The notes below the pieces were generated by a model that was not told the origin of the DNA, ran no database searches, and was given only the letters and a program-made list of their open reading frames with translations. Of a stretch of DNA of 64,000 nt, positions 1 through 64,000 are shown piece after piece; the stretch's first letter is position 1; the number at the start of each line of letters is the position of its first letter. The DNA comes from a virus. A program made the translations under genes and the position numbers. Location: IMG/VR virus record IMGVR_UViG_3300036792_000363, positions 32,001-96,000 of that record. One strand, given 5' to 3'.

Positions 1-3000
1 GCCGACCCCGCCGTCCAGGAACACGGAGGCCGCGCCCGACCCCCCGGTGGAGACGACCTGCAGCTTGGCGCGGATGGTGCCGGCGAAGTTGGACGCGCTC
101 GGGAAGAACGCCGGCCCGATGGTGATGGCCGCGCCCTGCTGGGAGCTGTTGAGCCAGAGCGTCCAGGTGAGCGTCTGGTTCTCGAACAGGCCGAAGAACG
201 GGACCTCCACCTCGTACATGGTGGTGAACTGCGCGGTGTTCGCGGGGATCGACCAGGCCTTGGTGATGGCCGTGTACCCGGTGGAGGTGGCGGTGTAGGT
301 GGCGGCGTCCACCTGGACCAGCGGGACGTAGCCGAAGGCCCCCGAGCCCGTCATCACCTCGACGCTGGTCCCCGTCGCGGACCCGGCCGGGGCCGGGAAG
401 ATCTTGGCCCCCGCCGTCGGGGCGGCCGGGGCGGTGGCCGGGACGGCGAGGGTGAGCACGCCCTTCGCGTCGGTGCCCAGGTTCGGCCCGGCGGGGATCG
501 AGTTGCCGTACTGGTCGATGAACGCCGGGCCGGTGTTGACGAAGAACCCGACGCTGGGCGTGCCCGTGATGTAGCTGAGCCGGACCTGCCCGTTCGCGCC
601 CGCCGCGCCCGGGCTGATGTTGACCCCCGGGCGGGACCCGCCGCCTCCGCCGCCTCCGCCGGGGGTGAACCCGGCCTGCCCGGGCGACGCCCCGGAGGCG
701 TGGGACGCGCCGCCCGCGCCGCCCGCGCCGCCGCCCGCCACGGCGGGCCCGCCCGCGCCGCCGTTGGTGCCGCTGGTGCCCGCGGGCGTGTCCCCGCCGT
801 TCCCGAAGCCTCCGCTGCCCCCCGAGCCGCCGCCTCCGCCGCCGCCCGCGCCGCCGCCGTTCCCGGCGCCGAAGCCGCCCGTGTTCGCGATCGAGTTGCC
901 GCTGGCCGCGCCGCCGTTGCCCCCGACGCCCGAGCCCGCGTTCCCGGGGGACCCGGGGTTGCCCGTCACGGTGGCGCTGGAGCCGGTGAGCGTGGACGCG
1001 CCGCTCGCCGCGCCGCCGTTCGACCCGACCGCGCCGCCGCTGCCGCCCGACCCGACCGAGTAGGAGACGGTGCCGCCGCTCGGCACCGCCAGGACCGGCT
1101 CGCAGCCGTAGCCGCCGCCGCCGCCCGCGCTGCCGCCGAACCCGGACGAGTTGCCGCCTCCGCCGCCTCCGCCCGGGCCCCAGGACTCGCCCTTGGCGAC
1201 GGTGATCCCGGCCGGGATGGGGATGGTGCCGCTGCCGCTGGTCTTGGTGACGATGACCTGGCTGCCCGCGCCCGAGTACAGGATCATCGCGTACGGGGAC
1301 AGCGCCATCAGCGGGGTGAACACCAGCGTCTCGCCGTCGGGGGTGCTGGTGGTGCCGAACGTCACCACCGCGGTGTCGGACCCGGTGTCGTTCTCGCTCT
1401 CCAGCAGCATCGCCGCGCCGGTGGTGGAGGCCAGCGGGCTGGAGACGACCAGCGACTGCTTGGTGGTGCCCCCGCTGCCCACGTCCATCGCGCCGATGAG
1501 GCCGGGGATGACCTCGTTGGAGTCGCCGCTGTTGTACTGGGTCATCGCGGTCAGGACGCCCGCGATGGCCGTGGTCAGGTTGAACGCCTGGTCGGCGTTC
1601 GGCTGCAGCACCAGGTTGCTGGAGCCCGGCGCCCCGATCATCAGCCCGGCCGGGTAGCTGTTGCCCGCGCCGCCGGAGACGGCCGAGTCGTTGCCCGCGG
1701 TCGCCGACCACGACCCGATCAGGTTGCCGACGGCGGGCGGGCCGGCGTAGACGAACACCTCGCCGGACGTGCCGTAGGCGACGAACTGCGCGCCCTCCAC
1801 CAGGGTGCCGTTCACCACCCCGGCCAGGATGATCCCGACCGCGATCTGGTTGGCGGTGATCGACAGGGCCTCGATGAGCTGGCCCTGCACCTGCCCGGCG
1901 GCCACCGCCCCGGTCACGTAGACGGTGACGCCCGAGGACGGCAGCTCGATGACCTGGTACCCGCTGGTGGTCCCGGAGGGGGCGTCCGACACCATCGCCA
2001 GCGGCGTCCAGATCGCCGGCGGGACGCTGAACGTCTGCAGCCCGCCCGCCCAGTTGAACCCGATCTGCACGTTGACCGCGGACCCCGACGGGTTGTAGAC
2101 CCAGGCGGTCATCGAGTAGGGCTGGCCCGCCGTCACCGGGAACGGGGCGGGCGACCCGTTCATGTACCCGTTGGCCGCGGTGGACGCCAGCTGCGCGCAC
2201 CACGGCGGGGCCCCCGGCGCCCCCGCGGGGACGGACTGGGTGGCGGTGAGGGTGGCGTTGGCGGCGGCCCACCCGGTGAGCGACCCGCCGTTGAAGAACG
2301 GGTTGGGGTTGAGGGCCCAGGACCCGGCGCTGTTGCCGAGCACGCTGGCCGGCAGCTGCCCGGTGACGATGCCGCCGGGCACCCCGGTGGCGGTGGCGGC
2401 CGCGCCGGGGGTGGGGGCGGAGGCGTTGCCCGAGGTGTTGACCGCGGTCAGCTTGGCCCAGTAGGTGACGCCCGCCGTCAGGCCGTTGACCGCCACGGTG
2501 CCCGCCGTCTGCAGCGTGCCCATCAGGGTGGACGGGCCCGGGGTGAACGACGAGGAGGTGCCCAGGTAGACCTGGACGTACTGGAAGTCGGACAGCGGGG
2601 TCGCGCCGCCCCCCACCTTCCCGTCCCAGGTGATGGTGACGCCCGCGATGACGCCGACGGCGGCCGGGGTGTCGGGAACGCCGGGGGCGGGGCCGTTGGA
2701 GTCCACGACGGTGACGGTGCCGTCGCCCTGCAGCCCGACCGTGGTCCTGGTGGCCCCGTTGACGACGATGACGGTGGTGTCGGGGGCCTGGGTGTTGGAG
2801 GCGGTGGGGCTGGACACCGACGACGGCAGCGTGCTCCCGGTCACCGGGTCGGTGGTGCCGGCCAGCTGGTAGTTCCCGGTGGTCGGGTTGTAGACCAGCG
2901 GCGAGTTGGCGAGGGTGCTCCCGGCCGACCCGGTGGCGACGTCGGCGAGCCGGGCGAGGGTGGCGGCCGGGTCGAAGTAGGTGGGGACCTGCCCGGTGCC

Positions 3001-6000
3001 GTACTTGCTCGGGGCCACCGGGCTGGTGCCGAGCACGTTGACGAACTGGCCGCCCAGCCGGCTGGAGATGTAGGTCAGCTGCTCCTGCAGCCACTGGATG
3101 TAGCTGATGAGCGTCAGCTCGTGCGCCTCGTTGCCGCCGGAGTCCACCGACACGGCGATGCCCATCACCCGCACGTCGTCGACCGCCGAGAAGTCGGGCC
3201 GCTCCAGGCCCAGCCAGTCGCCGACGCTGAAGTTCTCGAAGACCGTCCGGCCCGGCAGGTTGGGCGCCAGCTGCAGGGTCCAGCTCAGGATCTCGGTCTC
3301 GTTCTGCGCCAGCGCCGACGCGGTGGCGTAGGCCATCGAGGTCGGGTCCACCTGGACCGCGGTCTGGTACCAGGCCTCCCGCTGCCCCCACTGCGCGATG
3401 TAGCCCGGGCTGGAGGCGGAGATCTCGTGCCCGTCGGCGTTCTCCCCGCCGATGAGGGTGGTGATCTGGTTGCGGGCGCGGACCCGGGTCTTGGCGGCGC
3501 AGTCGTAGCCCTCGCGCAGGATCAGGTACGAGGACCGGTCGGTGCCGAGCGCCACCTGCCCCGGCGCCGGCTGGCCGACCCGCAGCTGGAACCCGGGCAG
3601 CATGATGTAGTCGGCGTTCACCACCGACGCGGCGGACTGCAGGAACGAGTACAGGTCGGTGCCGTTGGTGGCCTGCACGTTCTGGGCGTCGCTCCAGGCC
3701 CGGCCGAAGCTGTCGGCGGTCGCGCTGGTGTCGGTGTGCATGAACGGGATGGTGCCGCGCGCCTTGGCGGCCTCGAACTGGTCGAGCCACACGCCCATCA
3801 GCGGGACGTTCAGGTAGATCCGGCCCTGGTAGCTGGGGGTGGTGACGTTGGAGTTCAGGTTGGTGAGCTGGGCCGACTGCCCGGTGCCGGAGTAGGAGGC
3901 GGTGAAGTAGAGCGAGACGTCGGTCGCGTCCCAGTTGTGGACGATCGTCCACTGCTGGGTCCAGGTCTGGCCGTCGGGGCTGGTCCAGAAGTAGAACGTG
4001 CCCGACCCGCCGGGGGTGCCGCCCTGCTCGGTGATCTGCCAGTACGCGTGGCTGGTCGGGTTATAGGCGGGCAGCACCTTGGTGTAGGTGCCGCTCGGCC
4101 CCCGGAACTGGCAGTAGAAGGCCGACGCCGACAGCCCGAACAGCGCGTAGTAGGCGGTGTTGAGGTTGGACTCGATGTAGAACTGGGTCAGCTGCGAGCC
4201 GTTCAGCCCGGCCCCGTACGGGGCCGGGGTGGAGGAGTCGGCCGCGTTGGCGCTCACCCCGACCGGGGTCACCTGGGCGGAGATCAGGGTGTTGGTCGCG
4301 TCGTAGGGCGACGCCCCCAGGAACGTGGTCCCCGGGGTGGCCACCAGGGTGACCGACCCCGACGGGTACAGGGTGGACAGCGCGTAGCCGGTCCCGCCCG
4401 GGTAGTTGTAGATGACCCCGGTCGGGGTGATGTAGACGTCGGCGGCCGGGGTGGCGGTGGTCCAGATGTTGGTGTCGAGGACCCCGTTGCCGTTGACGTC
4501 GGTCTCGTCGAAGCTGTCGAGGATGCCGTCGAGCTTCAGGATGATGTCGGGGAAGCCCTGCGGGGCGATCATCGCCCACTTGAGGGCGGCGATGGTGCCG
4601 GGCCCGGTGATGGTGGCGGTGCGCTGCTCGGACGGGTCCACCAGCTGCTCGGTGACGGTCTCGCCGAAGAACTCGAACCGGCGCACCCCGTCCTGCCAGA
4701 ACTGCCACAGGCACTCCTCGTCCAGCAGGGTGGACGAGGGCAGCCCGCCGGGGAGGGTGACGTGCTGCCACCACGGGTCGTCCTGCGACAGCACCACCGT
4801 GCCGGAGCCGATGTCGTCCAGCTGCATCGCGAACTGGAAGCTGACCAGCATCGACGACGGGATGACGGCCAGCAGCGTCACGTAGTCGGCGGCGGAGACG
4901 ACCTGGATCTCCCACCCGTTGCCCACCGCCGACGGGGTGATCGCGCCGACCCCGGCCGGGCCGCCCGGGTAGCCCGCCGGGTTGACGGCGGCGGGCATGC
5001 CCGTCTGCACGGTGGGGCCGGACCCCAGGCGCGGCCCGCCCAGCCGCCCGCCGACGGGCGGGTTCGCCCCGACCACGCCGGGCAGCGTGCCGATGAAGGT
5101 GGACGGCTCGGGCGGCAGGATGACCGCGCCGCCGGCGGACGTCCCCAGCGCGGCCATGGCCAGGTGGCCGGTGCCGGTCACGTTGCTGCCGTGCTCGGAG
5201 CCGGCGCCGGACATCCCGAGCGGGGCCATGGCCAGGGACCCGGCGGAGGTGACCCCGCCGCCCGTCTGGGACCCGGCGCCCGACACGCCCAGCGGGGCCA
5301 TGGCCAGGTGGCCGGCGGAGGCGATGTTCTCGCCCGCGGCGCCCGACACGCCCAGCGGGGCCATGGCCAGGGACCCGGCGGAGGTGACGGCGGGCGGGGC
5401 GCCGATGACGAGGATCGCCGAGCTTGGCACGTCCCAGGTGGCGCCGGTGGTGAGCGTGCACGACACCGCCGAGCCCGCCGTGGCCGCCACGTTGTAGGCG
5501 GCGAGCGTGTCGGTGAAGGACAGCAGGGTGTAGCCGCTGGACGCGCCCGTCCACTCGCCGTTCAGGAGGCTCGTGTTGACGCAGACCAGGACCGGGCTGC
5601 CGGACGGCGCGTTGACCGACGGCGTGGTGATGCTGCTGACCCCGCTGGCGAGGGTGCCGTTGGAGGCCGCGCCGAGCACCCGGGCCCCGGCCGGCAGGCC
5701 GCTGAACTCCTGGACCTGGACCTCGGCGAAGTCGCCGCTGCCCGACAGCACGACAGTGACGGAGGTGACCGCGTTCGCCACGAGGCAGCAGGCGATGGCG
5801 GTCATCCCGTACTGGGTGACCGAGGCGTCGTAGGAGCCGTTAACCGGCGGGTTCTGGTTGGCGGTGGCGGTCGAGTAATTCCACGTGTTGCCGGCGGTGT
5901 CGCTGATGGAGACGATGTGGAGCGCGGTGTTGCTGGTCACCCACTGCGTCGCGTACAGGACCAGGCAGTGCCCGGCAGTGGTGGTGATCGGGACGGTGAA

Positions 6001-6051
6001 CGTCGTGCCGCCGCCGGTCTGCGCCGTCCCGTCCTGGACGTGCGTGGTCAC
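1..6051 (-). CDS. Large tail-tip / host-specificity protein (>2000 aa, 3'-truncated)
   Basis: GTG at 6051. The minus frame was open at every segment I translated, down to the window edge. Segments include WEIQVVSAADYVTLL (tail-tip N-terminal type), an FN3-like stretch VTITWDGK...YWAKLTAVNTSGN, a carbohydrate-binding-like stretch LNPNPFFNGGSLTGW and a Gly-rich region. It lies downstream of Dit. The 700..6249 + ORF is its in-register antisense shadow. Confidence 0.8.
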   Translation of the reverse strand, partial: MTTHVQDGTAQTGGGTTFTVPITTTAGHCLVLYATQWVTSNTALHIVSISDTAGNTWNYSTATANQNPPVNGSYDASVTQYGMTAIACCLVANAVTSVTVVLSGSGDFAEVQVQEFSGLPAGARVLGAASNGTLASGVSSITTPSVNAPSGSPVLVCVNTSLLNGEWTGASSGYTLLSFTDTLAAYNVAATAGSAVSCTLTTGATWDVPSSAILVIGAPPAVTSAGSLAMAPLGVSGAAGENIASAGHLAMAPLGVSGAGSQTGGGVTSAGSLAMAPLGMSGAGSEHGSNVTGTGHLAMAALGTSAGGAVILPPEPSTFIGTLPGVVGANPPVGGRLGGPRLGSGPTVQTGMPAAVNPAGYPGGPAGVGAITPSAVGNGWEIQVVSAADYVTLLAVIPSSMLVSFQFAMQLDDIGSGTVVLSQDDPWWQHVTLPGGLPSSTLLDEECLWQFWQDGVRRFEFFGETVTEQLVDPSEQRTATITGPGTIAALKWAMIAPQGFPDIILKLDGILDSFDETDVNGNGVLDTNIWTTATPAADVYITPTGVIYNYPGGTGYALSTLYPSGSVTLVATPGTTFLGASPYDATNTLISAQVTPVGVSANAADSSTPAPYGAGLNGSQLTQFYIESNLNTAYYALFGLSASAFYCQFRGPSGTYTKVLPAYNPTSHAYWQITEQGGTPGGSGTFYFWTSPDGQTWTQQWTIVHNWDATDVSLYFTASYSGTGQSAQLTNLNSNVTTPSYQGRIYLNVPLMGVWLDQFEAAKARGTIPFMHTDTSATADSFGRAWSDAQNVQATNGTDLYSFLQSAASVVNADYIMLPGFQLRVGQPAPGQVALGTDRSSYLILREGYDCAAKTRVRARNQITTLIGGENADGHEISASSPGYIAQWGQREAWYQTAVQVDPTSMAYATASALAQNETEILSWTLQLAPNLPGRTVFENFSVGDWLGLERPDFSAVDDVRVMGIAVSVDSGGNEAHELTLISYIQWLQEQLTYISSRLGGQFVNVLGTSPVAPSKYGTGQVPTYFDPAATLARLADVATGSAGSTLANSPLVYNPTTGNYQLAGTTDPVTGSTLPSSVSSPTASNTQAPDTTVIVVNGATRTTVGLQGDGTVTVVDSNGPAPGVPDTPAAVGVIAGVTITWDGKVGGGATPLSDFQYVQVYLGTSSSFTPGPSTLMGTLQTAGTVAVNGLTAGVTYWAKLTAVNTSGNASAPTPGAAATATGVPGGIVTGQLPASVLGNSAGSWALNPNPFFNGGSLTGWAAANATLTATQSVPAGAPGAPPWCAQLASTAANGYMNGSPAPFPVTAGQPYSMTAWVYNPSGSAVNVQIGFNWAGGLQTFSVPPAIWTPLAMVSDAPSGTTSGYQVIELPSSGVTVYVTGAVAAGQVQGQLIEALSITANQIAVGIILAGVVNGTLVEGAQFVAYGTSGEVFVYAGPPAVGNLIGSWSATAGNDSAVSGGAGNSYPAGLMIGAPGSSNLVLQPNADQAFNLTTAIAGVLTAMTQYNSGDSNEVIPGLIGAMDVGSGGTTKQSLVVSSPLASTTGAAMLLESENDTGSDTAVVTFGTTSTPDGETLVFTPLMALSPYAMILYSGAGSQVIVTKTSGSGTIPIPAGITVAKGESWGPGGGGGGGNSSGFGGSAGGGGGYGCEPVLAVPSGGTVSYSVGSGGSGGAVGSNGGAASGASTLTGSSATVTGNPGSPGNAGSGVGGNGGAASGNSIANTGGFGAGNGGGAGGGGGGGSGGSGGFGNGGDTPAGTSGTNGGAGGPAVAGGGAGGAGGASHASGASPGQAGFTPGGGGGGGGSRPGVNISPGAAGANGQVRLSYITGTPSVGFFVNTGPAFIDQYGNSIPAGPNLGTDAKGVLTLAVPATAPAAPTAGAKIFPAPAGSATGTSVEVMTGSGAFGYVPLVQVDAATYTATSTGYTAITKAWSIPANTAQFTTMYEVEVPFFGLFENQTLTWTLWLNSSQQGAAITIGPAFFPSASNFAGTIRAKLQVVSTGGSGAASVFLDGGVG

Positions 6052-6089
6052 GCGCTCACCTCCCTACCAGCCGGGGACACTGGCCGGGG

Positions 6090-6500
6090 TCAGGTGCCGG
6101 TCTGCGACTGCGTGATGGTGAACGCCGAGCAGGAGACGGTGGCCCCGCTGACGATCGACAGCGTGGACAGGTTCAGGTCGCCGCCGCTGGGGCTCGCGAC
6201 GGTGCCGGTGGCCACGACGGTGCCGCCGGACTCCTCCACCACGAAGTAGCCCGCGGTCCCGGTGTTGCCGGCCGTGCCGCTGGCGATGGCGTTGGCGGTC
6301 GCGGTGACCGTGCCGGAGGCGGCGGTGGAGGACCCGAACGCGGTGCCGCCGAAGGTGAGGGTGGCCAGCAGCGTGCCGGTCACCGCGCCGTCGAGCGCGG
6401 GCTGGGTGCCGGTGTAGAGCTTGAGGGTGCCGCCGTTCAGCAGCGCGGCCACGGCGTTGACCGACGCCTCCACCGTGACGTCGTACCAGTAGCTGCTCAC
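6090..6500 (-). CDS. Virion structural protein (tail module)
   Basis: 136 aa Thr/Gly/Ala-rich beta protein (LKLYTGTQP...LLATLTF) with GC3-biased codons and a GTGA overlap with the upstream gene. Confidence 0.7.
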   Translation of the reverse strand: MSSYWYDVTVEASVNAVAALLNGGTLKLYTGTQPALDGAVTGTLLATLTFGGTAFGSSTAASGTVTATANAIASGTAGNTGTAGYFVVEESGGTVVATGTVASPSGGDLNLSTLSIVSGATVSCSAFTITQSQTGT

Positions 6501-6772
6501 CGCGCGGGCTCGTCATCCTGCGCCGGGGCCGGCGCGGGCCTGGCGGCCAGCGGCGGCAGCCGCAGCCCGCCGCTCATCGTCACCGGCGGCGGCTGCTCGT
6601 CCTGCTCGCGCTCCTGCTCCACGTGGCGTCCCCTCGTGTCGTTGCCTGCGGGGCGCGGGCGCGGCCCCGGGGTCTCGGGGTAGGGGGTGAAGCCCCTCCC
6701 GCGGCGGGTGACCTCCAGGCCCTCGCCGATGCGGACGGCATCGCCGTCTGTGATGGTCACGGGCTCGCTCAC
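6497..6772 (-). CDS. Hypothetical protein
   Basis: GTG at 6772 overlaps the TGA of the upstream gene; 91 aa starting MSEPVTITDG. Confidence 0.5.
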   Translation of the reverse strand: MSEPVTITDGDAVRIGEGLEVTRRGRGFTPYPETPGPRPRPAGNDTRGRHVEQEREQDEQPPPVTMSGGLRLPPLAARPAPAPAQDDEPAR

Positions 6773-7002
6773 CAGTCGCCCTCGCCCATCACCAGCAGCA
6801 GGTCCACCAGGTCGGCCCGGTCCAGGTACGGCCGCGGGACGGAGATCTGCTCGCGCACCCGGCGGCGCAGCCGGGCCGTCGCCTCGCGCCTGCGCCGGGC
6901 CGCGCCCGTCTCCCCGGAGGCGTCGGGCTCGGGCAGCGGGCCCTGCCACTCCCGGTCGGCGTACCGGCAGCCGGCCAGGTCGATGATCCGCTCGGTGGCC
7001 AC
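6769..7002 (-). CDS. Hypothetical protein
   Basis: 77 aa, tightly packed between its neighbours. Confidence 0.55.
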   Translation of the reverse strand: MATERIIDLAGCRYADREWQGPLPEPDASGETGAARRRREATARLRRRVREQISVPRPYLDRADLVDLLLVMGEGDW

Positions 7003-7005
7003 GGC

Positions 7006-7932
7006 TCACCCGATCCCGTAGAGGCTGAACTGGCTGCCCACCAGGAAGTCGGACCCGGCCGGGGCGGTCAGCGAGATGGAGGAGACCGCCGCCTGCGACC
7101 CCGGGTTCCAGAAGCCCCAGCGGGTGCGCCCGTCCACCATCGAGGACGTGCCGTTGCCGGCGCCGGACAGGGAGTAGGCGGCCTTGTTGTAGGAGGCGTT
7201 CGAGTAGTTGGGGATGACCGCGAACCCGCCGCCGGCGTTGGCCGGGGCCCCGCCCTGCGCGGCCGCCACCCGGAACAGCGGGATGCCCGCCACGGCGTAG
7301 CCGGTGGTCTGGGCGGCCACCAGCGACCCGGAGGTGTTGGCCACCGAGCTGTTGAGGTAGCTGTAGTCCGCCCCGGTGTCGCCGTTGAAGTTCAGCGTGA
7401 TGTCGTCGGTGAGGGCGGTGGTCTCCGTCAGCCGCGCCTGCACGACCACCAGCAGGTGCAGGCTGGTCTGGGGGATCGACGACCAGGTGACCACGTTGGT
7501 GGTGGAGTTCGCCAGCGTCGTCTCGTTGAAGGTGGCGCAGGCGTTGGCGAGCCAGGCCGAGTTCGGCAGCCCGTGCACCCCGCTGCCCGACCCGGCGGCG
7601 TAGTGCGCGGCCGCCGCCGTCAGGTCGCCCGCGCTCCAGGTGTGGGCGATGGCCGTGCCCGCCACGTGGGTCCGGGGTGTGGTGCCGTCGTACCCGCGGG
7701 TGACGATCCACGGCGCCGCCGACGTGCCCGCGCCGGAGGTGACGCTCACCAGCTCGAAGTTGGCGCTGCCCGGCTCCAGATCGAGGGTGAACGGGAACGA
7801 GGTCGGGTAGCCGACGGGCGCGCCCGAGCCGGCGTAGATCGACGTGGCCGACGTCGACAGGTTCCCGCCGCCGGTCACCGCGAGGGTGTCCTGCACAGCG
7901 ACGTTACTGTAAAAGCGCCATTGCGTAGTCAC
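7006..7932 (-). CDS. Minor tail protein
   Basis: 308 aa with YSNVAVQDTL...FPFTLDLEPG...VTRGYDGT, typical of actinophage minor tail proteins; RBS GAGGGAGGG upstream. Confidence 0.7.
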   Translation of the reverse strand: MTTQWRFYSNVAVQDTLAVTGGGNLSTSATSIYAGSGAPVGYPTSFPFTLDLEPGSANFELVSVTSGAGTSAAPWIVTRGYDGTTPRTHVAGTAIAHTWSAGDLTAAAAHYAAGSGSGVHGLPNSAWLANACATFNETTLANSTTNVVTWSSIPQTSLHLLVVVQARLTETTALTDDITLNFNGDTGADYSYLNSSVANTSGSLVAAQTTGYAVAGIPLFRVAAAQGGAPANAGGGFAVIPNYSNASYNKAAYSLSGAGNGTSSMVDGRTRWGFWNPGSQAAVSSISLTAPAGSDFLVGSQFSLYGIG

Positions 7933-7976
7933 GCCGACTGCCCTCCCTCGGTCCTCGCGGGGACTCTCGGGAGGGT

Positions 7977-7983
7977 TAATCGG
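7977..7983 (-). promoter_or_regulatory. Class A (putative late) promoter CCGATTA
   Basis: Recurrent motif; followed by a leader and the RBS of the minor tail gene. Confidence 0.6.
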
Positions 7984-7986
7984 TGA

Positions 7987-8676
7987 CTAGGCGGCAGCCT
8001 CCAGGCCGATGGGCCGGGCGTCCAGGTAGTCAGGGAGCCGGGCCGCGATACCCCGGCACTCCAGCTTGCCGAGAGTCACGTTGCACGAGAAGCAGAGAAG
8101 CCCGCGGATGCAACGACCGCAGGACTTGGCTCCGGGACAGCAGCGCCGGTCATGATCGACCGCAAGAAGCTTCAGCTTCCCGCTCTGATGGTGAGCCCGC
8201 TCGGGCTTACGGCACAAGGCGCACACGCCCCCTTGCGCCTCAAGCAAGGCTGTGTACTGCTCCGGGGTGATGTTGAACCGCCGTACCAGCTGGTAAACCC
8301 GCCGGTACTCCTGCAGGTAGGCCTTGGTCTCTGGACGGCTATGGCACTCTATGCACCTGCAGTCCTTGGTCCTCGCCTGTCCGGGCAGTGCGGACCCCCG
8401 GGCTCTAGCGTCGACGCAAGACCAGAACTCGGACCAAGGCTTGTACTGGCCGCAGATAGTGCACTCACGTCCGTTTTCGTCGATGCGGTGTTTAGAAAGC
8501 GTGCGAGGACGCCGGGGGATGTCGAACTTCTTCAACCGGTACCAGACGGAGGACGGCTCGCACCCCGCCTCGTCGGCGATGGAGGCGGTAGAGCGCCCTT
8601 TGGTGACGTACTGCTCGTACAGCCAGCCGCGGTCTGCCAGCAGCCCGCCTGCCTTGATGCCCTGTCTACGATCCAT
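7987..8676 (-). CDS. Endonuclease VII-like (His-Me finger) free-standing endonuclease with N-terminal HTH
   Basis: QGGVCALC...LAVDHD...RGLLCFSCN motif; N-terminal STASIADEAGCEPSSVWYRL; lower GC than its flanks; ATG 8676 with AGAAGG RBS. Confidence 0.8.
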   Translation of the reverse strand: MDRRQGIKAGGLLADRGWLYEQYVTKGRSTASIADEAGCEPSSVWYRLKKFDIPRRPRTLSKHRIDENGRECTICGQYKPWSEFWSCVDARARGSALPGQARTKDCRCIECHSRPETKAYLQEYRRVYQLVRRFNITPEQYTALLEAQGGVCALCRKPERAHHQSGKLKLLAVDHDRRCCPGAKSCGRCIRGLLCFSCNVTLGKLECRGIAARLPDYLDARPIGLEAAA

Positions 8677-8704
8677 GCCTTCTACTACGCGCAACACCGC
8701 CGTA

Positions 8705-9568
8705 CTAGACGTACGCGTCGTTCCAGGCGAAGGTCGCGGTCCCGGCCGTGTTGGTGATGACGTTGGCGCCGCTGAGCAGGCACTGCCACATCCGGCTGCC
8801 GACGTGGCTGAGCCCGCCGACGCAGTTGTTGCCCGCGGCGTCGACGGCGGTGTAGCGCAGGATGTCGATCGTCACCGGGTAGGCCGCCACGCCCGCGCCG
8901 CTGTGGGTGAGGCTCACCCCGGCGGTGGTGTTGGTGACGGTGGTCGCGGCGGTGATGGTGACGGTGAACGAGTTGACGGCCGACGCGAACCCCTCGCCCA
9001 CCACCCCCTCGCCGTAGGCGTTGATCGTCGCGCCCGCGGTGGTGACCGCCTGGGTGCGCGCCCCTCCGTAGAAGTACGGGTCGGACAGCAGCAGGTCGAC
9101 GCTGAAGGCGGCCGAGGTGCGGCCGTTCATCGTCGGGTCCATGCTGCCCGCCAGCTCCGCCATCGCGGTCGACTGGACCATGGTCGGGGTGCCGTTGAGC
9201 GTCCAGTACCAGTTGCGCTGCAGCTGGCTCTGCACCTGCCCCTGCGCGCCGCGCTTGAAGAACAGCGCCCGCAGCGCCTGCCAGTTGTCGTTGAACGCCC
9301 GCCGCGGGTCGCCCGCCGGGTACGACTGGTTGGCCGACATCTGGCTGTCGGTCCACATGGTCAGGGTGATGGTGCGCTCGTCCGGGTACTTGGACCGCCA
9401 CAGCTGGCCCGCCCGGTAGGGCACCTGGTAGTCCTGGCCGCGCAGCGTCGGCACCCCGGCGCGCGACCCCCCGAAGGTGGCCACGTTGTAGTAGCTGGTC
9501 GACAGCGGGACCCCGTTGAAGTACCAGATCTCATTCGGGGAGTAGGCCCCCACCGGCGCGCTGGGCAT
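8705..9568 (-). CDS. Distal tail protein (Dit)-like
   Basis: 287 aa directly after the tape measure; ERTITLTMW...FSVDLLLSDPYFYG pattern. Confidence 0.75.
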   Translation of the reverse strand: MPSAPVGAYSPNEIWYFNGVPLSTSYYNVATFGGSRAGVPTLRGQDYQVPYRAGQLWRSKYPDERTITLTMWTDSQMSANQSYPAGDPRRAFNDNWQALRALFFKRGAQGQVQSQLQRNWYWTLNGTPTMVQSTAMAELAGSMDPTMNGRTSAAFSVDLLLSDPYFYGGARTQAVTTAGATINAYGEGVVGEGFASAVNSFTVTITAATTVTNTTAGVSLTHSGAGVAAYPVTIDILRYTAVDAAGNNCVGGLSHVGSRMWQCLLSGANVITNTAGTATFAWNDAYV

Positions 9569-12500
9569 AAGGCGATCCCCCTCCCGGCGAGGAACGCGAG
9601 GCGGTTGGAGCTTCTCGTGATCGAGTCGCTCGGCTTCTCGGGCCGCGGGTTGTTAATCGTTAGCTGGCCGACCTCCAGGCCGACGGTGCGCCCGGCCGCC
9701 TCCGACAGCGAGCGCGGCATGGTGCCGGTCGCCTGCGAGGAGAGCTGGCTCTGCATGGTGGCCGACAGGCCCGGCAGGAACAGGTTGGGCACCACCCCGC
9801 CGGCCGCCATGCCGGCCCCGAACATCGACGACACGGCCGCCGGGACCCCGCCCCCGCCGGCGAGCCCGAACCCGTAGTCCCCGCCGGGGGACCCGCCGCC
9901 CGGCCCGCCGACGATGAGGCTGTTCAGGTCCACCGTGACGGGGGCGTTGCCCGGGTTGCGCACCGTGATGCCGGGGATCAGGTACTCGCCCCAGATCCCC
10001 TGCCAGGCCTTGGCGGCCCCGGCGACGTCGCCCTCCAGCATCTGCAGGTGGTCGTAGGTGTCGCCCCACGCCTCCGGCCGGTACTCCTTGCCCACGGAGG
10101 CGTTGCGCAGCGCCGCCGCCCACCCCGTCAGGCTCCGCTCGGCGGCGGTCCAGTCCCCGGAGGTGAGCGCGGCCGGGTCGTTCACGTCGGCGAAGATCGG
10201 GCTGAGCGCGGCGTTGGCGTTCTTCTCCGCGAGGGCGGCGCCGGCCCGCTGGGCCATCCACGTGTTCCACTGGGCCTGGGTGGGGGCCTTCCCCCCGGCC
10301 GGCCGGGGCATCTGGTAGAGGGCCTGCCAGTTGCCGAACGCCTGCTGCCAAGTGGCCTTCATTCCCCTGGTGCTCTTGCCCGCCACGTCCTTCTCCAGCT
10401 GCCCGACGTCCGCCCGGGCGTTGGCCCAGAACTCCGGGTGGTACTGCCGCCCCAGGTTCATCGCGCCGAGCGCGCTGTCCCAGGAGGCCAGGTCGCGGCC
10501 GGCCAGCTGCCACTCGGCCGTCGTCGGGGCGCGGGCGCCCAGCAGCGCGTCGACCGCCTTGTTGGCGTTCTTCTCGGCCAGGGCCGCGGCCGTGCGCTCG
10601 GCGTCGAACTGCAGCCACTGCGCGTTCGTCGGGCCGTACCCGGCCGCCGGGCGCTTGTTGAGCTGGTAGAGGTCCTGCCAGGCGATGAACGCCTGCTGCC
10701 ACTGCGGGTGGATCTGCCCCGCGTACCTCGCCCAGGCGGTCACGTCCGCCTTGGGGATGACGGAGCTGGTGGGCACCGGCGGGACGGCCAGCGCGCTGCC
10801 GACCTGCTTCCACCCCTCGGTCAGCAGCGCCTTGTCGGGGGTGTGCCACGACGTGCCCGCCGCGGTCTGCGCGATGGCGGCGGCGTACAGCGCGGCCTGC
10901 TCCGGCTGGGACTTCCACCGGGCGGCGCTGGAGGAGTTGACCGACGTGCGGTAGTACGGCTCCATCAGCCGGGCGGCCTTGGTCGGGTTGTAGGCGTCGG
11001 CGGCGGTGAACCCCTTGTGCTTGCGCAGGTTGGTCAGCCACGCGCCGTACTCGTCGGCCGACGGGTCCTTCGCGGTCGCGTCCCAGCGGGACAGCAGCCA
11101 CGACGCCAGCGCCATCGACTCCCGCTGCTCCAGGTTGCCGGTGACCGACTTCAGCGCCGACACCACCGGGCCGCCGCCCGCGTACCACCCGTCCGCCAGT
11201 TCGTGCGCCCAGGCCCCGACCGGCGTCCCGTAGCGGTCCTTGATGTAGTTGATCATGGCGGTGATCTGGCCGACGGCCGACGCGCTGCTGCCGCCGTACT
11301 GCGCGTACTCCGACGGCCCGTTGATGAACTGCGCCAGCCCGTACGCGCCCGACGTCGGGTTCCTGGCGGACAGGTTGTAGCCGGCCTCGCGCATCTCGAC
11401 GTTGTTCAGCGCCGACCAGTTCGCGCCGGTCCACCCGACGGAGGCGGCCATCGACTGCATCAGCTTCTGGATGGTCGCGCCGGCGCCGGTCGGGTGCAGG
11501 GAGGAGCCCGCCGCCTCGGCCTTGGAGGTCTGGCCGTTGATGTAGTTCTCGACCCCGTTGTGGATCTGCTGCACCCACGACGCGGCCATGTCCCCGGGGG
11601 TGCCCAGGTGCTCCAGCCCGGCCTCCGCGGGGGCCCCGCTGACCGACCACATGGCGTCGAAGACGGCCTTCTCGCCGTACCGGGCGACGTCGCGGGCGGC
11701 CCCCGCCACCCCGCTCCAGGCCCCCTTCGCGAGGGACCCCACGTCGCCCGCGACGTCGCCCAGCCAGTTCCCGATGTTGTTGATGATCCCGCCGCCCGCG
11801 TACCTCCCGGTGGCCGGGCGGCGCTGGCTGGCCGCGTTCCCGCGCGACCCCGAGCCCAGCCAGGCGTCGGCGTTGTTGAGGTGGTCCATGAAGTCCGGCC
11901 CGTAGGCGGCCTGCAGCGCCATCCGGGCGGGCTTGCGGAGCATGTACTCCCCGCCCATGGCGATGATGTGGGTGCCGTCCTCGTCGCCGGTGCCGGGCAC
12001 CGAGCCCGACGCCATCGGCACCCCGCCGCCGCGCGCCAGCTTGGGGATCGGGCTGATGTGGACGCCCACCACCCCGGTGACGGAGTTGATGAACCCGATG
12101 ACGGTGTTCATCCCGCCGATCGCCCTGTCGATGCCGCCCTTCAGCCCGCCCCAGATGGCGTTGGGCATGGTGGTGGTGAACCAGCGCTCCATCGGCTGCA
12201 CCAGCCCCCGGCTGAAGTCGGTCCAGCCCTGGCTCCAGAACTTGTTCCAGTCCCGCCCGAGGCCGTCGAACCAGTTCGGCATCTGGCTGTTGAAGAACTT
12301 GCCGACGTCCGAGACCAGGTAGTGGCCGAATCCCTGGCTGACGTTCACCCAGACCCCGGTCAGGGCCGTGCCGGCGCTGATGAACCAGCCGGTGACGGTG
12401 TTGTTCCAGAACTGGTCCCACGGCGCGCGGATGTTGCCGTCCCACCACCGGTTGAACGCCTGCCATCCGGCGATGAGGGCGTTGTTGGAGGCGTTGTAGG

Positions 12501-15500
12501 CCTCGGGGATCTGCTTGTTGAAGAAGTTGCTGAGCGGGTGGTTGACGTCGTTGAAGAACCCGGTGTAGACGGCGTTCCAGCCTACGTTCGCGGCGTGCGG
12601 GAGGGTGTCGGTGAACCAGCGGGCGAGCTTGGCGGTGTTGGCGTCGCTCTGCGCCATGTAGCCGGGCGGCGGGTTGTAGGCCTGGCCGTAGTCCCTCTGC
12701 ATCTCGGCCAGCCGGGACTGCAGCGGGGTCAGGTTGAGCGTCGGGGTGATGGGCTTGCCGAGCTGCCCCTCCACGTCCCTCAGCCGGTTCTGCAGGGGGG
12801 TCAGGTTGGGCAGCGTGTTGGTCGCCTTGGTCGTGTCGGCCGCCCACAGCTGCAGCGCCTGGGCCCGCTTGACCCCCATCTGGGTGAGGGTCGCGACGAA
12901 CTCGTTCTTCGCCTGGTCGAGCCCCTGCGGGGTGGTGCCGTAGACCGCGATGAGCGCGTTGGCCACCGAGGTCGACAGGCTCACCTCCTGCGCGGTGGGC
13001 CCGTTCGCGACCGCCTTCCGGTTGGTGAGGATGTACTGGTAGAGCCCGGCGACCGCCTTGGTGATCTGGGGCATGGCGACCAGCCCGTTGGCGATGGCCT
13101 GGGTGAGGTTGGTGCCGACGGCGGCGGCCAGGTTGAGCACGTCGGTGCTGAGGTTGGAGCTGCCGGTCTGCAGGGTCCCGACCTGCTTGTTCAGGTCCTT
13201 CAGGGTCCCGGTGACGTCGTGGTTGCCGCCCGACCACTTCTCCAGGGCGTCGTAGGTGGCCTTGCCGGTGTAGCCCATGGACTGGGCGAGCGCGTAGGTG
13301 CCCTGCACCGACTCCTCGCCGGCCCCGCCCTGGGCCAGCATGATCGACACCAGGTCGCGCCCGGAGGCGGCGAGCGCGGCGTTGGTCTTGGCGGTGTTGC
13401 CGGCAGCGGCGTTCTGCTCCAGCAGGTTGTTGTAGAGGGTCTGCCCGGACGACAGCTGCGACTCCCACGACTGGCGCAGGGTGAAGCTGGCGGCGTTGAC
13501 CCCGCCCATCGACGCGCCGGCGGCCTTCAGGTTGGTGGCCACCGTGTAGATGCCGGACCCGAAGGCGTCCAGGGCCGTCTGCCCCTGGGTGGTGAGGGTC
13601 AGGAACGCGGTGAAGTCGGCGGTCAGGGTGGCGATCGAACTGGACTGCAGCTCGCTGGAGAGGGTGACCGCGTTGATCGCCGCGCCCAGTTGGTTCATCC
13701 CGTTCTTCAGCTGGTAGCCGGCCACCCCCATGTTCAGCCAGCCGGTCACCAGGTCGTCGACCTTGGTCTGCTGCGTCGCCAGGTTGTCGGTGACCTTCAC
13801 CCCGGCCAGGTCCATCAGGGCGAACGACTCCTGGGCGGTGGTGCCGTACTTCTTGGTGGCGTCGGCGGCCTCCGCCAGGGTGGTGGTCCAGTCCTTCTGC
13901 TCGGCGGTCTGCTCGCGCAGCACCAGGGCGGTCGACCCCGGCTGCTGGTTGGTCCCGGTGATCGCCTCCCACAGGTCCTTGTAGACGCTCAGGTGCAGCC
14001 CGAACCCGGACGCGTCGCGGAACAGGTCCGACCAGCCCTGCGCCATGTTGCCGACGAAGTTGCGCTGGTTGGTCGACGCCGCGGTCAGCCACTGGCCGAT
14101 GGAGGCGAGGTTCGTCTGGATCCGGGCGAACCCCTGGCTGGCGTTGTCGGACGCGAGCGCCTGCTGCAGCCCGGCGACGTAGGACTTGGCCTGGCTGCTG
14201 GCCTGCGCGGCGGAGTAGATCGCGTAGCCCACCGCGGCGATGGCGGCGGCTATCGCCAGGATGCCCCCGGCCGGGACGGTCGCGAAGGCCGTCTTCATGC
14301 TCGCCCCGAGCGCGTCGAACGCCCCGCCGACCAGCGGCAGATTGCCCAGCAGGGTGACCAGCCACACGGACACGAACTCAAGCTGGGTGACCACCCACAC
14401 CAGCGCGCTCGCCAGCAGGCCGCCGTAGTGCACCACCGCGAAGAACGCGATGCCCACGGCGGTGGCGTACGGCCCGACGATCGCCAGCGCCTTGGCCACC
14501 ACCGACAGGGCGTAGGCGATGCCCTCGAACAGCAGCTCCGAGACGTGGGTCAGCTCCCCCGCGCGCAGCAGCTCGCCGAAGAGCTGCGCCAGCGACCCGC
14601 CGATGGACCCGAGGATCCGCAGGTCGTTGACGGCGGTGTTGATCAGCTGGCTGAGGCCGCTGCCGCGGTTGGCGAGGGCGGACTGGATCTTGACCGCCAG
14701 GTCCTCCACCCACGTCCCGGTGGTCTTGACGATCGACTGCAGCAGCCCGGTGTTGCGGGTGACGATGTTGATGGCGGCCCCGTAGAGGGTCACCGCCTCG
14801 GGGGCCATGGCGGTCTGCAGCGACCGGAGCGAGACCGGCAGCGGCTTCATGGTCGCGTTGAGGGTCCCCATCTGGTCGGACAGGAAGCCGATGTGCTGGG
14901 TGGCCTGGCTGATGGGGCCGTTGCCGGTGGACAGGGCGTCCAGCGCCGTGTGCAGGCCCAGGAACCGGTTGTAGACGTCCTTGGCGGCCGGCTCGATGGC
15001 GACCGCGAACGCGCCGAGGGCGACCCCGGCGGCGACGACGGCGGGCACCAGGACGATGAAGAAGTCGAGCAGCGTGTGCAGCGCCAGCGCCCACACGCTG
15101 ATGTGGCCTAGCAGCGGGACCCCGGAGAACACCCCGGCGAACAGGGTGAGCTGCCGGCCCCAGAACCCCCACAGGCCGCCTGCCGTGCGCGCGGCGTTCC
15201 CGGCGGTCCCGGCGGCCGCCCCGGCGGCCTTGGAGGTGGCGGCGGAGCGCACCGCCTCGTCGTCGGTGCCCTTCATGGCCGCTTCGAGCGAGCGCCAGAA
15301 CTCGGCGTCGTCCCCGCCGTCCGCCGCGCCGGGGGCGGTCGGCGTCGGCGGCTGCCCCGCGCCCCCGCCCGCGCCTGCTGTGCTGGCGGCCTCCTCGAAC
15401 CGGCGGGCGGCCGCGTTGGCGGCCCCGTAGGCGGCGGTCAGGCTGTCGGCCTCGGCGGCGAGCCTGATCATGTCCCGCAGCGCGTCGTCGCTGCTGGCGT

Positions 15501-17469
15501 TCAGGTCCTCCTGGCTGATCCCCAGCAGCCGGGTGATCGCGTTGAGGGCGAGCAGCTTCTGGTACGAGCTGCCGGAGGCGTCCGCCAGGGCCCGGATGTT
15601 CGCCACCGCGTCGGCGATGGTGGGGACGGTGTGCCCCTCCAGCACGTCCCCCAGGTCGGCGGCGGCGGCGTCGTCGTCCCGCATGGCCTGCGCGGCCTCC
15701 GCGGCGGACTCGCCGATCCCGCGCAGCTCCTCGTCGGTGGCGGAGAAGATGGGGGCGTCCGCCTCCAGCTCACGCCGGAGGGCGGCCGGCCCGATGGCCA
15801 GCTGATCGTTGAACCCGAGGTCGGCCAGCGCCGCCCGGGCGATGAGCGCGTCCCGCGCCAGGCGGGCGGTGTAGTCGTCGACCTGGTACCCCAGCAGCGA
15901 GAAGCTGCCCGCGGCCCCCTCGTTGGCGACGGCCAATTCCGCGGCGGACCTGGCGGCCTGGTCCTGCGCGCCCGCGTAGTACTCCAGGGCGAGCCGGGCC
16001 CCGGCCAGGGCCTGCGTGCCGCTGCCGGTGGCCGCGATGCTCGCCAGGATGCCCCGGATGCGGCCGTCGTCGCCCTGGTTCAGCACCTCCTGCGACATGG
16101 CGAGCAGGAGGTTGGCGGCCCGCGCCGCCCGGGTCTGCTGGGTCAGGCTGGACGAGGCGGCGGCCAGCGCGTTCGCGTTGCCGACGGCATCGCCCAGGTG
16201 GACGCCATACTCGATGGCCGCCTTCCCGGCGGCGCTCATCCCCAGCGCGGTCTCGGCGGCGGACTCGCCCACCGCGCCGAGCGCCCTGTCCATCTCCTCG
16301 AACAGGGGGGCGTCCTCGGCCGCGTCCTGGCGCGCCCGCTCCCAGTCGTCTAGCAGGCTGCTCCAGGCGGACTCGGAGGTCCCCGGGGAGCCGCCCCCGC
16401 CCCCGCCGGACGTCCCGCCCATGCCGAGCGTCGTCGGGGCCTTGATCTCCCGCGCCCGCTCCATCATGGTGTCCAGCGCCTCGTTCACCGCGGTGTCGTC
16501 CAGCTCCGGGCGGAAGACGTACTTCTCCCGCACGGCGTCGGTCAGATCCCCGACGAACGCCTGCAGCCCGCTCTCGGCCTTCTGGTCGTCGAACTCGGAC
16601 CGGAACACCACCGGGGGGACCGCGCTCGGCGGGAGCGCGGCGGGCTCCGGCTCGGCCCTCGGCGCCTCCTGCCCGACCAGCGGGATGCCCGTGCGCATCG
16701 AGGACGAGAGGATGTCGAGCGACTCCGCGCGCGGGATGGCGGCCAGCGACGCCCGGTAGGCGGCGATCTGGGCGATGGCGGGGGCGTCGTCGAAGAGCGC
16801 CTGGGTGGTCACCACCGACGGCAGCCCGGTGAGCGCGGCGGCATAGGCGCTGGCCCCGCCGCCCAGCTGCCCGAGCGACTGGTGGGTGCCGAGGACCGCG
16901 TTATCGTACGCCAGCATGGCGGCGGTCTCGATGCCGATCGCGGCGGCCCGGGCGCGGATGGCGGCGGCCTGCGAGGTGGACCCGGCGATCTCGCGCTGCA
17001 TGAAGCCCAGGTACTGGTCGGCGGTCAGGTAGCCGGCGAAGTGGGCCTTGTTCTCCAGCAGCGCCAGCTGGTACATCTGCTGCCGGTAGCTCATGGCCTG
17101 CTGCACGGAGGAGAACCCGAGCCAGTGCTGGCGGTTGAGCAGGGTGGTGTAGTTCAGCTCCTGCGCGATGTCGGACAGGTGCTGGGCCATGTTGGTGCGG
17201 CCGCCGTAGAGCAGCTGCTGGTTGGCCTGCTCCGCCGCGGTGGCGGCCTGCGCGAGCGCCTGGGTCTGGTCGCGGATCGCAACCGTGTCCTTCTGGCGCG
17301 CTGCGGCGGCCTGGGTCGAGCCGGCCACCTCGGCCGCGGTCTCGGCCTTAACCGCGTCGGCCATCCCCTGCAGCGCGGCCTTGGCCTGGGCCGCGTCGCG
17401 CATCAGGCCGGAGAAGTCGCCGACCGCCTTGTAGATGACGTACCAGTACTCAGGGCCCTCGTAAGCCAC
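9361..17469 (-). CDS. Tape measure protein with C-terminal lytic transglycosylase domain
   Basis: Ala-rich helical giant ORF after the tail chaperones; SLT motif EMREAGYN...SGAYGLAQF...YIKDRYG. The natural end appears to be at 9568-9570 (TTA); the formal stop is at 9361. Confidence 0.9.
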   Translation of the reverse strand: MAYEGPEYWYVIYKAVGDFSGLMRDAAQAKAALQGMADAVKAETAAEVAGSTQAAAARQKDTVAIRDQTQALAQAATAAEQANQQLLYGGRTNMAQHLSDIAQELNYTTLLNRQHWLGFSSVQQAMSYRQQMYQLALLENKAHFAGYLTADQYLGFMQREIAGSTSQAAAIRARAAAIGIETAAMLAYDNAVLGTHQSLGQLGGGASAYAAALTGLPSVVTTQALFDDAPAIAQIAAYRASLAAIPRAESLDILSSSMRTGIPLVGQEAPRAEPEPAALPPSAVPPVVFRSEFDDQKAESGLQAFVGDLTDAVREKYVFRPELDDTAVNEALDTMMERAREIKAPTTLGMGGTSGGGGGGSPGTSESAWSSLLDDWERARQDAAEDAPLFEEMDRALGAVGESAAETALGMSAAGKAAIEYGVHLGDAVGNANALAAASSSLTQQTRAARAANLLLAMSQEVLNQGDDGRIRGILASIAATGSGTQALAGARLALEYYAGAQDQAARSAAELAVANEGAAGSFSLLGYQVDDYTARLARDALIARAALADLGFNDQLAIGPAALRRELEADAPIFSATDEELRGIGESAAEAAQAMRDDDAAAADLGDVLEGHTVPTIADAVANIRALADASGSSYQKLLALNAITRLLGISQEDLNASSDDALRDMIRLAAEADSLTAAYGAANAAARRFEEAASTAGAGGGAGQPPTPTAPGAADGGDDAEFWRSLEAAMKGTDDEAVRSAATSKAAGAAAGTAGNAARTAGGLWGFWGRQLTLFAGVFSGVPLLGHISVWALALHTLLDFFIVLVPAVVAAGVALGAFAVAIEPAAKDVYNRFLGLHTALDALSTGNGPISQATQHIGFLSDQMGTLNATMKPLPVSLRSLQTAMAPEAVTLYGAAINIVTRNTGLLQSIVKTTGTWVEDLAVKIQSALANRGSGLSQLINTAVNDLRILGSIGGSLAQLFGELLRAGELTHVSELLFEGIAYALSVVAKALAIVGPYATAVGIAFFAVVHYGGLLASALVWVVTQLEFVSVWLVTLLGNLPLVGGAFDALGASMKTAFATVPAGGILAIAAAIAAVGYAIYSAAQASSQAKSYVAGLQQALASDNASQGFARIQTNLASIGQWLTAASTNQRNFVGNMAQGWSDLFRDASGFGLHLSVYKDLWEAITGTNQQPGSTALVLREQTAEQKDWTTTLAEAADATKKYGTTAQESFALMDLAGVKVTDNLATQQTKVDDLVTGWLNMGVAGYQLKNGMNQLGAAINAVTLSSELQSSSIATLTADFTAFLTLTTQGQTALDAFGSGIYTVATNLKAAGASMGGVNAASFTLRQSWESQLSSGQTLYNNLLEQNAAAGNTAKTNAALAASGRDLVSIMLAQGGAGEESVQGTYALAQSMGYTGKATYDALEKWSGGNHDVTGTLKDLNKQVGTLQTGSSNLSTDVLNLAAAVGTNLTQAIANGLVAMPQITKAVAGLYQYILTNRKAVANGPTAQEVSLSTSVANALIAVYGTTPQGLDQAKNEFVATLTQMGVKRAQALQLWAADTTKATNTLPNLTPLQNRLRDVEGQLGKPITPTLNLTPLQSRLAEMQRDYGQAYNPPPGYMAQSDANTAKLARWFTDTLPHAANVGWNAVYTGFFNDVNHPLSNFFNKQIPEAYNASNNALIAGWQAFNRWWDGNIRAPWDQFWNNTVTGWFISAGTALTGVWVNVSQGFGHYLVSDVGKFFNSQMPNWFDGLGRDWNKFWSQGWTDFSRGLVQPMERWFTTTMPNAIWGGLKGGIDRAIGGMNTVIGFINSVTGVVGVHISPIPKLARGGGVPMASGSVPGTGDEDGTHIIAMGGEYMLRKPARMALQAAYGPDFMDHLNNADAWLGSGSRGNAASQRRPATGRYAGGGIINNIGNWLGDVAGDVGSLAKGAWSGVAGAARDVARYGEKAVFDAMWSVSGAPAEAGLEHLGTPGDMAASWVQQIHNGVENYINGQTSKAEAAGSSLHPTGAGATIQKLMQSMAASVGWTGANWSALNNVEMREAGYNLSARNPTSGAYGLAQFINGPSEYAQYGGSSASAVGQITAMINYIKDRYGTPVGAWAHELADGWYAGGGPVVSALKSVTGNLEQRESMALASWLLSRWDATAKDPSADEYGAWLTNLRKHKGFTAADAYNPTKAARLMEPYYRTSVNSSSAARWKSQPEQAALYAAAIAQTAAGTSWHTPDKALLTEGWKQVGSALAVPPVPTSSVIPKADVTAWARYAGQIHPQWQQAFIAWQDLYQLNKRPAAGYGPTNAQWLQFDAERTAAALAEKNANKAVDALLGARAPTTAEWQLAGRDLASWDSALGAMNLGRQYHPEFWANARADVGQLEKDVAGKSTRGMKATWQQAFGNWQALYQMPRPAGGKAPTQAQWNTWMAQRAGAALAEKNANAALSPIFADVNDPAALTSGDWTAAERSLTGWAAALRNASVGKEYRPEAWGDTYDHLQMLEGDVAGAAKAWQGIWGEYLIPGITVRNPGNAPVTVDLNSLIVGGPGGGSPGGDYGFGLAGGGGVPAAVSSMFGAGMAAGGVVPNLFLPGLSATMQSQLSSQATGTMPRSLSEAAGRTVGLEVGQLTINNPRPEKPSDSITRSSNRLAFLAGRGIALCPARRWGPTPRMRSGTSTGSRCRPATTTWPPSGGRAPGCRRCAARTTRCPTGRASCGGPSTRTSAPSP
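9654..9660 (-). promoter_or_regulatory. Class A promoter variant ACGATTA inside the tape measure 3' end
   Basis: Forces the rare codons CTA ACG ATT AAC in an otherwise GC3-rich gene; lies upstream of Dit. Confidence 0.45.
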
Positions 17470-17617
17470 GGCTCACCCTGCCGTCGATCAGATCGGCGGA
17501 CCGCTCCAGCACCCGGATGACGACCCGCAAGGCGAAGGTTCGGCGCTTAGCCCGGGTGGCCAGCACCTCCGCTGCAGCCCGCAGCGTCTCGGCGTCGGCC
17601 GGGCGATTGCGCTCCAT
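17450..17617 (-). CDS. Hypothetical protein
   Basis: 55 aa starting MERNRPADAETL; ATG overlaps the upstream TGA; GGGAGG-like RBS. Confidence 0.4.
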   Translation of the reverse strand: MERNRPADAETLRAAAEVLATRAKRRTFALRVVIRVLERSADLIDGRVSRGLRGP

Positions 17618-18177
17618 CACTCCCTCCCCGGAACCGGCGGCGGGCCGCCCATCATGGACAGGAAGGCCTCGTACGAGCCGCTCGCGTTCTCGGCGTCCAC
17701 GCCCTTGTCCGGGTCGGCCGCCACCTTGGCGAACCGCGAGTCCTCCGACACGTCGCGCGCCACCATCGGCCCGCGCATGCGGTCAAGCTCCTCCTCCTCG
17801 GGCGAGCGGGTGCCGAGGATGTCCAGCGACAGGGCCATATCCACCAGCGGGTTGCGCCCGCCCGTCTTCTTGGTGTCGATCTGGGCCTGCGCGCCGATGA
17901 AGCTGCACACCGTCTTGACCTGCCATTCGATGAGCTTCAGGCGGGTGTGGTGCTCCCGGTCGCGGCGGGCTCGAATGGCCTCGATGACCTGTCGTAGTCG
18001 GCAGACGGGGAGGTCGAGAAGGTACTCGTCGGACCATCCGTACTCGTGGCTGAGGGTGTCGAAGGCTGCTGCGAAGGCGCCGACGAGAGATCCTGCGGGC
18101 TCAGCTCCGGCTCCGCCGGCTCCTTGTCCTGCCCCGTCTTGCGGAACAGGGAGATCATCCGCTCCAGTTTTTTTCCC
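17617..18177 (-). CDS. Tail assembly chaperone GT, -1 frame extension
   Basis: The -1 frame relative to G encodes FDTLSHEYGWSDEYLLDLPVCRLRQ, typical of the T portion of tail chaperones. Confidence 0.75.
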   Translation of the reverse strand, partial: GKKTGADDLPVPQDGAGQGAGGAGAEPAGSLVGAFAAAFDTLSHEYGWSDEYLLDLPVCRLRQVIEAIRARRDREHHTRLKLIEWQVKTVCSFIGAQAQIDTKKTGGRNPLVDMALSLDILGTRSPEEEELDRMRGPMVARDVSEDSRFAKVAADPDKGVDAENASGSYEAFLSMMGGPPPVPGRE

Positions 18178-18623
18178 AGGGCCTGCAGCTCGGGGGCCTC
18201 CTGGCGCACGATGGCCTCCACCAGGTCCATCGTGTCCTCGATCTCCGGGTTGTGCATGTCCTCGTTGAACCGGGCCCACAGCGCGGCGTTCGCCTCGGTC
18301 TCGGCCTTGGTGAGCTGGGAGGCCTGCTTCTCCACCAGCCCGGCCGGGCGGGTCATGGAGGCGAGGAACGCCACCGCCTCCTGCTCGGCGTCGGGGATCG
18401 AGACGACCACCAGCATCAGCAGCTTGCCGGCGAACTCCGACGCCTCGCCCTTGAAGTCGAGGCTGTTCTGCATCAGCGCCGGCCCCGCGCCGTGGGTGAG
18501 CACCCGCAGCAGGCGGAAGAACTGGCGGGTGCGCATCCGCTGGATGTCCAGCGTCAGCCCGGTGTGCAGCTTGCACTGCAGCGGCTGCGGGTCGATCCGG
18601 TCCAGCTCCGACTGCTCGGCCAT
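17937..18623 (-). CDS. Tail assembly chaperone G
   Basis: ATG 18623 with GGGAGGG RBS; located between tail tube and tape measure. Confidence 0.8.
   Translation of the reverse strand: MAEQSELDRIDPQPLQCKLHTGLTLDIQRMRTRQFFRLLRVLTHGAGPALMQNSLDFKGEASEFAGKLLMLVVVSIPDAEQEAVAFLASMTRPAGLVEKQASQLTKAETEANAALWARFNEDMHNPEIEDTMDLVEAIVRQEAPELQALGKKLERMISLFRKTGQDKEPAEPELSPQDLSSAPSQQPSTPSATSTDGPTSTFSTSPSADYDRSSRPFEPAATGSTTPA
18168..18177 (-). other. Programmed -1 frameshift slippery site GGGAAAAAAA
   Basis: G-GGA-AAA-AAA in a GC-rich gene; a -1 shift enters the 17617 frame; matches the actinophage GGGAAAA site. Confidence 0.8.
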
Positions 18624-18661
18624 GCGGCCCTCCCGGGGGCTCTCGGCGGTGTTGTCCGGGG

Positions 18662-18668
18662 CAATCGG
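18662..18668 (-). promoter_or_regulatory. Class A promoter variant CCGATTG
   Basis: Lies just downstream of the terminator and upstream of chaperone G. Confidence 0.5.
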
Positions 18669-18687
18669 CGGGCGGCGCCGGGCAGCG

Positions 18688-18743
18688 AAAAGCGGTGCGC
18701 CCCGGATTTGTTTTGCCGACAAGCTCCGGTGAGGCGCACCGCT
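18688..18743 (-). terminator. Intrinsic terminator-like hairpin
   Basis: AGCGGTGCGCC/GGCGCACCGCT 11 bp stem plus an inner stem, followed by a short T run on the minus strand. Confidence 0.6.
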
Positions 18744-18752
18744 CCCTCGATA

Positions 18753-18944
18753 CTACGGGTGAGCCCCGGTGTTGTCGGGCAAGTCGGGGTTCTGCTGGTT
18801 CTCGGCGATGACCTCGCCCCCGGTGACCGGGCCCTCCAGGTCCTCGTGCTCGTCCGGCTCGACCCCGGCCGCGGGCTGGCCCTGGGCCATGCCCGCGACG
18901 CCCGGCTGCGGCTCCTGCGGCTCGTCCTTCTTGCGCCCGGCCAC
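18753..18944 (-). CDS. Small acidic protein (or read-through extension of tail tube)
   Basis: 63 aa; its GTG directly follows the tail tube TAG in the same frame. Confidence 0.6.
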   Translation of the reverse strand: MAGRKKDEPQEPQPGVAGMAQGQPAAGVEPDEHEDLEGPVTGGEVIAENQQNPDLPDNTGAHP

Positions 18945-19604
18945 CTAGACCACCACGCCGCCGCCGGCGCCGAACGGCTCCGCCACGAACGCGCCGGTCT
19001 CGGTGCCCGGCAGCGACACCAGGCGGCCGATGCTCATGCCCGCCGAGCCCGACGTGCCGCCGTAGGCGGCTGGCAGGGACTGCCCGATCTCGTTCACCGT
19101 CGAGAACAGCGCGCGCCCGGCGATGCTGCAGCTCAGGCCGGTCTTGTAGCTCGGGCCGGTGAAGTTGAAGGGCTGGAACTGGACCCGGTAGAGGATGAAG
19201 TCCAGCGTCCTGATCTGGCCCCCGGCGTCCTTGGCCGGGACGCGCACCGCGAGCGGCTGGGTCACCTGGTTCATGGACGCGAGGGTCCACAGCGGGATGG
19301 CGTAGTAGTCCGCCCCCGCCGCGCCCGAGCTGGTCACCGTGGTGCCGGTGATGTAGGCGATCGTCGAGAAGGGGATGTACCCCTCCTCAATCGTGATGTT
19401 GGCGAAGTTGATCCAGAAGTGCTCGCTGAGCACAACGTCGTCGCCGGTGTTCTCGAAGTTCCCCTGGTCGGTCGAGATCGTGCCGTTGCGCACGCCGTAG
19501 ACCGTGGCGCCCTCCGCGCCGGTGGACCCGTTCAGGATCGCCGCGTGGCTCAGGGAGAAGCCTTCGAACGGCGTGCCCGCGTAGGCATTGCTGGCAGTAG
19601 GCAT
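18945..19604 (-). CDS. Major tail (tube) protein
   Basis: 219 aa; position before the chaperones; own promoter and GGAGG RBS. Confidence 0.8.
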   Translation of the reverse strand: MPTASNAYAGTPFEGFSLSHAAILNGSTGAEGATVYGVRNGTISTDQGNFENTGDDVVLSEHFWINFANITIEEGYIPFSTIAYITGTTVTSSGAAGADYYAIPLWTLASMNQVTQPLAVRVPAKDAGGQIRTLDFILYRVQFQPFNFTGPSYKTGLSCSIAGRALFSTVNEIGQSLPAAYGGTSGSAGMSIGRLVSLPGTETGAFVAEPFGAGGGVVV

Positions 19605-19643
19605 TGTCGAGCGCCCTCCGGCTAGACCAAGGTTCAGCTGGTC

Positions 19644-19650
19644 TAATCGG
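19644..19650 (-). promoter_or_regulatory. Class A promoter CCGATTA
   Basis: Recurrent motif upstream of the tail tube gene. Confidence 0.6.
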
Positions 19651-19655
19651 CTCCG

Positions 19656-20087
19656 CTACTTGTAGAGCGCAGAGCAGTCCTCGGCCGCGAACGTCTTGTC
19701 GACGAAGCCCAGGAACTTGGTCTCCTCCGCGGTCCGGGGCGACTTGGTGAGCGTGAACAGGTAGCTCCACAGCACGCGCTCGGACGCCCGCGTCTGGTTG
19801 GTCAGCGCGCACGCCGACAGCTGCGACGCGTGCAGGGTGGCGTTCTGGGACAGCGCGAGGGACGTCAGCACCGACACCACCACCGTCAGCACCACGTCGA
19901 ACCCGAACGAGATGGCGAGCCCGAGCGCCAGCCGCCGCGTGCGCTTCTCGCGCCTGGAGGTCCTCTCCTCGCGGTCCGACAGGGCGCGCAGCTCCGTCAC
20001 CACGTCCCCGAGCTGCCCGGCCAGGAGGTCCAGCTTCCCCAGAACGGGGTCCGGGAGCGACTCCGCGACCCCGGGCGTCTCACTCAT
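19656..20087 (-). CDS. Membrane protein, lysis-associated candidate
   Basis: Coiled coil plus one TM segment (LALGLAISFGFDVVLTVVVSVLT) and two Cys. Confidence 0.6.
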   Translation of the reverse strand: MSETPGVAESLPDPVLGKLDLLAGQLGDVVTELRALSDREERTSRREKRTRRLALGLAISFGFDVVLTVVVSVLTSLALSQNATLHASQLSACALTNQTRASERVLWSYLFTLTKSPRTAEETKFLGFVDKTFAAEDCSALYK

Positions 20088-20286
20088 CAGGGTCCCGCCC
20101 AGCGCGGCGCAGCGTGTCCGACGCGTCTCTCACAGTCACCCGAAGCTCCCCCGCGAGCATGTCAGCCGCCTTCAGGAGGCGGTCGATCTCTCGGTCCTTG
20201 ACGTTCAAATCGGTCATCGCCTGCTCATGATCAACTTCTGTCGGGCTCGGGGGCCTGCGCCTGCGCCACCACCTCACCGCGGTCAC
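20080..20286 (-). CDS. Hypothetical coiled-coil protein (lysis block)
   Basis: 68 aa, overlaps both neighbours. Confidence 0.5.
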   Translation of the reverse strand: MTAVRWWRRRRPPSPTEVDHEQAMTDLNVKDREIDRLLKAADMLAGELRVTVRDASDTLRRAGRDPDE

Positions 20287-20596
20287 CCCCGTCCAGCAGC
20301 TGGGCGACCGCGGCAGTGAGGTCCTGGAGTGATCCGTTGATGACGGTGAGCATGGGAAGCACCTGCTCGGTGTAGGCGCCGATGAGCCGGTCGCGCTGCT
20401 CCTCGGCCTTCGACAGCTGGGTCAGCAGCGTGTCCCGCATGTCCTGGCTCTGCTGCCACAGGACCGCGGCCTCCGACGTGTCCACCCTCCCGTGGGCCGC
20501 GCGCCTGCCGCCCAGGTACGTGCCGATCCCGGCCACGGCCGCGACCAGCGCGACGGCGACCGTGGCCAGGATGGTCATGAAGTCGGAGGTGTTCAC
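20231..20596 (-). CDS. Holin-like membrane protein
   Basis: N-terminal TM segment ILATVAVALVAAVAGIGTYL followed by a coiled coil; adjacent to the muralytic genes. Confidence 0.55.
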   Translation of the reverse strand: MNTSDFMTILATVAVALVAAVAGIGTYLGGRRAAHGRVDTSEAAVLWQQSQDMRDTLLTQLSKAEEQRDRLIGAYTEQVLPMLTVINGSLQDLTAAVAQLLDGGDRGEVVAQAQAPEPDRS

Positions 20597-20620
20597 GCGG
20601 CTCCCGCCGGCGGGGACCCG

Positions 20621-21415
20621 TCAGACGTACTGCATGTCCGCCAGAAGCTGCTGCAGGTCCATCCCCTCAATCGTCGCGCCGTTCGCCTCCACCCAGTCGG
20701 CGGTGACGACGGCCCACGCCTCCTCCGCCGCGTAGGCCTGGAACTCGGCGGTGGCGGGCTGCAGCGCGCCCCAGGTGACGTACTCCAGCGGGGCGTCCGC
20801 CCCGCCCCGGCGGCGCTGCAGGCAGATCGCGTGGCCCCCGACCGGCTGCGCGCCCTGCTGCCACGTCCACGGCTGGCCGTCGGCGAACTCGGTCTCCATC
20901 TGCTGCTGCACGTTGATGCCGACGTACACCGAGCCGAACACGTCGAGCACCTGGGCGAGCAGGTCCTCGTCGGCCGGGTTCCCGAGGCCGGCGTAGGCCA
21001 GGATCTTGTGCGTCTTCCCGGCGGCGTCGGTCATCCCGGTCGTCACCTGGTCGGCGAGCACGTCCTGCATCACGCAGCCGTTGTCGGTGCTGGCGTCGCC
21101 CGGCACGTAGCCGCCGACGCGCGAGTACACCGCCTGGATCTGCGAGTCGGCGAACAGCCCCTCGGTGCCGCTGGCGTACCAGGTCCACGCGCCGTACATG
21201 TGGCCGATGCCGGCGATGGTGCAGTCGCCCAGCTGGTCGTTCAGGTACACGGGCCAGCTGGGCACGGCGCTCGCCCGGTCGACGTCGGCGCTCGCGGCGA
21301 CCGGCGGCAGCCCGCCCTGGGCCAGCTTCCTGCGCGGGTCCAGGTACTTCTCCAGCGTGAGGCGCTTGCGGGCGGGGTCAGGCGACTTGCGACCGTACTT
21401 CCCGGGCTGCGGCAT
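20621..21415 (-). CDS. Papain-like (C1-type) cysteine peptidase
   Basis: NDQLGDCTIAG (Cys), GGHAICL (His), YVTWG; ATG 21415 with GGAGG RBS. Confidence 0.7.
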   Translation of the reverse strand: MPQPGKYGRKSPDPARKRLTLEKYLDPRRKLAQGGLPPVAASADVDRASAVPSWPVYLNDQLGDCTIAGIGHMYGAWTWYASGTEGLFADSQIQAVYSRVGGYVPGDASTDNGCVMQDVLADQVTTGMTDAAGKTHKILAYAGLGNPADEDLLAQVLDVFGSVYVGINVQQQMETEFADGQPWTWQQGAQPVGGHAICLQRRRGGADAPLEYVTWGALQPATAEFQAYAAEEAWAVVTADWVEANGATIEGMDLQQLLADMQYV

Positions 21416-21466
21416 GGTGCCTCCAGGCACGACGAAGGGCGGGACCCGGACAGGTCCCGCCCTTGC

Positions 21467-21473
21467 GAATCGG
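21467..21473 (-). promoter_or_regulatory. Class A promoter variant CCGATTC
   Basis: Immediately after the stop of the LysM gene and upstream of the peptidase. Confidence 0.45.
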
Positions 21474-21477
21474 CCCG

Positions 21478-22287
21478 TCAGCAGCGGCCCTGGTACAGCC
21501 CCTCGGTGTAGGTGGTCCACGCGCCCCAGTTGGCGCCGTCGTCGGACAGGATGATGGCCGACTTGGCGTTCCCGAGCGCGCTGTAGGTGGCCAGCGCCCC
21601 GTTGGAGGCGTTGATCTGCCAGTAGCCCAGGTCGTCGGTCGGGCTCAGCGCGTACTGCCTGCCGCCGGACTCCGCCATGGCGATCTCGGCCGCCATGAAG
21701 GCGTCGGCCGGGTTCCCGCCTGCCGCGTCCCACAGCGCCTGCAGCCCGGCGCAGGAGAGCGTCCCCCCCGCCGAGTCCACGGTGGCGACCGCCCCCGTGG
21801 TCACAGGCGCGCTCACAGGATGGGCCACAGGATGGGCCACAGGGCGCGCCACAGGAACGCTCTGCCGGGGGGCGGCGGGCGGCGCGGAGGCGGCCATGAC
21901 CTTGGCCACGGCGCTGGCGGCGGCGCGGCACGCGAGCCGGACCGCCTCGCCCGGGTAGATGAGGTTGGCGTCCGCGATGGCGCTGTTGGCGGCCAGGTCG
22001 GGGTAGGCGCTGGCGGTCCCGCAGAACCGGCGGGCGATCGACGACAGCGTGTCCCCCGGGCGGACCGTGTAGCGGCCCGGGACGGCCTTCCTGGCCGCCT
22101 TGTGGACCTGCGCGGCCGGAACCCGCAGCGCGGTCGCGGAGAGCGTCCTGGGGGGCGCTGGGGGCGCTGCGGGGGTCGCGGCCGACGCCACGGCGAACGG
22201 GAGCGCCGCCCCGGCGGCGCCGGTGGCCACCGCCGCGGTGACTGCGATGTAGCCGCGCGACCGCCGCGCGTGCCTCGGTCTGCTCAC
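21478..22287 (-). CDS. Secreted LysM + lysozyme/Rpf-like transglycosylase
   Basis: Basic plus hydrophobic signal peptide, LysM (YTVRPGDTLSSIARR...NLIYPG) and catalytic AMAESGG...GYWQIN. Confidence 0.8.
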   Translation of the reverse strand: MSRPRHARRSRGYIAVTAAVATGAAGAALPFAVASAATPAAPPAPPRTLSATALRVPAAQVHKAARKAVPGRYTVRPGDTLSSIARRFCGTASAYPDLAANSAIADANLIYPGEAVRLACRAAASAVAKVMAASAPPAAPRQSVPVARPVAHPVAHPVSAPVTTGAVATVDSAGGTLSCAGLQALWDAAGGNPADAFMAAEIAMAESGGRQYALSPTDDLGYWQINASNGALATYSALGNAKSAIILSDDGANWGAWTTYTEGLYQGRC

Positions 22288-22371
22288 AGAAGTAGCTCCT
22301 CAACATCAGGTCGGGGTGCGGGTTCCGTGACGCTAGCACCGGCAATCACGCCCGCGCAGCCGAACGCGCCA

Positions 22372-22947
22372 TCAGGCCGGCGTCAGCGACTGCAGCAGGT
22401 CGGCCAGGTCCCCCGGCGTGACGTAGCCGGGCCACCGCTTGTCGGTGAACAGCTGCACGCCGTTGGCGGCGTAGTCGGCGTCCGTCTCCTGGCTGCAGAT
22501 CATGTGGCCGGTTGACGCGATGAAGCCCCGCAGGCCCGGCACGGGGATCCGCAGGCGGTGCGCCACCAGCGCCGCGTAGTCCAGCCACGAGTAGCCGGTG
22601 CCCTCGTGCTCGACCGCCCAGGCGACCACGCCCGCCCGCTGCGCCGGGGTCAGGCTGATGATGCCCGACGACCACAGCGCGCCCGGCAGCGCCGACGCCG
22701 GGCAGGGCAGGGCGACCTTGCCGTGCCCTCGCGGGTAGGTGCTGACGGTGTAGCCGTACGGCGCGCTCTCGTCGGGCTGGCCGATGTAGATCTCGGTGTG
22801 GTCGTAGGGCTGGAACCGCGAGCCGTCCAGCCACTGCAGGAACTCGATGGCCCAGCCGACGCCCCCGTGGACGGGCACGCAGCAGAAGTCGCCCGGCTCG
22901 GGGGCCTGCAGCACTATCCGCGGCGGAAGCGGGGATCTGGTCGTCAC
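22372..22947 (-). CDS. Permuted NlpC/P60 (YiiX/YebB-like) cysteine hydrolase
   Basis: PGDF...HTEIYIG (His) precedes ICSQ (Cys); GYSWLDY. Confidence 0.7.
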   Translation of the reverse strand: MTTRSPLPPRIVLQAPEPGDFCCVPVHGGVGWAIEFLQWLDGSRFQPYDHTEIYIGQPDESAPYGYTVSTYPRGHGKVALPCPASALPGALWSSGIISLTPAQRAGVVAWAVEHEGTGYSWLDYAALVAHRLRIPVPGLRGFIASTGHMICSQETDADYAANGVQLFTDKRWPGYVTPGDLADLLQSLTPA

Positions 22948-22953
22948 CGCCGG

Positions 22954-23211
22954 CTAATCGGCTTCCGCCTCCTTCTTGCGGTGCACCTCCAGCAGCCACT
23001 CCATCCCGGCCACGTGGCCCACGATGTCGCGCGGCCACTCCCCTGACTCCGGGAAGAACCGGTGCTCCCGGTGACGGCGCAGCCGCTTGCTGCGCCCGAT
23101 GACGACGCTGCCCTCGGCGAGCGGCAGCCCCAGCCAGATGACGTACCATTCCGGCGGCTTGTCAGGGCCCGCCAGGGGCTGGCGGTGGAGCCCGTCCGGG
23201 ACGAACCGCAT
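22954..23211 (-). CDS. Hypothetical protein
   Basis: GC3-biased ORF; its stop lies inside the promoter motif. Confidence 0.55.
   Translation of the reverse strand: MRFVPDGLHRQPLAGPDKPPEWYVIWLGLPLAEGSVVIGRSKRLRRHREHRFFPESGEWPRDIVGHVAGMEWLLEVHRKKEAEAD
22955..22961 (-). promoter_or_regulatory. Class A promoter, leaderless (N7-GTG)
   Basis: CCGATTA-GCCGGCG-GTG. Confidence 0.7.
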
Positions 23212-23220
23212 GCCGGGCAA

Positions 23221-23625
23221 CTAGGCCGCCGTGGCCCGGGCCGCCAGGTAGGCCTCGTAGTCGTCGAGCAGGGTGTCGTAGCGGTAGTTGACCTTGGCCG
23301 ACTTGGATCCCGGCCGGTGCCTGATCAGGTACTCCTCCGTCCGGCCCTGCGAGTCGGCCCAGGCGCGCAGCCCCTCGTAGAACCGGCGGGACTCCCTCGA
23401 CCCCGGCCTGAAGTCGGCCACGGCCGTCGGCCTGGCGTCCTCCCTCTGCGCCGACCGCAGCCACTGCCCGGTCACGGCGTCCAGCTCCGCCGCGCACGGG
23501 GCGCACAGGTCCCAGTGCCCGGGCTTTCCCTGGTACGCCATGTCGCGGACCTCGGTCGCCTCCACCTTCTCGCCAGTGGCGCTGTGATGCTGATCGCACC
23601 ACAGCTTGATGACGATCTGCTGCAT
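23221..23625 (-). CDS. Lsr2-like nucleoid-associated protein
   Basis: By eye, IVIKLWCD, WDLCAPCAAEL...QW and LRAWADSQG parallel the Lsr2 segments VTVTLVDD, YEIDL...LKQW and IREWARRNG. Confidence 0.55.
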   Translation of the reverse strand: MQQIVIKLWCDQHHSATGEKVEATEVRDMAYQGKPGHWDLCAPCAAELDAVTGQWLRSAQREDARPTAVADFRPGSRESRRFYEGLRAWADSQGRTEEYLIRHRPGSKSAKVNYRYDTLLDDYEAYLAARATAA

Positions 23626-24104
23626 CAGGCTCTCCTGAACACGGCGGGCGGCGCGCCCTCGTCATCGTCGTCTTCCACCAGGGTGGTGACCCGCCCGAGC
23701 AGCTCCCGGATCTGGTCGTTGGCGGCGGTGTAGCGGGCGTCGCGCATCACCCGGCGCGACCGCGGCACGTCCCGGTCCAGCCTCACCCACTCCGGCCCGT
23801 ACTGGATATGCCGCGGCAGGTAGCCGTCGAATATCCCGCCGGGGTGCGTGTAGGTCACCCCGGTCACCGCCAGGCAGTCGGTGCACGGCTCCACCAGCTT
23901 CAGCCTGCCCTCGCTGGCGGGCATGACGGTGACCCCGCGGGGGATCGCCTCCTCCCCGGGCAGCCACCGGTCGAGCGCGAACGTGTGATGCCCGGCGCGG
24001 CACCGCAGCTGGCGGGCGGGGATCGACCCCACCTCCGCTGGCGTCTCCGCCACTGCCTTCAGGTGCGCGGGCCTCGGGTTGCTTTTCCTCCTGTGTGCTG
24101 GCAT
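23625..24104 (-). CDS. Hypothetical protein (Cys/His motifs)
   Basis: CRAGHH and CTDC motifs; GGAGGTGAGG RBS. Confidence 0.6.
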   Translation of the reverse strand: MPAHRRKSNPRPAHLKAVAETPAEVGSIPARQLRCRAGHHTFALDRWLPGEEAIPRGVTVMPASEGRLKLVEPCTDCLAVTGVTYTHPGGIFDGYLPRHIQYGPEWVRLDRDVPRSRRVMRDARYTAANDQIRELLGRVTTLVEDDDDEGAPPAVFRRA

Positions 24105-24145
24105 CTGCAGCCTCACCTCCGCTGCTGAGGCTAGCCTGCAATCAC

Positions 24146-24412
24146 CTAGCCGTCAGTAAGTGTCGTCACCAGGTTCCCGGCAAGGTCGAACCGGTGCAGC
24201 ACCCTGTTCACGCGGATGCCCCGCTTCCTCAGCTGGTACCTGCAGTCATCGCACGGCAGCTCGATCAGGTTGTCGGGCTGGACGAACGACGGCGGCTCCC
24301 CCGCCATCTGCAGCTTGAACAGCAGCCTGCCGGGGCGGCAGTGCCCGTCCGGCAGCTGGTACCCCACCGGGCACCGCACCTCGATCTCGCGCGCCTCCAC
24401 CGCCGTGGTCAC
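24146..24412 (-). CDS. Hypothetical Zn-binding protein
   Basis: CPVG...C...CDDC; GTGA overlap with the GT4 gene. Confidence 0.6.
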   Translation of the reverse strand: MTTAVEAREIEVRCPVGYQLPDGHCRPGRLLFKLQMAGEPPSFVQPDNLIELPCDDCRYQLRKRGIRVNRVLHRFDLAGNLVTTLTDG

Positions 24413-25629
24413 ATCCGGCCCCACTGCCCGCCCGGCCCCGGCGGCCCGGCGGGGGCGGGCTCGCGGCGGCAGGCCCGGGCCATGGCGGCGATCTCCGGCC
24501 CCGGCCCGGTCACCTGGTCCCCGATCCGGCGGAACAGCGCCTCCAGCACCACCTGCCAGTCGCACATGGCGGGGATCACCCGGCTCGCCAGCTCCGCCTT
24601 CTCCCGGGCCTCGCCGCGGTGGGTGTAGATGTGCCACATGACGTCCTTCATGTGGGCGACCTCCACCCGGGCGTCGTGCGCCGCCCAGGGCTTGTCCTCG
24701 AATGTCGGCGCCAGGTGGTAGTCAAGGGGGTACGCGTAGTCGGCGTTCAGCCACTGCGTGTGGCCCCCGAAGTTGGTGGCGGCCACCACCCCGCCGGTCG
24801 CCTGGAACTCCAGCGCCGGCAGGTTCTTGCCCTCGCCGCGGGACGGGGCCACCAGGCAGTGCGCGGCCGCGTAGAACTGGTCGAGCGTCTCCTTGTCGAA
24901 CGCGTCGACGAAGATCCGGATCTTGGTGTCGGCCAGCGGCCCGTTCAGCTCGGGGAACAGCGTGCCCGGGGCGCTGGTGTGCAGCGCGAACGTCGCCCCC
25001 TCGAACTCGGGGCGCTCGAACTTCAGCTCGTTGAAGGCCTGGATGGCGGTCCACGGGGCCTTCCGGCTGTTGAGCGCGCCGTGCATGATGAACGCGAACC
25101 GGTCCCCGAACCAGTCGCGCTCGGTCTTCTTCCACAGGTCCGACTCGAATCCGCCCTGCAGGATCCCGCTGTGCGTCTTGGGCGGGATGTAGGGCGCGAG
25201 CGCGTCGAGCGACACCTGGTCGTAGCCGAGCACCAGGTCGAACCACTGCAGCCTGCTGCGCAGCGACCCGCGGCGCCCGCAGTGCGGCACCAGCCCGGAC
25301 ACGCCCTTCCCGTTCTTCCCCGGCCCGCCGGCGAACTCCCACATGGTCCAGGCGACCGCCACCCGGCAGAACTCGCGGGCCTCGCGGGTGATCTCCAGGT
25401 GCTCGGGGTCCCAGTGGTTGATGAGCAGGTCGAACGGGCCCTGCAGCTCCCTGGCGAACAGCGGCAGCAGGTCGCGCGGGATGGGGACGTCCATCCACAT
25501 CGGCTGCGGGTAGACGTCGCAGCCCCACTCGTGCAGGGCCCGCAGCAGGCCGAACCCGTCGTTGCCGTACCCGCTGAAGCGCGAGAACGGGCTTTTCAGC
25601 AGGACCTTGAGCGGCCTGTCGGAGATCAT
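24409..25629 (-). CDS. GT-B fold glycosyltransferase (GT4-like)
   Basis: SGYGNDG, LVAPSRGEGKNLPALEFQATG, VAATNFGGH. Confidence 0.85.
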   Translation of the reverse strand: MISDRPLKVLLKSPFSRFSGYGNDGFGLLRALHEWGCDVYPQPMWMDVPIPRDLLPLFARELQGPFDLLINHWDPEHLEITREAREFCRVAVAWTMWEFAGGPGKNGKGVSGLVPHCGRRGSLRSRLQWFDLVLGYDQVSLDALAPYIPPKTHSGILQGGFESDLWKKTERDWFGDRFAFIMHGALNSRKAPWTAIQAFNELKFERPEFEGATFALHTSAPGTLFPELNGPLADTKIRIFVDAFDKETLDQFYAAAHCLVAPSRGEGKNLPALEFQATGGVVAATNFGGHTQWLNADYAYPLDYHLAPTFEDKPWAAHDARVEVAHMKDVMWHIYTHRGEAREKAELASRVIPAMCDWQVVLEALFRRIGDQVTGPGPEIAAMARACRREPAPAGPPGPGGQWGRM

Positions 25630-25689
25630 GGGCACCCCTCCCGCGTACGTCACGGCGCGGGCGGCCGGGTATGACGCGCCCCGGGTGAG

Positions 25690-26214
25690 TTATTCGGACG
25701 CGTCGCTCCAGCCGGCGCACGCGACGCCGTAGAAGGCGGTGCCGCGCTGCAGGTAGTCGCCGTCGGCCACCGGGGTGAAGATGATGTCGGTCAGCAGCTG
25801 GCACCCGACGGTCACCAGGTCGCCCCACAGCACCGCGTCGTTGTCGGTGCGCTGCAGCCGGAACTGCGCGGCGGCGAACACGGCCAGCCCGCGGTTGGTG
25901 GTGATCGAGGACGACTCGGTGACGTTCCTGCCGCCGTCGCGCGCCGGGTCCACCCACACGTCCACCCGCAGCCGGCGGAACCGCAGCGTGCCCAGGATGG
26001 GGGGCACCTCCCAGCCGCCGTAGTCGCCGCACACGATCGCCGCGGCCGAGCTGCCCTCCAGGGTGGCGAGCACGCCCTGGTTGGTGTCGGAGAACAGCCA
26101 CGGCTTCCCGGCATCGCCGCCCACCGGGTCACCGGGCGGGAAGGACCCGAGCACCGAGGTGACGTCGCTGAAGCCGGACAGGAACTTCACGGCCCCGCTG
26201 GCGACGTCATCCAT
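25690..26214 (-). CDS. Tail terminator / completion protein
   Basis: Position in the head-tail joining block; RLRVDVWVDP beta-rich fold. Confidence 0.6.
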   Translation of the reverse strand: MDDVASGAVKFLSGFSDVTSVLGSFPPGDPVGGDAGKPWLFSDTNQGVLATLEGSSAAAIVCGDYGGWEVPPILGTLRFRRLRVDVWVDPARDGGRNVTESSSITTNRGLAVFAAAQFRLQRTDNDAVLWGDLVTVGCQLLTDIIFTPVADGDYLQRGTAFYGVACAGWSDASE

Positions 26215-26220
26215 GCACCG

Positions 26221-26403
26221 CTAATCGGGCCGGCGCTCGCACACCAGCCGCAGCTCCAGCGTGTCGGCGTAGGGCATCTCCCGGCGCATCTGGTCCAGCT
26301 CGGCCATGACGGCGGCCTTCCAGCCGACCACGGCGCTGTCGGCCAGGTCGGCCAGCGCCACCCGGCGGGTCAGCGTCACCCGCGCCGTCTCGTCGTCGTC
26401 CAT
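26221..26403 (-). CDS. Hypothetical protein
   Basis: 60 aa starting MDDDETARV; TGATG overlap. Confidence 0.55.
   Translation of the reverse strand: MDDDETARVTLTRRVALADLADSAVVGWKAAVMAELDQMRREMPYADTLELRLVCERRPD
26222..26228 (-). promoter_or_regulatory. Class A promoter, leaderless (N7-ATG)
   Basis: CCGATTA-GCGGTGC-ATG. Confidence 0.7.
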
Positions 26404-26828
26404 CAGTCGCCGCCCGACGGCCAGCCGAGCCCGCCGTCCGGGGCGACCCCGCCCTTGCCGTCGGTCACCCAGTCCCAGAAGGCCTGCCGCACTTCCCTCT
26501 GGAAGAAGTGGCCGGCCGGGTCGAAGAAGTAGTGCCTGCCCGGGAACGGGTGGTGCCTGGTGGGGGCGTCGCCGCGCGCCAGCTCGAAGATGCCCGGGTT
26601 GCGGGCGTAGTTGACCTGGCCGGACCACACGTGCAGGTCGTAGCTGGACTGCGGGTGCCCGGACGCCCGCAGCGCGCCGGTGATGACGTGCACCCGCTGG
26701 TCGGTGGCGACGAAGCAGGTCAGCACCGCCGCCTCCATGCGCGCGATGGTCTCCGGCGGCGGCCCGGCGGCCAGCCGGTCCAGCTCCTCCCCCGCGCCGT
26801 TCAGGTAGAGGACGAAGTGGTCGGACAT
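26403..26828 (-). CDS. Neck / tail completion protein (HK97 gp10-like)
   Basis: VHVITGALRASG...YARNPGIFELARG; position in the joining block. Confidence 0.65.
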   Translation of the reverse strand: MSDHFVLYLNGAGEELDRLAAGPPPETIARMEAAVLTCFVATDQRVHVITGALRASGHPQSSYDLHVWSGQVNYARNPGIFELARGDAPTRHHPFPGRHYFFDPAGHFFQREVRQAFWDWVTDGKGGVAPDGGLGWPSGGD

Positions 26829-27151
26829 CAGGCGGACTCCCTCCGGACCACGGTCCCGGTCGCCTCAAGAACGCGCAGCAGCGCCTCCCACTCGCCGCGC
26901 CGGCCCAGCCGCTGGCCGTTGACCACCGTCACCATGCCGAGGTGCACGCCATGCAGCTCGTCCGGCCCGGCGACGAACGACCACCGGTCCCCGCCGAGCC
27001 CTTCCCGCCGGGCCCAGTCCTGCGCCTCCCGGTACCGCGGGGCGGCCACCAGGATTTTCGGGGGGCGTCCGTACGCCTCCTCAGCGGCGCGCTTCAGCTC
27101 CCGGATGTCGCGCAGCGGGCTCGCCTCCGGGTGCCACCACGGCGCGCTCAC
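26828..27151 (-). CDS. Hypothetical protein
   Basis: 107 aa, coupled overlaps on both sides. Confidence 0.55.
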   Translation of the reverse strand: MSAPWWHPEASPLRDIRELKRAAEEAYGRPPKILVAAPRYREAQDWARREGLGGDRWSFVAGPDELHGVHLGMVTVVNGQRLGRRGEWEALLRVLEATGTVVRRESA

Positions 27152-27645
27152 CCCGCGCTCCCGGGGAACGGGGTCGGGCTGCCCGGCTTCAGCATCTGGC
27201 TGACCTCCACCACCTGGACCTCGACGTGGTGCGCGCCGATCATGTCCTGCGCCACGTCAGGGATCACCCGGATGTCGAAGGTGCCGAAGATCGGCCCGGC
27301 GACGCACTTGAGCCGGTCGGCCGCCAGCACCAGCGGGACGTTGCTGTCGTCGGTGGCCAGGTCGAAGTAGCAGACCCCGATCCGGTCGGGCGCGCGGCCG
27401 GCCACGATCGGCATCGGCTGGTCCTTCCCGGGCCGCACGAACAGCAGGTCGAGACGGCACTTCAGCAGCCCCGGCTGCCCCAGCGGCGGATCCACCACCG
27501 AGGTGACCGGCGCCCAGCTCATCGTCATCCCGCCGCCCGAGCCGACCACCGGGTTGAGCCGCAGCACCTGGCAGGTGGAGGTGTAGAACATCCGCATCCC
27601 GGCCTGGCCGGGCGCGAACTGGTTGTAGGGCAGCGGGGTGGTCAC
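27148..27645 (-). CDS. Head closure / stopper protein
   Basis: LKCRLDL...DRLKCVAGP...HHVEVQVVEV beta-barrel pattern; position. Confidence 0.6.
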   Translation of the reverse strand: MTTPLPYNQFAPGQAGMRMFYTSTCQVLRLNPVVGSGGGMTMSWAPVTSVVDPPLGQPGLLKCRLDLLFVRPGKDQPMPIVAGRAPDRIGVCYFDLATDDSNVPLVLAADRLKCVAGPIFGTFDIRVIPDVAQDMIGAHHVEVQVVEVSQMLKPGSPTPFPGSAG

Positions 27646-27907
27646 AGCGTCACCTCGTCGTCGATCATCGCGCAGCTGTCGCCGGGCACGTCGTCGCCGT
27701 CCTGTGCTCCACCGTGAAGTAGACGTTGCCGTCGACCCGAACCAGCGCCTCCGGCGGCCACATGGCCGGCATCGGGTCCTGGCCCTCCAGCACGGCGATC
27801 CGGTTGAGGTCGTAGTCGCACAGCACGGCCCCGCACCAGGCGCAGCGCTGGCGCAGGCGGGTGCCCACCTGCACCTTGAGCCCGGCGAAATGCGTGATCG
27901 CGGTCAC
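27642..27907 (-). pseudogene. Zn-ribbon hypothetical protein with apparent 1-nt frameshift near 27705
   Basis: RQRCAWCG...VEH continues as QDGDDVPGDSCAMIDDEVTL in another frame, which ends with the expected GTGA overlap. Confidence 0.5.
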
Positions 27908-28041
27908 GGCGTCATCGTGCTCCAGACGACGGCGAAGTACACGCCGTAGACGAGCGCGATGCCGACGACCAGCCCGAGGACGATCAGGACGCGGTTCAGC
28001 GCCGCGCTGCGCCTCTGCAGGGTCCCGGGGGCCCGGTGCAT
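27904..28041 (-). CDS. Small membrane protein
   Basis: 45 aa with one TM segment. Confidence 0.55.
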   Translation of the reverse strand: MHRAPGTLQRRSAALNRVLIVLGLVVGIALVYGVYFAVVWSTMTP

Positions 28042-28043
28042 TG

Positions 28044-28166
28044 TCAGATCACCCGCCAGCCTCGTCCGTGGGCCAGATTCCACACCTTGCCGTGCACGCC
28101 CTCGGGCCAGTACCACTGGGTGGCCCAGTCCGCGGGCGCTGCGAACATCCACAAGGCGCGCAACAT
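28044..28166 (-). CDS. Small Trp-rich protein
   Basis: 40 aa; leaderless ATG 7 nt after the class A motif. Confidence 0.5.
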   Translation of the reverse strand: MLRALWMFAAPADWATQWYWPEGVHGKVWNLAHGRGWRVI

Positions 28167-28168
28167 GA

Positions 28169-28618
28169 CTAGGTAATCGGGACGCCGAACCTCTTCACCG
28201 GGACGCCGTGGTCCTCCGCGAAGTCGGCGCAGTGCACCGACCCGTGGGTGCCATGGTAGGGCAGGCCGCGGTCCGGGCGCTTGCGAACGCACGCCTCGCG
28301 CGGGCAGCGGTCGATGAACGCCAGGCACCCCCAGAACGGGCCGTGCTCGGTGACCATCTTCACGTTACGCCGGATCCCGGCGGACAGGTCGAGCTGGCCG
28401 TTCGGGTACCAGTCGGCCACCGGCACGCGCTCGGCCCCGCCGCCCAGGTACTCGTCCCAGTAGGTCTCGCAGAGCAGGTCCGCGCCTTTCGGGCACGCCC
28501 CGTGCACCAGCAGGATGTCAGAGTCGAAGGTCCACGCGGCCTTGAGCGCGCGCCAGATGACGGAGGCGTCGCCCCAGCTGCGCGACCCGGTGACAAGCAG
28601 GCGCCTGCGCTCGGTCAT
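28169..28618 (-). CDS. SLOG / DUF2493 (YspA-like) nucleotide-binding protein
   Basis: LLVTGSRSW...LVHGACPKGAD...GIRRNVKM...CLAF. Confidence 0.75.
   Translation of the reverse strand: MTERRRLLVTGSRSWGDASVIWRALKAAWTFDSDILLVHGACPKGADLLCETYWDEYLGGGAERVPVADWYPNGQLDLSAGIRRNVKMVTEHGPFWGCLAFIDRCPREACVRKRPDRGLPYHGTHGSVHCADFAEDHGVPVKRFGVPIT
28174..28180 (-). promoter_or_regulatory. Class A promoter, leaderless (N7-ATG)
   Basis: CCGATTA-CCTAGTC-ATG. Confidence 0.65.
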
Positions 28619-28624
28619 GCCCGT

Positions 28625-28631
28625 TACTACG
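28625..28631 (-). promoter_or_regulatory. Class B promoter CGTAGTA, leaderless (N6-ATG)
   Basis: Part of a 22-nt direct repeat (28616 and 28882). Confidence 0.55.
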
Positions 28632-28884
28632 CGGCAGGTGCCGGGAAGAGTCCCTCACGCCAGGCGTCGATGACCGTCAGGTGCTTTTTCTCGTCGTCCT
28701 CCGGGCTGCGGACAACCTCGCCGTTGCGCACCTCGGTAACCAGCTTCATGGTCCACCAGCACCCGGACCCGTCCGCGTACCGGCCGAACTGGACGTCGTA
28801 CAGCCGGTCGTCTTTCGGGGCGTCCTTCAGCCAGAGCAGCGCACCCGCCAGGGCGTCGTTCTCGGCATTCGCGGCATTGCTCAT
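28627..28884 (-). CDS. Hypothetical protein
   Basis: 85 aa; leaderless after a class B motif. Confidence 0.6.
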   Translation of the reverse strand: MSNAANAENDALAGALLWLKDAPKDDRLYDVQFGRYADGSGCWWTMKLVTEVRNGEVVRSPEDDEKKHLTVIDAWREGLFPAPAA

Positions 28885-28890
28885 GCCCGT

Positions 28891-28897
28891 TACTACG
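28891..28897 (-). promoter_or_regulatory. Class B promoter CGTAGTA, leaderless (N6-ATG)
   Basis: Second copy of the direct repeat. Confidence 0.55.
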
Positions 28898-29582
28898 CGG
28901 CAGCCTGATACGCCGCCAGCCGCTCGCGGTAGGCGGGATGGCTCGACGCGAACGCCACCCAGGTCTCCATCCCCCCAGCCCTGTCCTCGACGAACTCCAG
29001 GTAGCGCAGCATGCGGCCCAGGTTCTCGTCGGGCCCGAAGCGGAAGAACTGGCCGTCCCCGGAATGACAGCCCAGGTGCGCCGAGTACAGGAGGCGCTTA
29101 CGGGTGTTGACCCGGCCCATGTGGACCCACAGCCCGCGAAGCCGGGCCTCGGCCACCATCTCGACCACCTCGGCGCTGGCCTTGAACTCGTCGGTGCCGC
29201 CGATGAACAGCACGTCGAACTCGCCCCACGGCAGGTCGGCGCTGGTCCCCCCGTCCTGCACCGCGAGCGCCACCGGGTACCCGATCGAGCGGATGAGCGG
29301 CAGCCACGGGCGGGACAGCGCCAGCGACGCCTCGTGCTCGAACGGGACGTCGGGCGCGACCGCGAACTTGCACCGATCCGCCTGCGGCGCGAAGAGCCGG
29401 AGGAACTGGGTGAACTTCTCGTCGCCCACCCAGCCCTTCCCGAACTTCCCGTTGTCAGCGCACCACGTCACCCCGTCGGGGATCGGGTTGAACTGCTTCG
29501 GGGTGACGATCTGCCCCAGGCGGCCGGCCTTCATCGCGGCGATGATCCGGTCGTTAGTGCAGGTGGTCCCGAAATAAAGCAC
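28893..29582 (-). CDS. TGT/DpdA-like TIM-barrel protein (putative deazaguanine transglycosylase)
   Basis: WCADNG, AVAPDV, AVQDG, VLFIGG, VHMGRVN and SGDG motifs; adjacent to QueF-like and VUT genes. Confidence 0.55.
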   Translation of the reverse strand: MLYFGTTCTNDRIIAAMKAGRLGQIVTPKQFNPIPDGVTWCADNGKFGKGWVGDEKFTQFLRLFAPQADRCKFAVAPDVPFEHEASLALSRPWLPLIRSIGYPVALAVQDGGTSADLPWGEFDVLFIGGTDEFKASAEVVEMVAEARLRGLWVHMGRVNTRKRLLYSAHLGCHSGDGQFFRFGPDENLGRMLRYLEFVEDRAGGMETWVAFASSHPAYRERLAAYQAAA

Positions 29583-29838
29583 GCGCCCTGACCTCGACCG
29601 CCCACGGCCCGGTGCTCCAGGTGGTGACCACCTCCGAGCCCTCGGGCACCAGGGCCGCCACCTCGCGGGTGAAGTCCTCGTGGGTGATGGGCTCGGTCGT
29701 CAGGGCGTCGATGCGCGCGCCCAGCTCGTGCAGCTCCGGGGCCTCGTCGGCGTCGATCGTGATGACAAGCTCGCCGACGTCGGTCTCGTTCTTGAAAGGG
29801 CAGGTCTTGACGACCTGCCGGCGCAGGGTGACGTTCAC
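29554..29838 (-). CDS. QueF-like T-fold protein
   Basis: TCPFKNETDVGELVITI...PELHEL...ITHEDFT parallels the QueF pattern CP..PD..I.I...ELKSL...SHE. Confidence 0.6.
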   Translation of the reverse strand: MNVTLRRQVVKTCPFKNETDVGELVITIDADEAPELHELGARIDALTTEPITHEDFTREVAALVPEGSEVVTTWSTGPWAVEVRARALFRDHLH

Positions 29839-30395
29839 GCGGGCATCGCCACAGGGCCGGTCCTGCGCAGGCCCCACACCACCGGCACGGCCGCCAGCTG
29901 CACCCAGACCTTGCCGAGGACGAGCCCGGCGACGGCCGCCTCCCCCGAAGGCAGGTTAGCCAGGTGCAGGAAGACCACCGAGTCGACCACGGCGGCCACG
30001 CAGCCGGAGGCCAGCACGGCGGGGACGAGCCAGCGGCGCTGCAGCGGGGTGTAGATCAGGAAGTCGGCGCTCTCCGAGCACAGGTAGGTCAGCCCCGACG
30101 CCAAGGCGATGTGCGGGCTGCTGACGCCGTAGGAGACGGCCGCGCCCACCACGATGGCGGCCACCCCGAGCCAGCGGCCGCCGATCCGCTGGGTGACGTC
30201 GCGGGCGGGGAAGCTGACCGCGGCGGCCCAGACGCCCGACGGGGCCAGCAGGCCGAAGCCGACGTAGGTCAGGTGGGTGCCCGGCCCGGCGGGGATCCCG
30301 ACGTACGTGATCAGGTAGTTGGAGAGGACGATGGCGGCCACGTAGACGCCGAACGCAGCCGCGGCCCAGGGCCAGGTCTCTTTGATTTTGGGCAT
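29835..30395 (-). CDS. yhhQ: VUT-family queuosine-precursor transporter (YhhQ-like)
   Basis: About six TM segments; SNYL, PARDVTQR, SESADFLIY, VDSVVFL and GKVW motifs. Confidence 0.75.
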   Translation of the reverse strand: MPKIKETWPWAAAAFGVYVAAIVLSNYLITYVGIPAGPGTHLTYVGFGLLAPSGVWAAAVSFPARDVTQRIGGRWLGVAAIVVGAAVSYGVSSPHIALASGLTYLCSESADFLIYTPLQRRWLVPAVLASGCVAAVVDSVVFLHLANLPSGEAAVAGLVLGKVWVQLAAVPVVWGLRRTGPVAMPA

Positions 30396-30426
30396 GAGTG
30401 TCTCCCGGTAGAGGGCTGATGCTCTC

Positions 30427-30433
30427 TATTACG
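30427..30433 (-). promoter_or_regulatory. Class B promoter CGTAATA
   Basis: Upstream of the VUT-QueF-TGT operon. Confidence 0.45.
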
Positions 30434-30441
30434 GGCGAAGG

Positions 30442-31023
30442 TCAGATGCCCGGGTCCGTGGGGAAGCTCTGGGCGTTGACGTCGAAGAACTGCATGTCGA
30501 GCTGGTCGCGGTCGGCCGGGCCCACCAGGACCATCCGGCCCTCCTCGGGGTCCCACTTGATCCGCGCCAGGTCGTCCTTGGCGAAGTGCTCGAAGCCGGT
30601 GATCTGCCCGTAGAACACGCCGGCCAGGGACTGGCGCCGCGCCAGCCGCCGGATCGCCAGGTCGAACATGTCGACCCCGGTCTTCTCCGACGTCACTTCG
30701 ATCGCCTGCGCGTTGCGGGCCATCTCCTGGATCGGCTTGCTGTAGGAGTAGGACCCGATCTCCTCGGCCTGCAGCGGGTTGGCCATCACCTGCTGGTAGG
30801 GCCAGCGCAGGTACAGCCAGTCGGCCATCGCCATCACGCCCATGTTGGCGAGCAGCTGGTAGTCGGCGCTCAGCCCGCCGTAGTCGTCCGCCCCCAGCTC
30901 CGACAGGATCGTGAACATGATCGCGGCCTGCAGCAGCGCCGAGTTGGCGTACCCGGTGTAGCTGGTCACCGGCCGGCCAGAGTAGTTGGCAAGCTCGGCG
31001 ACGGTGGGGACCGGCCAGGGCAT
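30442..31023 (-). CDS. Head-tail adaptor
   Basis: PTVAELANYSG...LQAEEIGSYSYSK, typical of adaptors. Confidence 0.75.
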   Translation of the reverse strand: MPWPVPTVAELANYSGRPVTSYTGYANSALLQAAIMFTILSELGADDYGGLSADYQLLANMGVMAMADWLYLRWPYQQVMANPLQAEEIGSYSYSKPIQEMARNAQAIEVTSEKTGVDMFDLAIRRLARRQSLAGVFYGQITGFEHFAKDDLARIKWDPEEGRMVLVGPADRDQLDMQFFDVNAQSFPTDPGI

Positions 31024-31757
31024 CAGCCCTCCTGCCGCGCGAAGGCCAGCCGCGCCAGCTCGTGCCCCTCGTCGAGCACCAGCGCGCCGCCGTCAGCCCT
31101 GGCCGCCATGTGCTGCGCGTGCACCTGGCTGCCGACGTTGGCCCACAGCACCTGCACCCGGCCGTCGCCGCTGCCCCGCGCGCCCATCGGCACCACCGCT
31201 GCCTGGTGCCCTTCGGAGTCGGTGACGAACAGGTTGAAGTCGGCGCGCTTGAACGTCTCGATGTCGGTGATGGGCGTCGGGTAGTGGTGCACCCCGCCGC
31301 CGTGCGGCAGCACCCCCGAGTGCAGGCCCGCGGGCATCGGCACGCTGGCGTTGCAGATGCTGTCGGTCCACCTCGCGACCCCGGCCGCGTCCGTGATCGG
31401 GGCGGCCAGCAGGTCAGCGATCCCCAGTTCGCTCACCGCGCCGGGGAAGGCGGCGTACAGCCTGGACGCGTTGAGGCGAAGCTGGTCAACTCTGGACGGA
31501 TCTGCGCAGAACTGGGCGCTCCACTCGATGCCGGCCAGGTTGCGGACGAAGAACCAGCCGCCGGAGTCCTTCAGCCACAGGCCGCCGCCGTGGTGGTCCT
31601 GGATGGGCGGCGGGCCGTAGTAGGTGCCGTCGCCGACCAGGTGGTGCAGCTCCGCCCGCGAGGCCTGGTACTCCGGGGAGTCGGTCCGGGGCGGGTGGTC
31701 GGGGATCTCGATGTCCCAGCCGTGGTCCTCGTGCTCGGTGTGGGTGCCCTCGCTCAT
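31023..31757 (-). CDS. Hypothetical protein (DUF6424-like)
   Basis: DHPPRTDSPEY...QDHHGGGLW...GIEWS His-rich conserved pattern. Confidence 0.6.
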   Translation of the reverse strand: MSEGTHTEHEDHGWDIEIPDHPPRTDSPEYQASRAELHHLVGDGTYYGPPPIQDHHGGGLWLKDSGGWFFVRNLAGIEWSAQFCADPSRVDQLRLNASRLYAAFPGAVSELGIADLLAAPITDAAGVARWTDSICNASVPMPAGLHSGVLPHGGGVHHYPTPITDIETFKRADFNLFVTDSEGHQAAVVPMGARGSGDGRVQVLWANVGSQVHAQHMAARADGGALVLDEGHELARLAFARQEG

Positions 31758-31764
31758 GACCGTT

Positions 31765-31771
31765 GAATCGG
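31765..31771 (-). promoter_or_regulatory. Class A promoter variant, leaderless (N7-ATG)
   Basis: CCGATTC-AACGGTC-ATG. Confidence 0.6.
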
Positions 31772-31781
31772 AGAGGCTTCG

Positions 31782-32963
31782 CTAGTCTGCGCCCATGAAC
31801 GCCAGGAACGCCGACGGGTTGCCGGGAGCGGGGCCGACGGTCAGCTCCGCCTGGTCCATGGTGACGGAGATGACCGTCGTGGAGCCGATCTCCGGGACCT
31901 GGAGGTAGGCCGCGACGCGGACGGTGTTAGGCGGGCACAGGTAGCTCACGCTGTACCGGGTGGGCGTGCCGGTCAGCGTGGTGAAGTTGGTGTCGGACTC
32001 GGACAGGTAGCTGCTGGACGAGTCGAAGCCCTCGATGCCGATGAAACCGTAGGCGTTAGTCAGCGACCCGGAGAGCCATACCGAGAACGTCAGGTACTGC
32101 CCGGGACTGGCGGTGATGGGCGACTGGTAGATCTCGGTCTTCGCCGTGCCGGCGTCGCCGGCCACGCCCGTGTAGGCGAAGTTCTGCGCGACGAGGCCGT
32201 CCGTGACCCCGCTGGTAACCAGCGAGTAGGTGGCCTCGGTGGCGGTGGTGTGCTCGTCCGTCCAGCCGGTGGCGATCGTCGTACCGGACTCGAAGCTCGG
32301 GTTGGTCAGCAGGTTGGGAGTGCCGCCGGGAGCGACCTGCAGCACGACGGCGATCGAGTTCTGGTTGCGGGCGGTGCCGTTGGAGCCCCGGTCCACGGTG
32401 ATGGGGACGCCTGTGAGGCGTCCGGCGGCTAGGTTCACCGCGTCGACCATGAGCGCGGCGTTGTTCGCGGTCGTGTGGAACTGCGTCCCGGCGTCCGTCG
32501 TCCACGCGGCGGTGGAGTTGACGCCCGCCGCAGAGATCATCACCTCGTTGCCGGTGGCGATGTACCCGAGCTGCACTTCCGGCATGGCCACCGTCGAGGA
32601 TGAGGAGTTCCCGACGGGCTGGGTGCCCGAATAGGCGGTCAGGGACGTGCTGGCACCCCGGTAGTTCGCGCACCACCAGGACCACACCGAGCTGACGGTG
32701 CCGGTGACGGTGAATGTGGTCTGGCCGAGGCCGTTCGGGGTGAGCTGATACGCCCAGATCCGGCCGCCAGAGCCCCCGGCCGGGAGCGGGGTCGCGGTGG
32801 AGATGGCCGAGGAGAAGGTCAGGCTCGTCTGGACGTTGTTGCTGTTGACGATCAGCAGGATGCAGTCGCCGGTGGTGTAGCTGGGCAGCGTGACCGTGAT
32901 GGATGTGCCGCCAGCGGTGTTCTGGCCGTTCGTAGCGGCAGTGGGTGCGGGGCTGAGCGGCAT
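31782..32963 (-). CDS. Accessory virion protein with carbohydrate-binding-like module
   Basis: Thr/Ser-rich beta protein; NLLTNPSFESG motif; TGATG overlap; lower GC3 than its flanks. Confidence 0.65.
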   Translation of the reverse strand: MPLSPAPTAATNGQNTAGGTSITVTLPSYTTGDCILLIVNSNNVQTSLTFSSAISTATPLPAGGSGGRIWAYQLTPNGLGQTTFTVTGTVSSVWSWWCANYRGASTSLTAYSGTQPVGNSSSSTVAMPEVQLGYIATGNEVMISAAGVNSTAAWTTDAGTQFHTTANNAALMVDAVNLAAGRLTGVPITVDRGSNGTARNQNSIAVVLQVAPGGTPNLLTNPSFESGTTIATGWTDEHTTATEATYSLVTSGVTDGLVAQNFAYTGVAGDAGTAKTEIYQSPITASPGQYLTFSVWLSGSLTNAYGFIGIEGFDSSSSYLSESDTNFTTLTGTPTRYSVSYLCPPNTVRVAAYLQVPEIGSTTVISVTMDQAELTVGPAPGNPSAFLAFMGAD

Positions 32964-34291
32964 CAGGCCCCGGCCAGGAACGCGACGAACACCCATTTGC
33001 CCTTGGCTGCGTTATAGATGAACCCGAGCAGGTCCGTCGCCCCGGCGGCCGTGGACAGGGTGGGTGCCGGGAGGCCGGCGGTGAACTCGTAACCGGTGCC
33101 GTAGGCCAGGGTGAAACCGCCGCCGGTTCCCTGGGTCACCCACACGAGCATCTTCTGGCCGTCCACGGGATTCGTGGGGGTGGCCAAAGTGCCGGTGCTG
33201 GCGGTCAGGGTCAGCCGGAAGTCGTTGCCCAGGGCGGCGTTCACGGGGGTCGGGTTGCCGAACGCCAGGGTGACCACTGCCGGGGCGACGTAGGCGGGCA
33301 GCGTCGCGCCCCCGGCAAAGTTCGTGGCCGTGGCCGCGTTCCCCGACGTGGACTGGTTGAGCGTCGGGACGTCGGCGGCGGCTATGGCGCGCATCGACGG
33401 GGCGCCCGCCCCGCCGGACGACGGCCCTGCGAACACCGCGTTCTGCGCGGCGGTCGACGCGCCGTAGCCGCCGTGCGCGACCGACAACGGCAGGGCCGAC
33501 ACCGGGACGCTCGCCGCCTCGGCCGCGCTCTGCGCCGCCGCCGCCGCGCCCGATACGTCCGCTCCGACCTGCGATGCGGTGATGCCCGTCAGATCCGAGC
33601 CGCTCCCATTCGGAGCGAGGTAGTCGGAGCCCGCCGTCGCGGGCTCAACGGCGGGCGGGACGCCCTTCAGCAGCCCCGCGACCGACGTGCCGACCCCGAC
33701 GGCAGGCGTGGTCGTCCCGTTCGTCACGCCGACCGTGAAGCCGTTCCCGGGCGTGCCCGTCACCTGGGTAACCGTGCCGGAGCCGCCGCCGGCCGACGGC
33801 TGCAGGGTCACGTTGCCGTCGGCGTCGGAGGTGAGCACCTCGCCCGACGTGCCGCCGGGGACCTTCAGCGGCGGGGACCCGGCGAGGGTCTGCGGCTCCG
33901 ACCAGGTGTTGGCGGTGCCGAACGCCGTCGAAGCGGGCGGCGCGGTCCCCGGCACCAGCGCCGACAGGTCCACCGACGCACCCAGCGTGCTCGGGATGGA
34001 GACGTTCGGCGTCACCGTCTTGCCCTGGAAGCCGTCGGGCGTCGCCAGCGTCACGTCGATGGTGTAGACGAAGGCCGGGGACACGCAGTCGGTGGTGGGG
34101 ATGATGACCGGGGCCATCACGCCGTTCTCGACCTCGGCGGTCCCCGACCCGTCCAGCAGCACGCTGAGCGCCGGGTCGGCGACCGTGCCGCCGGCGCTGA
34201 AGACCACCATCCCGCTCAGCGGGGTGCCGTCCAGGGCCAGCAGGTGGAGCCCGGTGACCTCGATGACCGACAGCCCGGCGGGGAACGTCAC
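32963..34291 (-). CDS. Fibre-like virion protein
   Basis: GTPLSGMVVF N-terminal anchor-like segment, GSGTVTQV and GGYGASTAA fibre-like repeats, C-terminal FRLTLTAS...TQGTGG...DLLGFIY. Confidence 0.65.
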   Translation of the reverse strand: MTFPAGLSVIEVTGLHLLALDGTPLSGMVVFSAGGTVADPALSVLLDGSGTAEVENGVMAPVIIPTTDCVSPAFVYTIDVTLATPDGFQGKTVTPNVSIPSTLGASVDLSALVPGTAPPASTAFGTANTWSEPQTLAGSPPLKVPGGTSGEVLTSDADGNVTLQPSAGGGSGTVTQVTGTPGNGFTVGVTNGTTTPAVGVGTSVAGLLKGVPPAVEPATAGSDYLAPNGSGSDLTGITASQVGADVSGAAAAAQSAAEAASVPVSALPLSVAHGGYGASTAAQNAVFAGPSSGGAGAPSMRAIAAADVPTLNQSTSGNAATATNFAGGATLPAYVAPAVVTLAFGNPTPVNAALGNDFRLTLTASTGTLATPTNPVDGQKMLVWVTQGTGGGFTLAYGTGYEFTAGLPAPTLSTAAGATDLLGFIYNAAKGKWVFVAFLAGA

Positions 34292-34298
34292 GCCGGTG

Positions 34299-34305
34299 CA
34301 ATCGT
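34299..34305 (-). promoter_or_regulatory. Class A promoter variant, leaderless (N7-GTG)
   Basis: ACGATTG-CACCGGC-GTG. Confidence 0.55.
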
Positions 34306-34310
34306 CCCGG

Positions 34311-35054
34311 TCAGGTGAAGTTGAGCATCGGCACGGCGCGCCCGCGCCGCCGCTCCGCCTCGTCCGCCTGCAGCAGCTGCGCGGTGGTCGGCGCCGGCAC
34401 CCGCACCGGCGCGTCCTTCGGCCCGGTCACCAGCGGCTCGAAGCTGCCGTCGGCCTCGGTGTAGCTCCGGCGCCCGGGCCACGGCCCGAAGTCGAACTTC
34501 TGCTCCCCCCAGCGCTCGATCTGCTCGAACCGGCTCATGGTGATCCACCGCCGGGCCTCCGCCCACCGCGGGTGGTCGGGCCCGATCTCCAGCTCCTGCC
34601 CGATGAACCAGATCTGCCCGAACGCGGTCAGCCCGTCGGCGATGAAGTGGATGAGCACCGCCTCGCCCTCCGACGCCACGAACGACGGCTCCACCTGCTC
34701 GAACTTGGCGGCCGCCGCCATGGCGGCGGCGTGCTGGCGGTCGCGCTCGGCCCGCTCGGCGTCGCTCAGCTCCGCGGTCGGCCGGGGGCGCGCCACGGTG
34801 ACCGCGGCGGGCGGCGGGGGCGCGTCCATCGGCAGCCCGCAGTCGGCGCAGAACCGGGCGGACGCGAGGTTGGCGTGGCCCAGCGCGCAGCTGGCGGGCA
34901 GCGTCGGGACGGCCGGACCTCCAACTTGCGTTGGGGCTGCAGGCGCAACCTCCAACGAAACAGGCGATTTGTTGGAGGTTACCGCGCTCGGGCGCAGCGC
35001 CTCGGAGGCCGCAACCACGTCAACGACGGTCTGGTGACCGCTCAATCCTGCCAT
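34311..35054 (-). CDS. Zn-ribbon hypothetical protein
   Basis: CALGH...FCADCG; the start at ATG 35054 is inferred from the promoter spacing. Confidence 0.65.
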   Translation of the reverse strand: MAGLSGHQTVVDVVAASEALRPSAVTSNKSPVSLEVAPAAPTQVGGPAVPTLPASCALGHANLASARFCADCGLPMDAPPPPAAVTVARPRPTAELSDAERAERDRQHAAAMAAAAKFEQVEPSFVASEGEAVLIHFIADGLTAFGQIWFIGQELEIGPDHPRWAEARRWITMSRFEQIERWGEQKFDFGPWPGRRSYTEADGSFEPLVTGPKDAPVRVPAPTTAQLLQADEAERRRGRAVPMLNFT

Positions 35055-35061
35055 GGCGGGG

Positions 35062-35068
35062 GAATCGG
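35062..35068 (-). promoter_or_regulatory. Class A promoter variant, leaderless (N7-ATG)
   Basis: CCGATTC-CCCCGCC-ATG. Confidence 0.6.
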
Positions 35069-35280
35069 CCGGAAATGCAACGAGGGCCCGGTTCGAGTCC
35101 AGGCCCTCGTCCAAACAGGAAGAACAACTCCGAGAATGATGCTACCGGAAATCGGGAGGGACGGGTGGCGGCTCTGCCCGGACTGCGCCAGGCCAGCGTA
35201 GCGCCCGGCCCTCCCTCATTCCCGGTGCCGGGTTCGGCGAGGCCCGCGCCACGGCACATCGTCTAATACGTCCGGACGCG

Positions 35281-35309
35281 AAACCCCCGGGCCGACGAGG
35301 CCCGGGGGC
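35281..35309 (-). terminator. Terminator after major capsid gene
   Basis: CCCCGGGCC/GGCCCGGGG stem followed by TTT on the minus strand. Confidence 0.65.
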
Positions 35310-35342
35310 TCACGTGATGCCCATCCGCTGGGCGGTCCGAGC

Positions 35343-36545
35343 CTAGTCGATCGGGCTGCCGGTGGTGCCCGCGCCGCCGTTGTAGTAGCCGGCCGGCGGG
35401 GTGTTGCCGTTGGTGATGATCCCGGTCGCCACCAGCATCTGCTCGGGCCGGGTGACGATCGGCAGCATGTGCCACTCCAGCAGGTACTGGCGCGCCGACG
35501 GGTCCTTCTCTTTCCACGTCTTCGCGTACTTGCCGGTGAAGCCCTCCGGGGCCTCGTCGTCCGCGGTCGGCCCGATGAGCATCTCGACCGGCCGCTGGTC
35601 GGTGTAGTTGCCCATGTAGAGCTGGCCGTCAGGGACGAAGAACGTCAGGTTCCCGAGGTCGGACTCGAAGACCTGCTCCACCGTGTTCCAGGTGAGGCCC
35701 ATGAACCCGGTCATGATGCCGGTCGAGTAGAACTCGTCCTTCATCCGGTCGCTCAGCATGGTGGCCGGGATGCTGACGGTGGACGCCTGCGTGGCGCTCA
35801 CCCACGCCTCCATCAGGGCCGCCATCGTCACCGAGGTGGCGAACACCTCCTTGGCCGGCACGCGGCCGTGGATCTGCAGCAGCCGCTTCCACGACCGGAC
35901 GTCCTCGATCATCGACACCGGGGTGGCGTAGGTGATGGTGCCGCCGGAGGCGTTCAGCCTCGTGTTCGGCTGCCCGAGGGTGGACGCGCTGCCCGCCGCG
36001 CCGCTGTTGCCGCTCGCGCCGCCGGTGGTGTAGTAGCCGAGCGCGGTGTTCTCCACCCACGGCGTCGCCGGGGTGACGAAGTGGCTGCTCGGGAACTTGA
36101 AGTCGATCGTCGCCTGGATGTCGGCGTAGTTGTACTGGATCGCCCCGCCCAGGGCCTGCCAGCAGCTCCACTCGGCGAAGTTGTCGAACCGCTGGTTGAT
36201 GTCGTTGATCTCGCGCAGCACCGCGCGCTCGGCGTTGATCTGGGCGATCTCGCCGGGGGTCCGCAGCCAGTGCAGGGTGGTCGGCTCGAAGACCTTCTTC
36301 TCGCGCAGGTAGATGAAGCTGGCGCTTTCCTGCGAGCGCCCGAGGCGGCTGATGATGTGCGCCTCGGAGTTGGGCACGTTCGGCTTGGCGACCGCGCGCG
36401 ACCCCTTCACCACGTCCCAGGTGGCGGACGGGAAGGGCCACGGGGTCTGGTCAAGCCGGTTGAGCATGAGCAGCGTCTCGGGGGTCACGAACTTCTCGAC
36501 CACGCCCCTCAAAACGACGGGTTCGAGTAGGCTGATGTCAGGAAT
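35343..36545 (-). CDS. Major capsid protein (E-like HK97 fold)
   Basis: PDISLLEPVVLRGVVEKF...EWSCWQAL...KTWKEKDPSARQYLLEWHMLP; follows the decoration gene and precedes a terminator. The start codon is uncertain (ATT at 36545 versus GTG upstream). Confidence 0.85.
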   Translation of the reverse strand: MPDISLLEPVVLRGVVEKFVTPETLLMLNRLDQTPWPFPSATWDVVKGSRAVAKPNVPNSEAHIISRLGRSQESASFIYLREKKVFEPTTLHWLRTPGEIAQINAERAVLREINDINQRFDNFAEWSCWQALGGAIQYNYADIQATIDFKFPSSHFVTPATPWVENTALGYYTTGGASGNSGAAGSASTLGQPNTRLNASGGTITYATPVSMIEDVRSWKRLLQIHGRVPAKEVFATSVTMAALMEAWVSATQASTVSIPATMLSDRMKDEFYSTGIMTGFMGLTWNTVEQVFESDLGNLTFFVPDGQLYMGNYTDQRPVEMLIGPTADDEAPEGFTGKYAKTWKEKDPSARQYLLEWHMLPIVTRPEQMLVATGIITNGNTPPAGYYNGGAGTTGSPID

Positions 36546-36668
36546 CGCGTCCACCACCCTTGAGCGGATAGGCTGTCTGTTAAAAGTCTGTAGCAGCGAC
36601 ACCCGCTTGAGAGTGCCCGGCCTGCGCCGCCCCCGAGGGAGCCACCTGGCTGGCCTGTCTGGGCGTGT

Positions 36669-36675
36669 TAATCGG
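36669..36675 (-). promoter_or_regulatory. Class A promoter CCGATTA for capsid gene
   Basis: Recurrent motif followed by a ~115 nt leader. Confidence 0.65.
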
Positions 36676-36691
36676 CACCAGGGAGGAAGCG

Positions 36692-37453
36692 ATGACTCAA
36701 GGCCGTCTAGCTGACGCGGAACCGCGCGTCTGCGTCATCTGCGGGACCCGGTTCACGCCCGCCCGGCGAAAGCAGGAGGCCTGCCCGGCGTCCACCGGGC
36801 GCACCTGCGCAATCACGCTCTCCAACCAGAAGCGGAGCGGGACGCGCAGTGCCGCGGGCAAGTTCGACAAGCCCGGGGAACGCCTGTGCGACCGATGCGA
36901 GCGGCCTTACCAGCCAGCGCGATTCGACTCCCGGACCTGCGGGGCCGACTGCCCGGGAAGGCCTGACGAGATCCGCGTCTGCGCCAACCCCGACTGCGCC
37001 CTCCGCACTCCTGTCGTCACGCGTGTCGTGGATGGCCGGGAGCTGCGGCCGGGCGAGTACATCGTCAAAGGCGGCAACCGCGGAAAAGCCAGCCAGCGGT
37101 ACTGCTCGAAGAAATGCCGGGACCATGTGGCCCGCATCCGCCAGGGACAGCGGTTCCGCCGGTACGACGGCCTGACCCGCGAGGAGTTCACCTCTGCAGG
37201 GGAGGAGCGCGGCTGGCGATGCGACATCTGCGGCCAGGTCCCGCTCCCGGACTCTCGGCGCATCATGCTCGACGAGCTTCCGTATCTTGTCGTCGACCAC
37301 TGCCACAGGTCAGGCGAGCGCCGCGGGCTGCTCTGCGGGCCGTGCAACACGGCCATCGGGCTCCTGGCTGACGACCCTGACCGCGCTGCCGCGGCAGCGG
37401 CCTACCTCCGGCTGTGGCAAACCCCGGCGGCGGCATCACCGCGCGCCGTATAA
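36692..37453 (+). CDS. Endonuclease VII-like homing endonuclease with Zn fingers
   Basis: Several CxxC pairs; RCDICG...VVDHCH...RGLLCGPCN; ATG 36692 with GGAGG RBS. Confidence 0.8.
   Translation: MTQGRLADAEPRVCVICGTRFTPARRKQEACPASTGRTCAITLSNQKRSGTRSAAGKFDKPGERLCDRCERPYQPARFDSRTCGADCPGRPDEIRVCANPDCALRTPVVTRVVDGRELRPGEYIVKGGNRGKASQRYCSKKCRDHVARIRQGQRFRRYDGLTREEFTSAGEERGWRCDICGQVPLPDSRRIMLDELPYLVVDHCHRSGERRGLLCGPCNTAIGLLADDPDRAAAAAAYLRLWQTPAAASPRAV
37447..37453 (+). promoter_or_regulatory. Class B-like promoter CGTATAA, leaderless (N6-ATG)
   Basis: CGTATAA-GGGGGT-ATG. Confidence 0.45.
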
Positions 37454-37459
37454 GGGGGT

Positions 37460-37828
37460 ATGACCTACATGACCTACCGCCGCGCCGGGGCCCTCGGGCA
37501 GACCCGCGTGCGGCTGACCCGAAGACGCCGCCGGATGCTGCTGGCGCTGCTGGCCGGGGCGGACAACATGCACGCCGAGCGGCTGAGTGCGGCGGCCGGG
37601 GTGTGGTCGGGGACGGTGTACCCGTTCCTGGAGCACCTGGAGAAAGCCGGCTGGGTGGTCCGCCACCGCCGCCGGGTGTACCTGCGCGACGTCTACTGCT
37701 ACGACCTCACCGACGAGGGCCGGGTGCACGCCGCGGGCGCGCTGCTGCTGGTCTTCCCCGGCAAAAGCGAGGCCCGGCCCGGGTTCGCAGCCCCGGGCCG
37801 GGCCTCAACTAGAAGCTTCAGAACATGA
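37460..37828 (+). CDS. PadR-like winged-helix regulator
   Basis: SGTVYPFLEHLEKAGWV...YDLTDEGR. Confidence 0.7.
   Translation: MTYMTYRRAGALGQTRVRLTRRRRRMLLALLAGADNMHAERLSAAAGVWSGTVYPFLEHLEKAGWVVRHRRRVYLRDVYCYDLTDEGRVHAAGALLLVFPGKSEARPGFAAPGRASTRSFRT
37763..37806 (-). terminator. Terminator hairpin after decoration gene
   Basis: 15 bp perfect stem GAGGCCCGGCCCGGG/CCCGGGCCGGGCCTC with a T run on the minus strand. Confidence 0.7.
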
Positions 37829-38510
37829 AGGCGTTGACCCCGATGCCGGTGGGCACCGCGCCCGCGGCCGTCGGCGGCACCCCGTCCATCGGGCCGCCGG
37901 GGAACGGGGCGCCGAGCGAGGCCCCGGACACCGCGCCGCCCCACGGGACGTAGCGCGCCCCCAGCAGCGTCAGCGCCTGGCCGACGCCGGAGCCGACGCC
38001 GTTCTGCAGGATGTTGGTGGTGTCGGTGCCGGAGACCACGTTGCCGTTGAGGATGCCGCGGACCACCACGTTCCCGAGCGCGTCGACCGGGCCCTTGCCC
38101 GCCGGGCTGGGCGGGAACAGGCCGGTGGCGGCGCTGCCCGACAGCGTGATGCCGTCCGGGTTGACGTTGTTGGTGTTGGAGTTGTACGCGCTCAGGCTGG
38201 CCGAGCCGGGGCCGCCGGTGTCGCGCGCGTCGCGCAGCACCCCCACCGGGTTGGCGCGCCCGTCGGTGGCGGCCGCGTTGTAGGCGAAGTAGCGCCCGCT
38301 CGCCGTGTGCCGGGCGATGATGCAGCCGGTCGGCAGGACGCCCTGCCCGGCGGCCAGGGTGACCCCGCGCTGGGTGAACCCGGCGTAGGACAGCAGGAGT
38401 TCCTGGACGGCCTCGGCGTGGAACTCGTCGCCGTAGGGCTGCCCGTACTCATGGGTCGGCTTGCTGTAGCCGGGCGGGTAGTTGAACTCCACGCTGTCGT
38501 TGGCTGGCAT
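37818..38510 (-). CDS. Head decoration protein (lambda D-like)
   Basis: GVTLAAGQGVLPTG...GRYFAY...PVGVL; located between protease and capsid genes. Confidence 0.7.
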   Translation of the reverse strand: MPANDSVEFNYPPGYSKPTHEYGQPYGDEFHAEAVQELLLSYAGFTQRGVTLAAGQGVLPTGCIIARHTASGRYFAYNAAATDGRANPVGVLRDARDTGGPGSASLSAYNSNTNNVNPDGITLSGSAATGLFPPSPAGKGPVDALGNVVVRGILNGNVVSGTDTTNILQNGVGSGVGQALTLLGARYVPWGGAVSGASLGAPFPGGPMDGVPPTAAGAVPTGIGVNAFMF

Positions 38511-38537
38511 TCCCGGTGCTCCTTGTGCTCGGCCCGG

Positions 38538-39656
38538 TTACTTCCGGGTGCCGTCCGGCGTGAAGAACTCGCTGTGCGTGGCGGTCAGGCGCGCCAGTTC
38601 CGCGTCGATGTCCTGCTCCTGCTTCTGCTCCCCGTCAGGCCCGCCGATGCCCTTCTGGTTGTTCAGCGCGACGTACGGGCTGCCGGCGGGGGCGAGGATG
38701 GCGTCCAGGCCGGGGCGGTTGGACAGCGCCATCTGGACGGCGACCTCGCGCGTCTTCGGCAGCAGCCGCCCGGCGGCGATGTACCCGTCCACCTCGGTGC
38801 CCGCGGCGGCCAGCTGCAGCTCGTCCACCTTGGTGCTCAGGCCCCGGTTGTCCGCGGCCAGCTCCACCACCGCGGCGGTCACGTCGGAGAGGGTCAGCTG
38901 CCCGTTGTCGGGGGCGGCCAGCTGCACGCCCGCGGCCTTGACCGCCTCGGTGAAGGCGGCGGTGAGCGCGGCGGCGTCCGGCCCGGCCGGGGGGACGGCG
39001 GCGGCCTGCAGGGCGGCGACGTCGATGCCGTGCTCCGTCTTGAGCTGCGCGAGCAGCTCTTCCTTGGTAAGCGGCACAGGGTCCTCCGGCGCGGCGGTGA
39101 GTACGACGACTTCGCCGTCACTATCGGCCGAGGCCGCCAGGACCTCCTTGTAGTCGTCCAGGCCGGTCACGTACGGGCGGTTGGTGACCGCCACGTGCAG
39201 CAGCGTCGGCCCGGCCTTCTTCCCGGTGGAGCTGTCGGTGTAGTCGGTCGACAGGAACGCCGACGCCCCCAGGTAGGTCTTGCCGAACTTGTCGGCGTCC
39301 TGGCGCGCGTCGATGAGCGCGTACACCTTGTCCCCGCGCGAGCGGATGCCGACCACCTCGCCCAGGTTGGCGGCCGGGCCCTCGACGTGCTTGTTGTCGT
39401 CGTTGGCGAGCGGCACCTGCACGATGTCGCAGGTGCCCCTGGCGAAGTTGTCCTGCATCGCCGCCACGAACGCGTCGTCGATGTTGATCTTCGCCCCGGT
39501 CTTCGGGTGCAGCAGCGTGCCCTTGTTGAGGATGTGCTTCTCGAACAGCCGGCCCTGCACCCGGCGCTCGCGCGCCAGCGCCACCGGGACGTCGGCCACC
39601 GGCCGGAAGGTGTCCGCCCCCGCCGGGGCCGGGACGATGTAGCGCAGGTCATCCAT
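38538..39656 (-). CDS. Capsid maturation protease / scaffold (Mu I-like)
   Basis: VPLANDDNKH...GEVVGI...LLHVAVTNRPYVTGL followed by a helical scaffold-like C-terminus. Confidence 0.75.
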   Translation of the reverse strand: MDDLRYIVPAPAGADTFRPVADVPVALARERRVQGRLFEKHILNKGTLLHPKTGAKINIDDAFVAAMQDNFARGTCDIVQVPLANDDNKHVEGPAANLGEVVGIRSRGDKVYALIDARQDADKFGKTYLGASAFLSTDYTDSSTGKKAGPTLLHVAVTNRPYVTGLDDYKEVLAASADSDGEVVVLTAAPEDPVPLTKEELLAQLKTEHGIDVAALQAAAVPPAGPDAAALTAAFTEAVKAAGVQLAAPDNGQLTLSDVTAAVVELAADNRGLSTKVDELQLAAAGTEVDGYIAAGRLLPKTREVAVQMALSNRPGLDAILAPAGSPYVALNNQKGIGGPDGEQKQEQDIDAELARLTATHSEFFTPDGTRK

Positions 39657-39662
39657 GCGCCG

Positions 39663-39791
39663 TTAATCGGATGACGGCTCCCGGTTCACCGGCAGCGGGC
39701 ACGCGCTGAGCAGGCGCAGGAAGTCGAAATCGGGCTCCAGGGTGTACCCGGGCTCCCCGTCGTCGCCCGGCCATTCCCTGGTGAACGTCAC
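39663..39791 (-). CDS. Hypothetical protein
   Basis: 42 aa; GTGA overlap. Confidence 0.4.
   Translation of the reverse strand: MTFTREWPGDDGEPGYTLEPDFDFLRLLSACPLPVNREPSSD
39664..39670 (-). promoter_or_regulatory. Class A promoter, leaderless (N7-ATG)
   Basis: CCGATTA-ACGGCGC-ATG. Confidence 0.7.
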
Positions 39792-40009
39792 CGCCCGGCC
39801 TCCCCGACCGCGACGGCGGCCTGCTTCAGCAGCTCCGCCGCCTGGGCGACCTTCCCCAGGCGGGCCAGGGCCTCCGCCCGGGCCACCAGGTCCTCCGCCT
39901 CCGCCAGCCCGAGCCCCGCCAGCCGCCGCCTCATGTCGGACAGCATGGCGGCCACCTGGTCCCCCGGCAGCGCCGTCACCCCGTGACGGCGGCTGAACGT
40001 TCCCGGCAT
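39788..40009 (-). CDS. Hypothetical helical protein
   Basis: 73 aa; AGGAGG RBS. Confidence 0.55.
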   Translation of the reverse strand: MPGTFSRRHGVTALPGDQVAAMLSDMRRRLAGLGLAEAEDLVARAEALARLGKVAQAAELLKQAAVAVGEAGR

Positions 40010-40098
40010 GGACCCCTCCTGCTTGACTTGAGTCTAGTATTTCGGGCAGTATGGGCCTCGGCAACCAATAGCGCAATTTCTACCGCAGGAGGCTACGC

Positions 40099-40215
40099 AT
40101 GGGACCATCATTCGCCAACGGGCCGAGCGACGGCAAGCCGCGCGAGGTGGCGGCGTCCGAGACCACCTTCTGGCACTTCGCCCACGGCACCAACCCGGGG
40201 GTCTACGCCAGCTAG
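40099..40215 (+). CDS. Small peptide (38 aa)
   Basis: AGGAGG-N6-ATG; MGPSFANGPSDGKPREVAASETTFWHFAHGTNPGVYAS; AT-richer promoter-like DNA upstream. Confidence 0.55.
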   Translation: MGPSFANGPSDGKPREVAASETTFWHFAHGTNPGVYAS

Positions 40216-40355
40216 GCTGATTCAGCCTCATCATGCGGCGGGGAGTCCACCACGGGCTCCCCGCCGTTGTCGTCCCCGGGCAGGGCGGCCTCCTCCGGCG
40301 CCCTGGCGGGCGGCGTCACCCAGGCCGGCTCGCGCAGCGTCCACTCGGAATCCAC
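40212..40355 (-). CDS. Small acidic protein
   Basis: 47 aa; GTG 7 nt after the class A motif. Confidence 0.45.
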   Translation of the reverse strand: MDSEWTLREPAWVTPPARAPEEAALPGDDNGGEPVVDSPPHDEAESA

Positions 40356-40361
40356 GCCGGG

Positions 40362-40589
40362 CTAATCGTGCTCGGCCAGGCCGGGGATCTGCGCCAGCAC
40401 CGCCGCGGCCGCCTCCAGGTCCTCCGGGCTGCCCGACACCACCAGGCCGCCGTCGCGCATCGACGCGACGTCCAGCGGCCCGTAGGCGTAGCTCACCGGG
40501 TGGGTGCGGGCGTACTCGAACAGGTTGATGACCGCCAGCGCGTAGGAGAGGGTGCTGTCCCCGAACCACTGGCGTGTCTGGTCAGCCAC
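40362..40589 (-). CDS. Hypothetical protein
   Basis: 75 aa GC3-biased ORF. Confidence 0.55.
   Translation of the reverse strand: MADQTRQWFGDSTLSYALAVINLFEYARTHPVSYAYGPLDVASMRDGGLVVSGSPEDLEAAAAVLAQIPGLAEHD
40363..40369 (-). promoter_or_regulatory. Class A promoter variant, leaderless (N7-GTG)
   Basis: ACGATTA-GCCCGGC-GTG. Confidence 0.55.
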
Positions 40590-41583
40590 TTCCCCCTGCC
40601 AGTCTCTTCAGTACCAGGTCCAGCTGGTGGGCCGCGGCCTGCAGGAACGCCAGGTCGGCCTGGTAGGCCTCCTCCGGCATGTCCCTGACGTCCTCCGCCG
40701 ACACGAACCCGGCCGGCTCGGCGGGGGTCACGACGGCGGCCGCCCCTCCGGCCCGGACGATCTCCAGCCAGCACCGGCAGAACGGGTGGAGGAGAGGGCC
40801 CTGCAGCTGCCCGTGGTACAGGCGGGGCGGGTGCGTGTAGATGATACGCGCGCCCGTCGGCAGGCCGTACCTGCGCTCCCCCGCCGGGGTGGCCACCCTG
40901 CGCTCGGTCCGCTGCGGCAGCGCCACCGCGGTGCCCAGGTAGGGGGCGAAGCTCTCGCGCAGGCCAATCGTCACCCCGTTCAGGCGCCGGCACCAGACGC
41001 AGCAGGACGGGCTCTCCACGTGCGCCCGCCAGCGCTTCATCAGCCGCTCGCCCCGCGCCTCGCGGGCGTAGGCATCCGCCAGCGTCGCCGCGGTGCCTCC
41101 GTGGCCCGCCGCCACGCTGGCCGTCATCCGCGCGCGCAGCGCCGCCTTCCGGGCCCAGGCGAGGATCGCGTCCCGCACCGCGGTGCCGCGCTCCTCCGCC
41201 GCCCGGGCCGACGGGTGGTCCCCCGGCTGGGTGACGCCGCGGACGAACCGGGCCGGGCCGACCGACGCGTGCGCGGTGCGCGTCAGCCCGCGCAGGTGGG
41301 GCAGGGCGTCGAAGATCCGGTCGACGTCGGCCAGCAGGTGGCCCAGCGTGGCGTCCTCGCCCGAGCCCCCGGCGTCGTACCAGGCCTGGCGGACCGCCTC
41401 CTCGGCCGCGGAGCGCGCCGTCTCCAGAGCCCCCGACAGCACCGCGTCGACGTCGGGCCGGGCCAGCATCGCGTCGGCCGACCCGAGCGGGTTGACCCGG
41501 GTGACCAGGGCGAGGTACCCGGCCGCCTCGGCCATGGCCGTGGTGATGGCGTCGGCCAGCTGGCGCTCCGCTGCCTCAGCCAT
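40582..41583 (-). CDS. Minor head protein (Mu gpF-like)
   Basis: KRW...CCVWCRRLNG...LLHPFCRC. Confidence 0.75.
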   Translation of the reverse strand: MAEAAERQLADAITTAMAEAAGYLALVTRVNPLGSADAMLARPDVDAVLSGALETARSAAEEAVRQAWYDAGGSGEDATLGHLLADVDRIFDALPHLRGLTRTAHASVGPARFVRGVTQPGDHPSARAAEERGTAVRDAILAWARKAALRARMTASVAAGHGGTAATLADAYAREARGERLMKRWRAHVESPSCCVWCRRLNGVTIGLRESFAPYLGTAVALPQRTERRVATPAGERRYGLPTGARIIYTHPPRLYHGQLQGPLLHPFCRCWLEIVRAGGAAAVVTPAEPAGFVSAEDVRDMPEEAYQADLAFLQAAAHQLDLVLKRLAGGSG

Positions 41584-42052
41584 GTAACTCGGGGTTCAGC
41601 TCGCCCCGGAACGACGTGCGGCGGTCCTCCGCGGTGGAGACCACCGTGACCAGGTAGGGGTCCCATCCCGGCTTGTGCACGGGCGCGTACGGGCGGGCGA
41701 GGATCTCGGCCTCCTCCCCGGCGCGCGCGAACGCGAAGTCCTCCATCCGCTCGTGGGTGTCGACGTCGCCCAGCCGCTCGAACAGCCAGCGGGTCCACGA
41801 GTCCCGGTTGTAGGTGGCGGCCGGCACCGCGAAGTAGTGGTTGACGGCGATCACGCGCTCGGGGTGGTAGGTGTCGCGCCCGCACCGCTGCACCACCAGC
41901 GTCATCCCGCGCGCCTCCCCGGTGTGGCGGCCCGGCTTGTCCCGCTGCAGGTCGTCGTCCAGCCAGACCAGCCAGCCGAGGTCCCGGCGGTAGCGCAGGC
42001 GCTCGACCAGATCGGCCAGTTCGATCGGGTACGGCGCGGTCTGGCTCATCAT
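41576..42052 (-). CDS. Hypothetical protein
   Basis: APYPIELADLV...VPAATYNRDSW...PGWDPY; GC3-biased. Confidence 0.65.
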   Translation of the reverse strand: MMSQTAPYPIELADLVERLRYRRDLGWLVWLDDDLQRDKPGRHTGEARGMTLVVQRCGRDTYHPERVIAVNHYFAVPAATYNRDSWTRWLFERLGDVDTHERMEDFAFARAGEEAEILARPYAPVHKPGWDPYLVTVVSTAEDRRTSFRGELNPELHG

Positions 42053-42057
42053 CTCGG

Positions 42058-42351
42058 TCACCGACCGGAAATCGGCGGGCGGGGCGGCTGCGCGGGCGGC
42101 AGCATGCCCGGCGCCTGCCCGGTCGGGTTCAGGTGCTGGTAGGCGTGACCGGAGATGGCGTCGCCGGGCAGCGTCGCCAGGTACCCGCCCAGCCCCGGGT
42201 AGACGGCCGCCGCGCCGGCGGGGGCGGGGCCCGGCGGGGCGGGAGCCGGGGCGGCCTGCGGCGGCCCCGCCAGCTCCAGCGCCCGCCCCGCGCTGATCTC
42301 CTCCACCAGGTCGCGGGCGAGCGCCATCAGCGCCTCGTGCGGCCCGCTCAC
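42058..42351 (-). CDS. Pro/Ala-rich hypothetical protein
   Basis: 97 aa; GTGA overlap with portal. Confidence 0.5.
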   Translation of the reverse strand: MSGPHEALMALARDLVEEISAGRALELAGPPQAAPAPAPPGPAPAGAAAVYPGLGGYLATLPGDAISGHAYQHLNPTGQAPGMLPPAQPPRPPISGR

Positions 42352-43955
42352 GACCCGCCCAGCCCGTTCCCCTTGGGCCCGGCGCTGATGGCGCTGCCGC
42401 CGGAGGCCGACGTGCCGGTGGCCTGCGTGCCGACCGGCACCTTGATGTGGATGGCGGGCGGCTGGCGCGACCCGGACGGGCTGCCCGCCCCCGTCGGAGG
42501 CTGCTGCTGGGCCTGCTGCGCGGCGGCCTTCGCCTGCTGCGCCATCTGGCGCTGCATCGTCTTCGCCTGCTGCTCGCGCTGCTCCTGGATCGTGTCGTAG
42601 TCCAGGTCGAAGCCGAAGTCCTGGGCCATCCGCTCCTCAAGCGCCAGCATGAACTCGGGGGTGACGTTCGCCTGCGGGCCGGCCTGGGACAGCTTGTCGA
42701 ACGTGTCCTGGATCGCGCCCTTCTGCTCCTTGGTGAGCGGGCCCCACTTGAACTGCGGGTACTTCTGCGAGCCGAAATTCCAGTCGACGAACCGCGGGAA
42801 GATGTGGTCGTTGATGATCTGCGCCATCTCCTCCAGGATGCCCTCAAGCATCAGGAAGAAGGTGACGTCATCCTGCTGGCCGAAGTCGACCATCCGCGAG
42901 TCGCCCTGGCCGCCGCCGGTCGAGTCGTCGAACCACTGGGCCAGCACCGACTTGGACATCTGGCTGTTGTGGTGGTTGATCAGGCCCAGGAAGTCGAACC
43001 GCCCGGCCGCCTCGTTGAGCGTCTGCACGGTCCAGTCGGCGGTGGGCACCGCGATGTACTGGGCGAGGCCGAGCTGGGCGAGCGCGCGGATGAAGTTGCT
43101 CTTGTCCTCGGCCGGGGCGTTCGGCACCATCGTGCCCACCCGCAGGCCCACCGCCGCCCGCTGCGCGGCCAGGTGGGCGATGTAGTAGAGCTTCTCCTTC
43201 TTGTCGTAGTGGTAGAAGGCGCTCTCGAACATCGAGACCCCGTAGAACGGCCGCTCCGCCTCCTCGTGGGCGTAGTAGAGCGCCGTCTCCTTGGCGATCT
43301 TCACGTCGATGGTGCGGCCCTGGAAGAACGTCCGCTGCCGGAACCCGTTGAACTCGCCCTGCCCGTCGAGCAGGAAGGTGAGGGTCTCGCTCGGCCGCCA
43401 GTCGAGCTTGCGGAGCGTGTACTTGCCCTTGTTCGGCCCCGTGTCGGGCTGCCAGTACACCATCTCCCAGGCGGAGAACCCGTTGAACAGGGCCAGCAGC
43501 ATCTGCTTGACGAACCGGTCGAAGCTGTGGGTCATGCCCCCCTGCGAGCGCGGCGCGAACAGCAGGTCCTTGCAGAACCTCGCCTCCTCCACCCCGCCGG
43601 TCACGCCGTCGGCCGGCACCACGTCCGCGTTCTTCATCGCCGCCAGCAGCGGCTTGGTCAGCAGCCGGTACAGCGCCCGCGCCTGGCCGTCCCGGCGGCG
43701 CATGGTGACCAGCTGGCGGATCGAAACCGGGTCGTCCCTGAAGACTTCCCAGCTGTCGCGGTACGGGGTGGCGAACGGGAGGAAGTACGGGACGCCGGTG
43801 GCGAAGTTGAGCGCCTCGTCGGGCGGCTGGACCAGCTCCTGGTCGTCGGCCAGGCGGTAGCCCTCCTGGCCGTAGCCCTGGGTGGAGACGCCCATCCCGC
43901 CGGGCGGGGCCATGCTGGAGGGTGAGCTGCCCTGCCCGCCGCCTGGAGTGGTCAC
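42348..43955 (-). CDS. Portal protein (DUF935 / Mu gp29-like)
   Basis: MRRRDGQ, GFSAWEMVY, PFYGVSMFESAFY, QMSKSVLAQ; located between terminase and gpF-like gene. Confidence 0.85.
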   Translation of the reverse strand: MTTPGGGQGSSPSSMAPPGGMGVSTQGYGQEGYRLADDQELVQPPDEALNFATGVPYFLPFATPYRDSWEVFRDDPVSIRQLVTMRRRDGQARALYRLLTKPLLAAMKNADVVPADGVTGGVEEARFCKDLLFAPRSQGGMTHSFDRFVKQMLLALFNGFSAWEMVYWQPDTGPNKGKYTLRKLDWRPSETLTFLLDGQGEFNGFRQRTFFQGRTIDVKIAKETALYYAHEEAERPFYGVSMFESAFYHYDKKEKLYYIAHLAAQRAAVGLRVGTMVPNAPAEDKSNFIRALAQLGLAQYIAVPTADWTVQTLNEAAGRFDFLGLINHHNSQMSKSVLAQWFDDSTGGGQGDSRMVDFGQQDDVTFFLMLEGILEEMAQIINDHIFPRFVDWNFGSQKYPQFKWGPLTKEQKGAIQDTFDKLSQAGPQANVTPEFMLALEERMAQDFGFDLDYDTIQEQREQQAKTMQRQMAQQAKAAAQQAQQQPPTGAGSPSGSRQPPAIHIKVPVGTQATGTSASGGSAISAGPKGNGLGGS

Positions 43956-43962
43956 ACCGTTC

Positions 43963-43969
43963 TAATCGG
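43963..43969 (-). promoter_or_regulatory. Class A promoter, leaderless (N7-GTG)
   Basis: CCGATTA-GAACGGT-GTG. Confidence 0.7.
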
Positions 43970-43971
43970 GG

Positions 43972-44301
43972 CTACGCTCCGCCCGCGGGCTTGGCCCGGG
44001 GGCCTCGGCCCGGCCCGGCGTGCTTCTCCTCGTCGTCCGGCTTGTCGTCCCCGGCCGGGGCGTCGATGATGCCGGCCAGGTTGGCCGCGGTCACGAACAG
44101 GTGGCGGCCGTCGTGCCCCTTCACCTGCAGGCCGATGAAGTTGCCCGCCTCGACCGCCAGCGTCACCTCGCTGCTGGGGACGCGGACCTCCTCGACCCCG
44201 CCCACCGGCTTGATGAGGGTGACGACGACATCGCCCTGCTGCGCGCCGGGGGCGTTGCCGGCCTCGGCCATGAACTTGTGCCACATCGGCTGAAGATGCA
44301 T
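43972..44301 (-). CDS. Hypothetical protein
   Basis: 109 aa; leaderless. Confidence 0.6.
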   Translation of the reverse strand: MHLQPMWHKFMAEAGNAPGAQQGDVVVTLIKPVGGVEEVRVPSSEVTLAVEAGNFIGLQVKGHDGRHLFVTAANLAGIIDAPAGDDKPDDEEKHAGPGRGPRAKPAGGA

Positions 44302-44308
44302 GCCGGCG

Positions 44309-44315
44309 TAATCGG
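44309..44315 (-). promoter_or_regulatory. Class A promoter, leaderless (N7-ATG)
   Basis: CCGATTA-CGCCGGC-ATG. Confidence 0.7.
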
Positions 44316-44333
44316 CTCCGCTACGCTGCCGTG

Positions 44334-44666
44334 GTGAACCTGCCCGCGCCGGTGCCCGAGCCGGACTTCGAGGACGCCCTCTCCCGGCCCGACTTCGTGC
44401 TGTTCGGCATCACCGACCCGCTGGGCGGGGTGATCCTGTTCGCGAGCAAGGAACTCACCAAGGCGAAGCTGGAGAGCAAGGTCGTCGGGCTGGAGGTCGT
44501 CCCCCTCGGCCCGATCGTGAAAGCGCGCGTCGCCGACCGGCGGACCACCCTGTACGCGGAGTTCAAGAACTTCACCATGATCCGCGCCGAGACCTACCCC
44601 GAGGCCTTCCGCTCGCTGATGAGCACCTGGCGGCCCCCGGACCCGCGGCGGGCGCTGCCGCAGTAA
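44334..44666 (+). CDS. Hypothetical protein
   Basis: GC3-biased + strand ORF; TACGCT -10-like box 6 nt before the GTG. Confidence 0.6.
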   Translation: MNLPAPVPEPDFEDALSRPDFVLFGITDPLGGVILFASKELTKAKLESKVVGLEVVPLGPIVKARVADRRTTLYAEFKNFTMIRAETYPEAFRSLMSTWRPPDPRRALPQ

Positions 44667-44690
44667 GACCACGGCGGTGAGCATCGAGGG

Positions 44691-44763
44691 TGGCCCTGGC
44701 TGGACTCGAACCAGCGCCGTACCGCTTAGGGGGCGGCCGCTCTGTCCACTGAGCTACAGGGTC
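44691..44763 (-). tRNA. tRNA-Arg(CCT), C33
   Basis: Cloverleaf; anticodon loop CCCCTAA. Confidence 0.85.
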
Positions 44764-44764
44764 C

Positions 44765-44841
44765 TGGAGGCGGCACCCGGAATTGAACCGGGGTCCATGA
44801 CGCTTTGCAGGCGACTGCCTAGTCCTCTCGGCCATACCGCC
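44765..44841 (-). tRNA. tRNA-Cys(GCA)
   Basis: Loop CTGCAAA; encoded CCA. Confidence 0.9.
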
Positions 44842-44852
44842 AGGTAATTGCG

Positions 44853-44926
44853 TGCGCCCGGAGGGACTCGAACCCCCGGCCTGCTGCTTCGGAAGCAGCC
44901 GCTCTACTCCACTGAGCTACGAGCGC
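44853..44926 (-). tRNA. tRNA-Arg(CCG)
   Basis: Loop TTCCGAA. Confidence 0.9.
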
Positions 44927-44927
44927 G

Positions 44928-45014
44928 TGGTGGCAGAACCAGGTGTCGGGCCTGGTATGTCCCGAAGGACGACGGCTTTACAGGCCGCTGAGCGTGCCGC
45001 CGCTCACTTCTGCC
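44928..45014 (-). tRNA. tRNA-Tyr(GTA), atypical T loop
   Basis: Loop CTGTAAA, long variable arm, CCA; T loop reads CCCGACA. Confidence 0.75.
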
Positions 45015-45015
45015 T

Positions 45016-45091
45016 TGGGGTGAGATACGGGAGTTGAACCCGCCTTGCGGGGTCCACGGCCCCGCGCCTTCCCTCGACGGCAAATCCCACC
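45016..45091 (-). tRNA. tRNA-His(GTG), C33
   Basis: Loop CCGTGGA; G-1; CCA. Confidence 0.85.
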
Positions 45092-45098
45092 ATGTGAA

Positions 45099-45166
45099 CT
45101 GGCAGGGGGCGGACTTGAACCGCCAGTCCCTCGTCAGGTCCCGGATCCGCGCCGGGCTCCTGCCAG
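45099..45166 (-). ncRNA. tRNA-like RNA with truncated anticodon arm
   Basis: Acceptor-like stem, D-like hairpin and canonical T arm GGCGG-TTCAAGT-CCGCC; only a 3 bp CCT-GACG-AGG hairpin at the anticodon position. Confidence 0.5.
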
Positions 45167-45171
45167 CTGCG

Positions 45172-45243
45172 TGGGCGCAGAAGGGATCGAACCTACGACC
45201 TGTCCGGTGTGAGCGGACCGCTCTTCCGCTGAGCTATGCGCCC
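45172..45243 (-). tRNA. tRNA-Val(CAC)
   Basis: Loop CTCACAC. Confidence 0.9.
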
Positions 45244-45360
45244 TTGTTCGCTAGTGCGGGGTACCGGCTCTCCCGCTCCCTGGTTCACGCCACACCCCCT
45301 GCAGGACCCGGGCCCGTGGCGCGCACCTGGGCTGTATCCCGCGGGCACCAGGCCCGCACG

Positions 45361-45433
45361 CGCGTTCGGAGGGACTCGAACCCCCAGCCAGCAGCTCCGT
45401 AAGCTGTCGCTCTATCCGTTGAGCTACGAACGC
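45361..45433 (-). tRNA. tRNA-Arg(ACG)
   Basis: Loop TTACGGA. Confidence 0.9.
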
Positions 45434-45444
45434 ATTGTCTTGCG

Positions 45445-45516
45445 TGGGCGTGCCTGGAATTGGACCAGGCACCTCTTCCGTGTCGGGGAAGCGCTCTGCC
45501 GATGAGCTACACGCCC
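45445..45516 (-). tRNA. tRNA-Val(GAC), C33
   Basis: Loop CCGACAC; T loop TCCAATT. Confidence 0.85.
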
Positions 45517-45563
45517 GGGTTAACCCTGGTCAAGAGACCGGACATCGCGTACCGTCAGTAAAC

Positions 45564-45698
45564 GTGCTAGCAGCCTTCATCATCGGAGCCGTGATCGGCT
45601 TCCTCGTCGGCAACTGGGTCGGCGGCTGGCGGGCCGTGATCAACGTCAGCCGGGTCGCCCACAACGAACTCATGCGCAAGGCCAAGCTGCGCAAATAG
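45564..45698 (+). CDS. Small membrane protein
   Basis: MLAAFIIGAVIGFLVGNWVGGW TM segment with a basic tail; TACCGT box upstream. Confidence 0.55.
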   Translation: MLAAFIIGAVIGFLVGNWVGGWRAVINVSRVAHNELMRKAKLRK

Positions 45699-45699
45699 G

Positions 45700-45775
45700 C
45701 GGTCGAGACGGGATTTGAACCCGCGTTCTTCACCTTGACGGGGTGACGGGGACGGCCGAACTCCCCTACACGACC
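45700..45775 (-). tRNA. tRNA-Asp(GTC), C33
   Basis: Loop CCGTCAA. Confidence 0.85.
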
Positions 45776-45785
45776 ATGACCTGCG

Positions 45786-45858
45786 CTCTCCCGATAGGAC
45801 TCGAACCTATAACCCGCTGGTTAACGGCCAGCCGCTCTGCCAATTGAGCTACGGGGGA
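45786..45858 (-). tRNA. tRNA-Asn(GTT), C33
   Basis: Loop CCGTTAA. Confidence 0.85.
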
Positions 45859-45859
45859 T

Positions 45860-45937
45860 TGGTGGCGGAGGCGGGATTCGAACCCGCGTACCCCGGGTTA
45901 TGAGCCCGGACTGGGACCTAACTCCAGCTACTCCGCG
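45860..45937 (-). tRNA. tRNA-fMet(CAT) initiator
   Basis: Unpaired position 1:72, GGG/CCC anticodon stem, CCA. Confidence 0.9.
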
Positions 45938-45968
45938 TCGTTGGCACCAGCGTACGCCTGGTGCCTCG

Positions 45969-46041
45969 TTCTCCCAACGGGATTCGAACCCGTGCTCTCG
46001 CCTTGAAAGGACGGCGACCTGGGCCACTAGTCGATAGGAGA
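45969..46041 (-). tRNA. tRNA-Glu(TTC)
   Basis: Loop CTTTCAA. Confidence 0.85.
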
Positions 46042-46052
46042 GCGATGCTGCG

Positions 46053-46126
46053 TAGTCCTGGTCGGATTCGAACCGACGTCAACTGAGCTGAGAACCCAGC
46101 ATCCTAGGCCGCTAGACGACAGGACC
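46053..46126 (-). tRNA. tRNA-Glu(CTC)
   Basis: Loop TTCTCAG. Confidence 0.85.
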
Positions 46127-46214
46127 GCGGCCCGGCGGCTTGGCCGACCGCCGGATGAGGGAGCGGCGCTAGCAGCCGCGCCCACGGGGCCGTCTTTAAG
46201 CGCGGCCGTTCATG

Positions 46215-46287
46215 TGCGCCGGGCAGGATTCGAACCCGCGCGCGACTCCTTAGAGGGGAGCGGCTCTATCCGCTGAGCTACCGGCGC
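46215..46287 (-). tRNA. tRNA-Arg(TCT), C33
   Basis: Loop CCTCTAA. Confidence 0.85.
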
Positions 46288-46291
46288 TCGG

Positions 46292-46364
46292 TGGGCCGCC
46301 AGGGACTCGAACCCTGAACCCGCTGATTAAAAGTCAACTGCGCTGCCAGTTGCGCCAGCGGCCC
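46292..46364 (-). tRNA. tRNA-Lys(TTT)
   Basis: Loop CTTTTAA. Confidence 0.9.
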
Positions 46365-46437
46365 CGGCTAGTTAACCGGAAACCGTTTCAGCTTAAACAT
46401 GGAGCCTCCTGCGTCCGCTTAGTGAACGTCATGCAAG

Positions 46438-46510
46438 TAGCGGTAAAGGGACTTGAACCCCTGGCCGACCCATTATGAGTGGGGCGCTCTACCGGCTGAG
46501 CTATACCGCC
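46438..46510 (-). tRNA. tRNA-Met(CAT) elongator (Ile2 not excluded)
   Basis: Loop CTCATAA; GGCGGTA acceptor. Confidence 0.85.
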
Positions 46511-46516
46511 GTGCTG

Positions 46517-46592
46517 TGGTGGGCGGAGGAGGACTTGAACCTCCAACCTTTTCCGTATCAGAGAACTGCTCGGACCATCGAGCTGCCCGCCC
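46517..46592 (-). tRNA. tRNA-Ile(GAT)
   Basis: Loop CTGATAC; CCA. Confidence 0.85.
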
Positions 46593-46596
46593 GGAG

Positions 46597-46686
46597 CAGA
46601 GGAGGCGAGACTCGAACTCGCACGGGGGTTTCCCCCCTAACCGTTTTCGGGACGGCATCCGGTAGGCCAGCTCGGATTACTCCTCC
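46597..46686 (-). tRNA. tRNA-Ser(CGA), C33
   Basis: Loop CCCGAAA; long variable arm. Confidence 0.85.
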
Positions 46687-46853
46687 ATGACAAACTGTGA
46701 TACTTCGGTTACCGTGGTGAACGAACTTCTCGCCCGAGAGTTCGTAGGTTAACTACCGGCGTGAAGCGCGGCCAGATTACCGGAGAAGCACCCGGGGCCT
46801 GACGAGGCCGATGACGTCCCCGTTACAAGGGCGACCGGGTGCTTCTTCCGTTG

Positions 46854-46943
46854 CGGAGGGAGCGGGATTCGAACCCGCGGGGCCGCTCTCGCGGCCCACT
46901 GCCTTAGCAGGACAGCGCCTTCAACCACTCGTGCCATCCCCCC
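46854..46943 (-). tRNA. tRNA-Ser(GCT)
   Basis: Loop CTGCTAA; long variable arm. Confidence 0.9.
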
Positions 46944-47028
46944 AGGGGCCGATCGCCCCCTCCCGGGAAGGGGACTGACCGCCGCGGCATGCGCGACGCC
47001 CCGGGGCCTCGTGCCAACAGCCCCAAAG

Positions 47029-47113
47029 TGGGCGAGGAGGGACTTGAACCCTCACTCCTCTTGCGGGGAACCGGATCCTGAATCCGGCGCGTCTGCCGTT
47101 CCGCCACCCGCCC
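47029..47113 (-). tRNA. tRNA-Leu(CAG)
   Basis: Loop TTCAGGA; long variable arm. Confidence 0.9.
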
Positions 47114-47187
47114 GAGCGTCACCGTGCCGGGCGCGACCCGGACATGTGCTGGACCCCCCTGCCCGGTGACCACGGCGGGGGTACACG

Positions 47188-47261
47188 AGCCGACGACGGG
47201 ATTCGAACCCGCGACCTCAACCTTGGCAAGGTTGCGCGCTAGCCAGCTGCGCTACGTCGAC
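47188..47261 (-). tRNA. tRNA-Gly(GCC)
   Basis: Loop TTGCCAA. Confidence 0.9.
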
Positions 47262-47272
47262 ATTGAACTGCG

Positions 47273-47344
47273 AGCGGACGACGGGGCTCGAACCCGCGAC
47301 CCCGTGCTTGGGAAGCACGTGCGCTACCACTGCGCCACATCCGC
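47273..47344 (-). tRNA. tRNA-Gly(CCC)
   Basis: Loop TTCCCAA. Confidence 0.9.
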
Positions 47345-47377
47345 ACGCCGGGGCGGCGCTGGCCGCCCCGGGCACTG

Positions 47378-47578
47378 CTAGAACCGCTCTCCCTCTTCGG
47401 ACTGGGCGAACGGGTCGATCACCTCGATGCCGCCGTCATCGTGGAAGTCGATCGAGACCTCGCTGCCGAGGCAGGTGACCTTGCACCTGGCGCCCCAGCT
47501 CTCGACCTTCACCTTCAGCTCGGCCTGGACGTTGCCCAGGCCCACCGCGACGTCGCCGCGGGGCTTACTAGCGCTCAT
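47378..47578 (-). CDS. Hypothetical protein
   Basis: 66 aa GC3-biased ORF. Confidence 0.55.
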   Translation of the reverse strand: MSASKPRGDVAVGLGNVQAELKVKVESWGARCKVTCLGSEVSIDFHDDGGIEVIDPFAQSEEGERF

Positions 47579-47675
47579 CGCCGGCCTCCCCGTCTGCCAC
47601 CGTGACCGTGACCGACTCGGTGACCGAGAGGCCCTGCGAGTCGGTCGCGGTGACGGTGATGGTGAGGTCAGCCAC
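47568..47675 (-). CDS. Short beta-strand peptide (Ig-like fragment)
   Basis: MADLTITVTATDSQGLSVTESVTVTVADGEAGDER. Confidence 0.45.
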   Translation of the reverse strand: MADLTITVTATDSQGLSVTESVTVTVADGEAGDER

Positions 47676-48003
47676 CGGCCGGCGGGGTGACGGTGGTCGT
47701 GAAGACCGCGGTCCCGGTCCCGTTGGCCAGGGTGTTGGACCCCGCGGCGTAGGTGTCGCCGAAGGTGTCCGTCGGGGTGACGTCCATCGACTCGCTGGCC
47801 TGCTCGACCACGGTGACGGTGGTGGATGCCGAGGCGGAGTTGCCCGCGGCGTCAGTCGCCGAGGCGGAGATGGTGAGGGTGACCGGGTTGGACTGGCTGT
47901 CGGCGTAGGTCGCCGTCAGCGTCAGCTGCTGGCCGGCGATGTAGCTGGCCGCGTCGGTCGCGAGGGAGAGGGTGGGGGTGCCAGGGGCTGGCGGAGTGGT
48001 CAT
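47668..48003 (-). CDS. Ig-like beta-sandwich protein
   Basis: LTLTATY...VTLTISASATDAAGNSASASTTVTV; AAGGA RBS. Confidence 0.65.
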   Translation of the reverse strand: MTTPPAPGTPTLSLATDAASYIAGQQLTLTATYADSQSNPVTLTISASATDAAGNSASASTTVTVVEQASESMDVTPTDTFGDTYAAGSNTLANGTGTAVFTTTVTPPAGG

Positions 48004-48050
48004 GGCGTTCCTTTGATCGGGAGGACGTTGCCTCCTGACCAATCGCCACC

Positions 48051-48127
48051 TGGAGCCCGGAACCGGGTTCGAACCGGTGACCTCATCCGTACCGGGGATA
48101 CGCTCTTCCACGCTGAGCTATCCGGGC
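48051..48127 (-). tRNA. tRNA-Thr(GGT), C33
   Basis: Loop CCGGTAC; CCA. Confidence 0.85.
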
Positions 48128-48129
48128 GA

Positions 48130-48198
48130 GTCTGATTCCATCTGCCGTCTACCTGCTGTTTTCCCGAAGGAAGGGGAGGTGTTCTTCGACAGTCAGAG
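48130..48198 (-). ncRNA. Candidate Y-RNA-like structured RNA
   Basis: Ends pair; GTCGAAG in the 5' strand; pyrimidine-rich loop; UUCG hairpin. Confidence 0.3.
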
Positions 48199-48269
48199 TT
48201 CGCGGGCGTGTGAACTACCGGGGGCTCTGACCCCCCGGGCGGCCTGCCCAGAACCGCGTCTCCTCCCGG

Positions 48270-48354
48270 TGTCCGAGGCGGGACTTGAACCCGCACACCC
48301 CTTTCGGGGCACCAGCACCTCAAGCTGGGGCGTCTGCCGTTCCGCCACCCGGAC
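48270..48354 (-). tRNA. tRNA-Leu(GAG)
   Basis: Loop TTGAGGT; long variable arm. Confidence 0.9.
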
Positions 48355-48510
48355 GCGGGGCCTCGCCAATCCTGACGGACCCGTCGTGGTCGCAGAGGGA
48401 GCCGTCCGCGTGCACGCGCCGCGGGTGCCCTGGCTGCGAGTAGTCGATGCTCACGACTACGAGATCCCCGGTGCAGTAGACCGCCTTCGCTGTCATACCG
48501 CCGAGGATAG

Positions 48511-48584
48511 AGCCCCGAACCGGAGTCGAACCGATGGCCTGCTCATTACGAAAGAGCCGCTCTGGCCAGCTGAGCTACCGGGGC
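48511..48584 (-). tRNA. tRNA-Thr(CGT)
   Basis: Loop TTCGTAA. Confidence 0.9.
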
Positions 48585-48593
48585 GTGCCTGCG

Positions 48594-48666
48594 TTCCTCC
48601 TCATGGATTCGAACCACACACCTCTGACACCAGACGCCAGCGCTCTGCCAACTGAGCTAAGGAGGA
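48594..48666 (-). tRNA. tRNA-Gln(CTG)
   Basis: Loop GTCTGGT; T1-A72 pair. Confidence 0.8.
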
Positions 48667-48763
48667 GCATTGCCGGGGGTCTTTTCTCCCCCCGGGGTAA
48701 CGGCCTTGTCCCTCCCGCAGAGGAGGCCGGGCACGGATTCGCAGGACGGCCGTGCCAGCCGAG

Positions 48764-48839
48764 TGGGCGACGCGGGATTCGAACCCGCAGGTGACGCGGC
48801 TTTTGGGGCCGCCGCATATGCCGGTTCTGCTACTCGCCC
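48764..48839 (-). tRNA. tRNA-Leu(CAA), C33, short variable arm
   Basis: Loop CCCAAAA. Confidence 0.8.
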
Positions 48840-48843
48840 GTTG

Positions 48844-48915
48844 TGCGCCGCCAGGGACTTGAACCCCGTTCCGTGGATTAAGAGTCCGCTGCATATCCCT
48901 ACATGCTCGCGGCGC
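48844..48915 (-). tRNA. tRNA-Lys(CTT)
   Basis: Loop CTCTTAA. Confidence 0.85.
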
Positions 48916-49110
48916 ATTGTTTCCGGAAGTCAGTCCCGGGACCCCGCCGCGCGGAGCCTGGTGTCGCCCGCTTGCGGCGGGCTCACAGGGCGTCGGCGGG
49001 TGCCCCGGGGAGCATGAGACCCGGCCAGCCGGCTGGCCGGGCTTACGAGGCGTGTCGACTCGCGCCCGCCGGCCGGCCGTTTGATTACGGTCCTGACCGT
49101 CATACCCAAG

Positions 49111-49181
49111 AGCGGATGACCGGAATTGAACCGGCGTGGTCAGCTTGGAAGGCTGATGCTCGGCCACTGAGCCACATCCGC
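49111..49181 (-). tRNA. tRNA-Gly(TCC)
   Basis: Loop CTTCCAA. Confidence 0.9.
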
Positions 49182-49192
49182 ATTGAACTACG

Positions 49193-49266
49193 TGGTCACA
49201 GAGGCGATCGAATCCTCGAACCTACCGCTTTTCAGGCGGTCGCTCTTCCGTCTGAGCTATGCGACC
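49193..49266 (-). tRNA. tRNA-Phe(GAA)
   Basis: Loop CTGAAAA. Confidence 0.85.
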
Positions 49267-49406
49267 TCGTTGCTTGTCCCCGGATTTCCACTGTCGCAGG
49301 AATACCGGGTAACCGCACCTCGGCACGCATGCACCAGGTGGCCACCCAGTGCTTCAGCCGGTCTCTGCCAGGCGCTACCCGGGAACTGCAACTCGGGCCG
49401 CGGCCC

Positions 49407-49475
49407 GGCAGTCGGCAGGAGTCGAACCTGCCCGTGCGCATACCCCGCAGAGGGGCCAGGGCAGTCGCCGCTGCC
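49407..49475 (-). ncRNA. Degenerate tRNA-like element (intact T arm, no D arm)
   Basis: GCAGG-TTCGACT-CCTGC; bulged acceptor-like stem; weak CTG-loop hairpin. Confidence 0.4.
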
Positions 49476-49477
49476 CG

Positions 49478-49554
49478 TGGTCGGGATGACGCGATTTGAA
49501 CGCGCGGCCCCCTGGTCCCAAACCAGGTGCTCTACCAAGCTGAGCTACACCCCA
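49478..49554 (-). tRNA. tRNA-Pro(TGG)
   Basis: Loop TTTGGGA; CCA. Confidence 0.9.
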
Positions 49555-49620
49555 GTGCGCGTTGTTTAGGGTCCCGTAGGCAGAGCCGGATACGGGCCTT
49601 ATGGCACAACGCGTAAAGCC

Positions 49621-49697
49621 TGGTCGGGGAGGCGGGATTCGAACCCACGACCTCTGCTTCCCGAAAGCAGCGCGCTACCAAGCTGCGCCACTCCCCG
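49621..49697 (-). tRNA. tRNA-Pro(CGG)
   Basis: Loop TTCGGGA; CCA. Confidence 0.9.
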
Positions 49698-49896
49698 ATG
49701 CTCCGGTCCTCAGAGCCCTGCTTCGCCTTGACGAGAGTCCCCGGCCGACGTCAGCCAGGTGCCTCAGCGGCCGCGTGGCGGCGGCCTCGGCCAGCAGGCC
49801 CGAGTGGGGGTGGAGCTGGCGGGGCAGACCGGCTAGTGCCTTGTTCCGCATTACCAGGACAGCTTCCCCGCGGCCAAGCGGCTACCTGCCCGAGCG

Positions 49897-49969
49897 TGGA
49901 GACGACGCGATTCGAACGCGCAACCGCTTCAGTGCGAGTGAAGTGCTCTACCAGCTGAGCTACATCCCC
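49897..49969 (-). tRNA. tRNA-Ala(CGC)
   Basis: Loop CTCGCAC; G3:U70 pair. Confidence 0.9.
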
Positions 49970-50385
49970 TAGATATGCTGCCAAATCTTGCGCTGCCTGA
50001 TCTGCCAGATCAGGGTGTAATCCACCCCGAGCTGATCCGCTACCGCCCGAAGGGAGAGCGGCGAGGATCTCGCCATCAGGACGTCTGCTTCAGTCAGCTT
50101 GGCCGCGGCGTTGTCTTCTCCGCACAGCGCCTCGGCTGCCGACTTCTTCCTGTAGCACGGGCTGCACCGAACCACGCATTTGGCCAGTTCGGCTTCCCGC
50201 CGGGCCTTAGCCCAAGACCAGACCCTGTGCGTGATCTTGGTAGACGGATCCACATGATCAACTTCAGGGCTGTCCCAGGAACCGCAGTCGACGCACGGCC
50301 CATTTTCTGCAATCCACGCAGCACGACGAGCAGCCATCCACATGCGCATGTACTCTCGCTGCTGAACTGGATCTTTATACGGCAC
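49969..50385 (-). CDS. HNH endonuclease with C-terminal HTH
   Basis: PCVDCG...EVDHVDP...CVVRCSPC; KLTEADV...LSLRAVADQLGV; lower GC than its flanks. Confidence 0.8.
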   Translation of the reverse strand: MPYKDPVQQREYMRMWMAARRAAWIAENGPCVDCGSWDSPEVDHVDPSTKITHRVWSWAKARREAELAKCVVRCSPCYRKKSAAEALCGEDNAAAKLTEADVLMARSSPLSLRAVADQLGVDYTLIWQIRQRKIWQHI

Positions 50386-50391
50386 GCTCAC

Positions 50392-50398
50392 TATTACG
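50392..50398 (-). promoter_or_regulatory. Class B promoter CGTAATA (N6-GTG)
   Basis: CGTAATA-GTGAGC-GTG. Confidence 0.45.
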
Positions 50399-50409
50399 TG
50401 AAGCGCCCG

Positions 50410-50482
50410 TGGAGCCTACGCGATTCGAACGCGTGACCTTTTGCATGCCATGCAAACGCGCTACCAGCTGCGCCAAGGCCCC
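50410..50482 (-). tRNA. tRNA-Ala(GGC)
   Basis: Loop ATGGCAT; G3:U70 pair. Confidence 0.9.
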
Positions 50483-50702
50483 AGATAGGCGCTCGGCCAG
50501 GACGCGATGCGAACACGCCCCGGCCGAGCGCCGGTCAAACTGGCGCGACGCCCGGTACAGAGTGATCCCCGGGAGTAGCTGCTCTATCTTCCGTCGCGCC
50601 CAAATACACGGCGGCGAGATGGCGCTCGCCGCCTGATGCTCACCGCTATGGTCTTGTCATGTAGCGAGCACGTCCCCCGGGCCGAGGCCCGGATGGTGCC
50701 AG

Positions 50703-50776
50703 CAGGGGCGGCAGGATTTGAACCCGCGACGCGCAGTTTTGGAGGCTGCCGTTCTGCCTGGCTGAACTACGCCCCT
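50703..50776 (-). tRNA. tRNA-Trp(CCA)
   Basis: Loop CTCCAAA. Confidence 0.9.
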
Positions 50777-50796
50777 ACGTTCAGTTGTGAAACTAG

Positions 50797-50832
50797 AAAA
50801 GCCGCCCGCCAGGATCTTCTCCCGGGGACGGC
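50797..50832 (-). terminator. Terminator-like hairpin upstream of tRNA array
   Basis: GCCGTCC/GGGCGGC stem followed by TTTTCT; the overlapping TAGTTT may be the -10 box of the array. Confidence 0.5.
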
Positions 50833-51077
50833 TCCTGATGAGTCAGGGCCTGGTCCGCTACCCGGGGACCGCCTCGAAGGTCGGGATGCAGCTGCCTTCG
50901 GACAGATGCATGCGTGCGGGGATGGCGTACCACCCTCGTAGCTGCTTCTGATCCGATGACCTGTTCACCATGGCTCCTACGTTATCCGGGTGCCGGGCCG
51001 GCACCAACCGTTTTATCGGACGGGGGGCTTCCGCGCCCGCCGTGAGGTTCCACCATACCGCGCTTGCTTGACTCGTG

Positions 51078-51335
51078 TCAAGCGCCGAATCCCGTGACGA
51101 TCGTCCCCCGGTCGGCCACCACCGCGCGGGCCACCACCTCGTCCGTCGCGGCGCGGATGTCGACCGGGCTGACGTAGGTCCGCTCCCCCGCCATGACCCG
51201 CACCGCGGCGATGGCGTCCAGCAGGCGGAACGGGTCCTCGCCCACCAGGCCGGCCAGGGCGCTCACCGACTCCTCGCCGTCCTCCGGCCCGAGCGTGGCC
51301 GCGTACTCCATCAGGCGCTCGAACGGCATCCGCAT
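51078..51335 (-). CDS. Hypothetical protein
   Basis: 85 aa GC3-biased ORF; GATAAT box 6 nt upstream. Confidence 0.55.
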   Translation of the reverse strand: MRMPFERLMEYAATLGPEDGEESVSALAGLVGEDPFRLLDAIAAVRVMAGERTYVSPVDIRAATDEVVARAVVADRGTIVTGFGA

Positions 51336-51443
51336 TCGTCCATTATCGTACGAATCCGTTCGGTTAGTCGACACCCCCGCCCGCGCCCGGCACACTGGGG
51401 GTGCGGGGTAAGCCTTTCCCCCGCGCGCACCATGGGCGGGTGC

Positions 51444-51680
51444 TCAAGGGGAGGCCCGGGCAGCGGGCCTCCCCTGCCTGCTCACCAGCCACCCCCGGTG
51501 CTGCCGGACGAAATCGTGGTAGGCGGTGCCGAGGCCGCACTCCGCGCAGGTCAGCATCCCGTTCATCGAGGTGATGAACGGCAGCCTGTTCCGGCGCCGC
51601 ATCAGGCCCGCCTCAATCTTGAAGAAGATCCCGCCGCAGAACGGGCACCGGAGGCGGAACGGGGGACGACGCAGGCGCAC
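51444..51680 (-). CDS. Zn-ribbon hypothetical protein
   Basis: CPFCG...CAECG. Confidence 0.6.
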   Translation of the reverse strand: MRLRRPPFRLRCPFCGGIFFKIEAGLMRRRNRLPFITSMNGMLTCAECGLGTAYHDFVRQHRGWLVSRQGRPAARASP

Positions 51681-51689
51681 CGGCCCAGG

Positions 51690-53657
51690 CTACTGCTGCC
51701 ACCCGGCCTCCGGCCCCCAGTCGTCCATGAACCCGCCCGCGTGCTCCATCCCGGCCCGGGACGGGGGCAGGAAGGCATCGGGCCCGAGCTGCGAGAGCGA
51801 CGGCATGCCGGCGGGCGTGAACCCCTCCAGGCCGCTGTGCGGCCCGTAGAACTGGATCTGGCCCGGGTAGGCGCGCTTGCCGGCCGGGTCCTCGGCGCCG
51901 CCGACCTCCAGCGCCCCCACCACCGCGCCGGCCAGGGAGTCGGCCTCGTCCTTGGAGCTGTCGCCCAGGTGGTCGATCTTCCCGCTGGGCAGCCGCGACA
52001 GCCCCAGCAGCTCGATGATCGTCAGCTCCCGCAGCGGCATCTCCAGGCGGCCCTCGTACATGACGTCGCGCAGGGTCCGCCAGCCCTCCTCCGACACGTC
52101 GGTGGAGAACCGGTCGGTCTCGATGCCGTGGCTCTCCAGGATCTGCATCGAGTCCTTGCTCTGCCACTGGTCGAAGGAGAACCGCATGATCGGGAAGCCC
52201 ATCCGGCGCAGCTCCAGGCACAGCATCCGGGCCCACCGGATCTGGATCTCCATCGGGGGCACCGCGCCGGCGTCGGACTGGTAGGACAGGGTGAAGTCGA
52301 CCTTCACCACCGGGCGGCGCTCGCTCACCTGGATCTCCAGGCCCTGCTCGTCCGCGCCGGTGAGCGCGTGGTCCTGCCAGCGCTTCACGTGCGCCATGCT
52401 CACGCCGGCCCGGTCGCCGGAGGCCGCCAGGTCGGCGTGCATGGCGTACAGCGCGCCCTTCACCGCGAACAGCTCCGGGGAGAACGTGTAGACCGGCCGC
52501 CAGCTGGCCCCCTCGCGCACGTAGCCGACGCTGACCGGCGGCTGCGCGTACTCGGTGCAGCAGTCGCGGATGGCGGCCTCGTTGGCGAAGTAGGGGTTGA
52601 TCGCCCGCCGCGGCTTGCACTCGTACTTGGCCTCCGCCAGCGCCGGGTCCTTCTCGTAGTCCTCCGCGAACGCCGCCTTGCCGGAGATGCGGGGGTTGGC
52701 CTCCCAGGTGGCGAGCGGGCCCGACACGTAGTAGCGGCTCGCCTCGCCCTTGGCCGCGTTGTCGGCCTTGCCCTTCGCGACCAGCTGCTGGATGGTCGAG
52801 CCGAGGTAGCGCGGGTAGCTGATGTGCACGTTCTTGAACACCTCGGGGAACCGGGTGGTGGCCGAGGTCCGGATCATGTCCAGGATCGCCTCGGCGGAGC
52901 TGCTCGACTCGCGCTGCTTCGGCCCCGACGACCTGGCCAGCTCCGCCGCCGAACGGAAGGCGTCGATCTCGTCGGCGATGCCGAGGATCAGGTTGAGGCC
53001 CTCCTGGCTGTCGGCGTCGCTGTGGCCCGACACCGCCTCGATGTTGTGCTCGAACCTGATCGTGTCCAGCAGCGCGGTGGTGCGCTCGCCGCGGGCGCCG
53101 CGGCGCTGGCGGTCGGCGGCGTCGAGGATGTCGATGCCGCCGACCCGCTGGAACCAGCAGCCGGGCCGCTGCACCGCGCGGCGCATGGGGGCGAAGAACG
53201 CGCGCTGGGCCTGCTTCGAAGAAGATGCGACGTTGAGGACGTGGATCGAATCCTGTTCGGGCATCTGGTAGTAAAGCTGCGGACTGCGCAGGCACAGCAG
53301 CAGGTAGCAGACCCGCATGGCGATCATCCGGCAGGTGTGGTCCTTGCCCCCGCCCTTGCCCCACTCCAGCTCCAGGAAGTTGACCATCCGGCACGGGGCC
53401 GACCAGTAGGCGCGCACGGCCGGGTCGGCGCTGTCGGCCAGCAGCTTGTAGGTCTCGGGGTAGTAGACCCGCTCGGCGTGCCGGACCGCCTCGTACTGCA
53501 CGTCGGACAGCGGCGGGTTGGCCATGTACCCGCGGTCGCGCACGAACACGTCGAGCGGGACCGGCTCCTCCTCGAAGACCGAGAACCCGGGCGCGCTGGT
53601 GCCGGCGGCGCCGACGTTCCCGAGCAGCGCCGCCGCGGCGGCGCCGGGGGTGGTCAC
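51690..53657 (-). CDS. terL: Terminase large subunit
   Basis: Walker A GKGGGKD, Walker B IADEID, RNase H-like MHADLA...FDQWQS...DEADSL. Confidence 0.9.
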   Translation of the reverse strand: MTTPGAAAAALLGNVGAAGTSAPGFSVFEEEPVPLDVFVRDRGYMANPPLSDVQYEAVRHAERVYYPETYKLLADSADPAVRAYWSAPCRMVNFLELEWGKGGGKDHTCRMIAMRVCYLLLCLRSPQLYYQMPEQDSIHVLNVASSSKQAQRAFFAPMRRAVQRPGCWFQRVGGIDILDAADRQRRGARGERTTALLDTIRFEHNIEAVSGHSDADSQEGLNLILGIADEIDAFRSAAELARSSGPKQRESSSSAEAILDMIRTSATTRFPEVFKNVHISYPRYLGSTIQQLVAKGKADNAAKGEASRYYVSGPLATWEANPRISGKAAFAEDYEKDPALAEAKYECKPRRAINPYFANEAAIRDCCTEYAQPPVSVGYVREGASWRPVYTFSPELFAVKGALYAMHADLAASGDRAGVSMAHVKRWQDHALTGADEQGLEIQVSERRPVVKVDFTLSYQSDAGAVPPMEIQIRWARMLCLELRRMGFPIMRFSFDQWQSKDSMQILESHGIETDRFSTDVSEEGWRTLRDVMYEGRLEMPLRELTIIELLGLSRLPSGKIDHLGDSSKDEADSLAGAVVGALEVGGAEDPAGKRAYPGQIQFYGPHSGLEGFTPAGMPSLSQLGPDAFLPPSRAGMEHAGGFMDDWGPEAGWQQ

Positions 53658-53827
53658 GCGGGCGGGACCCGCCCCGGCCACCACCGGTAGTGCAGGTACA
53701 GGTGGATGGCGATGGAGATCATCCCCAGCAGGAACACGCCTTCCGCGTCGAACGGGTTATGGCCCTTGCCCGCCCAGTGCAGGACGAAAGCGATGAGCCA
53801 CAGGACTCCGGCGATGATCGCGAACAT
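53654..53827 (-). CDS. Small two-TM membrane protein
   Basis: MFAIIAGVLWLIAFVLHW...; GTGA overlap with terL. Confidence 0.65.
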   Translation of the reverse strand: MFAIIAGVLWLIAFVLHWAGKGHNPFDAEGVFLLGMISIAIHLYLHYRWWPGRVPPA

Positions 53828-53840
53828 GTCTACCAGCTCC

Positions 53841-54641
53841 TCACCAGTTGCGCTTCGGGGTCGACCCGGGCCGGTGCAGCGGCCCGCCGTCGTGGTGGCT
53901 GTCGCCCGCGTGCTGGTGCGGGTGGCTGTGGGCGCCCGACTGGAAGTGGGTGTGCGTGTGGGTCCCGTTGAACGGCCCGTGGTTCATCGGGATGCCGCCG
54001 TCCCCCGCCGCCTTGGCGGCCAGCTCGATCATCGACGCGGCGGCCTTCTCGCCGTCCTCGTCCGACTGCCCGAACCCCGGCAGCGTGCTGACGTCCACCC
54101 CGAACTTGGGGGCCTTCCTGCGGATGAGGGCCTGGGCGGCCTTCCAGTCGCCGTGGTGCGAGGCGGCCAGGGTCGCGGCGGAGTGCAGCTGCCGCACGCT
54201 CTTGACCGGGTACGACCCGTCCGGCAGCGCGTCGCCCTCGTCGGCGGCGGCCCTGCGGCCTTTCGCGGTCTCGCTGGGCGGCGTCAGCGTCACCATGTCG
54301 ATGTCGAGCCCGGGGCGTCCCGACAGCATCGCCGCCAGCGACCCCGCCAGCCGGGACGCCTTCACCTTCTTGTCGGACCGGGCGCACATCGACGACGCCC
54401 GCGCGGCCGGGACGCCCTTCTTCACCAGGGCCTTGTAGGTAGGGTGGTCGGCGTGCCCGCCGCCATCGCCATCGCCCCCCTTGCCGTCGTCGCCCTTGCC
54501 GCGGTCGTCCTCATCGTCGTCGGACGCAAGCAGGACGGCTAGCTCGCCGGCGGCCGTCTGCACGGCCAGCAGGAGGTCGGCGTCCGGGTCGGCCGGGGCG
54601 GGTCCGCCGCCCGCCAGCGCCAGGACCTTATCGAGCGACAT
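53841..54641 (-). CDS. Hypothetical protein (DUF6582-like domain, His-rich tail)
   Basis: GDALPDGSYPV...LIRRKA; HTHTHFQSGAHSHPHQH. Confidence 0.65.
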   Translation of the reverse strand: MSLDKVLALAGGGPAPADPDADLLLAVQTAAGELAVLLASDDDEDDRGKGDDGKGGDGDGGGHADHPTYKALVKKGVPAARASSMCARSDKKVKASRLAGSLAAMLSGRPGLDIDMVTLTPPSETAKGRRAAADEGDALPDGSYPVKSVRQLHSAATLAASHHGDWKAAQALIRRKAPKFGVDVSTLPGFGQSDEDGEKAAASMIELAAKAAGDGGIPMNHGPFNGTHTHTHFQSGAHSHPHQHAGDSHHDGGPLHRPGSTPKRNW

Positions 54642-54675
54642 CAGGGGCCTCCCCGTCGGCGTGGGTTCCCCGTGC

Positions 54676-54682
54676 CAATCGG
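54676..54682 (-). promoter_or_regulatory. Class A promoter variant CCGATTG
   Basis: Upstream of the 54641 gene and the terminase operon. Confidence 0.5.
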
Positions 54683-56287
54683 TTACCTGCCCGCCAGGGT
54701 CACCCGCTCGACCGCGCTCAGCTTCGCAGCCGGGGTCTGGTTGCCGGTGTCGGCCACCGTCTGCGGGCTGTTCTGCGGGCTCACCGTCTTCCCGCCGCTG
54801 GCCATCCGCCCCGCCTCGGCCCCGGTGTGAGTCGTGCTGCCCATGTCGGCCAGCGCCCGGACGTGGTGCCTGATGTGCCGGGCCAGGTCGTGCGCGCCGC
54901 TCTCCCAGGCCACCGCGGCGGCGCGGATGGCGAACTGCGCCGCCCCGGCCCGGTTGGTGCCCAGCATCTCCCTGGCCCTGTCCAGGTAGGCGGTCACCCG
55001 GGCCTTGTCCAGCGCGGGCAGGGCCGCCAGCTGCCGCGCGGCGTCCGCGTCGGCGATGTTCAGCAGGTCCTCCGGCGGCTGGATGAGCGGGGTCCGCCCG
55101 CTGACGTCGGAGGTAGCCGGGAAGGACACGTCCTTGCCGGTGGTGATCGGCGCGCCGGCCAGCGCCAGCAAGCGGTCGAGCGCGGTCATGTCATCCTCCG
55201 TGAACCTGCCCAGCTGGGAGGGCCCGTTGTAGACCCCGTGGAAGAACTTCTTGCGGATGCGCTCCGCCAGCGCCTGCACGTGCTGCTCGGCCTTGCGCCA
55301 GGCCAGCTGCCTCGCCGTGCCCTGCTTCATCGCGGTGGTGGCGGACGACTGGGCGGCCGGGGGGACCGCGGTGAACACGTTGGCGGTGTAGACCGCCGGC
55401 ATCAGCTCGCTGATGTCGGCCTTGTGCCCGGCGTACAGCGCCGCCTGCGCCGACCGGAGCACCCCCAGCGCCTCCACCGGGTTGCCGCGCTCGATCTTGG
55501 CCGCGGCCTGCTCCAGGAACTTGCGGGCGGTGGCCGACAGGTCCGGCTTGCTGCACTCGGGCACCAGGGCGATGCACGCCTTCACCTCGGCCGGGGTCGG
55601 CAGCGCGACGTCGGGCGGCAGCGGCGGGCTGGGCGAGATGGTGGCGGCCGGGCGCTGGTGCAGCCCGTACTGGGCGTAGCTCCCGCCGGTCGGGCTGGTC
55701 ACCGGGGCGGGGCGGGCGCCGGGCGCGGTCATCATCTGCGGGCCGGCCAGCCCCACCGCGGTGGCCTTCGCCTCGTGCCCGGCGCTCCGGGCGTGCGCCT
55801 TGGCCCGCGACGCCTCCCACTCGGCCACGTTCTTGGCGGCCGCGGCGCGGACGTCGGGGTGGGTGCGCTTGCCCTTGCCGCTCTTGGTGTCCCACCCGCC
55901 CGGGTTGACGCCCGCCGCCCACTTCTTGACGATGCCGATGGCCACCCCGTACGCGCCGTGCTTGCCGTACCGGCCCACCAGGTGCTTGTAGAGGTGCTCC
56001 ACGTACGGCGGCAGGTGCTCGCCCTTGATGTGGAACAGCCCCGGCCCTCCGGGCGGGACGGTCGGCTGCACCACCGTGGAGGCCTCCGGGGTGCGCGGGG
56101 TGAACTTGACCAGCGCGCCGCCGCGGTCGTCCTCGTCGTGCGGGTCGGGCACCGAGCGGCAGTACATGTCCGGGTGCTCGCGCCCGCCGCCCTCGACGTG
56201 CCGGAACCACGGGCACTCGCCGACCAGGTGCACGCGCGCTTCGCGGTCCTCGTGGTCGGCGACCAGCTTCTCCAGCGCGGCGGCCAT
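54683..56287 (-). CDS. Hypothetical protein
   Basis: 534 aa from ATG 56287, 7 nt after the class A motif; LPPYVEHL...KKWAAG...HPDVRAAA. Confidence 0.7.
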   Translation of the reverse strand: MAAALEKLVADHEDREARVHLVGECPWFRHVEGGGREHPDMYCRSVPDPHDEDDRGGALVKFTPRTPEASTVVQPTVPPGGPGLFHIKGEHLPPYVEHLYKHLVGRYGKHGAYGVAIGIVKKWAAGVNPGGWDTKSGKGKRTHPDVRAAAAKNVAEWEASRAKAHARSAGHEAKATAVGLAGPQMMTAPGARPAPVTSPTGGSYAQYGLHQRPAATISPSPPLPPDVALPTPAEVKACIALVPECSKPDLSATARKFLEQAAAKIERGNPVEALGVLRSAQAALYAGHKADISELMPAVYTANVFTAVPPAAQSSATTAMKQGTARQLAWRKAEQHVQALAERIRKKFFHGVYNGPSQLGRFTEDDMTALDRLLALAGAPITTGKDVSFPATSDVSGRTPLIQPPEDLLNIADADAARQLAALPALDKARVTAYLDRAREMLGTNRAGAAQFAIRAAAVAWESGAHDLARHIRHHVRALADMGSTTHTGAEAGRMASGGKTVSPQNSPQTVADTGNQTPAAKLSAVERVTLAGR

Positions 56288-56294
56288 GCACTGG

Positions 56295-56301
56295 TAATCG
56301 G
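56295..56301 (-). promoter_or_regulatory. Class A promoter, leaderless (N7-ATG)
   Basis: CCGATTA-CCAGTGC-ATG. Confidence 0.7.
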
Positions 56302-56304
56302 GTG

Positions 56305-56532
56305 CTACCGCCCCCGAACGCGCCTGCGGGCAGCCCTGTCGCGGCGCGCCTGGTCCCGGGCCTGGTCGCGTGCCGTCCGCTCCAGCCGGTCGGCGCGGGC
56401 CCACTCTGCGGCCACCTCGCGCCCGGCCGTCATCTCGCTGCGCCGGAAATCCGCGTCGGTGGCCAGCCTGTAGATCATTCCGAGATTGCCCCTGGGGCGT
56501 TCGTCCGGGCTCCGCTTCCTGAATAGCCTCAT
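56305..56532 (-). CDS. Basic hypothetical protein
   Basis: 75 aa. Confidence 0.5.
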   Translation of the reverse strand: MRLFRKRSPDERPRGNLGMIYRLATDADFRRSEMTAGREVAAEWARADRLERTARDQARDQARRDRAARRRVRGR

Positions 56533-56551
56533 ACCCCTGATACGGAGGGGA

Positions 56552-56992
56552 TCAGGCGGCCGCCAGGGCGTCCACGAACTTGTCCTGCAGCAGCGCGCGC
56601 AGCCCCGCGTCGTGCACCTCGCCCAGCACCGCCAGGAACACGTCCCGCACCCGCTCGGGCGACAGGCCCTCCACCCGCGGCCTGCTCTTCATCCGCACGT
56701 CGTCCCACGTCTTGGCGATCTGCTCCCAGGCCAGGATCGCGTCCTTCTCCTGCCCGGGGTGCTGGTAGCCGTCGTCGGTGCCGTAGCCCTTGCGGGAGGT
56801 CTGCTGGTGCTTGAAGAACCAGTTGAGCATGACGCTCGTGCGCATGATCTGCGCGGCCGACATGTCCAGGCCCTCGCACTCGCGGCGCGCGGTGGCGTAG
56901 AACTCCTCGTAGCTGCTGCGCAGGTCCACGTCGGTCACGGAGGCGGGGCAGGTGAACAGCCCGTCGAACTTGTCCCAGTTAGCGTCGGCCAC
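56552..56992 (-). CDS. Hypothetical helical protein (possible terminase small subunit)
   Basis: 146 aa helical protein heading the late block; the function is a positional guess only. Confidence 0.55.
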   Translation of the reverse strand: MADANWDKFDGLFTCPASVTDVDLRSSYEEFYATARRECEGLDMSAAQIMRTSVMLNWFFKHQQTSRKGYGTDDGYQHPGQEKDAILAWEQIAKTWDDVRMKSRPRVEGLSPERVRDVFLAVLGEVHDAGLRALLQDKFVDALAAA

Positions 56993-57158
56993 GCCCTGGT
57001 AATCGGGTCGGCCCGTGGTGCGGGCACTCCGGGTCGGTGGTGAGGCGCACCCAGCCCTTGCCGTAGCCGCGCGTCTCCTTCAGGGCGTACTCGCACGGGC
57101 ACAGGTCGTCGTGGTAGACGTAGACGATCCAGGCCCGCAGGCTCTCGTCCTCGCTAAC
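56979..57158 (-). CDS. Small Cys/His protein lacking a canonical start (GTT)
   Basis: Strong GC3 bias; HDDLCPC...DPECPHH; no ATG, GTG or TTG between the upstream stop and the coding body. Confidence 0.45.
   Translation of the reverse strand, partial: VSEDESLRAWIVYVYHDDLCPCEYALKETRGYGKGWVRLTTDPECPHHGPTRLPGRGRR
57000..57006 (-). promoter_or_regulatory. Class A promoter, leaderless (N7-GTG)
   Basis: CCGATTA-CCAGGGC-GTG. Confidence 0.7.
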
Positions 57159-57163
57159 GCGGG

Positions 57164-57955
57164 TCAGCCGGGCATCCCCGACAGCCGCATCCGGTACCGC
57201 CCGCCCTCCCGGTGCGGCCGGAACGAGCGCGACTGCTGCCCGGGGAACATGTGCGGCAGCGACGCCCAGCCGCCGAACTCGCCGATCGTCTGACTGCGGG
57301 CGGCGTCCGGCACGATGCACGACCAGCCGCCGGCCTGGACGAGGCGCTGCAGGTTCCAGTCGTAGCCGGAGTCCTGGTCGCCGCCCGAGTCGCAGTCCCA
57401 GTCCCAGGCCGGGCGCATCACCGTCAGCCAGGTGCCCCGGCGGACCATCCACACCCAGGGGTTGAAGTAGGGCAGCTGCCGCGCCCGCCACTGGTCGGCG
57501 TCCTGGTCCTGGCGGGGGCCGTCCAGCCCGTCCCAGCCGGTGCCGCCCTGGTTGTGGGCGAGCACGGCGAGCACCCCATCCAGGTACCAGTGCTTCGACC
57601 ACTCGAACCAGGCGAGGGCGTCGTCGGAGACGATGACGTCCTCCTCGCCGCAGATCACGTACTCCGGCCGGGTCTCGCCGAACGCGCGGTCGATGCCCTC
57701 GCCCAGCGCCCGGTGCATGCCGGGGCTCTCGCGCGCCTCGATGCTGTCGCGGAACACGACGACCGGGCGGCCGAGATCCGCCTCCGCCTCCTTGATGACG
57801 TCCATCTGGTCGTCCCACCGGTGCGACATGCCGAGCGCGACGATGACGCGGCCAAGCTCGCCGACCTCCGGGCACGCCGCCCAGCTGGCCAGCGTCTCGC
57901 GCAGGTACTCGGGCCGCTTGTAGGCGGTGATGAGCAGCGCGGTGTCACCCAGCAC
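57164..57955 (-). CDS. GT-A fold glycosyltransferase (GT2-like)
   Basis: ITAYKRPEYL, ICGEEDVIVSDD, FNPWVW, IGEFGG. Confidence 0.75.
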   Translation of the reverse strand: MLGDTALLITAYKRPEYLRETLASWAACPEVGELGRVIVALGMSHRWDDQMDVIKEAEADLGRPVVVFRDSIEARESPGMHRALGEGIDRAFGETRPEYVICGEEDVIVSDDALAWFEWSKHWYLDGVLAVLAHNQGGTGWDGLDGPRQDQDADQWRARQLPYFNPWVWMVRRGTWLTVMRPAWDWDCDSGGDQDSGYDWNLQRLVQAGGWSCIVPDAARSQTIGEFGGWASLPHMFPGQQSRSFRPHREGGRYRMRLSGMPG

Positions 57956-58814
57956 GGAGCCCCCTCGGCCGGAACCACACGTCGGGCGCGGGCCCCCGCG
58001 GGCTCTTGGCCTCGGCGTCCCAGCTGTCGGCGATCCACTGCGGCCAGGTCCGGTCGACGGTCACCGGGGTGAACTGGGTCTCGTGCGGGCGGCCGCTGCC
58101 CGGCCACCACACGCCGTCGCGGTAGTACTTCCCGGCGCCCAGGCCGGTCATCGTCTCGGGGATGGCCTCCACGTGGCTGAACGCGTGCACCTTCTCGACC
58201 GCCGCCTGGCGGCCGCCCAGCCAGGTCAGGTGCCAGCCGTGCGAGCCGTCGGGGGCCTGCCCGTGCGGCCATGTTCCCCACCCGGTCTCGCGCAGCTGCG
58301 TCATGTTCTCCAGCTGGCCGACCCGCATCACCGACGGGGCGTTCCAGCGCCAGGGCACCTCCCAGTCGACCGCGAACATGAAGAACCGCAGCGACAGCTT
58401 GCACGGCACGATCTCGTCCTCGCGCGCCCGCAGCGAGGTGACCGCCGCGCGGGTGGGGATCTCGTCCACGTCCCCGTGCAGGATGACGTCGCCGTCGACC
58501 GCGCCCGCCGACCGCGCCCCGAACAGGGCGGCCTGGCGGGACGAGTGCTCGCGCGCCCAGGCGAGCCCGGGCTCCTTGCCGGGCTCGACGGTGGTCGGGT
58601 AGTGCGGGACGTACATGATCCGGTCGCGCCACGGGGCGAACCGGCGGGCGTCCAGCTCGTCGAAGGTGAGCGGCTTGACGTCCCCCTGGAAGGTGAGCGC
58701 GCCCTCCACAATCACATGCCAGTCGACCAGCCCGTCAAGCTCGCGCAGGCGGCACTCCAGCAGGTCCGGCTCGGTGCCCATCCCGGAGTAGAGGAACGTG
58801 TCGTAGAGCTTCAC
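57945..58814 (-). CDS. GT17-like glycosyltransferase
   Basis: YDTFLY...LLECRL...VIVEG..TFQG..KPL...HGDVDEIP...GWHLTW...KVHAFSH. Confidence 0.8.
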   Translation of the reverse strand: MKLYDTFLYSGMGTEPDLLECRLRELDGLVDWHVIVEGALTFQGDVKPLTFDELDARRFAPWRDRIMYVPHYPTTVEPGKEPGLAWAREHSSRQAALFGARSAGAVDGDVILHGDVDEIPTRAAVTSLRAREDEIVPCKLSLRFFMFAVDWEVPWRWNAPSVMRVGQLENMTQLRETGWGTWPHGQAPDGSHGWHLTWLGGRQAAVEKVHAFSHVEAIPETMTGLGAGKYYRDGVWWPGSGRPHETQFTPVTVDRTWPQWIADSWDAEAKSPRGPAPDVWFRPRGLRAG

Positions 58815-59386
58815 GCGCCCAGGTGCTCCACGTAGAAGAGCGTCTCCGACCTGTACTGGGTGTCGGTGGGCAGCGCCTCGGCGCGCCAGCGGAAGTCCCC
58901 CAGGTGCCCGGTCAGCTCGAAGTAGTTGAGCGCCAGGTCGCAGTACGGGTCCCCGGGCGGCCGCAGCCTGCTGGTCGCCCCGTTGGTGAACGGGGTGAAG
59001 ACGACCAGGCACAGCCGCTGGGTGAACGACTGCAGCGCGTGGTCCAGGATCCGGTCCCAGTTGAACTCGTTGTGCTCCAGCACGTGCCGCATGAAGATGC
59101 CCTGCGGCTTCGGCTTCGGGTCCCACGCGGTCAGCTCGCACACCACGTCCGACAGCGGCGCGCTGTCGGGGCTGCCGTCCACGCCGGTGTAGAACCTGTC
59201 CGGCGGGCAGAACCGCCGCCCGTAGGCGGGCCCGCAGCCCCAGTCCTGCACGTACTCGCAGCCCTCGTACAGCCAGCCGAGGCCCATCCGGTAGGTGGTG
59301 TCGTCGCCGAACGGCCGGACGGCCGCCGGGTCCGGGTACTGGTAGGTCCAGATCTCCGGCGTGTACCCGCCCTCAAGCCGCGGCAC
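58811..59386 (-). CDS. Class I SAM-dependent methyltransferase-like protein
   Basis: VQDWGCG, YTGVDGS, IFMRHVLEHN. Confidence 0.7.
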   Translation of the reverse strand: MPRLEGGYTPEIWTYQYPDPAAVRPFGDDTTYRMGLGWLYEGCEYVQDWGCGPAYGRRFCPPDRFYTGVDGSPDSAPLSDVVCELTAWDPKPKPQGIFMRHVLEHNEFNWDRILDHALQSFTQRLCLVVFTPFTNGATSRLRPPGDPYCDLALNYFELTGHLGDFRWRAEALPTDTQYRSETLFYVEHLGA

Positions 59387-60215
59387 GGGGCCTCCCCTTG
59401 ATCGGCCGCCACCAGACGTCGGGGCACAGGCGGCGGTGCACCCACAGCGGGGACTGCAGCTCCCACGGCAGCGCGTCCCGCTCCTGGCGGCTGTCGACCC
59501 ACGGGATGTCGATGACCGGCTGCGGCTCGACCGACCCGTCCGGGCGCACCCGCGACATCCCGTACGTCCACATGACGTTGGCGTCGTTGGCCGCCATCGT
59601 GTCGTCGTAGGACTCCAGGTGGGCGAAGCAGTTGGCCTTCTCCGCGATGGCGGCCTGGCCGCCCAGCCACGACAGGTGCCAGCCGGCCCGCTCGTAGCGC
59701 GGCAGCCGGTCCCGGCGCTGGCGCATCTGGTCGATCGAGTCGATCGCGCCGGCCCGCGCCAGCACCTGCATCACGCCCGGCGTGCCCGGGGTGTCGACGG
59801 TGGCGAACCGCAGGTCGATGCAGCCGCCCAGGAACGGGGCCGGGTTCTGCTCGAACGCCGCGGTCGACGGGATCTCGTCCAGGTCGGAGACGATCACGAT
59901 GTCGTCGGGGTCGGTCTTCGGCATGAACGCGAGCATCGCGCAGTCGCGCTGCCAGCGCTCGCGCACCCACGGGTCGGGCACCTGCTCGCGGGTGGGCATG
60001 TCGTCGACCACCACGTGGATGATCTTGTCGCGCCACTGCTCGAACCGGTCCTGGTGGTCGTCATAGTAGAGGGGCTTCGGCCGCCCCTGGTGGGTGAGCG
60101 TCGCCTCCACCAGCACGAACTTGTGCACCCGGTCGGCGTTCTCCTCCAGGGCGCATTCGAGCATGTCGAGTTCCCAGTTGAGCATGAACGGGAACCAGTA
60201 GCGGGGCGCGCTCAC
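59373..60215 (-). CDS. GT17-like glycosyltransferase (second paralogue)
   Basis: ELDMLE...FVLVEATLTHQGRPKPL...RERWQR...SDLDEIP...GWHLSW...KANCFAH. Confidence 0.8.
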   Translation of the reverse strand: MSAPRYWFPFMLNWELDMLECALEENADRVHKFVLVEATLTHQGRPKPLYYDDHQDRFEQWRDKIIHVVVDDMPTREQVPDPWVRERWQRDCAMLAFMPKTDPDDIVIVSDLDEIPSTAAFEQNPAPFLGGCIDLRFATVDTPGTPGVMQVLARAGAIDSIDQMRQRRDRLPRYERAGWHLSWLGGQAAIAEKANCFAHLESYDDTMAANDANVMWTYGMSRVRPDGSVEPQPVIDIPWVDSRQERDALPWELQSPLWVHRRLCPDVWWRPIKGRPRAAA

Positions 60216-60442
60216 CCGTCCGAGTCCTCGATCGCCTGCCGCACCGCCGCGTCCCTGCCGTCGGTGAGGTGGCGCAGCGCGATGACCAGCTGCGGGCCGT
60301 CGCCCAGCTTCGACAGCAGCCGGTCCCTCATGTCTGCGAACATGGCCGAAACCGTAGCAGGCAGGCCCGGCGGCAGGCTGGGGTTTGGCGTAAGCCACTT
60401 GGCCGCGTCCCGCACCGACGGGTGCCGGTCCTCCAGTTTCAC
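60212..60442 (-). CDS. Small helical-hairpin protein
   Basis: RHPSV...LPPGL...LGDGPQLVIALRHL..GRDAAVR; coupled overlaps on both sides. Confidence 0.6.
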   Translation of the reverse strand: MKLEDRHPSVRDAAKWLTPNPSLPPGLPATVSAMFADMRDRLLSKLGDGPQLVIALRHLTDGRDAAVRQAIEDSDG

Positions 60443-61608
60443 GTCTCCCCCAGCAGGGTCCTCAGCTCGTTGATGGGGGCCGGGGCGGCCTCCGGGGAGG
60501 ACATCGGCACGGGGGCGTCCAGCGCCTGCGGGCACAGCCTGCGGGCGATCATCGCCGCGGCCAGCGTCACGCCGGCCTCGCGGTCGTCGGGCCGGACGCG
60601 GGCGAGCACGTCCCACAGCACGGCCAGGGCGGCGTGCGCGCGGGCCGGGCCCAGCCGGGCGGCCAGCTCCCTGCGCGCCTCCAGCGCCTGCCCCTGCGCG
60701 GGGACCTGCGCGCCGCACGACAGCACCAGCACGTCGCGCAGGCAGCGCGACAGCTCCCTCACCACGTGGGCGGGGTCCCCCAGCGACGACAGCGCGCCGT
60801 CGAGGGCCGCGTACATGGCCGGGTAGTCGCCGTCGGCGGCCGCCTTCAGCAGGACGGGGGCGAAGTCGGTCTCCCCGGTCAGCTCGCGCCACAGCGCCAC
60901 GCTGGTGATCCCGGCGGCGGCCATCTGGTCGAGGCGCACCAGCGCGTCCCGCACCCGCCCGCCCGACACCTCCGCCAGTTCCGCCAGCAGCTCCGGCTCG
61001 GCGTCGAACCCCTCCGCCGCGCACACCTTCTCCAGCCGCTCCAGGACCTGCCCGGCAGGCAGCGCCCGGAACTGGAACGGGCTGCAGCGGCCGCGGATCG
61101 TCTCCGGCAGCGCCATCGGCTGGGTGGTGAGCAGGATGAACACCGTGCGCGGCGGGGGCTCCTCCAGGATCTTCAGCAGCGTCTCGGCCCCCGGGCCGCT
61201 CATCGCGTGCGCCTCGTCGATCAGGAACACCCGGTACCCGGGCCCCGCCGGCCCGTACTGCGCCCGCTGGCGCAGCTCGCGCATCATCTCCACCGTCCCG
61301 TTGGACGCGGCGTCCACCTCGTCCACGTCCAGCGAGTTCCCGGCCAGGATGGCCGTGCAGCTGGCGCACGAGCCGCACGGCCACTGGCCGGGCGGCCCGG
61401 GCGGCGCCTCGCAGTTGATCGCGCCGGCCACGATCCGCCCCAGCGTCGTCTTGCCGCTGCCGGACTCGCCCGACAGCAGGACGGCGGGGGGGAGGGTGCC
61501 CCGCTTGGCCATCAGGTACAGCAGCACCACCACCGGGCGCTGTCCGGCCACGTCCCCGAACGTGCGCGGACGGTACTTGGTCGCCAGCGCCTCGCGGGCG
61601 TCACTCAT
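60439..61608 (-). CDS. dnaX: DNA polymerase III gamma/tau (clamp loader) subunit
   Basis: LATKYRPRTF, GESGSGKTT, CGSCASC, EVDAASN, IDEAH, LLKILEEPP, SGGRVRDA; AGGAGG RBS. Confidence 0.9.
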   Translation of the reverse strand: MSDAREALATKYRPRTFGDVAGQRPVVVLLYLMAKRGTLPPAVLLSGESGSGKTTLGRIVAGAINCEAPPGPPGQWPCGSCASCTAILAGNSLDVDEVDAASNGTVEMMRELRQRAQYGPAGPGYRVFLIDEAHAMSGPGAETLLKILEEPPPRTVFILLTTQPMALPETIRGRCSPFQFRALPAGQVLERLEKVCAAEGFDAEPELLAELAEVSGGRVRDALVRLDQMAAAGITSVALWRELTGETDFAPVLLKAAADGDYPAMYAALDGALSSLGDPAHVVRELSRCLRDVLVLSCGAQVPAQGQALEARRELAARLGPARAHAALAVLWDVLARVRPDDREAGVTLAAAMIARRLCPQALDAPVPMSSPEAAPAPINELRTLLGET

Positions 61609-61834
61609 CGGGCCTCCTGCGTATGTCAGCGCCGAGGAACACGGGCCCCGGCTCGGTCTCGGGGGCGACGGGGAGCCCGGCCGCGCACACCGGGCCGGCG
61701 GACGCCAGCTGGTACCCGAACTCGGCCCCGCACTGCGGGCACGCGTAGTACCGCGCGTCCCCGGCCTGCTCCGGCTCCGCCTCCGAATAGCACTGCGGGC
61801 ACTGCGCGGGCTCCGCCAGCAGGGGCTCAGCCAC
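61601..61834 (-). CDS. Small Zn-ribbon protein
   Basis: CPQC...CPQCG. Confidence 0.65.
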   Translation of the reverse strand: MAEPLLAEPAQCPQCYSEAEPEQAGDARYYACPQCGAEFGYQLASAGPVCAAGLPVAPETEPGPVFLGADIRRRPDE

Positions 61835-62016
61835 CCTGCTGGTCCGGGTCCCCGGTCTCGTCGTCCACCGGCCTGGTGAACCCTCTGCCCGCCCAGTCCT
61901 CCTCGGCGGCGGGCGGCGGCCCCCCGTAAGGCTGGCCGAATTGGTGCGCCCTGCCGCTGAATCCGGGACTGTCCACAGGCTTCTCCCCACCGCGTGGAAA
62001 ACATCTGGTGCCCTGT

Positions 62017-62023
62017 TAATACG
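62017..62023 (-). promoter_or_regulatory. Class B-like promoter CGTATTA
   Basis: Heads the AT-richer intergenic region upstream of the dnaX operon. Confidence 0.35.
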
Positions 62024-64000
62024 CCCGCGGCGGGAAGGGCGGCGATGACCCGCCCCGCGGCCTCGTCGGCGCAGCGCGGGCACAGGCCCTCCGGCCAGGG
62101 CGCCCCCAGCAGGCTGACCGGCACCGGCGCGCCGCACCCGGCGCAGGCGCCGGCGCCGCCGGAGAAGAACTCCACCCGGCGGGCGGTGTAGCGGGCCGCC
62201 TCGATCCAGCTGGGCCGCCCCATCAGCGCGGCGTAGGCCTGGTACGGCCCGATCCTGCCGTTCAGCACCATCCGCAGCACGATCCTGCGCCCGTCGCGGG
62301 CGACCCAGAAATCAGCGACGTGCTCCCTGGCGTCCCCGTGCTGCGCGGTGGCCCCCACGTAGAAGCTGTCGGCCCGCACCAGGACCGGCACCTCCTGCGC
62401 CTCCGCCCACCAGCGCAGCCGCGCCGCCACCTCGGCGGCGGGGTCGGCCACCTCCAGTTCCCACAGGCTGGCGGGGCGGGGCGGCAGCCGCGCGCCGGGC
62501 GGCAGCTCCCCGAACTCCCCGCGCCATTCCAGGTGCGGGGCAAGCTCGTCGCCGAACGCGGCCAGGAACCACGGCAGCCCGGCGTCGTCGCGGCGGGTGA
62601 CGCCGAACTCGGCGTAGTCGGCGCCGGTGGACCGGTCCCGGTAGGCGGTGGAGCCCGACACCAGCCGGACGGTGGCGGGCGCGATGGGCGGGAACCCGGT
62701 CCGCTCGCACGCCCGGTAGGCGGCGCGGCGGATGATGAACGCCAGCGAGGAGTTGGAGACGAACCGGAACGCCTCCGGCCGCTCCACCCGCAGCCGCAGC
62801 TTCAGCGCCACGGTGGAGTGGTCGAGCGGGGTCACCGGGTCGGCCGCCAGGTCGCGGTCGGCGGCGGTCACGCGGTCCCGGCGGATCTCCAGGTCGCGGC
62901 GGTCGCACGCCCCGCACGCGTTCCCCTGGCAGCGCTGGTCGCAGCGGTCGACCCACTCGTTGCCGTGGTAGCCCTCGTCGCACAGGTCGTCGTAGGTGCC
63001 CGCGCTGGTGCCGGTGAGCAGGTCCACCATGTCGCGGTAAACCCGCCACATGAGGGACTTCTCCACGCCGGTGTCGATGTGCTCCCAGCCGAGCAGGTCG
63101 TGCTCGAACCGCTCGCCGAAGATGTCGGCCAGCCCGTTGCGGAACCCGCGGCCGATGAGGGCGGCGTCCAGCCGCTCGGGCGTGTCCTTGGGGAACCCGC
63201 CCCAGCTGGCGACGCCCAGGCCCTCGATCACGTCGACGATCGCCTCGCCCGCGTCCCGGCTGGCGCGCTGGCACGCCTGGAAGAACGCCAGCTTGGCCGG
63301 GTTGGCCTTGCTGCCGATCTTCACCCAGATCCGGTGCTCGCGCAGCGCGTCGAACGCGGGCTGCAGCGAGTAGTCGGGCGGGGTCACCTCGAACCACTGC
63401 ATCGGGGTCTGCGCCTCGATGAGCAGCGGCGTCCAGCTCATGATGATCTGCACGCCGGCCGCGTCGGGCCCGAAGCCGTCGCGGACGTCGGCCAGCCGCT
63501 TCCCCAGGTCCACGATCCGCATGACGTCGCGCTCGGTCTCGCCCGGCCAGTTGGTGATCATGTAGAGCTTCACCTTGCGGATGCCGGCGCCGATGGCCTG
63601 GGCGACGGCGCGCACCACGTCCTCGTCGGAGGTGCCCTTCCCGGCCAGGTCCCGCATCAGCTGGCTGTTGCCCTCCAGCCCGAACGTGATGGCCTCGGTG
63701 CCGCCGATCTGCATCACCATCGACAGCTGGGGGTCGGCGGTGTAGTCGTCGATCCGCATGCTGGACGCGTTCACCCGCCCGGTGACGTTCTCCAGCAGCC
63801 CCGCAATCAGTGCCTTTTTCAGCGTGTGCGCGGGCGGGTCGGGGGCCACCAGGGAGATCTCGGTCGAGCCCATGTTCCGCCGCCACTTCCCGGCGCGGGC
63901 GATCGTCCGTTCCGGGTCCTCCTGCCGCTGCGGCTTGGTGACCCACCCGAGCTTGCAGAACACGCACCAGTTGTCGCAGCCGCGGGCCATCTCCACGTCG
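62017..64000 (-). CDS. Radical SAM protein fused to DUF2344/TIGR03936-like domain (5'-truncated)
   Basis: RGCDNWCVFC (CxxxCxxC), KVKLYMITNWPGET, CQGNACGAC, then LRLRV...FRFVS...IRRAAYRA. The natural end is near 62017, but there is no in-frame stop before dnaX. Confidence 0.75.

What the first reader, a model, noticed from the sequence alone, without database searches (positions are those of the whole stretch)
44691..48839. Nine tRNAs replace the near-universal U33 with C33, including three of the four queuosine-family tRNAs
Seen: the anticodon loops of Arg(CCT), His, Val(GAC), Asp, Asn, Arg(TCT), Ser(CGA), Thr(GGT) and Leu(CAA) all begin CC; the other 26 keep U33. Nine hits at one position is not random error. 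Established: U33 forms the U-turn, bacterial TGT recognises U33-G34-U35, and phage tRNA anticodon-loop changes have been proposed to evade anticodon nucleases. Inference, three options: (a) the change evades host tRNA nucleases; (b) C33 His/Asp/Asn tRNAs escape host TGT and spare preQ precursors for the phage module; (c) they are substrates for a phage enzyme or for C-to-U editing.
Basis: partly seen in the sequence, partly recalled or inferred. Interest (0 to 1): 0.72.

Follow-up and report, generated by a model that had tools for sequence, protein, structure and literature searches.

The report
Phage tRNA genes with C33
Nine of the 34 transfer-RNA genes of this high-GC soil phage carry C instead of the almost universal U just before the anticodon; the genes look functional, and the swap looks more like a tolerated drift towards C in spare tRNA copies than a proven anti-defence trick.

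Summary
In the 34-gene tRNA array (window 44689-50776, minus strand), nine genes read C32-C33 and 25 keep U33.

It is a trait of the lineage. About 23% of roughly 600 tRNAs in related IMG/VR phages have C33, and never a purine apart from one G. Stems and T-loops stay under purifying selection, so these are working genes with Y33.

My best reading (0.5) is a weakly deleterious, tolerated U-to-C change in auxiliary tRNAs, driven by GC-biased substitution.
- In unrelated phage arrays, C33 rises with GC. The overall rate is 3.4%, and the fit predicts about 14-17% at this GC.
- Other invariant U positions (8, 54, 55) are enriched for C by the same 4-7-fold in this family.
- The set of C33 tRNAs differs from phage to phage.
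- Core tRNAs of two 72%-GC actinomycetes keep U33 (90 of 92). A chromosomal tRNA array in one of them has 7 of 23 C33.
- C33 avoids G37.

Escape from U33-dependent host enzymes remains possible (0.3) but is untested. The preQ/TGT idea and C-to-U editing found no support.

This scan has reported C33-rich phage tRNAs on many other genomes. I found no published description.

The parts
44689..50776 (-). tRNA array of 34 genes (about 5.6 genes per kb), lying between the portal gene and the large terminase gene
   Evidence: ARAGORN; Rfam
44689..44763 (-). tRNA-Arg(CCU), loop CCCCUAA (C33)
   Evidence: RF00005 57.5 bits
45016..45090 (-). tRNA-His(GUG), loop CCGUGGA (C33, G37), with an encoded CCA end
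   Evidence: RF00005 gives only 23.4 bits
45444..45516 (-). tRNA-Val(GAC), loop CCGACAC (C33). It also has C55 in the T-loop (UCCAAUU).
   Evidence: 57.2 bits
45698..45775 (-). tRNA-Asp(GUC), loop CCGUCAA (C33)
   Evidence: 51.9 bits
45785..45858 (-). tRNA-Asn(GUU), loop CCGUUAA (C33)
   Evidence: 59.8 bits
46214..46287 (-). tRNA-Arg(UCU), loop CCUCUAA (C33)
   Evidence: 57.8 bits
46596..46686 (-). tRNA-Ser(CGA), class II, loop CCCGAAA (C33)
   Evidence: tRNA-Sec model, 32 bits; ARAGORN at a lower threshold; 9 of 10 relatives' Ser(CGA) also have C33
48051..48127 (-). tRNA-Thr(GGU), loop CCGGUAC (C33), with an encoded CCA end
   Evidence: 56.6 bits
48763..48839 (-). tRNA-Leu(CAA), short variable arm, loop CCCAAAA (C33)
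   Evidence: 42.9 bits
42348..43955 (-). Mu-type portal protein. It flanks the array and was used to collect relatives.
   Evidence: Pfam PF06074, E = 3e-32
51690..53684 (-). Probable large terminase subunit, flanking the array on the other side
   Evidence: weak PHROG hit, phrog_17415, E = 8e-6; Magritte has terminase next to portal

Best explanation
The nine C33 genes are working auxiliary tRNAs in which the U-turn uridine has relaxed from U to 'any pyrimidine'. C is the least harmful replacement for U33. Phage-borne and array-borne tRNAs duplicate the host's own set, so selection on each copy is weak. In a 72%-GC genome, substitutions towards G/C are strongly favoured. Together these push a weakly deleterious U33-to-C change to about a quarter of the tRNAs. 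It settles wherever the loop tolerates it: mostly A37 tRNAs, and never those such as Ile(GAU) that depend on U33-linked modification.

Shown: C33 is real and lineage-wide; it is pyrimidine-only; it follows GC; it is paralleled at other invariant U positions; and it is absent from core cellular tRNAs.

Inferred: that the tRNAs are expressed, charged and used, and that the driver is a fixation bias, not a benefit.
For: 1. Lineage-wide and pyrimidine-only. There are 133 C, 443 U, 1 G and 0 A at position 33 among 577 tRNAs of relatives.

2. The genes are under purifying selection. Among 12 relatives the stems are near saturation with paired changes (diversity about 0.45). G53, U54, U55, C56 and C61 stay at 0-0.08. 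Position 33 has 0.23, the same as the two-state positions Y32 (0.28), N38 (0.27) and R57 (0.23).

3. The C33 set differs in every relative. About 22 isoacceptors toggle. Even near-identical tRNA pairs differ at position 33.

4. There is a GC trend in unrelated IMG/VR arrays. C33 is 1-2% below 45% GC and 5-11% above it. A logistic fit predicts 13.8% (CI 7-24%) at GC 0.68 and 17% at 0.72. The family shows 23% and the window 26%. The binomial p for the window against 17% is 0.11.

5. The fold-excess is the same at other invariant uridines. Family against controls: C8 2.4% vs 0.6%, C54 1.6% vs 0.4%, C55 3.4% vs 0.5%, C33 22% vs 3.4%. G54 and G58 are also up, while A54 and U58 are down.

6. Core against accessory tRNAs in the same cytoplasm. 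Dispersed tRNAs of two 72%-GC actinomycetes are 90 U33 to 2 C33. Both exceptions are the tRNA with anticodon UAA, which should read UUA. UUA being the rarest codon in such genomes is my expectation and was not measured here. A 27-gene chromosomal array in one of them has 7 of 23 C33 (Fisher p = 0.0013).

7. There are structural rules. C33 is depleted with G37 (9/104 against 101/392, OR 0.27). That fits avoidance of a C33-G37 pair. Ile(GAU), Lys(CUU) and Ser(GCU) never have C33. This fits the report that E. coli TsaBCDE cannot make t6A on a U33C tRNA (PMC8887486).

8. C33 frequency shows no link to codon usage (rho = -0.02).
Against: - The family (23%) and the G208 array (30%) lie at the upper edge of the GC extrapolation. 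Other high-GC arrays are lower: Bxz1 2/30, Magritte 0/25, L249 2/25, L277 2/23.
- The variable pyrimidine positions 32 and 60 are not richer in C than in low-GC controls. A simple GC push on all sites therefore does not hold.
- Ser(CGA) and Thr(GGU) carry C33 in 83-90% of relatives, which could mean a benefit.
- The statistics are not corrected for shared ancestry.
- The host is unknown.
- There is no expression, charging or modification data.
Confidence: 0.5

Rival explanations
1. Adaptive stealth. C33 is kept because it makes phage tRNAs poor substrates for host enzymes that read or cut at U33. Candidates are anticodon nucleases that cleave next to position 33, or modification enzymes whose product a nuclease needs. 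Translation then continues when host tRNAs are attacked.
For: - The general hypothesis and proven cases of nuclease-insensitive phage tRNAs exist (PMC10264068, PMC12409363).
- C33 is about 7-fold commoner here than in other phage arrays, and far commoner than in core cellular tRNAs.
- C33 is an anti-determinant for at least one bacterial enzyme, EcTsaBCDE (PMC8887486). By established knowledge it is also one for bacterial TGT, which reads U33-G34-U35.
- Ser(CGA) and Thr(GGU) keep C33 in most relatives.
- Val tRNAs with U32-C33 recur in unrelated actinophages.
Against: - No U33-dependent nuclease is known to me or was found in the papers read. Proven escape works through positions 39 and 41 (PMC12409363).
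- The C33 set is different in each relative.
- C8, C54 and C55 show an equal fold-excess, which no anticodon nuclease would explain.
- The GC trend fits drift.
- The phage carries no RNA repair genes that would point to nuclease pressure.
Confidence: 0.3
2. C33 is restored to U (or pseudouridine) in the RNA by a cytidine deaminase of the host or phage, so the genomic C is silent.
For: C/T toggling between relatives resembles edited sites in organelles. C-to-U/pseudouridine editing at position 32 of a bacterial tRNA is known (Vibrio TrcP; from my own memory, not checked here). A host tRNA with anticodon UAA also carries C33.
Against: No CDA-fold deaminase is present in the phage, in six frames at E <= 1, or by Pfam over about 100 proteins. 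Editing at position 33 is not known in any system. C8, C54 and C55 rise in parallel.
Confidence: 0.05
3. C33 in Asn, Asp and His lets them escape host TGT, which spares preQ precursors for a phage 7-deazaguanine module.
For: GUN-anticodon tRNAs are modestly enriched for C33 in the family (24/69 against 86/429, OR 2.1). A VUT-type transporter gene lies at about window 29838-31023.
Against: - No TGT family match was found in the phage or in two 72%-GC actinomycetes. All 14 control genomes have one.
- The 'TGT-like' gene matches only phrog_15826, of unknown function.
- Tyr is 1/14 C33 and His 5/19.
- Most C33 tRNAs are not Q-type.
Confidence: 0.03
4. The C33 genes are decaying, non-functional copies.
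For: His (23 bits), Ser(CGA) (below the cut-off) and Leu(CAA) (43 bits) score low on RF00005. Val(GAC) also has C55.
Against: Six of the nine score 52-60 bits, like their U33 neighbours. All have intact stems and 7-nt loops. Position 33 is never a purine, stems evolve by paired changes, and the T-loop is conserved across relatives.
Confidence: 0.07

Closest known systems
Nuclease-insensitive phage tRNAs (hypothesis of van den Berg et al. 2023, PMC10264068; T5 tRNA-Lys(UUU), Thr and Asn against the PARIS nuclease AriB, PMC12409363)
   Same: Phage-encoded tRNA sets whose anticodon arms differ from the host's. Large arrays in actinophages.
   Different: Proven or proposed escape positions lie at or beside the cleavage site (36-41). 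U33 is not mentioned. Here one universal structural position changes in many unrelated isoacceptors, and the set differs from phage to phage. No cognate nuclease is known.
Cytoplasmic initiator tRNA-Met of multicellular eukaryotes (C33) (PMC5041475, PMC8887486)
   Same: A natural, functional tRNA with C33. It shows that the U-turn can be built with C, and that C33 changes recognition by the t6A enzymes.
   Different: That case is a single initiator tRNA, fixed and co-evolved with KEOPS. Here nine elongator tRNAs of a bacterial virus carry C33, and the state varies among relatives.
tRNA array units of actinobacteria, their plasmids and phages (PMC5966550, PMC4758250, PMC12803027)
   Same: At least 20 tRNA genes at two or more per kb, accessory to the core set. 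The G208 chromosomal array that I examined shares the C33 excess.
   Different: Text searches of one of these papers (PMC5966550; I did not open PMC4758250 or PMC12803027) found no anticodon-loop discussion, and no library search returned a description of C33 in arrays.
Mycobacteriophage Bxz1 (cluster C1) tRNA set
   Same: A high-GC actinophage with about 30 tRNAs. Both of its Val tRNAs have U32-C33.
   Different: Only 2 of 30 are C33, against 9 of 34 here.

Membership tests
Canonical elongator tRNA (Rfam RF00005) | Cloverleaf with a 7-bp acceptor stem, 5-bp anticodon stem, 7-nt loop and T-loop UUCRANY | tested here: met
   ARAGORN structures. Seven of the nine score above the gathering cut-off. 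His and Ser(CGA) are found only by ARAGORN or by a weak Rfam hit.
Canonical elongator tRNA (Rfam RF00005) | U33 (U-turn uridine) | tested here: not met
   C33 in nine genes
Canonical elongator tRNA (Rfam RF00005) | Purine at position 37 | tested here: met
   A37 in eight and G37 in His
tRNA array unit (at least 20 tRNA genes, at least 2 per kb; PMC4758250) | Gene number and density | tested here: met
   34 genes in 6.1 kb
Nuclease-insensitive phage tRNA | A host nuclease that cleaves the cognate host tRNA | not testable with these tools
   The host is unknown. The record comes from a soil metagenome.
Nuclease-insensitive phage tRNA | A substitution at a position shown to block cleavage | tested here: inconclusive
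   Neither of the two tRNase papers I read (PMC10264068, PMC12409363) names U33 as a determinant. Known escapes use 36-41.
C-to-U edited tRNA | A cognate cytidine deaminase is encoded | tested here: not met
   No PF00383 match in six frames. No deaminase family in the Pfam scans. The genome is about 82% complete, and the host was not examined.
C-to-U edited tRNA | RNA reads U where DNA reads C | not testable with these tools
Queuosine (TGT) substrate tRNAs | U33-G34-U35 in the loop | tested here: not met
   Asn, Asp and His read C33-G34-U35
Queuosine (TGT) substrate tRNAs | TGT present in the phage or a likely host | tested here: not met
   PF01702 is absent from G000, G104 and G208, and present in 14 of 14 controls. 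The true host is unknown.

The most novel reading that the evidence does not exclude
C33 marks a class of 'stealth' accessory tRNAs of phages and mobile arrays. The change is kept because it hides them from host enzymes that depend on U33: the t6A machinery, TGT, or an as yet undescribed anticodon nuclease of actinomycetes. Alternatively, they may need a C-to-U editing step that gates their activity, as might the host's own C33 tRNA that reads UUA.
Probability: 0.2. Interest if true: 0.75.

Novelty: new variant of a known kind. Interest (0 to 1): 0.45.

Why it matters
U33 is taught as invariant in elongator tRNAs. Here a quarter of an otherwise well-kept tRNA set lacks it, and the same holds for about 30 related phages and for a chromosomal tRNA array.

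If the drift reading is right, these arrays are a natural mutational scan. They show which tRNAs can work with C33 (mostly A37 tRNAs) and how weak selection is on auxiliary tRNA copies. They also warn against reading every odd base in a phage tRNA as counter-defence.

If the adaptive reading is right, there is an undescribed host enzyme that reads U33.

Either way, these C33 tRNAs probably lack t6A37 or queuosine where those enzymes need U33, and that can be tested directly.

Tried and rejected
- **Close relatives among isolated phages.** Megablast found none. The nearest isolate is Microbacterium phage Magritte at 51% portal identity. It has 25 tRNAs, all U33.
- **Host identification.** A portal scan of genome contigs gave only two distant phage-like contigs inside MAGs. 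BLAST of the array against 301 actinomycete genomes only found conserved Pro and Leu tRNAs, and the tool gave no taxon names.
- **Portal tree for counting independent flips.** It was star-like and unresolved, and two rows were frameshifted, so I used pairwise comparisons instead.
- **Codon-usage explanation.** There is no correlation.
- **ADP-ribosylation of tRNA-Thr(GGU) by a T6SS toxin (PMC13617354).** It targets positions 35-36, not 33.
- **Cyanobacterial L-array paper (PMC8421152) and the bldA literature searches.** They say nothing about position 33.


Full report
**What is there**

The window is bases 32001-96000 of a single 124,773-bp IMG/VR virus record. It has 71.8% GC, is rated about 82% complete, and comes from a soil metagenome. 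It encodes a Mu-type portal, an E-type major capsid protein and a decoration protein.

Between the portal gene (42348-43955) and a probable large terminase gene (51690-53684) lies a minus-strand array of tRNA genes at 44689-50776. ARAGORN finds 33 genes there and Rfam confirms 31 above its cut-off. A 34th gene, Ser(CGA) at about 46596-46686, appears only as a weak Rfam hit and at a lower ARAGORN threshold.

I extracted every anticodon arm. Eight ARAGORN genes plus Ser(CGA) have a normal 5-bp stem and 7-nt loop that begins C32-C33. They are Arg(CCU), His, Val(GAC), Asp, Asn, Arg(UCU), Ser(CGA), Thr(GGU) and Leu(CAA). The other 25 have U33.

In the same 33 genes the other invariant positions hold: U54 33/33, C56 33/33, A58 33/33, U55 32/33 and U8 31/33.

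**Is it a lineage trait?**

The portal protein retrieved 116 related IMG/VR stretches, and 80 were kept. ARAGORN found 584 tRNAs on them. Of 577 with standard loops, position 33 is U in 443, C in 133, G in 1 and never A.

I compared twelve genomes that each hold at least 25 tRNAs.
- About 22 isoacceptors carry C33 in some phages and U33 in others. These include Asn, Asp, both Val, Thr(GGU/CGU), Ser(CGA/GGA/UGA), both Glu, both Gln, Gly(UCC), Arg(CCU/UCU), Leu(CAA), Lys(UUU), both Ala, His, and Met in two phages.
- Several are always U33: Gly(GCC), Ile(GAU), Lys(CUU), Arg(ACG), Pro(CGG), Phe, Leu(GAG), Ser(GCU) and Trp. Arg(CCG) and Cys(GCA) are U33 in all twelve genomes but carry C33 in a few smaller related contigs (2/23 and 6/30).
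- No two phages share the same C33 set.

Per-position diversity among orthologues shows genes under strong purifying selection.
- Stems are near saturation, at about 0.45, through paired changes.
- G53, U54, U55, C56 and C61 stay at 0-0.08.
- Position 33 scores 0.23, the same as the accepted two-state positions 32 (0.28), 38 (0.27) and 57 (0.23).

In this family U33 has become Y33, and these are not decaying genes. Even tRNA pairs that differ at four or fewer bases include two independent flips at position 33.

**Baselines**

- Two pattern-drawn samples of unrelated IMG/VR tRNA loci gave 27 C33 among 799 distinct tRNAs, or 3.4%.
- The rate rises with GC. It is 1-2% below 45% GC and 5-11% above it (Mann-Whitney p = 4e-4).
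- A logistic fit on these controls predicts 13.8% at GC 0.68 (bootstrap CI 7-24%) and 17% at 0.72.
- The family shows 23% and the window 26%. That is the upper edge of the trend but not far outside it. The binomial p for 9/34 against 17% is 0.11.
- Other actinophages are lower. Bxz1 has 2/30, and both are Val tRNAs with U32-C33. Magritte has 0/25. A distant relative in a 57%-GC MAG contig has 2/40, again Val.

**Cellular tRNAs**

I could not identify the host, so I sampled two 72%-GC actinomycete genomes of 7.5 and 10 Mb (G104 and G208).
- Their dispersed tRNAs are 90 U33 to 2 C33.
- Both exceptions are the same 76-nt tRNA with anticodon UAA. Its C33 arm also occurs in two further genomes.
- That tRNA should read UUA, which I expect to be the rarest codon in such genomes. 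I recall the bldA tRNA of Streptomyces, but I did not verify that this is it.
- G208 also holds a 27-gene, 2.7-kb tRNA array among ordinary chromosomal genes. Seven of its 23 parsed tRNAs have C33 (Fisher p = 0.0013 against the dispersed set).

In one cytoplasm and one GC regime, then, core tRNAs keep U33 while accessory arrayed copies lose it in a quarter to a third of cases.

**What shapes the pattern**

- C33 frequency per isoacceptor is unrelated to the phage's codon usage (rho = -0.02).
- C33 is depleted in tRNAs with G37 (9/104 against 101/392, OR 0.27; not corrected for ancestry). This fits avoidance of a C33-G37 pair that would close the loop.
- In the G208 array, Leu(GAG) and Arg(GCG) with C33 have A37 where the host's copies have G37.
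- Among U36-A37-A38 tRNAs, Ile(GAU), Lys(CUU) and Ser(GCU) never have C33.
- The literature reports that E. coli TsaBCDE cannot make t6A on a U33C tRNA, and that t6A is a positive determinant for charging eukaryotic cytosolic tRNA-Ile (PMC8887486). I recall the same holding for E. coli IleRS, which I did not check. This gives a plausible reason for the Ile constraint.

The most telling control compares the family with unrelated phage tRNAs at other invariant positions.

| Variant | Family | Controls |
|---|---|---|
| C8 | 2.4% | 0.6% |
| C54 | 1.6% | 0.4% |
| C55 | 3.4% | 0.5% |
| C33 | 22% | 3.4% |

- The excess is 4-7-fold at every invariant uridine.
- G54 and G58 are also raised, while A54 and U58 are lowered.
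- The family's excess is therefore a general shift of rare variants towards G/C at conserved sites.
- Position 33 stands out only because it is the invariant U that best tolerates C.

**Enzymes**

- Pfam scans of about 100 predicted proteins found no deaminase, RNA ligase, RtcB, polynucleotide kinase or CCA-adding enzyme.
- A six-frame search for the cytidine/dCMP deaminase family found nothing at E <= 1.
- The TGT family is absent from the phage and from G104 and G208, while all 14 control genomes have it.
- GUN-anticodon tRNAs are modestly enriched for C33 (OR 2.1). Asn and Asp drive this. Tyr is 1/14 and His 5/19.

**Reading**

The best-supported account is that C33 is a weakly deleterious but workable variant. 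It accumulates in auxiliary tRNA copies under weak selection and a strong bias towards G/C, and loop-structure and modification needs filter where it can sit. I give this 0.5.

An adaptive role remains open at 0.3. That role would be hiding from a host enzyme that depends on U33.
- In its favour, the family lies above the fitted trend, Ser(CGA) and Thr(GGU) keep C33 in most relatives, and positions 32 and 60 do not follow a simple GC push.
- Against it, no such nuclease is known, and the one proven escape I could read uses positions 39 and 41 (PMC12409363).

Editing (0.05), the TGT/preQ idea (0.03) and gene decay (0.07) are unlikely.

**Novelty**

Reviews state that U33 is conserved in elongator tRNAs, with the eukaryotic initiator and the Candida Ser tRNA as exceptions (PMC5041475). 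My searches found no paper that describes C33-rich phage or array tRNAs.

This scan has already noted the same thing on many other phage genomes. Earlier follow-ups leaned towards adaptation. The GC trend, the parallel rise at U8, U54 and U55, and the core-versus-array contrast reported here argue for a more ordinary cause.

Noticed in passing
G208:C1:4297780-4300378 (locus L355): A 27-gene tRNA array of 2.7 kb and 66.8% GC sits in the chromosome of a 72%-GC actinomycete. Ordinary genes flank it (CoA transferase, phospholipase C, MarR, BacA, IclR, Ser/Thr kinases with WD40). No integrase or phage gene lies within 12 kb. Seven of its 23 parsed tRNAs have C33.
   Followed up: partly
G104:C1:6755297-6755371; G208:C1:2346125-2346199; also G039:C41:87776-87792 and G065:C17:14553-14569: A 76-nt cellular tRNA with anticodon UAA and a short variable arm carries C32-C33 in at least four actinomycete genomes. 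It may be the bldA-type tRNA that reads UUA, but this is my recollection and is not verified. The Leu(CAA) of these genomes is also short-armed (74 nt).
   Followed up: partly
Bxz1 (L381), G001:C1 phage (L202, L203), L097, and family loci: Val tRNAs with U32-C33 (or C32-C33) recur in unrelated actinophages. Examples are both Val tRNAs of mycobacteriophage Bxz1, two in a 186-kb phage contig binned in a Nanopelagicales MAG, and one in L097.
   Followed up: partly
window 45444-45516: tRNA-Val(GAC) carries two U-to-C changes at invariant positions: C33, and C55 in the T-loop (UCCAAUU).
   Followed up: no
window 37267-37364 (+): ARAGORN calls a 98-nt tRNA-Gly(GCC) on the opposite strand. It has a poor D-arm and a long extra arm, and Rfam does not find it. 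It is probably a false positive.
   Followed up: partly
It hits only phrog_15826, of unknown function, at E = 9e-70. Its neighbours are a VUT-type transporter and a SLOG protein.
   Followed up: partly
window 44689-50776: Only some array members encode the 3' CCA: Cys, His, one Met, Ile, Thr(GGU) and both Pro. No CCA-adding enzyme gene was found in the phage.
   Followed up: no
L220 and L244 (IMG/VR contigs of 47-49% GC): Two unrelated mid-GC phage arrays are also rich in C33 (4 of 14 and 3 of 11). They sit well above the GC trend.
   Followed up: no
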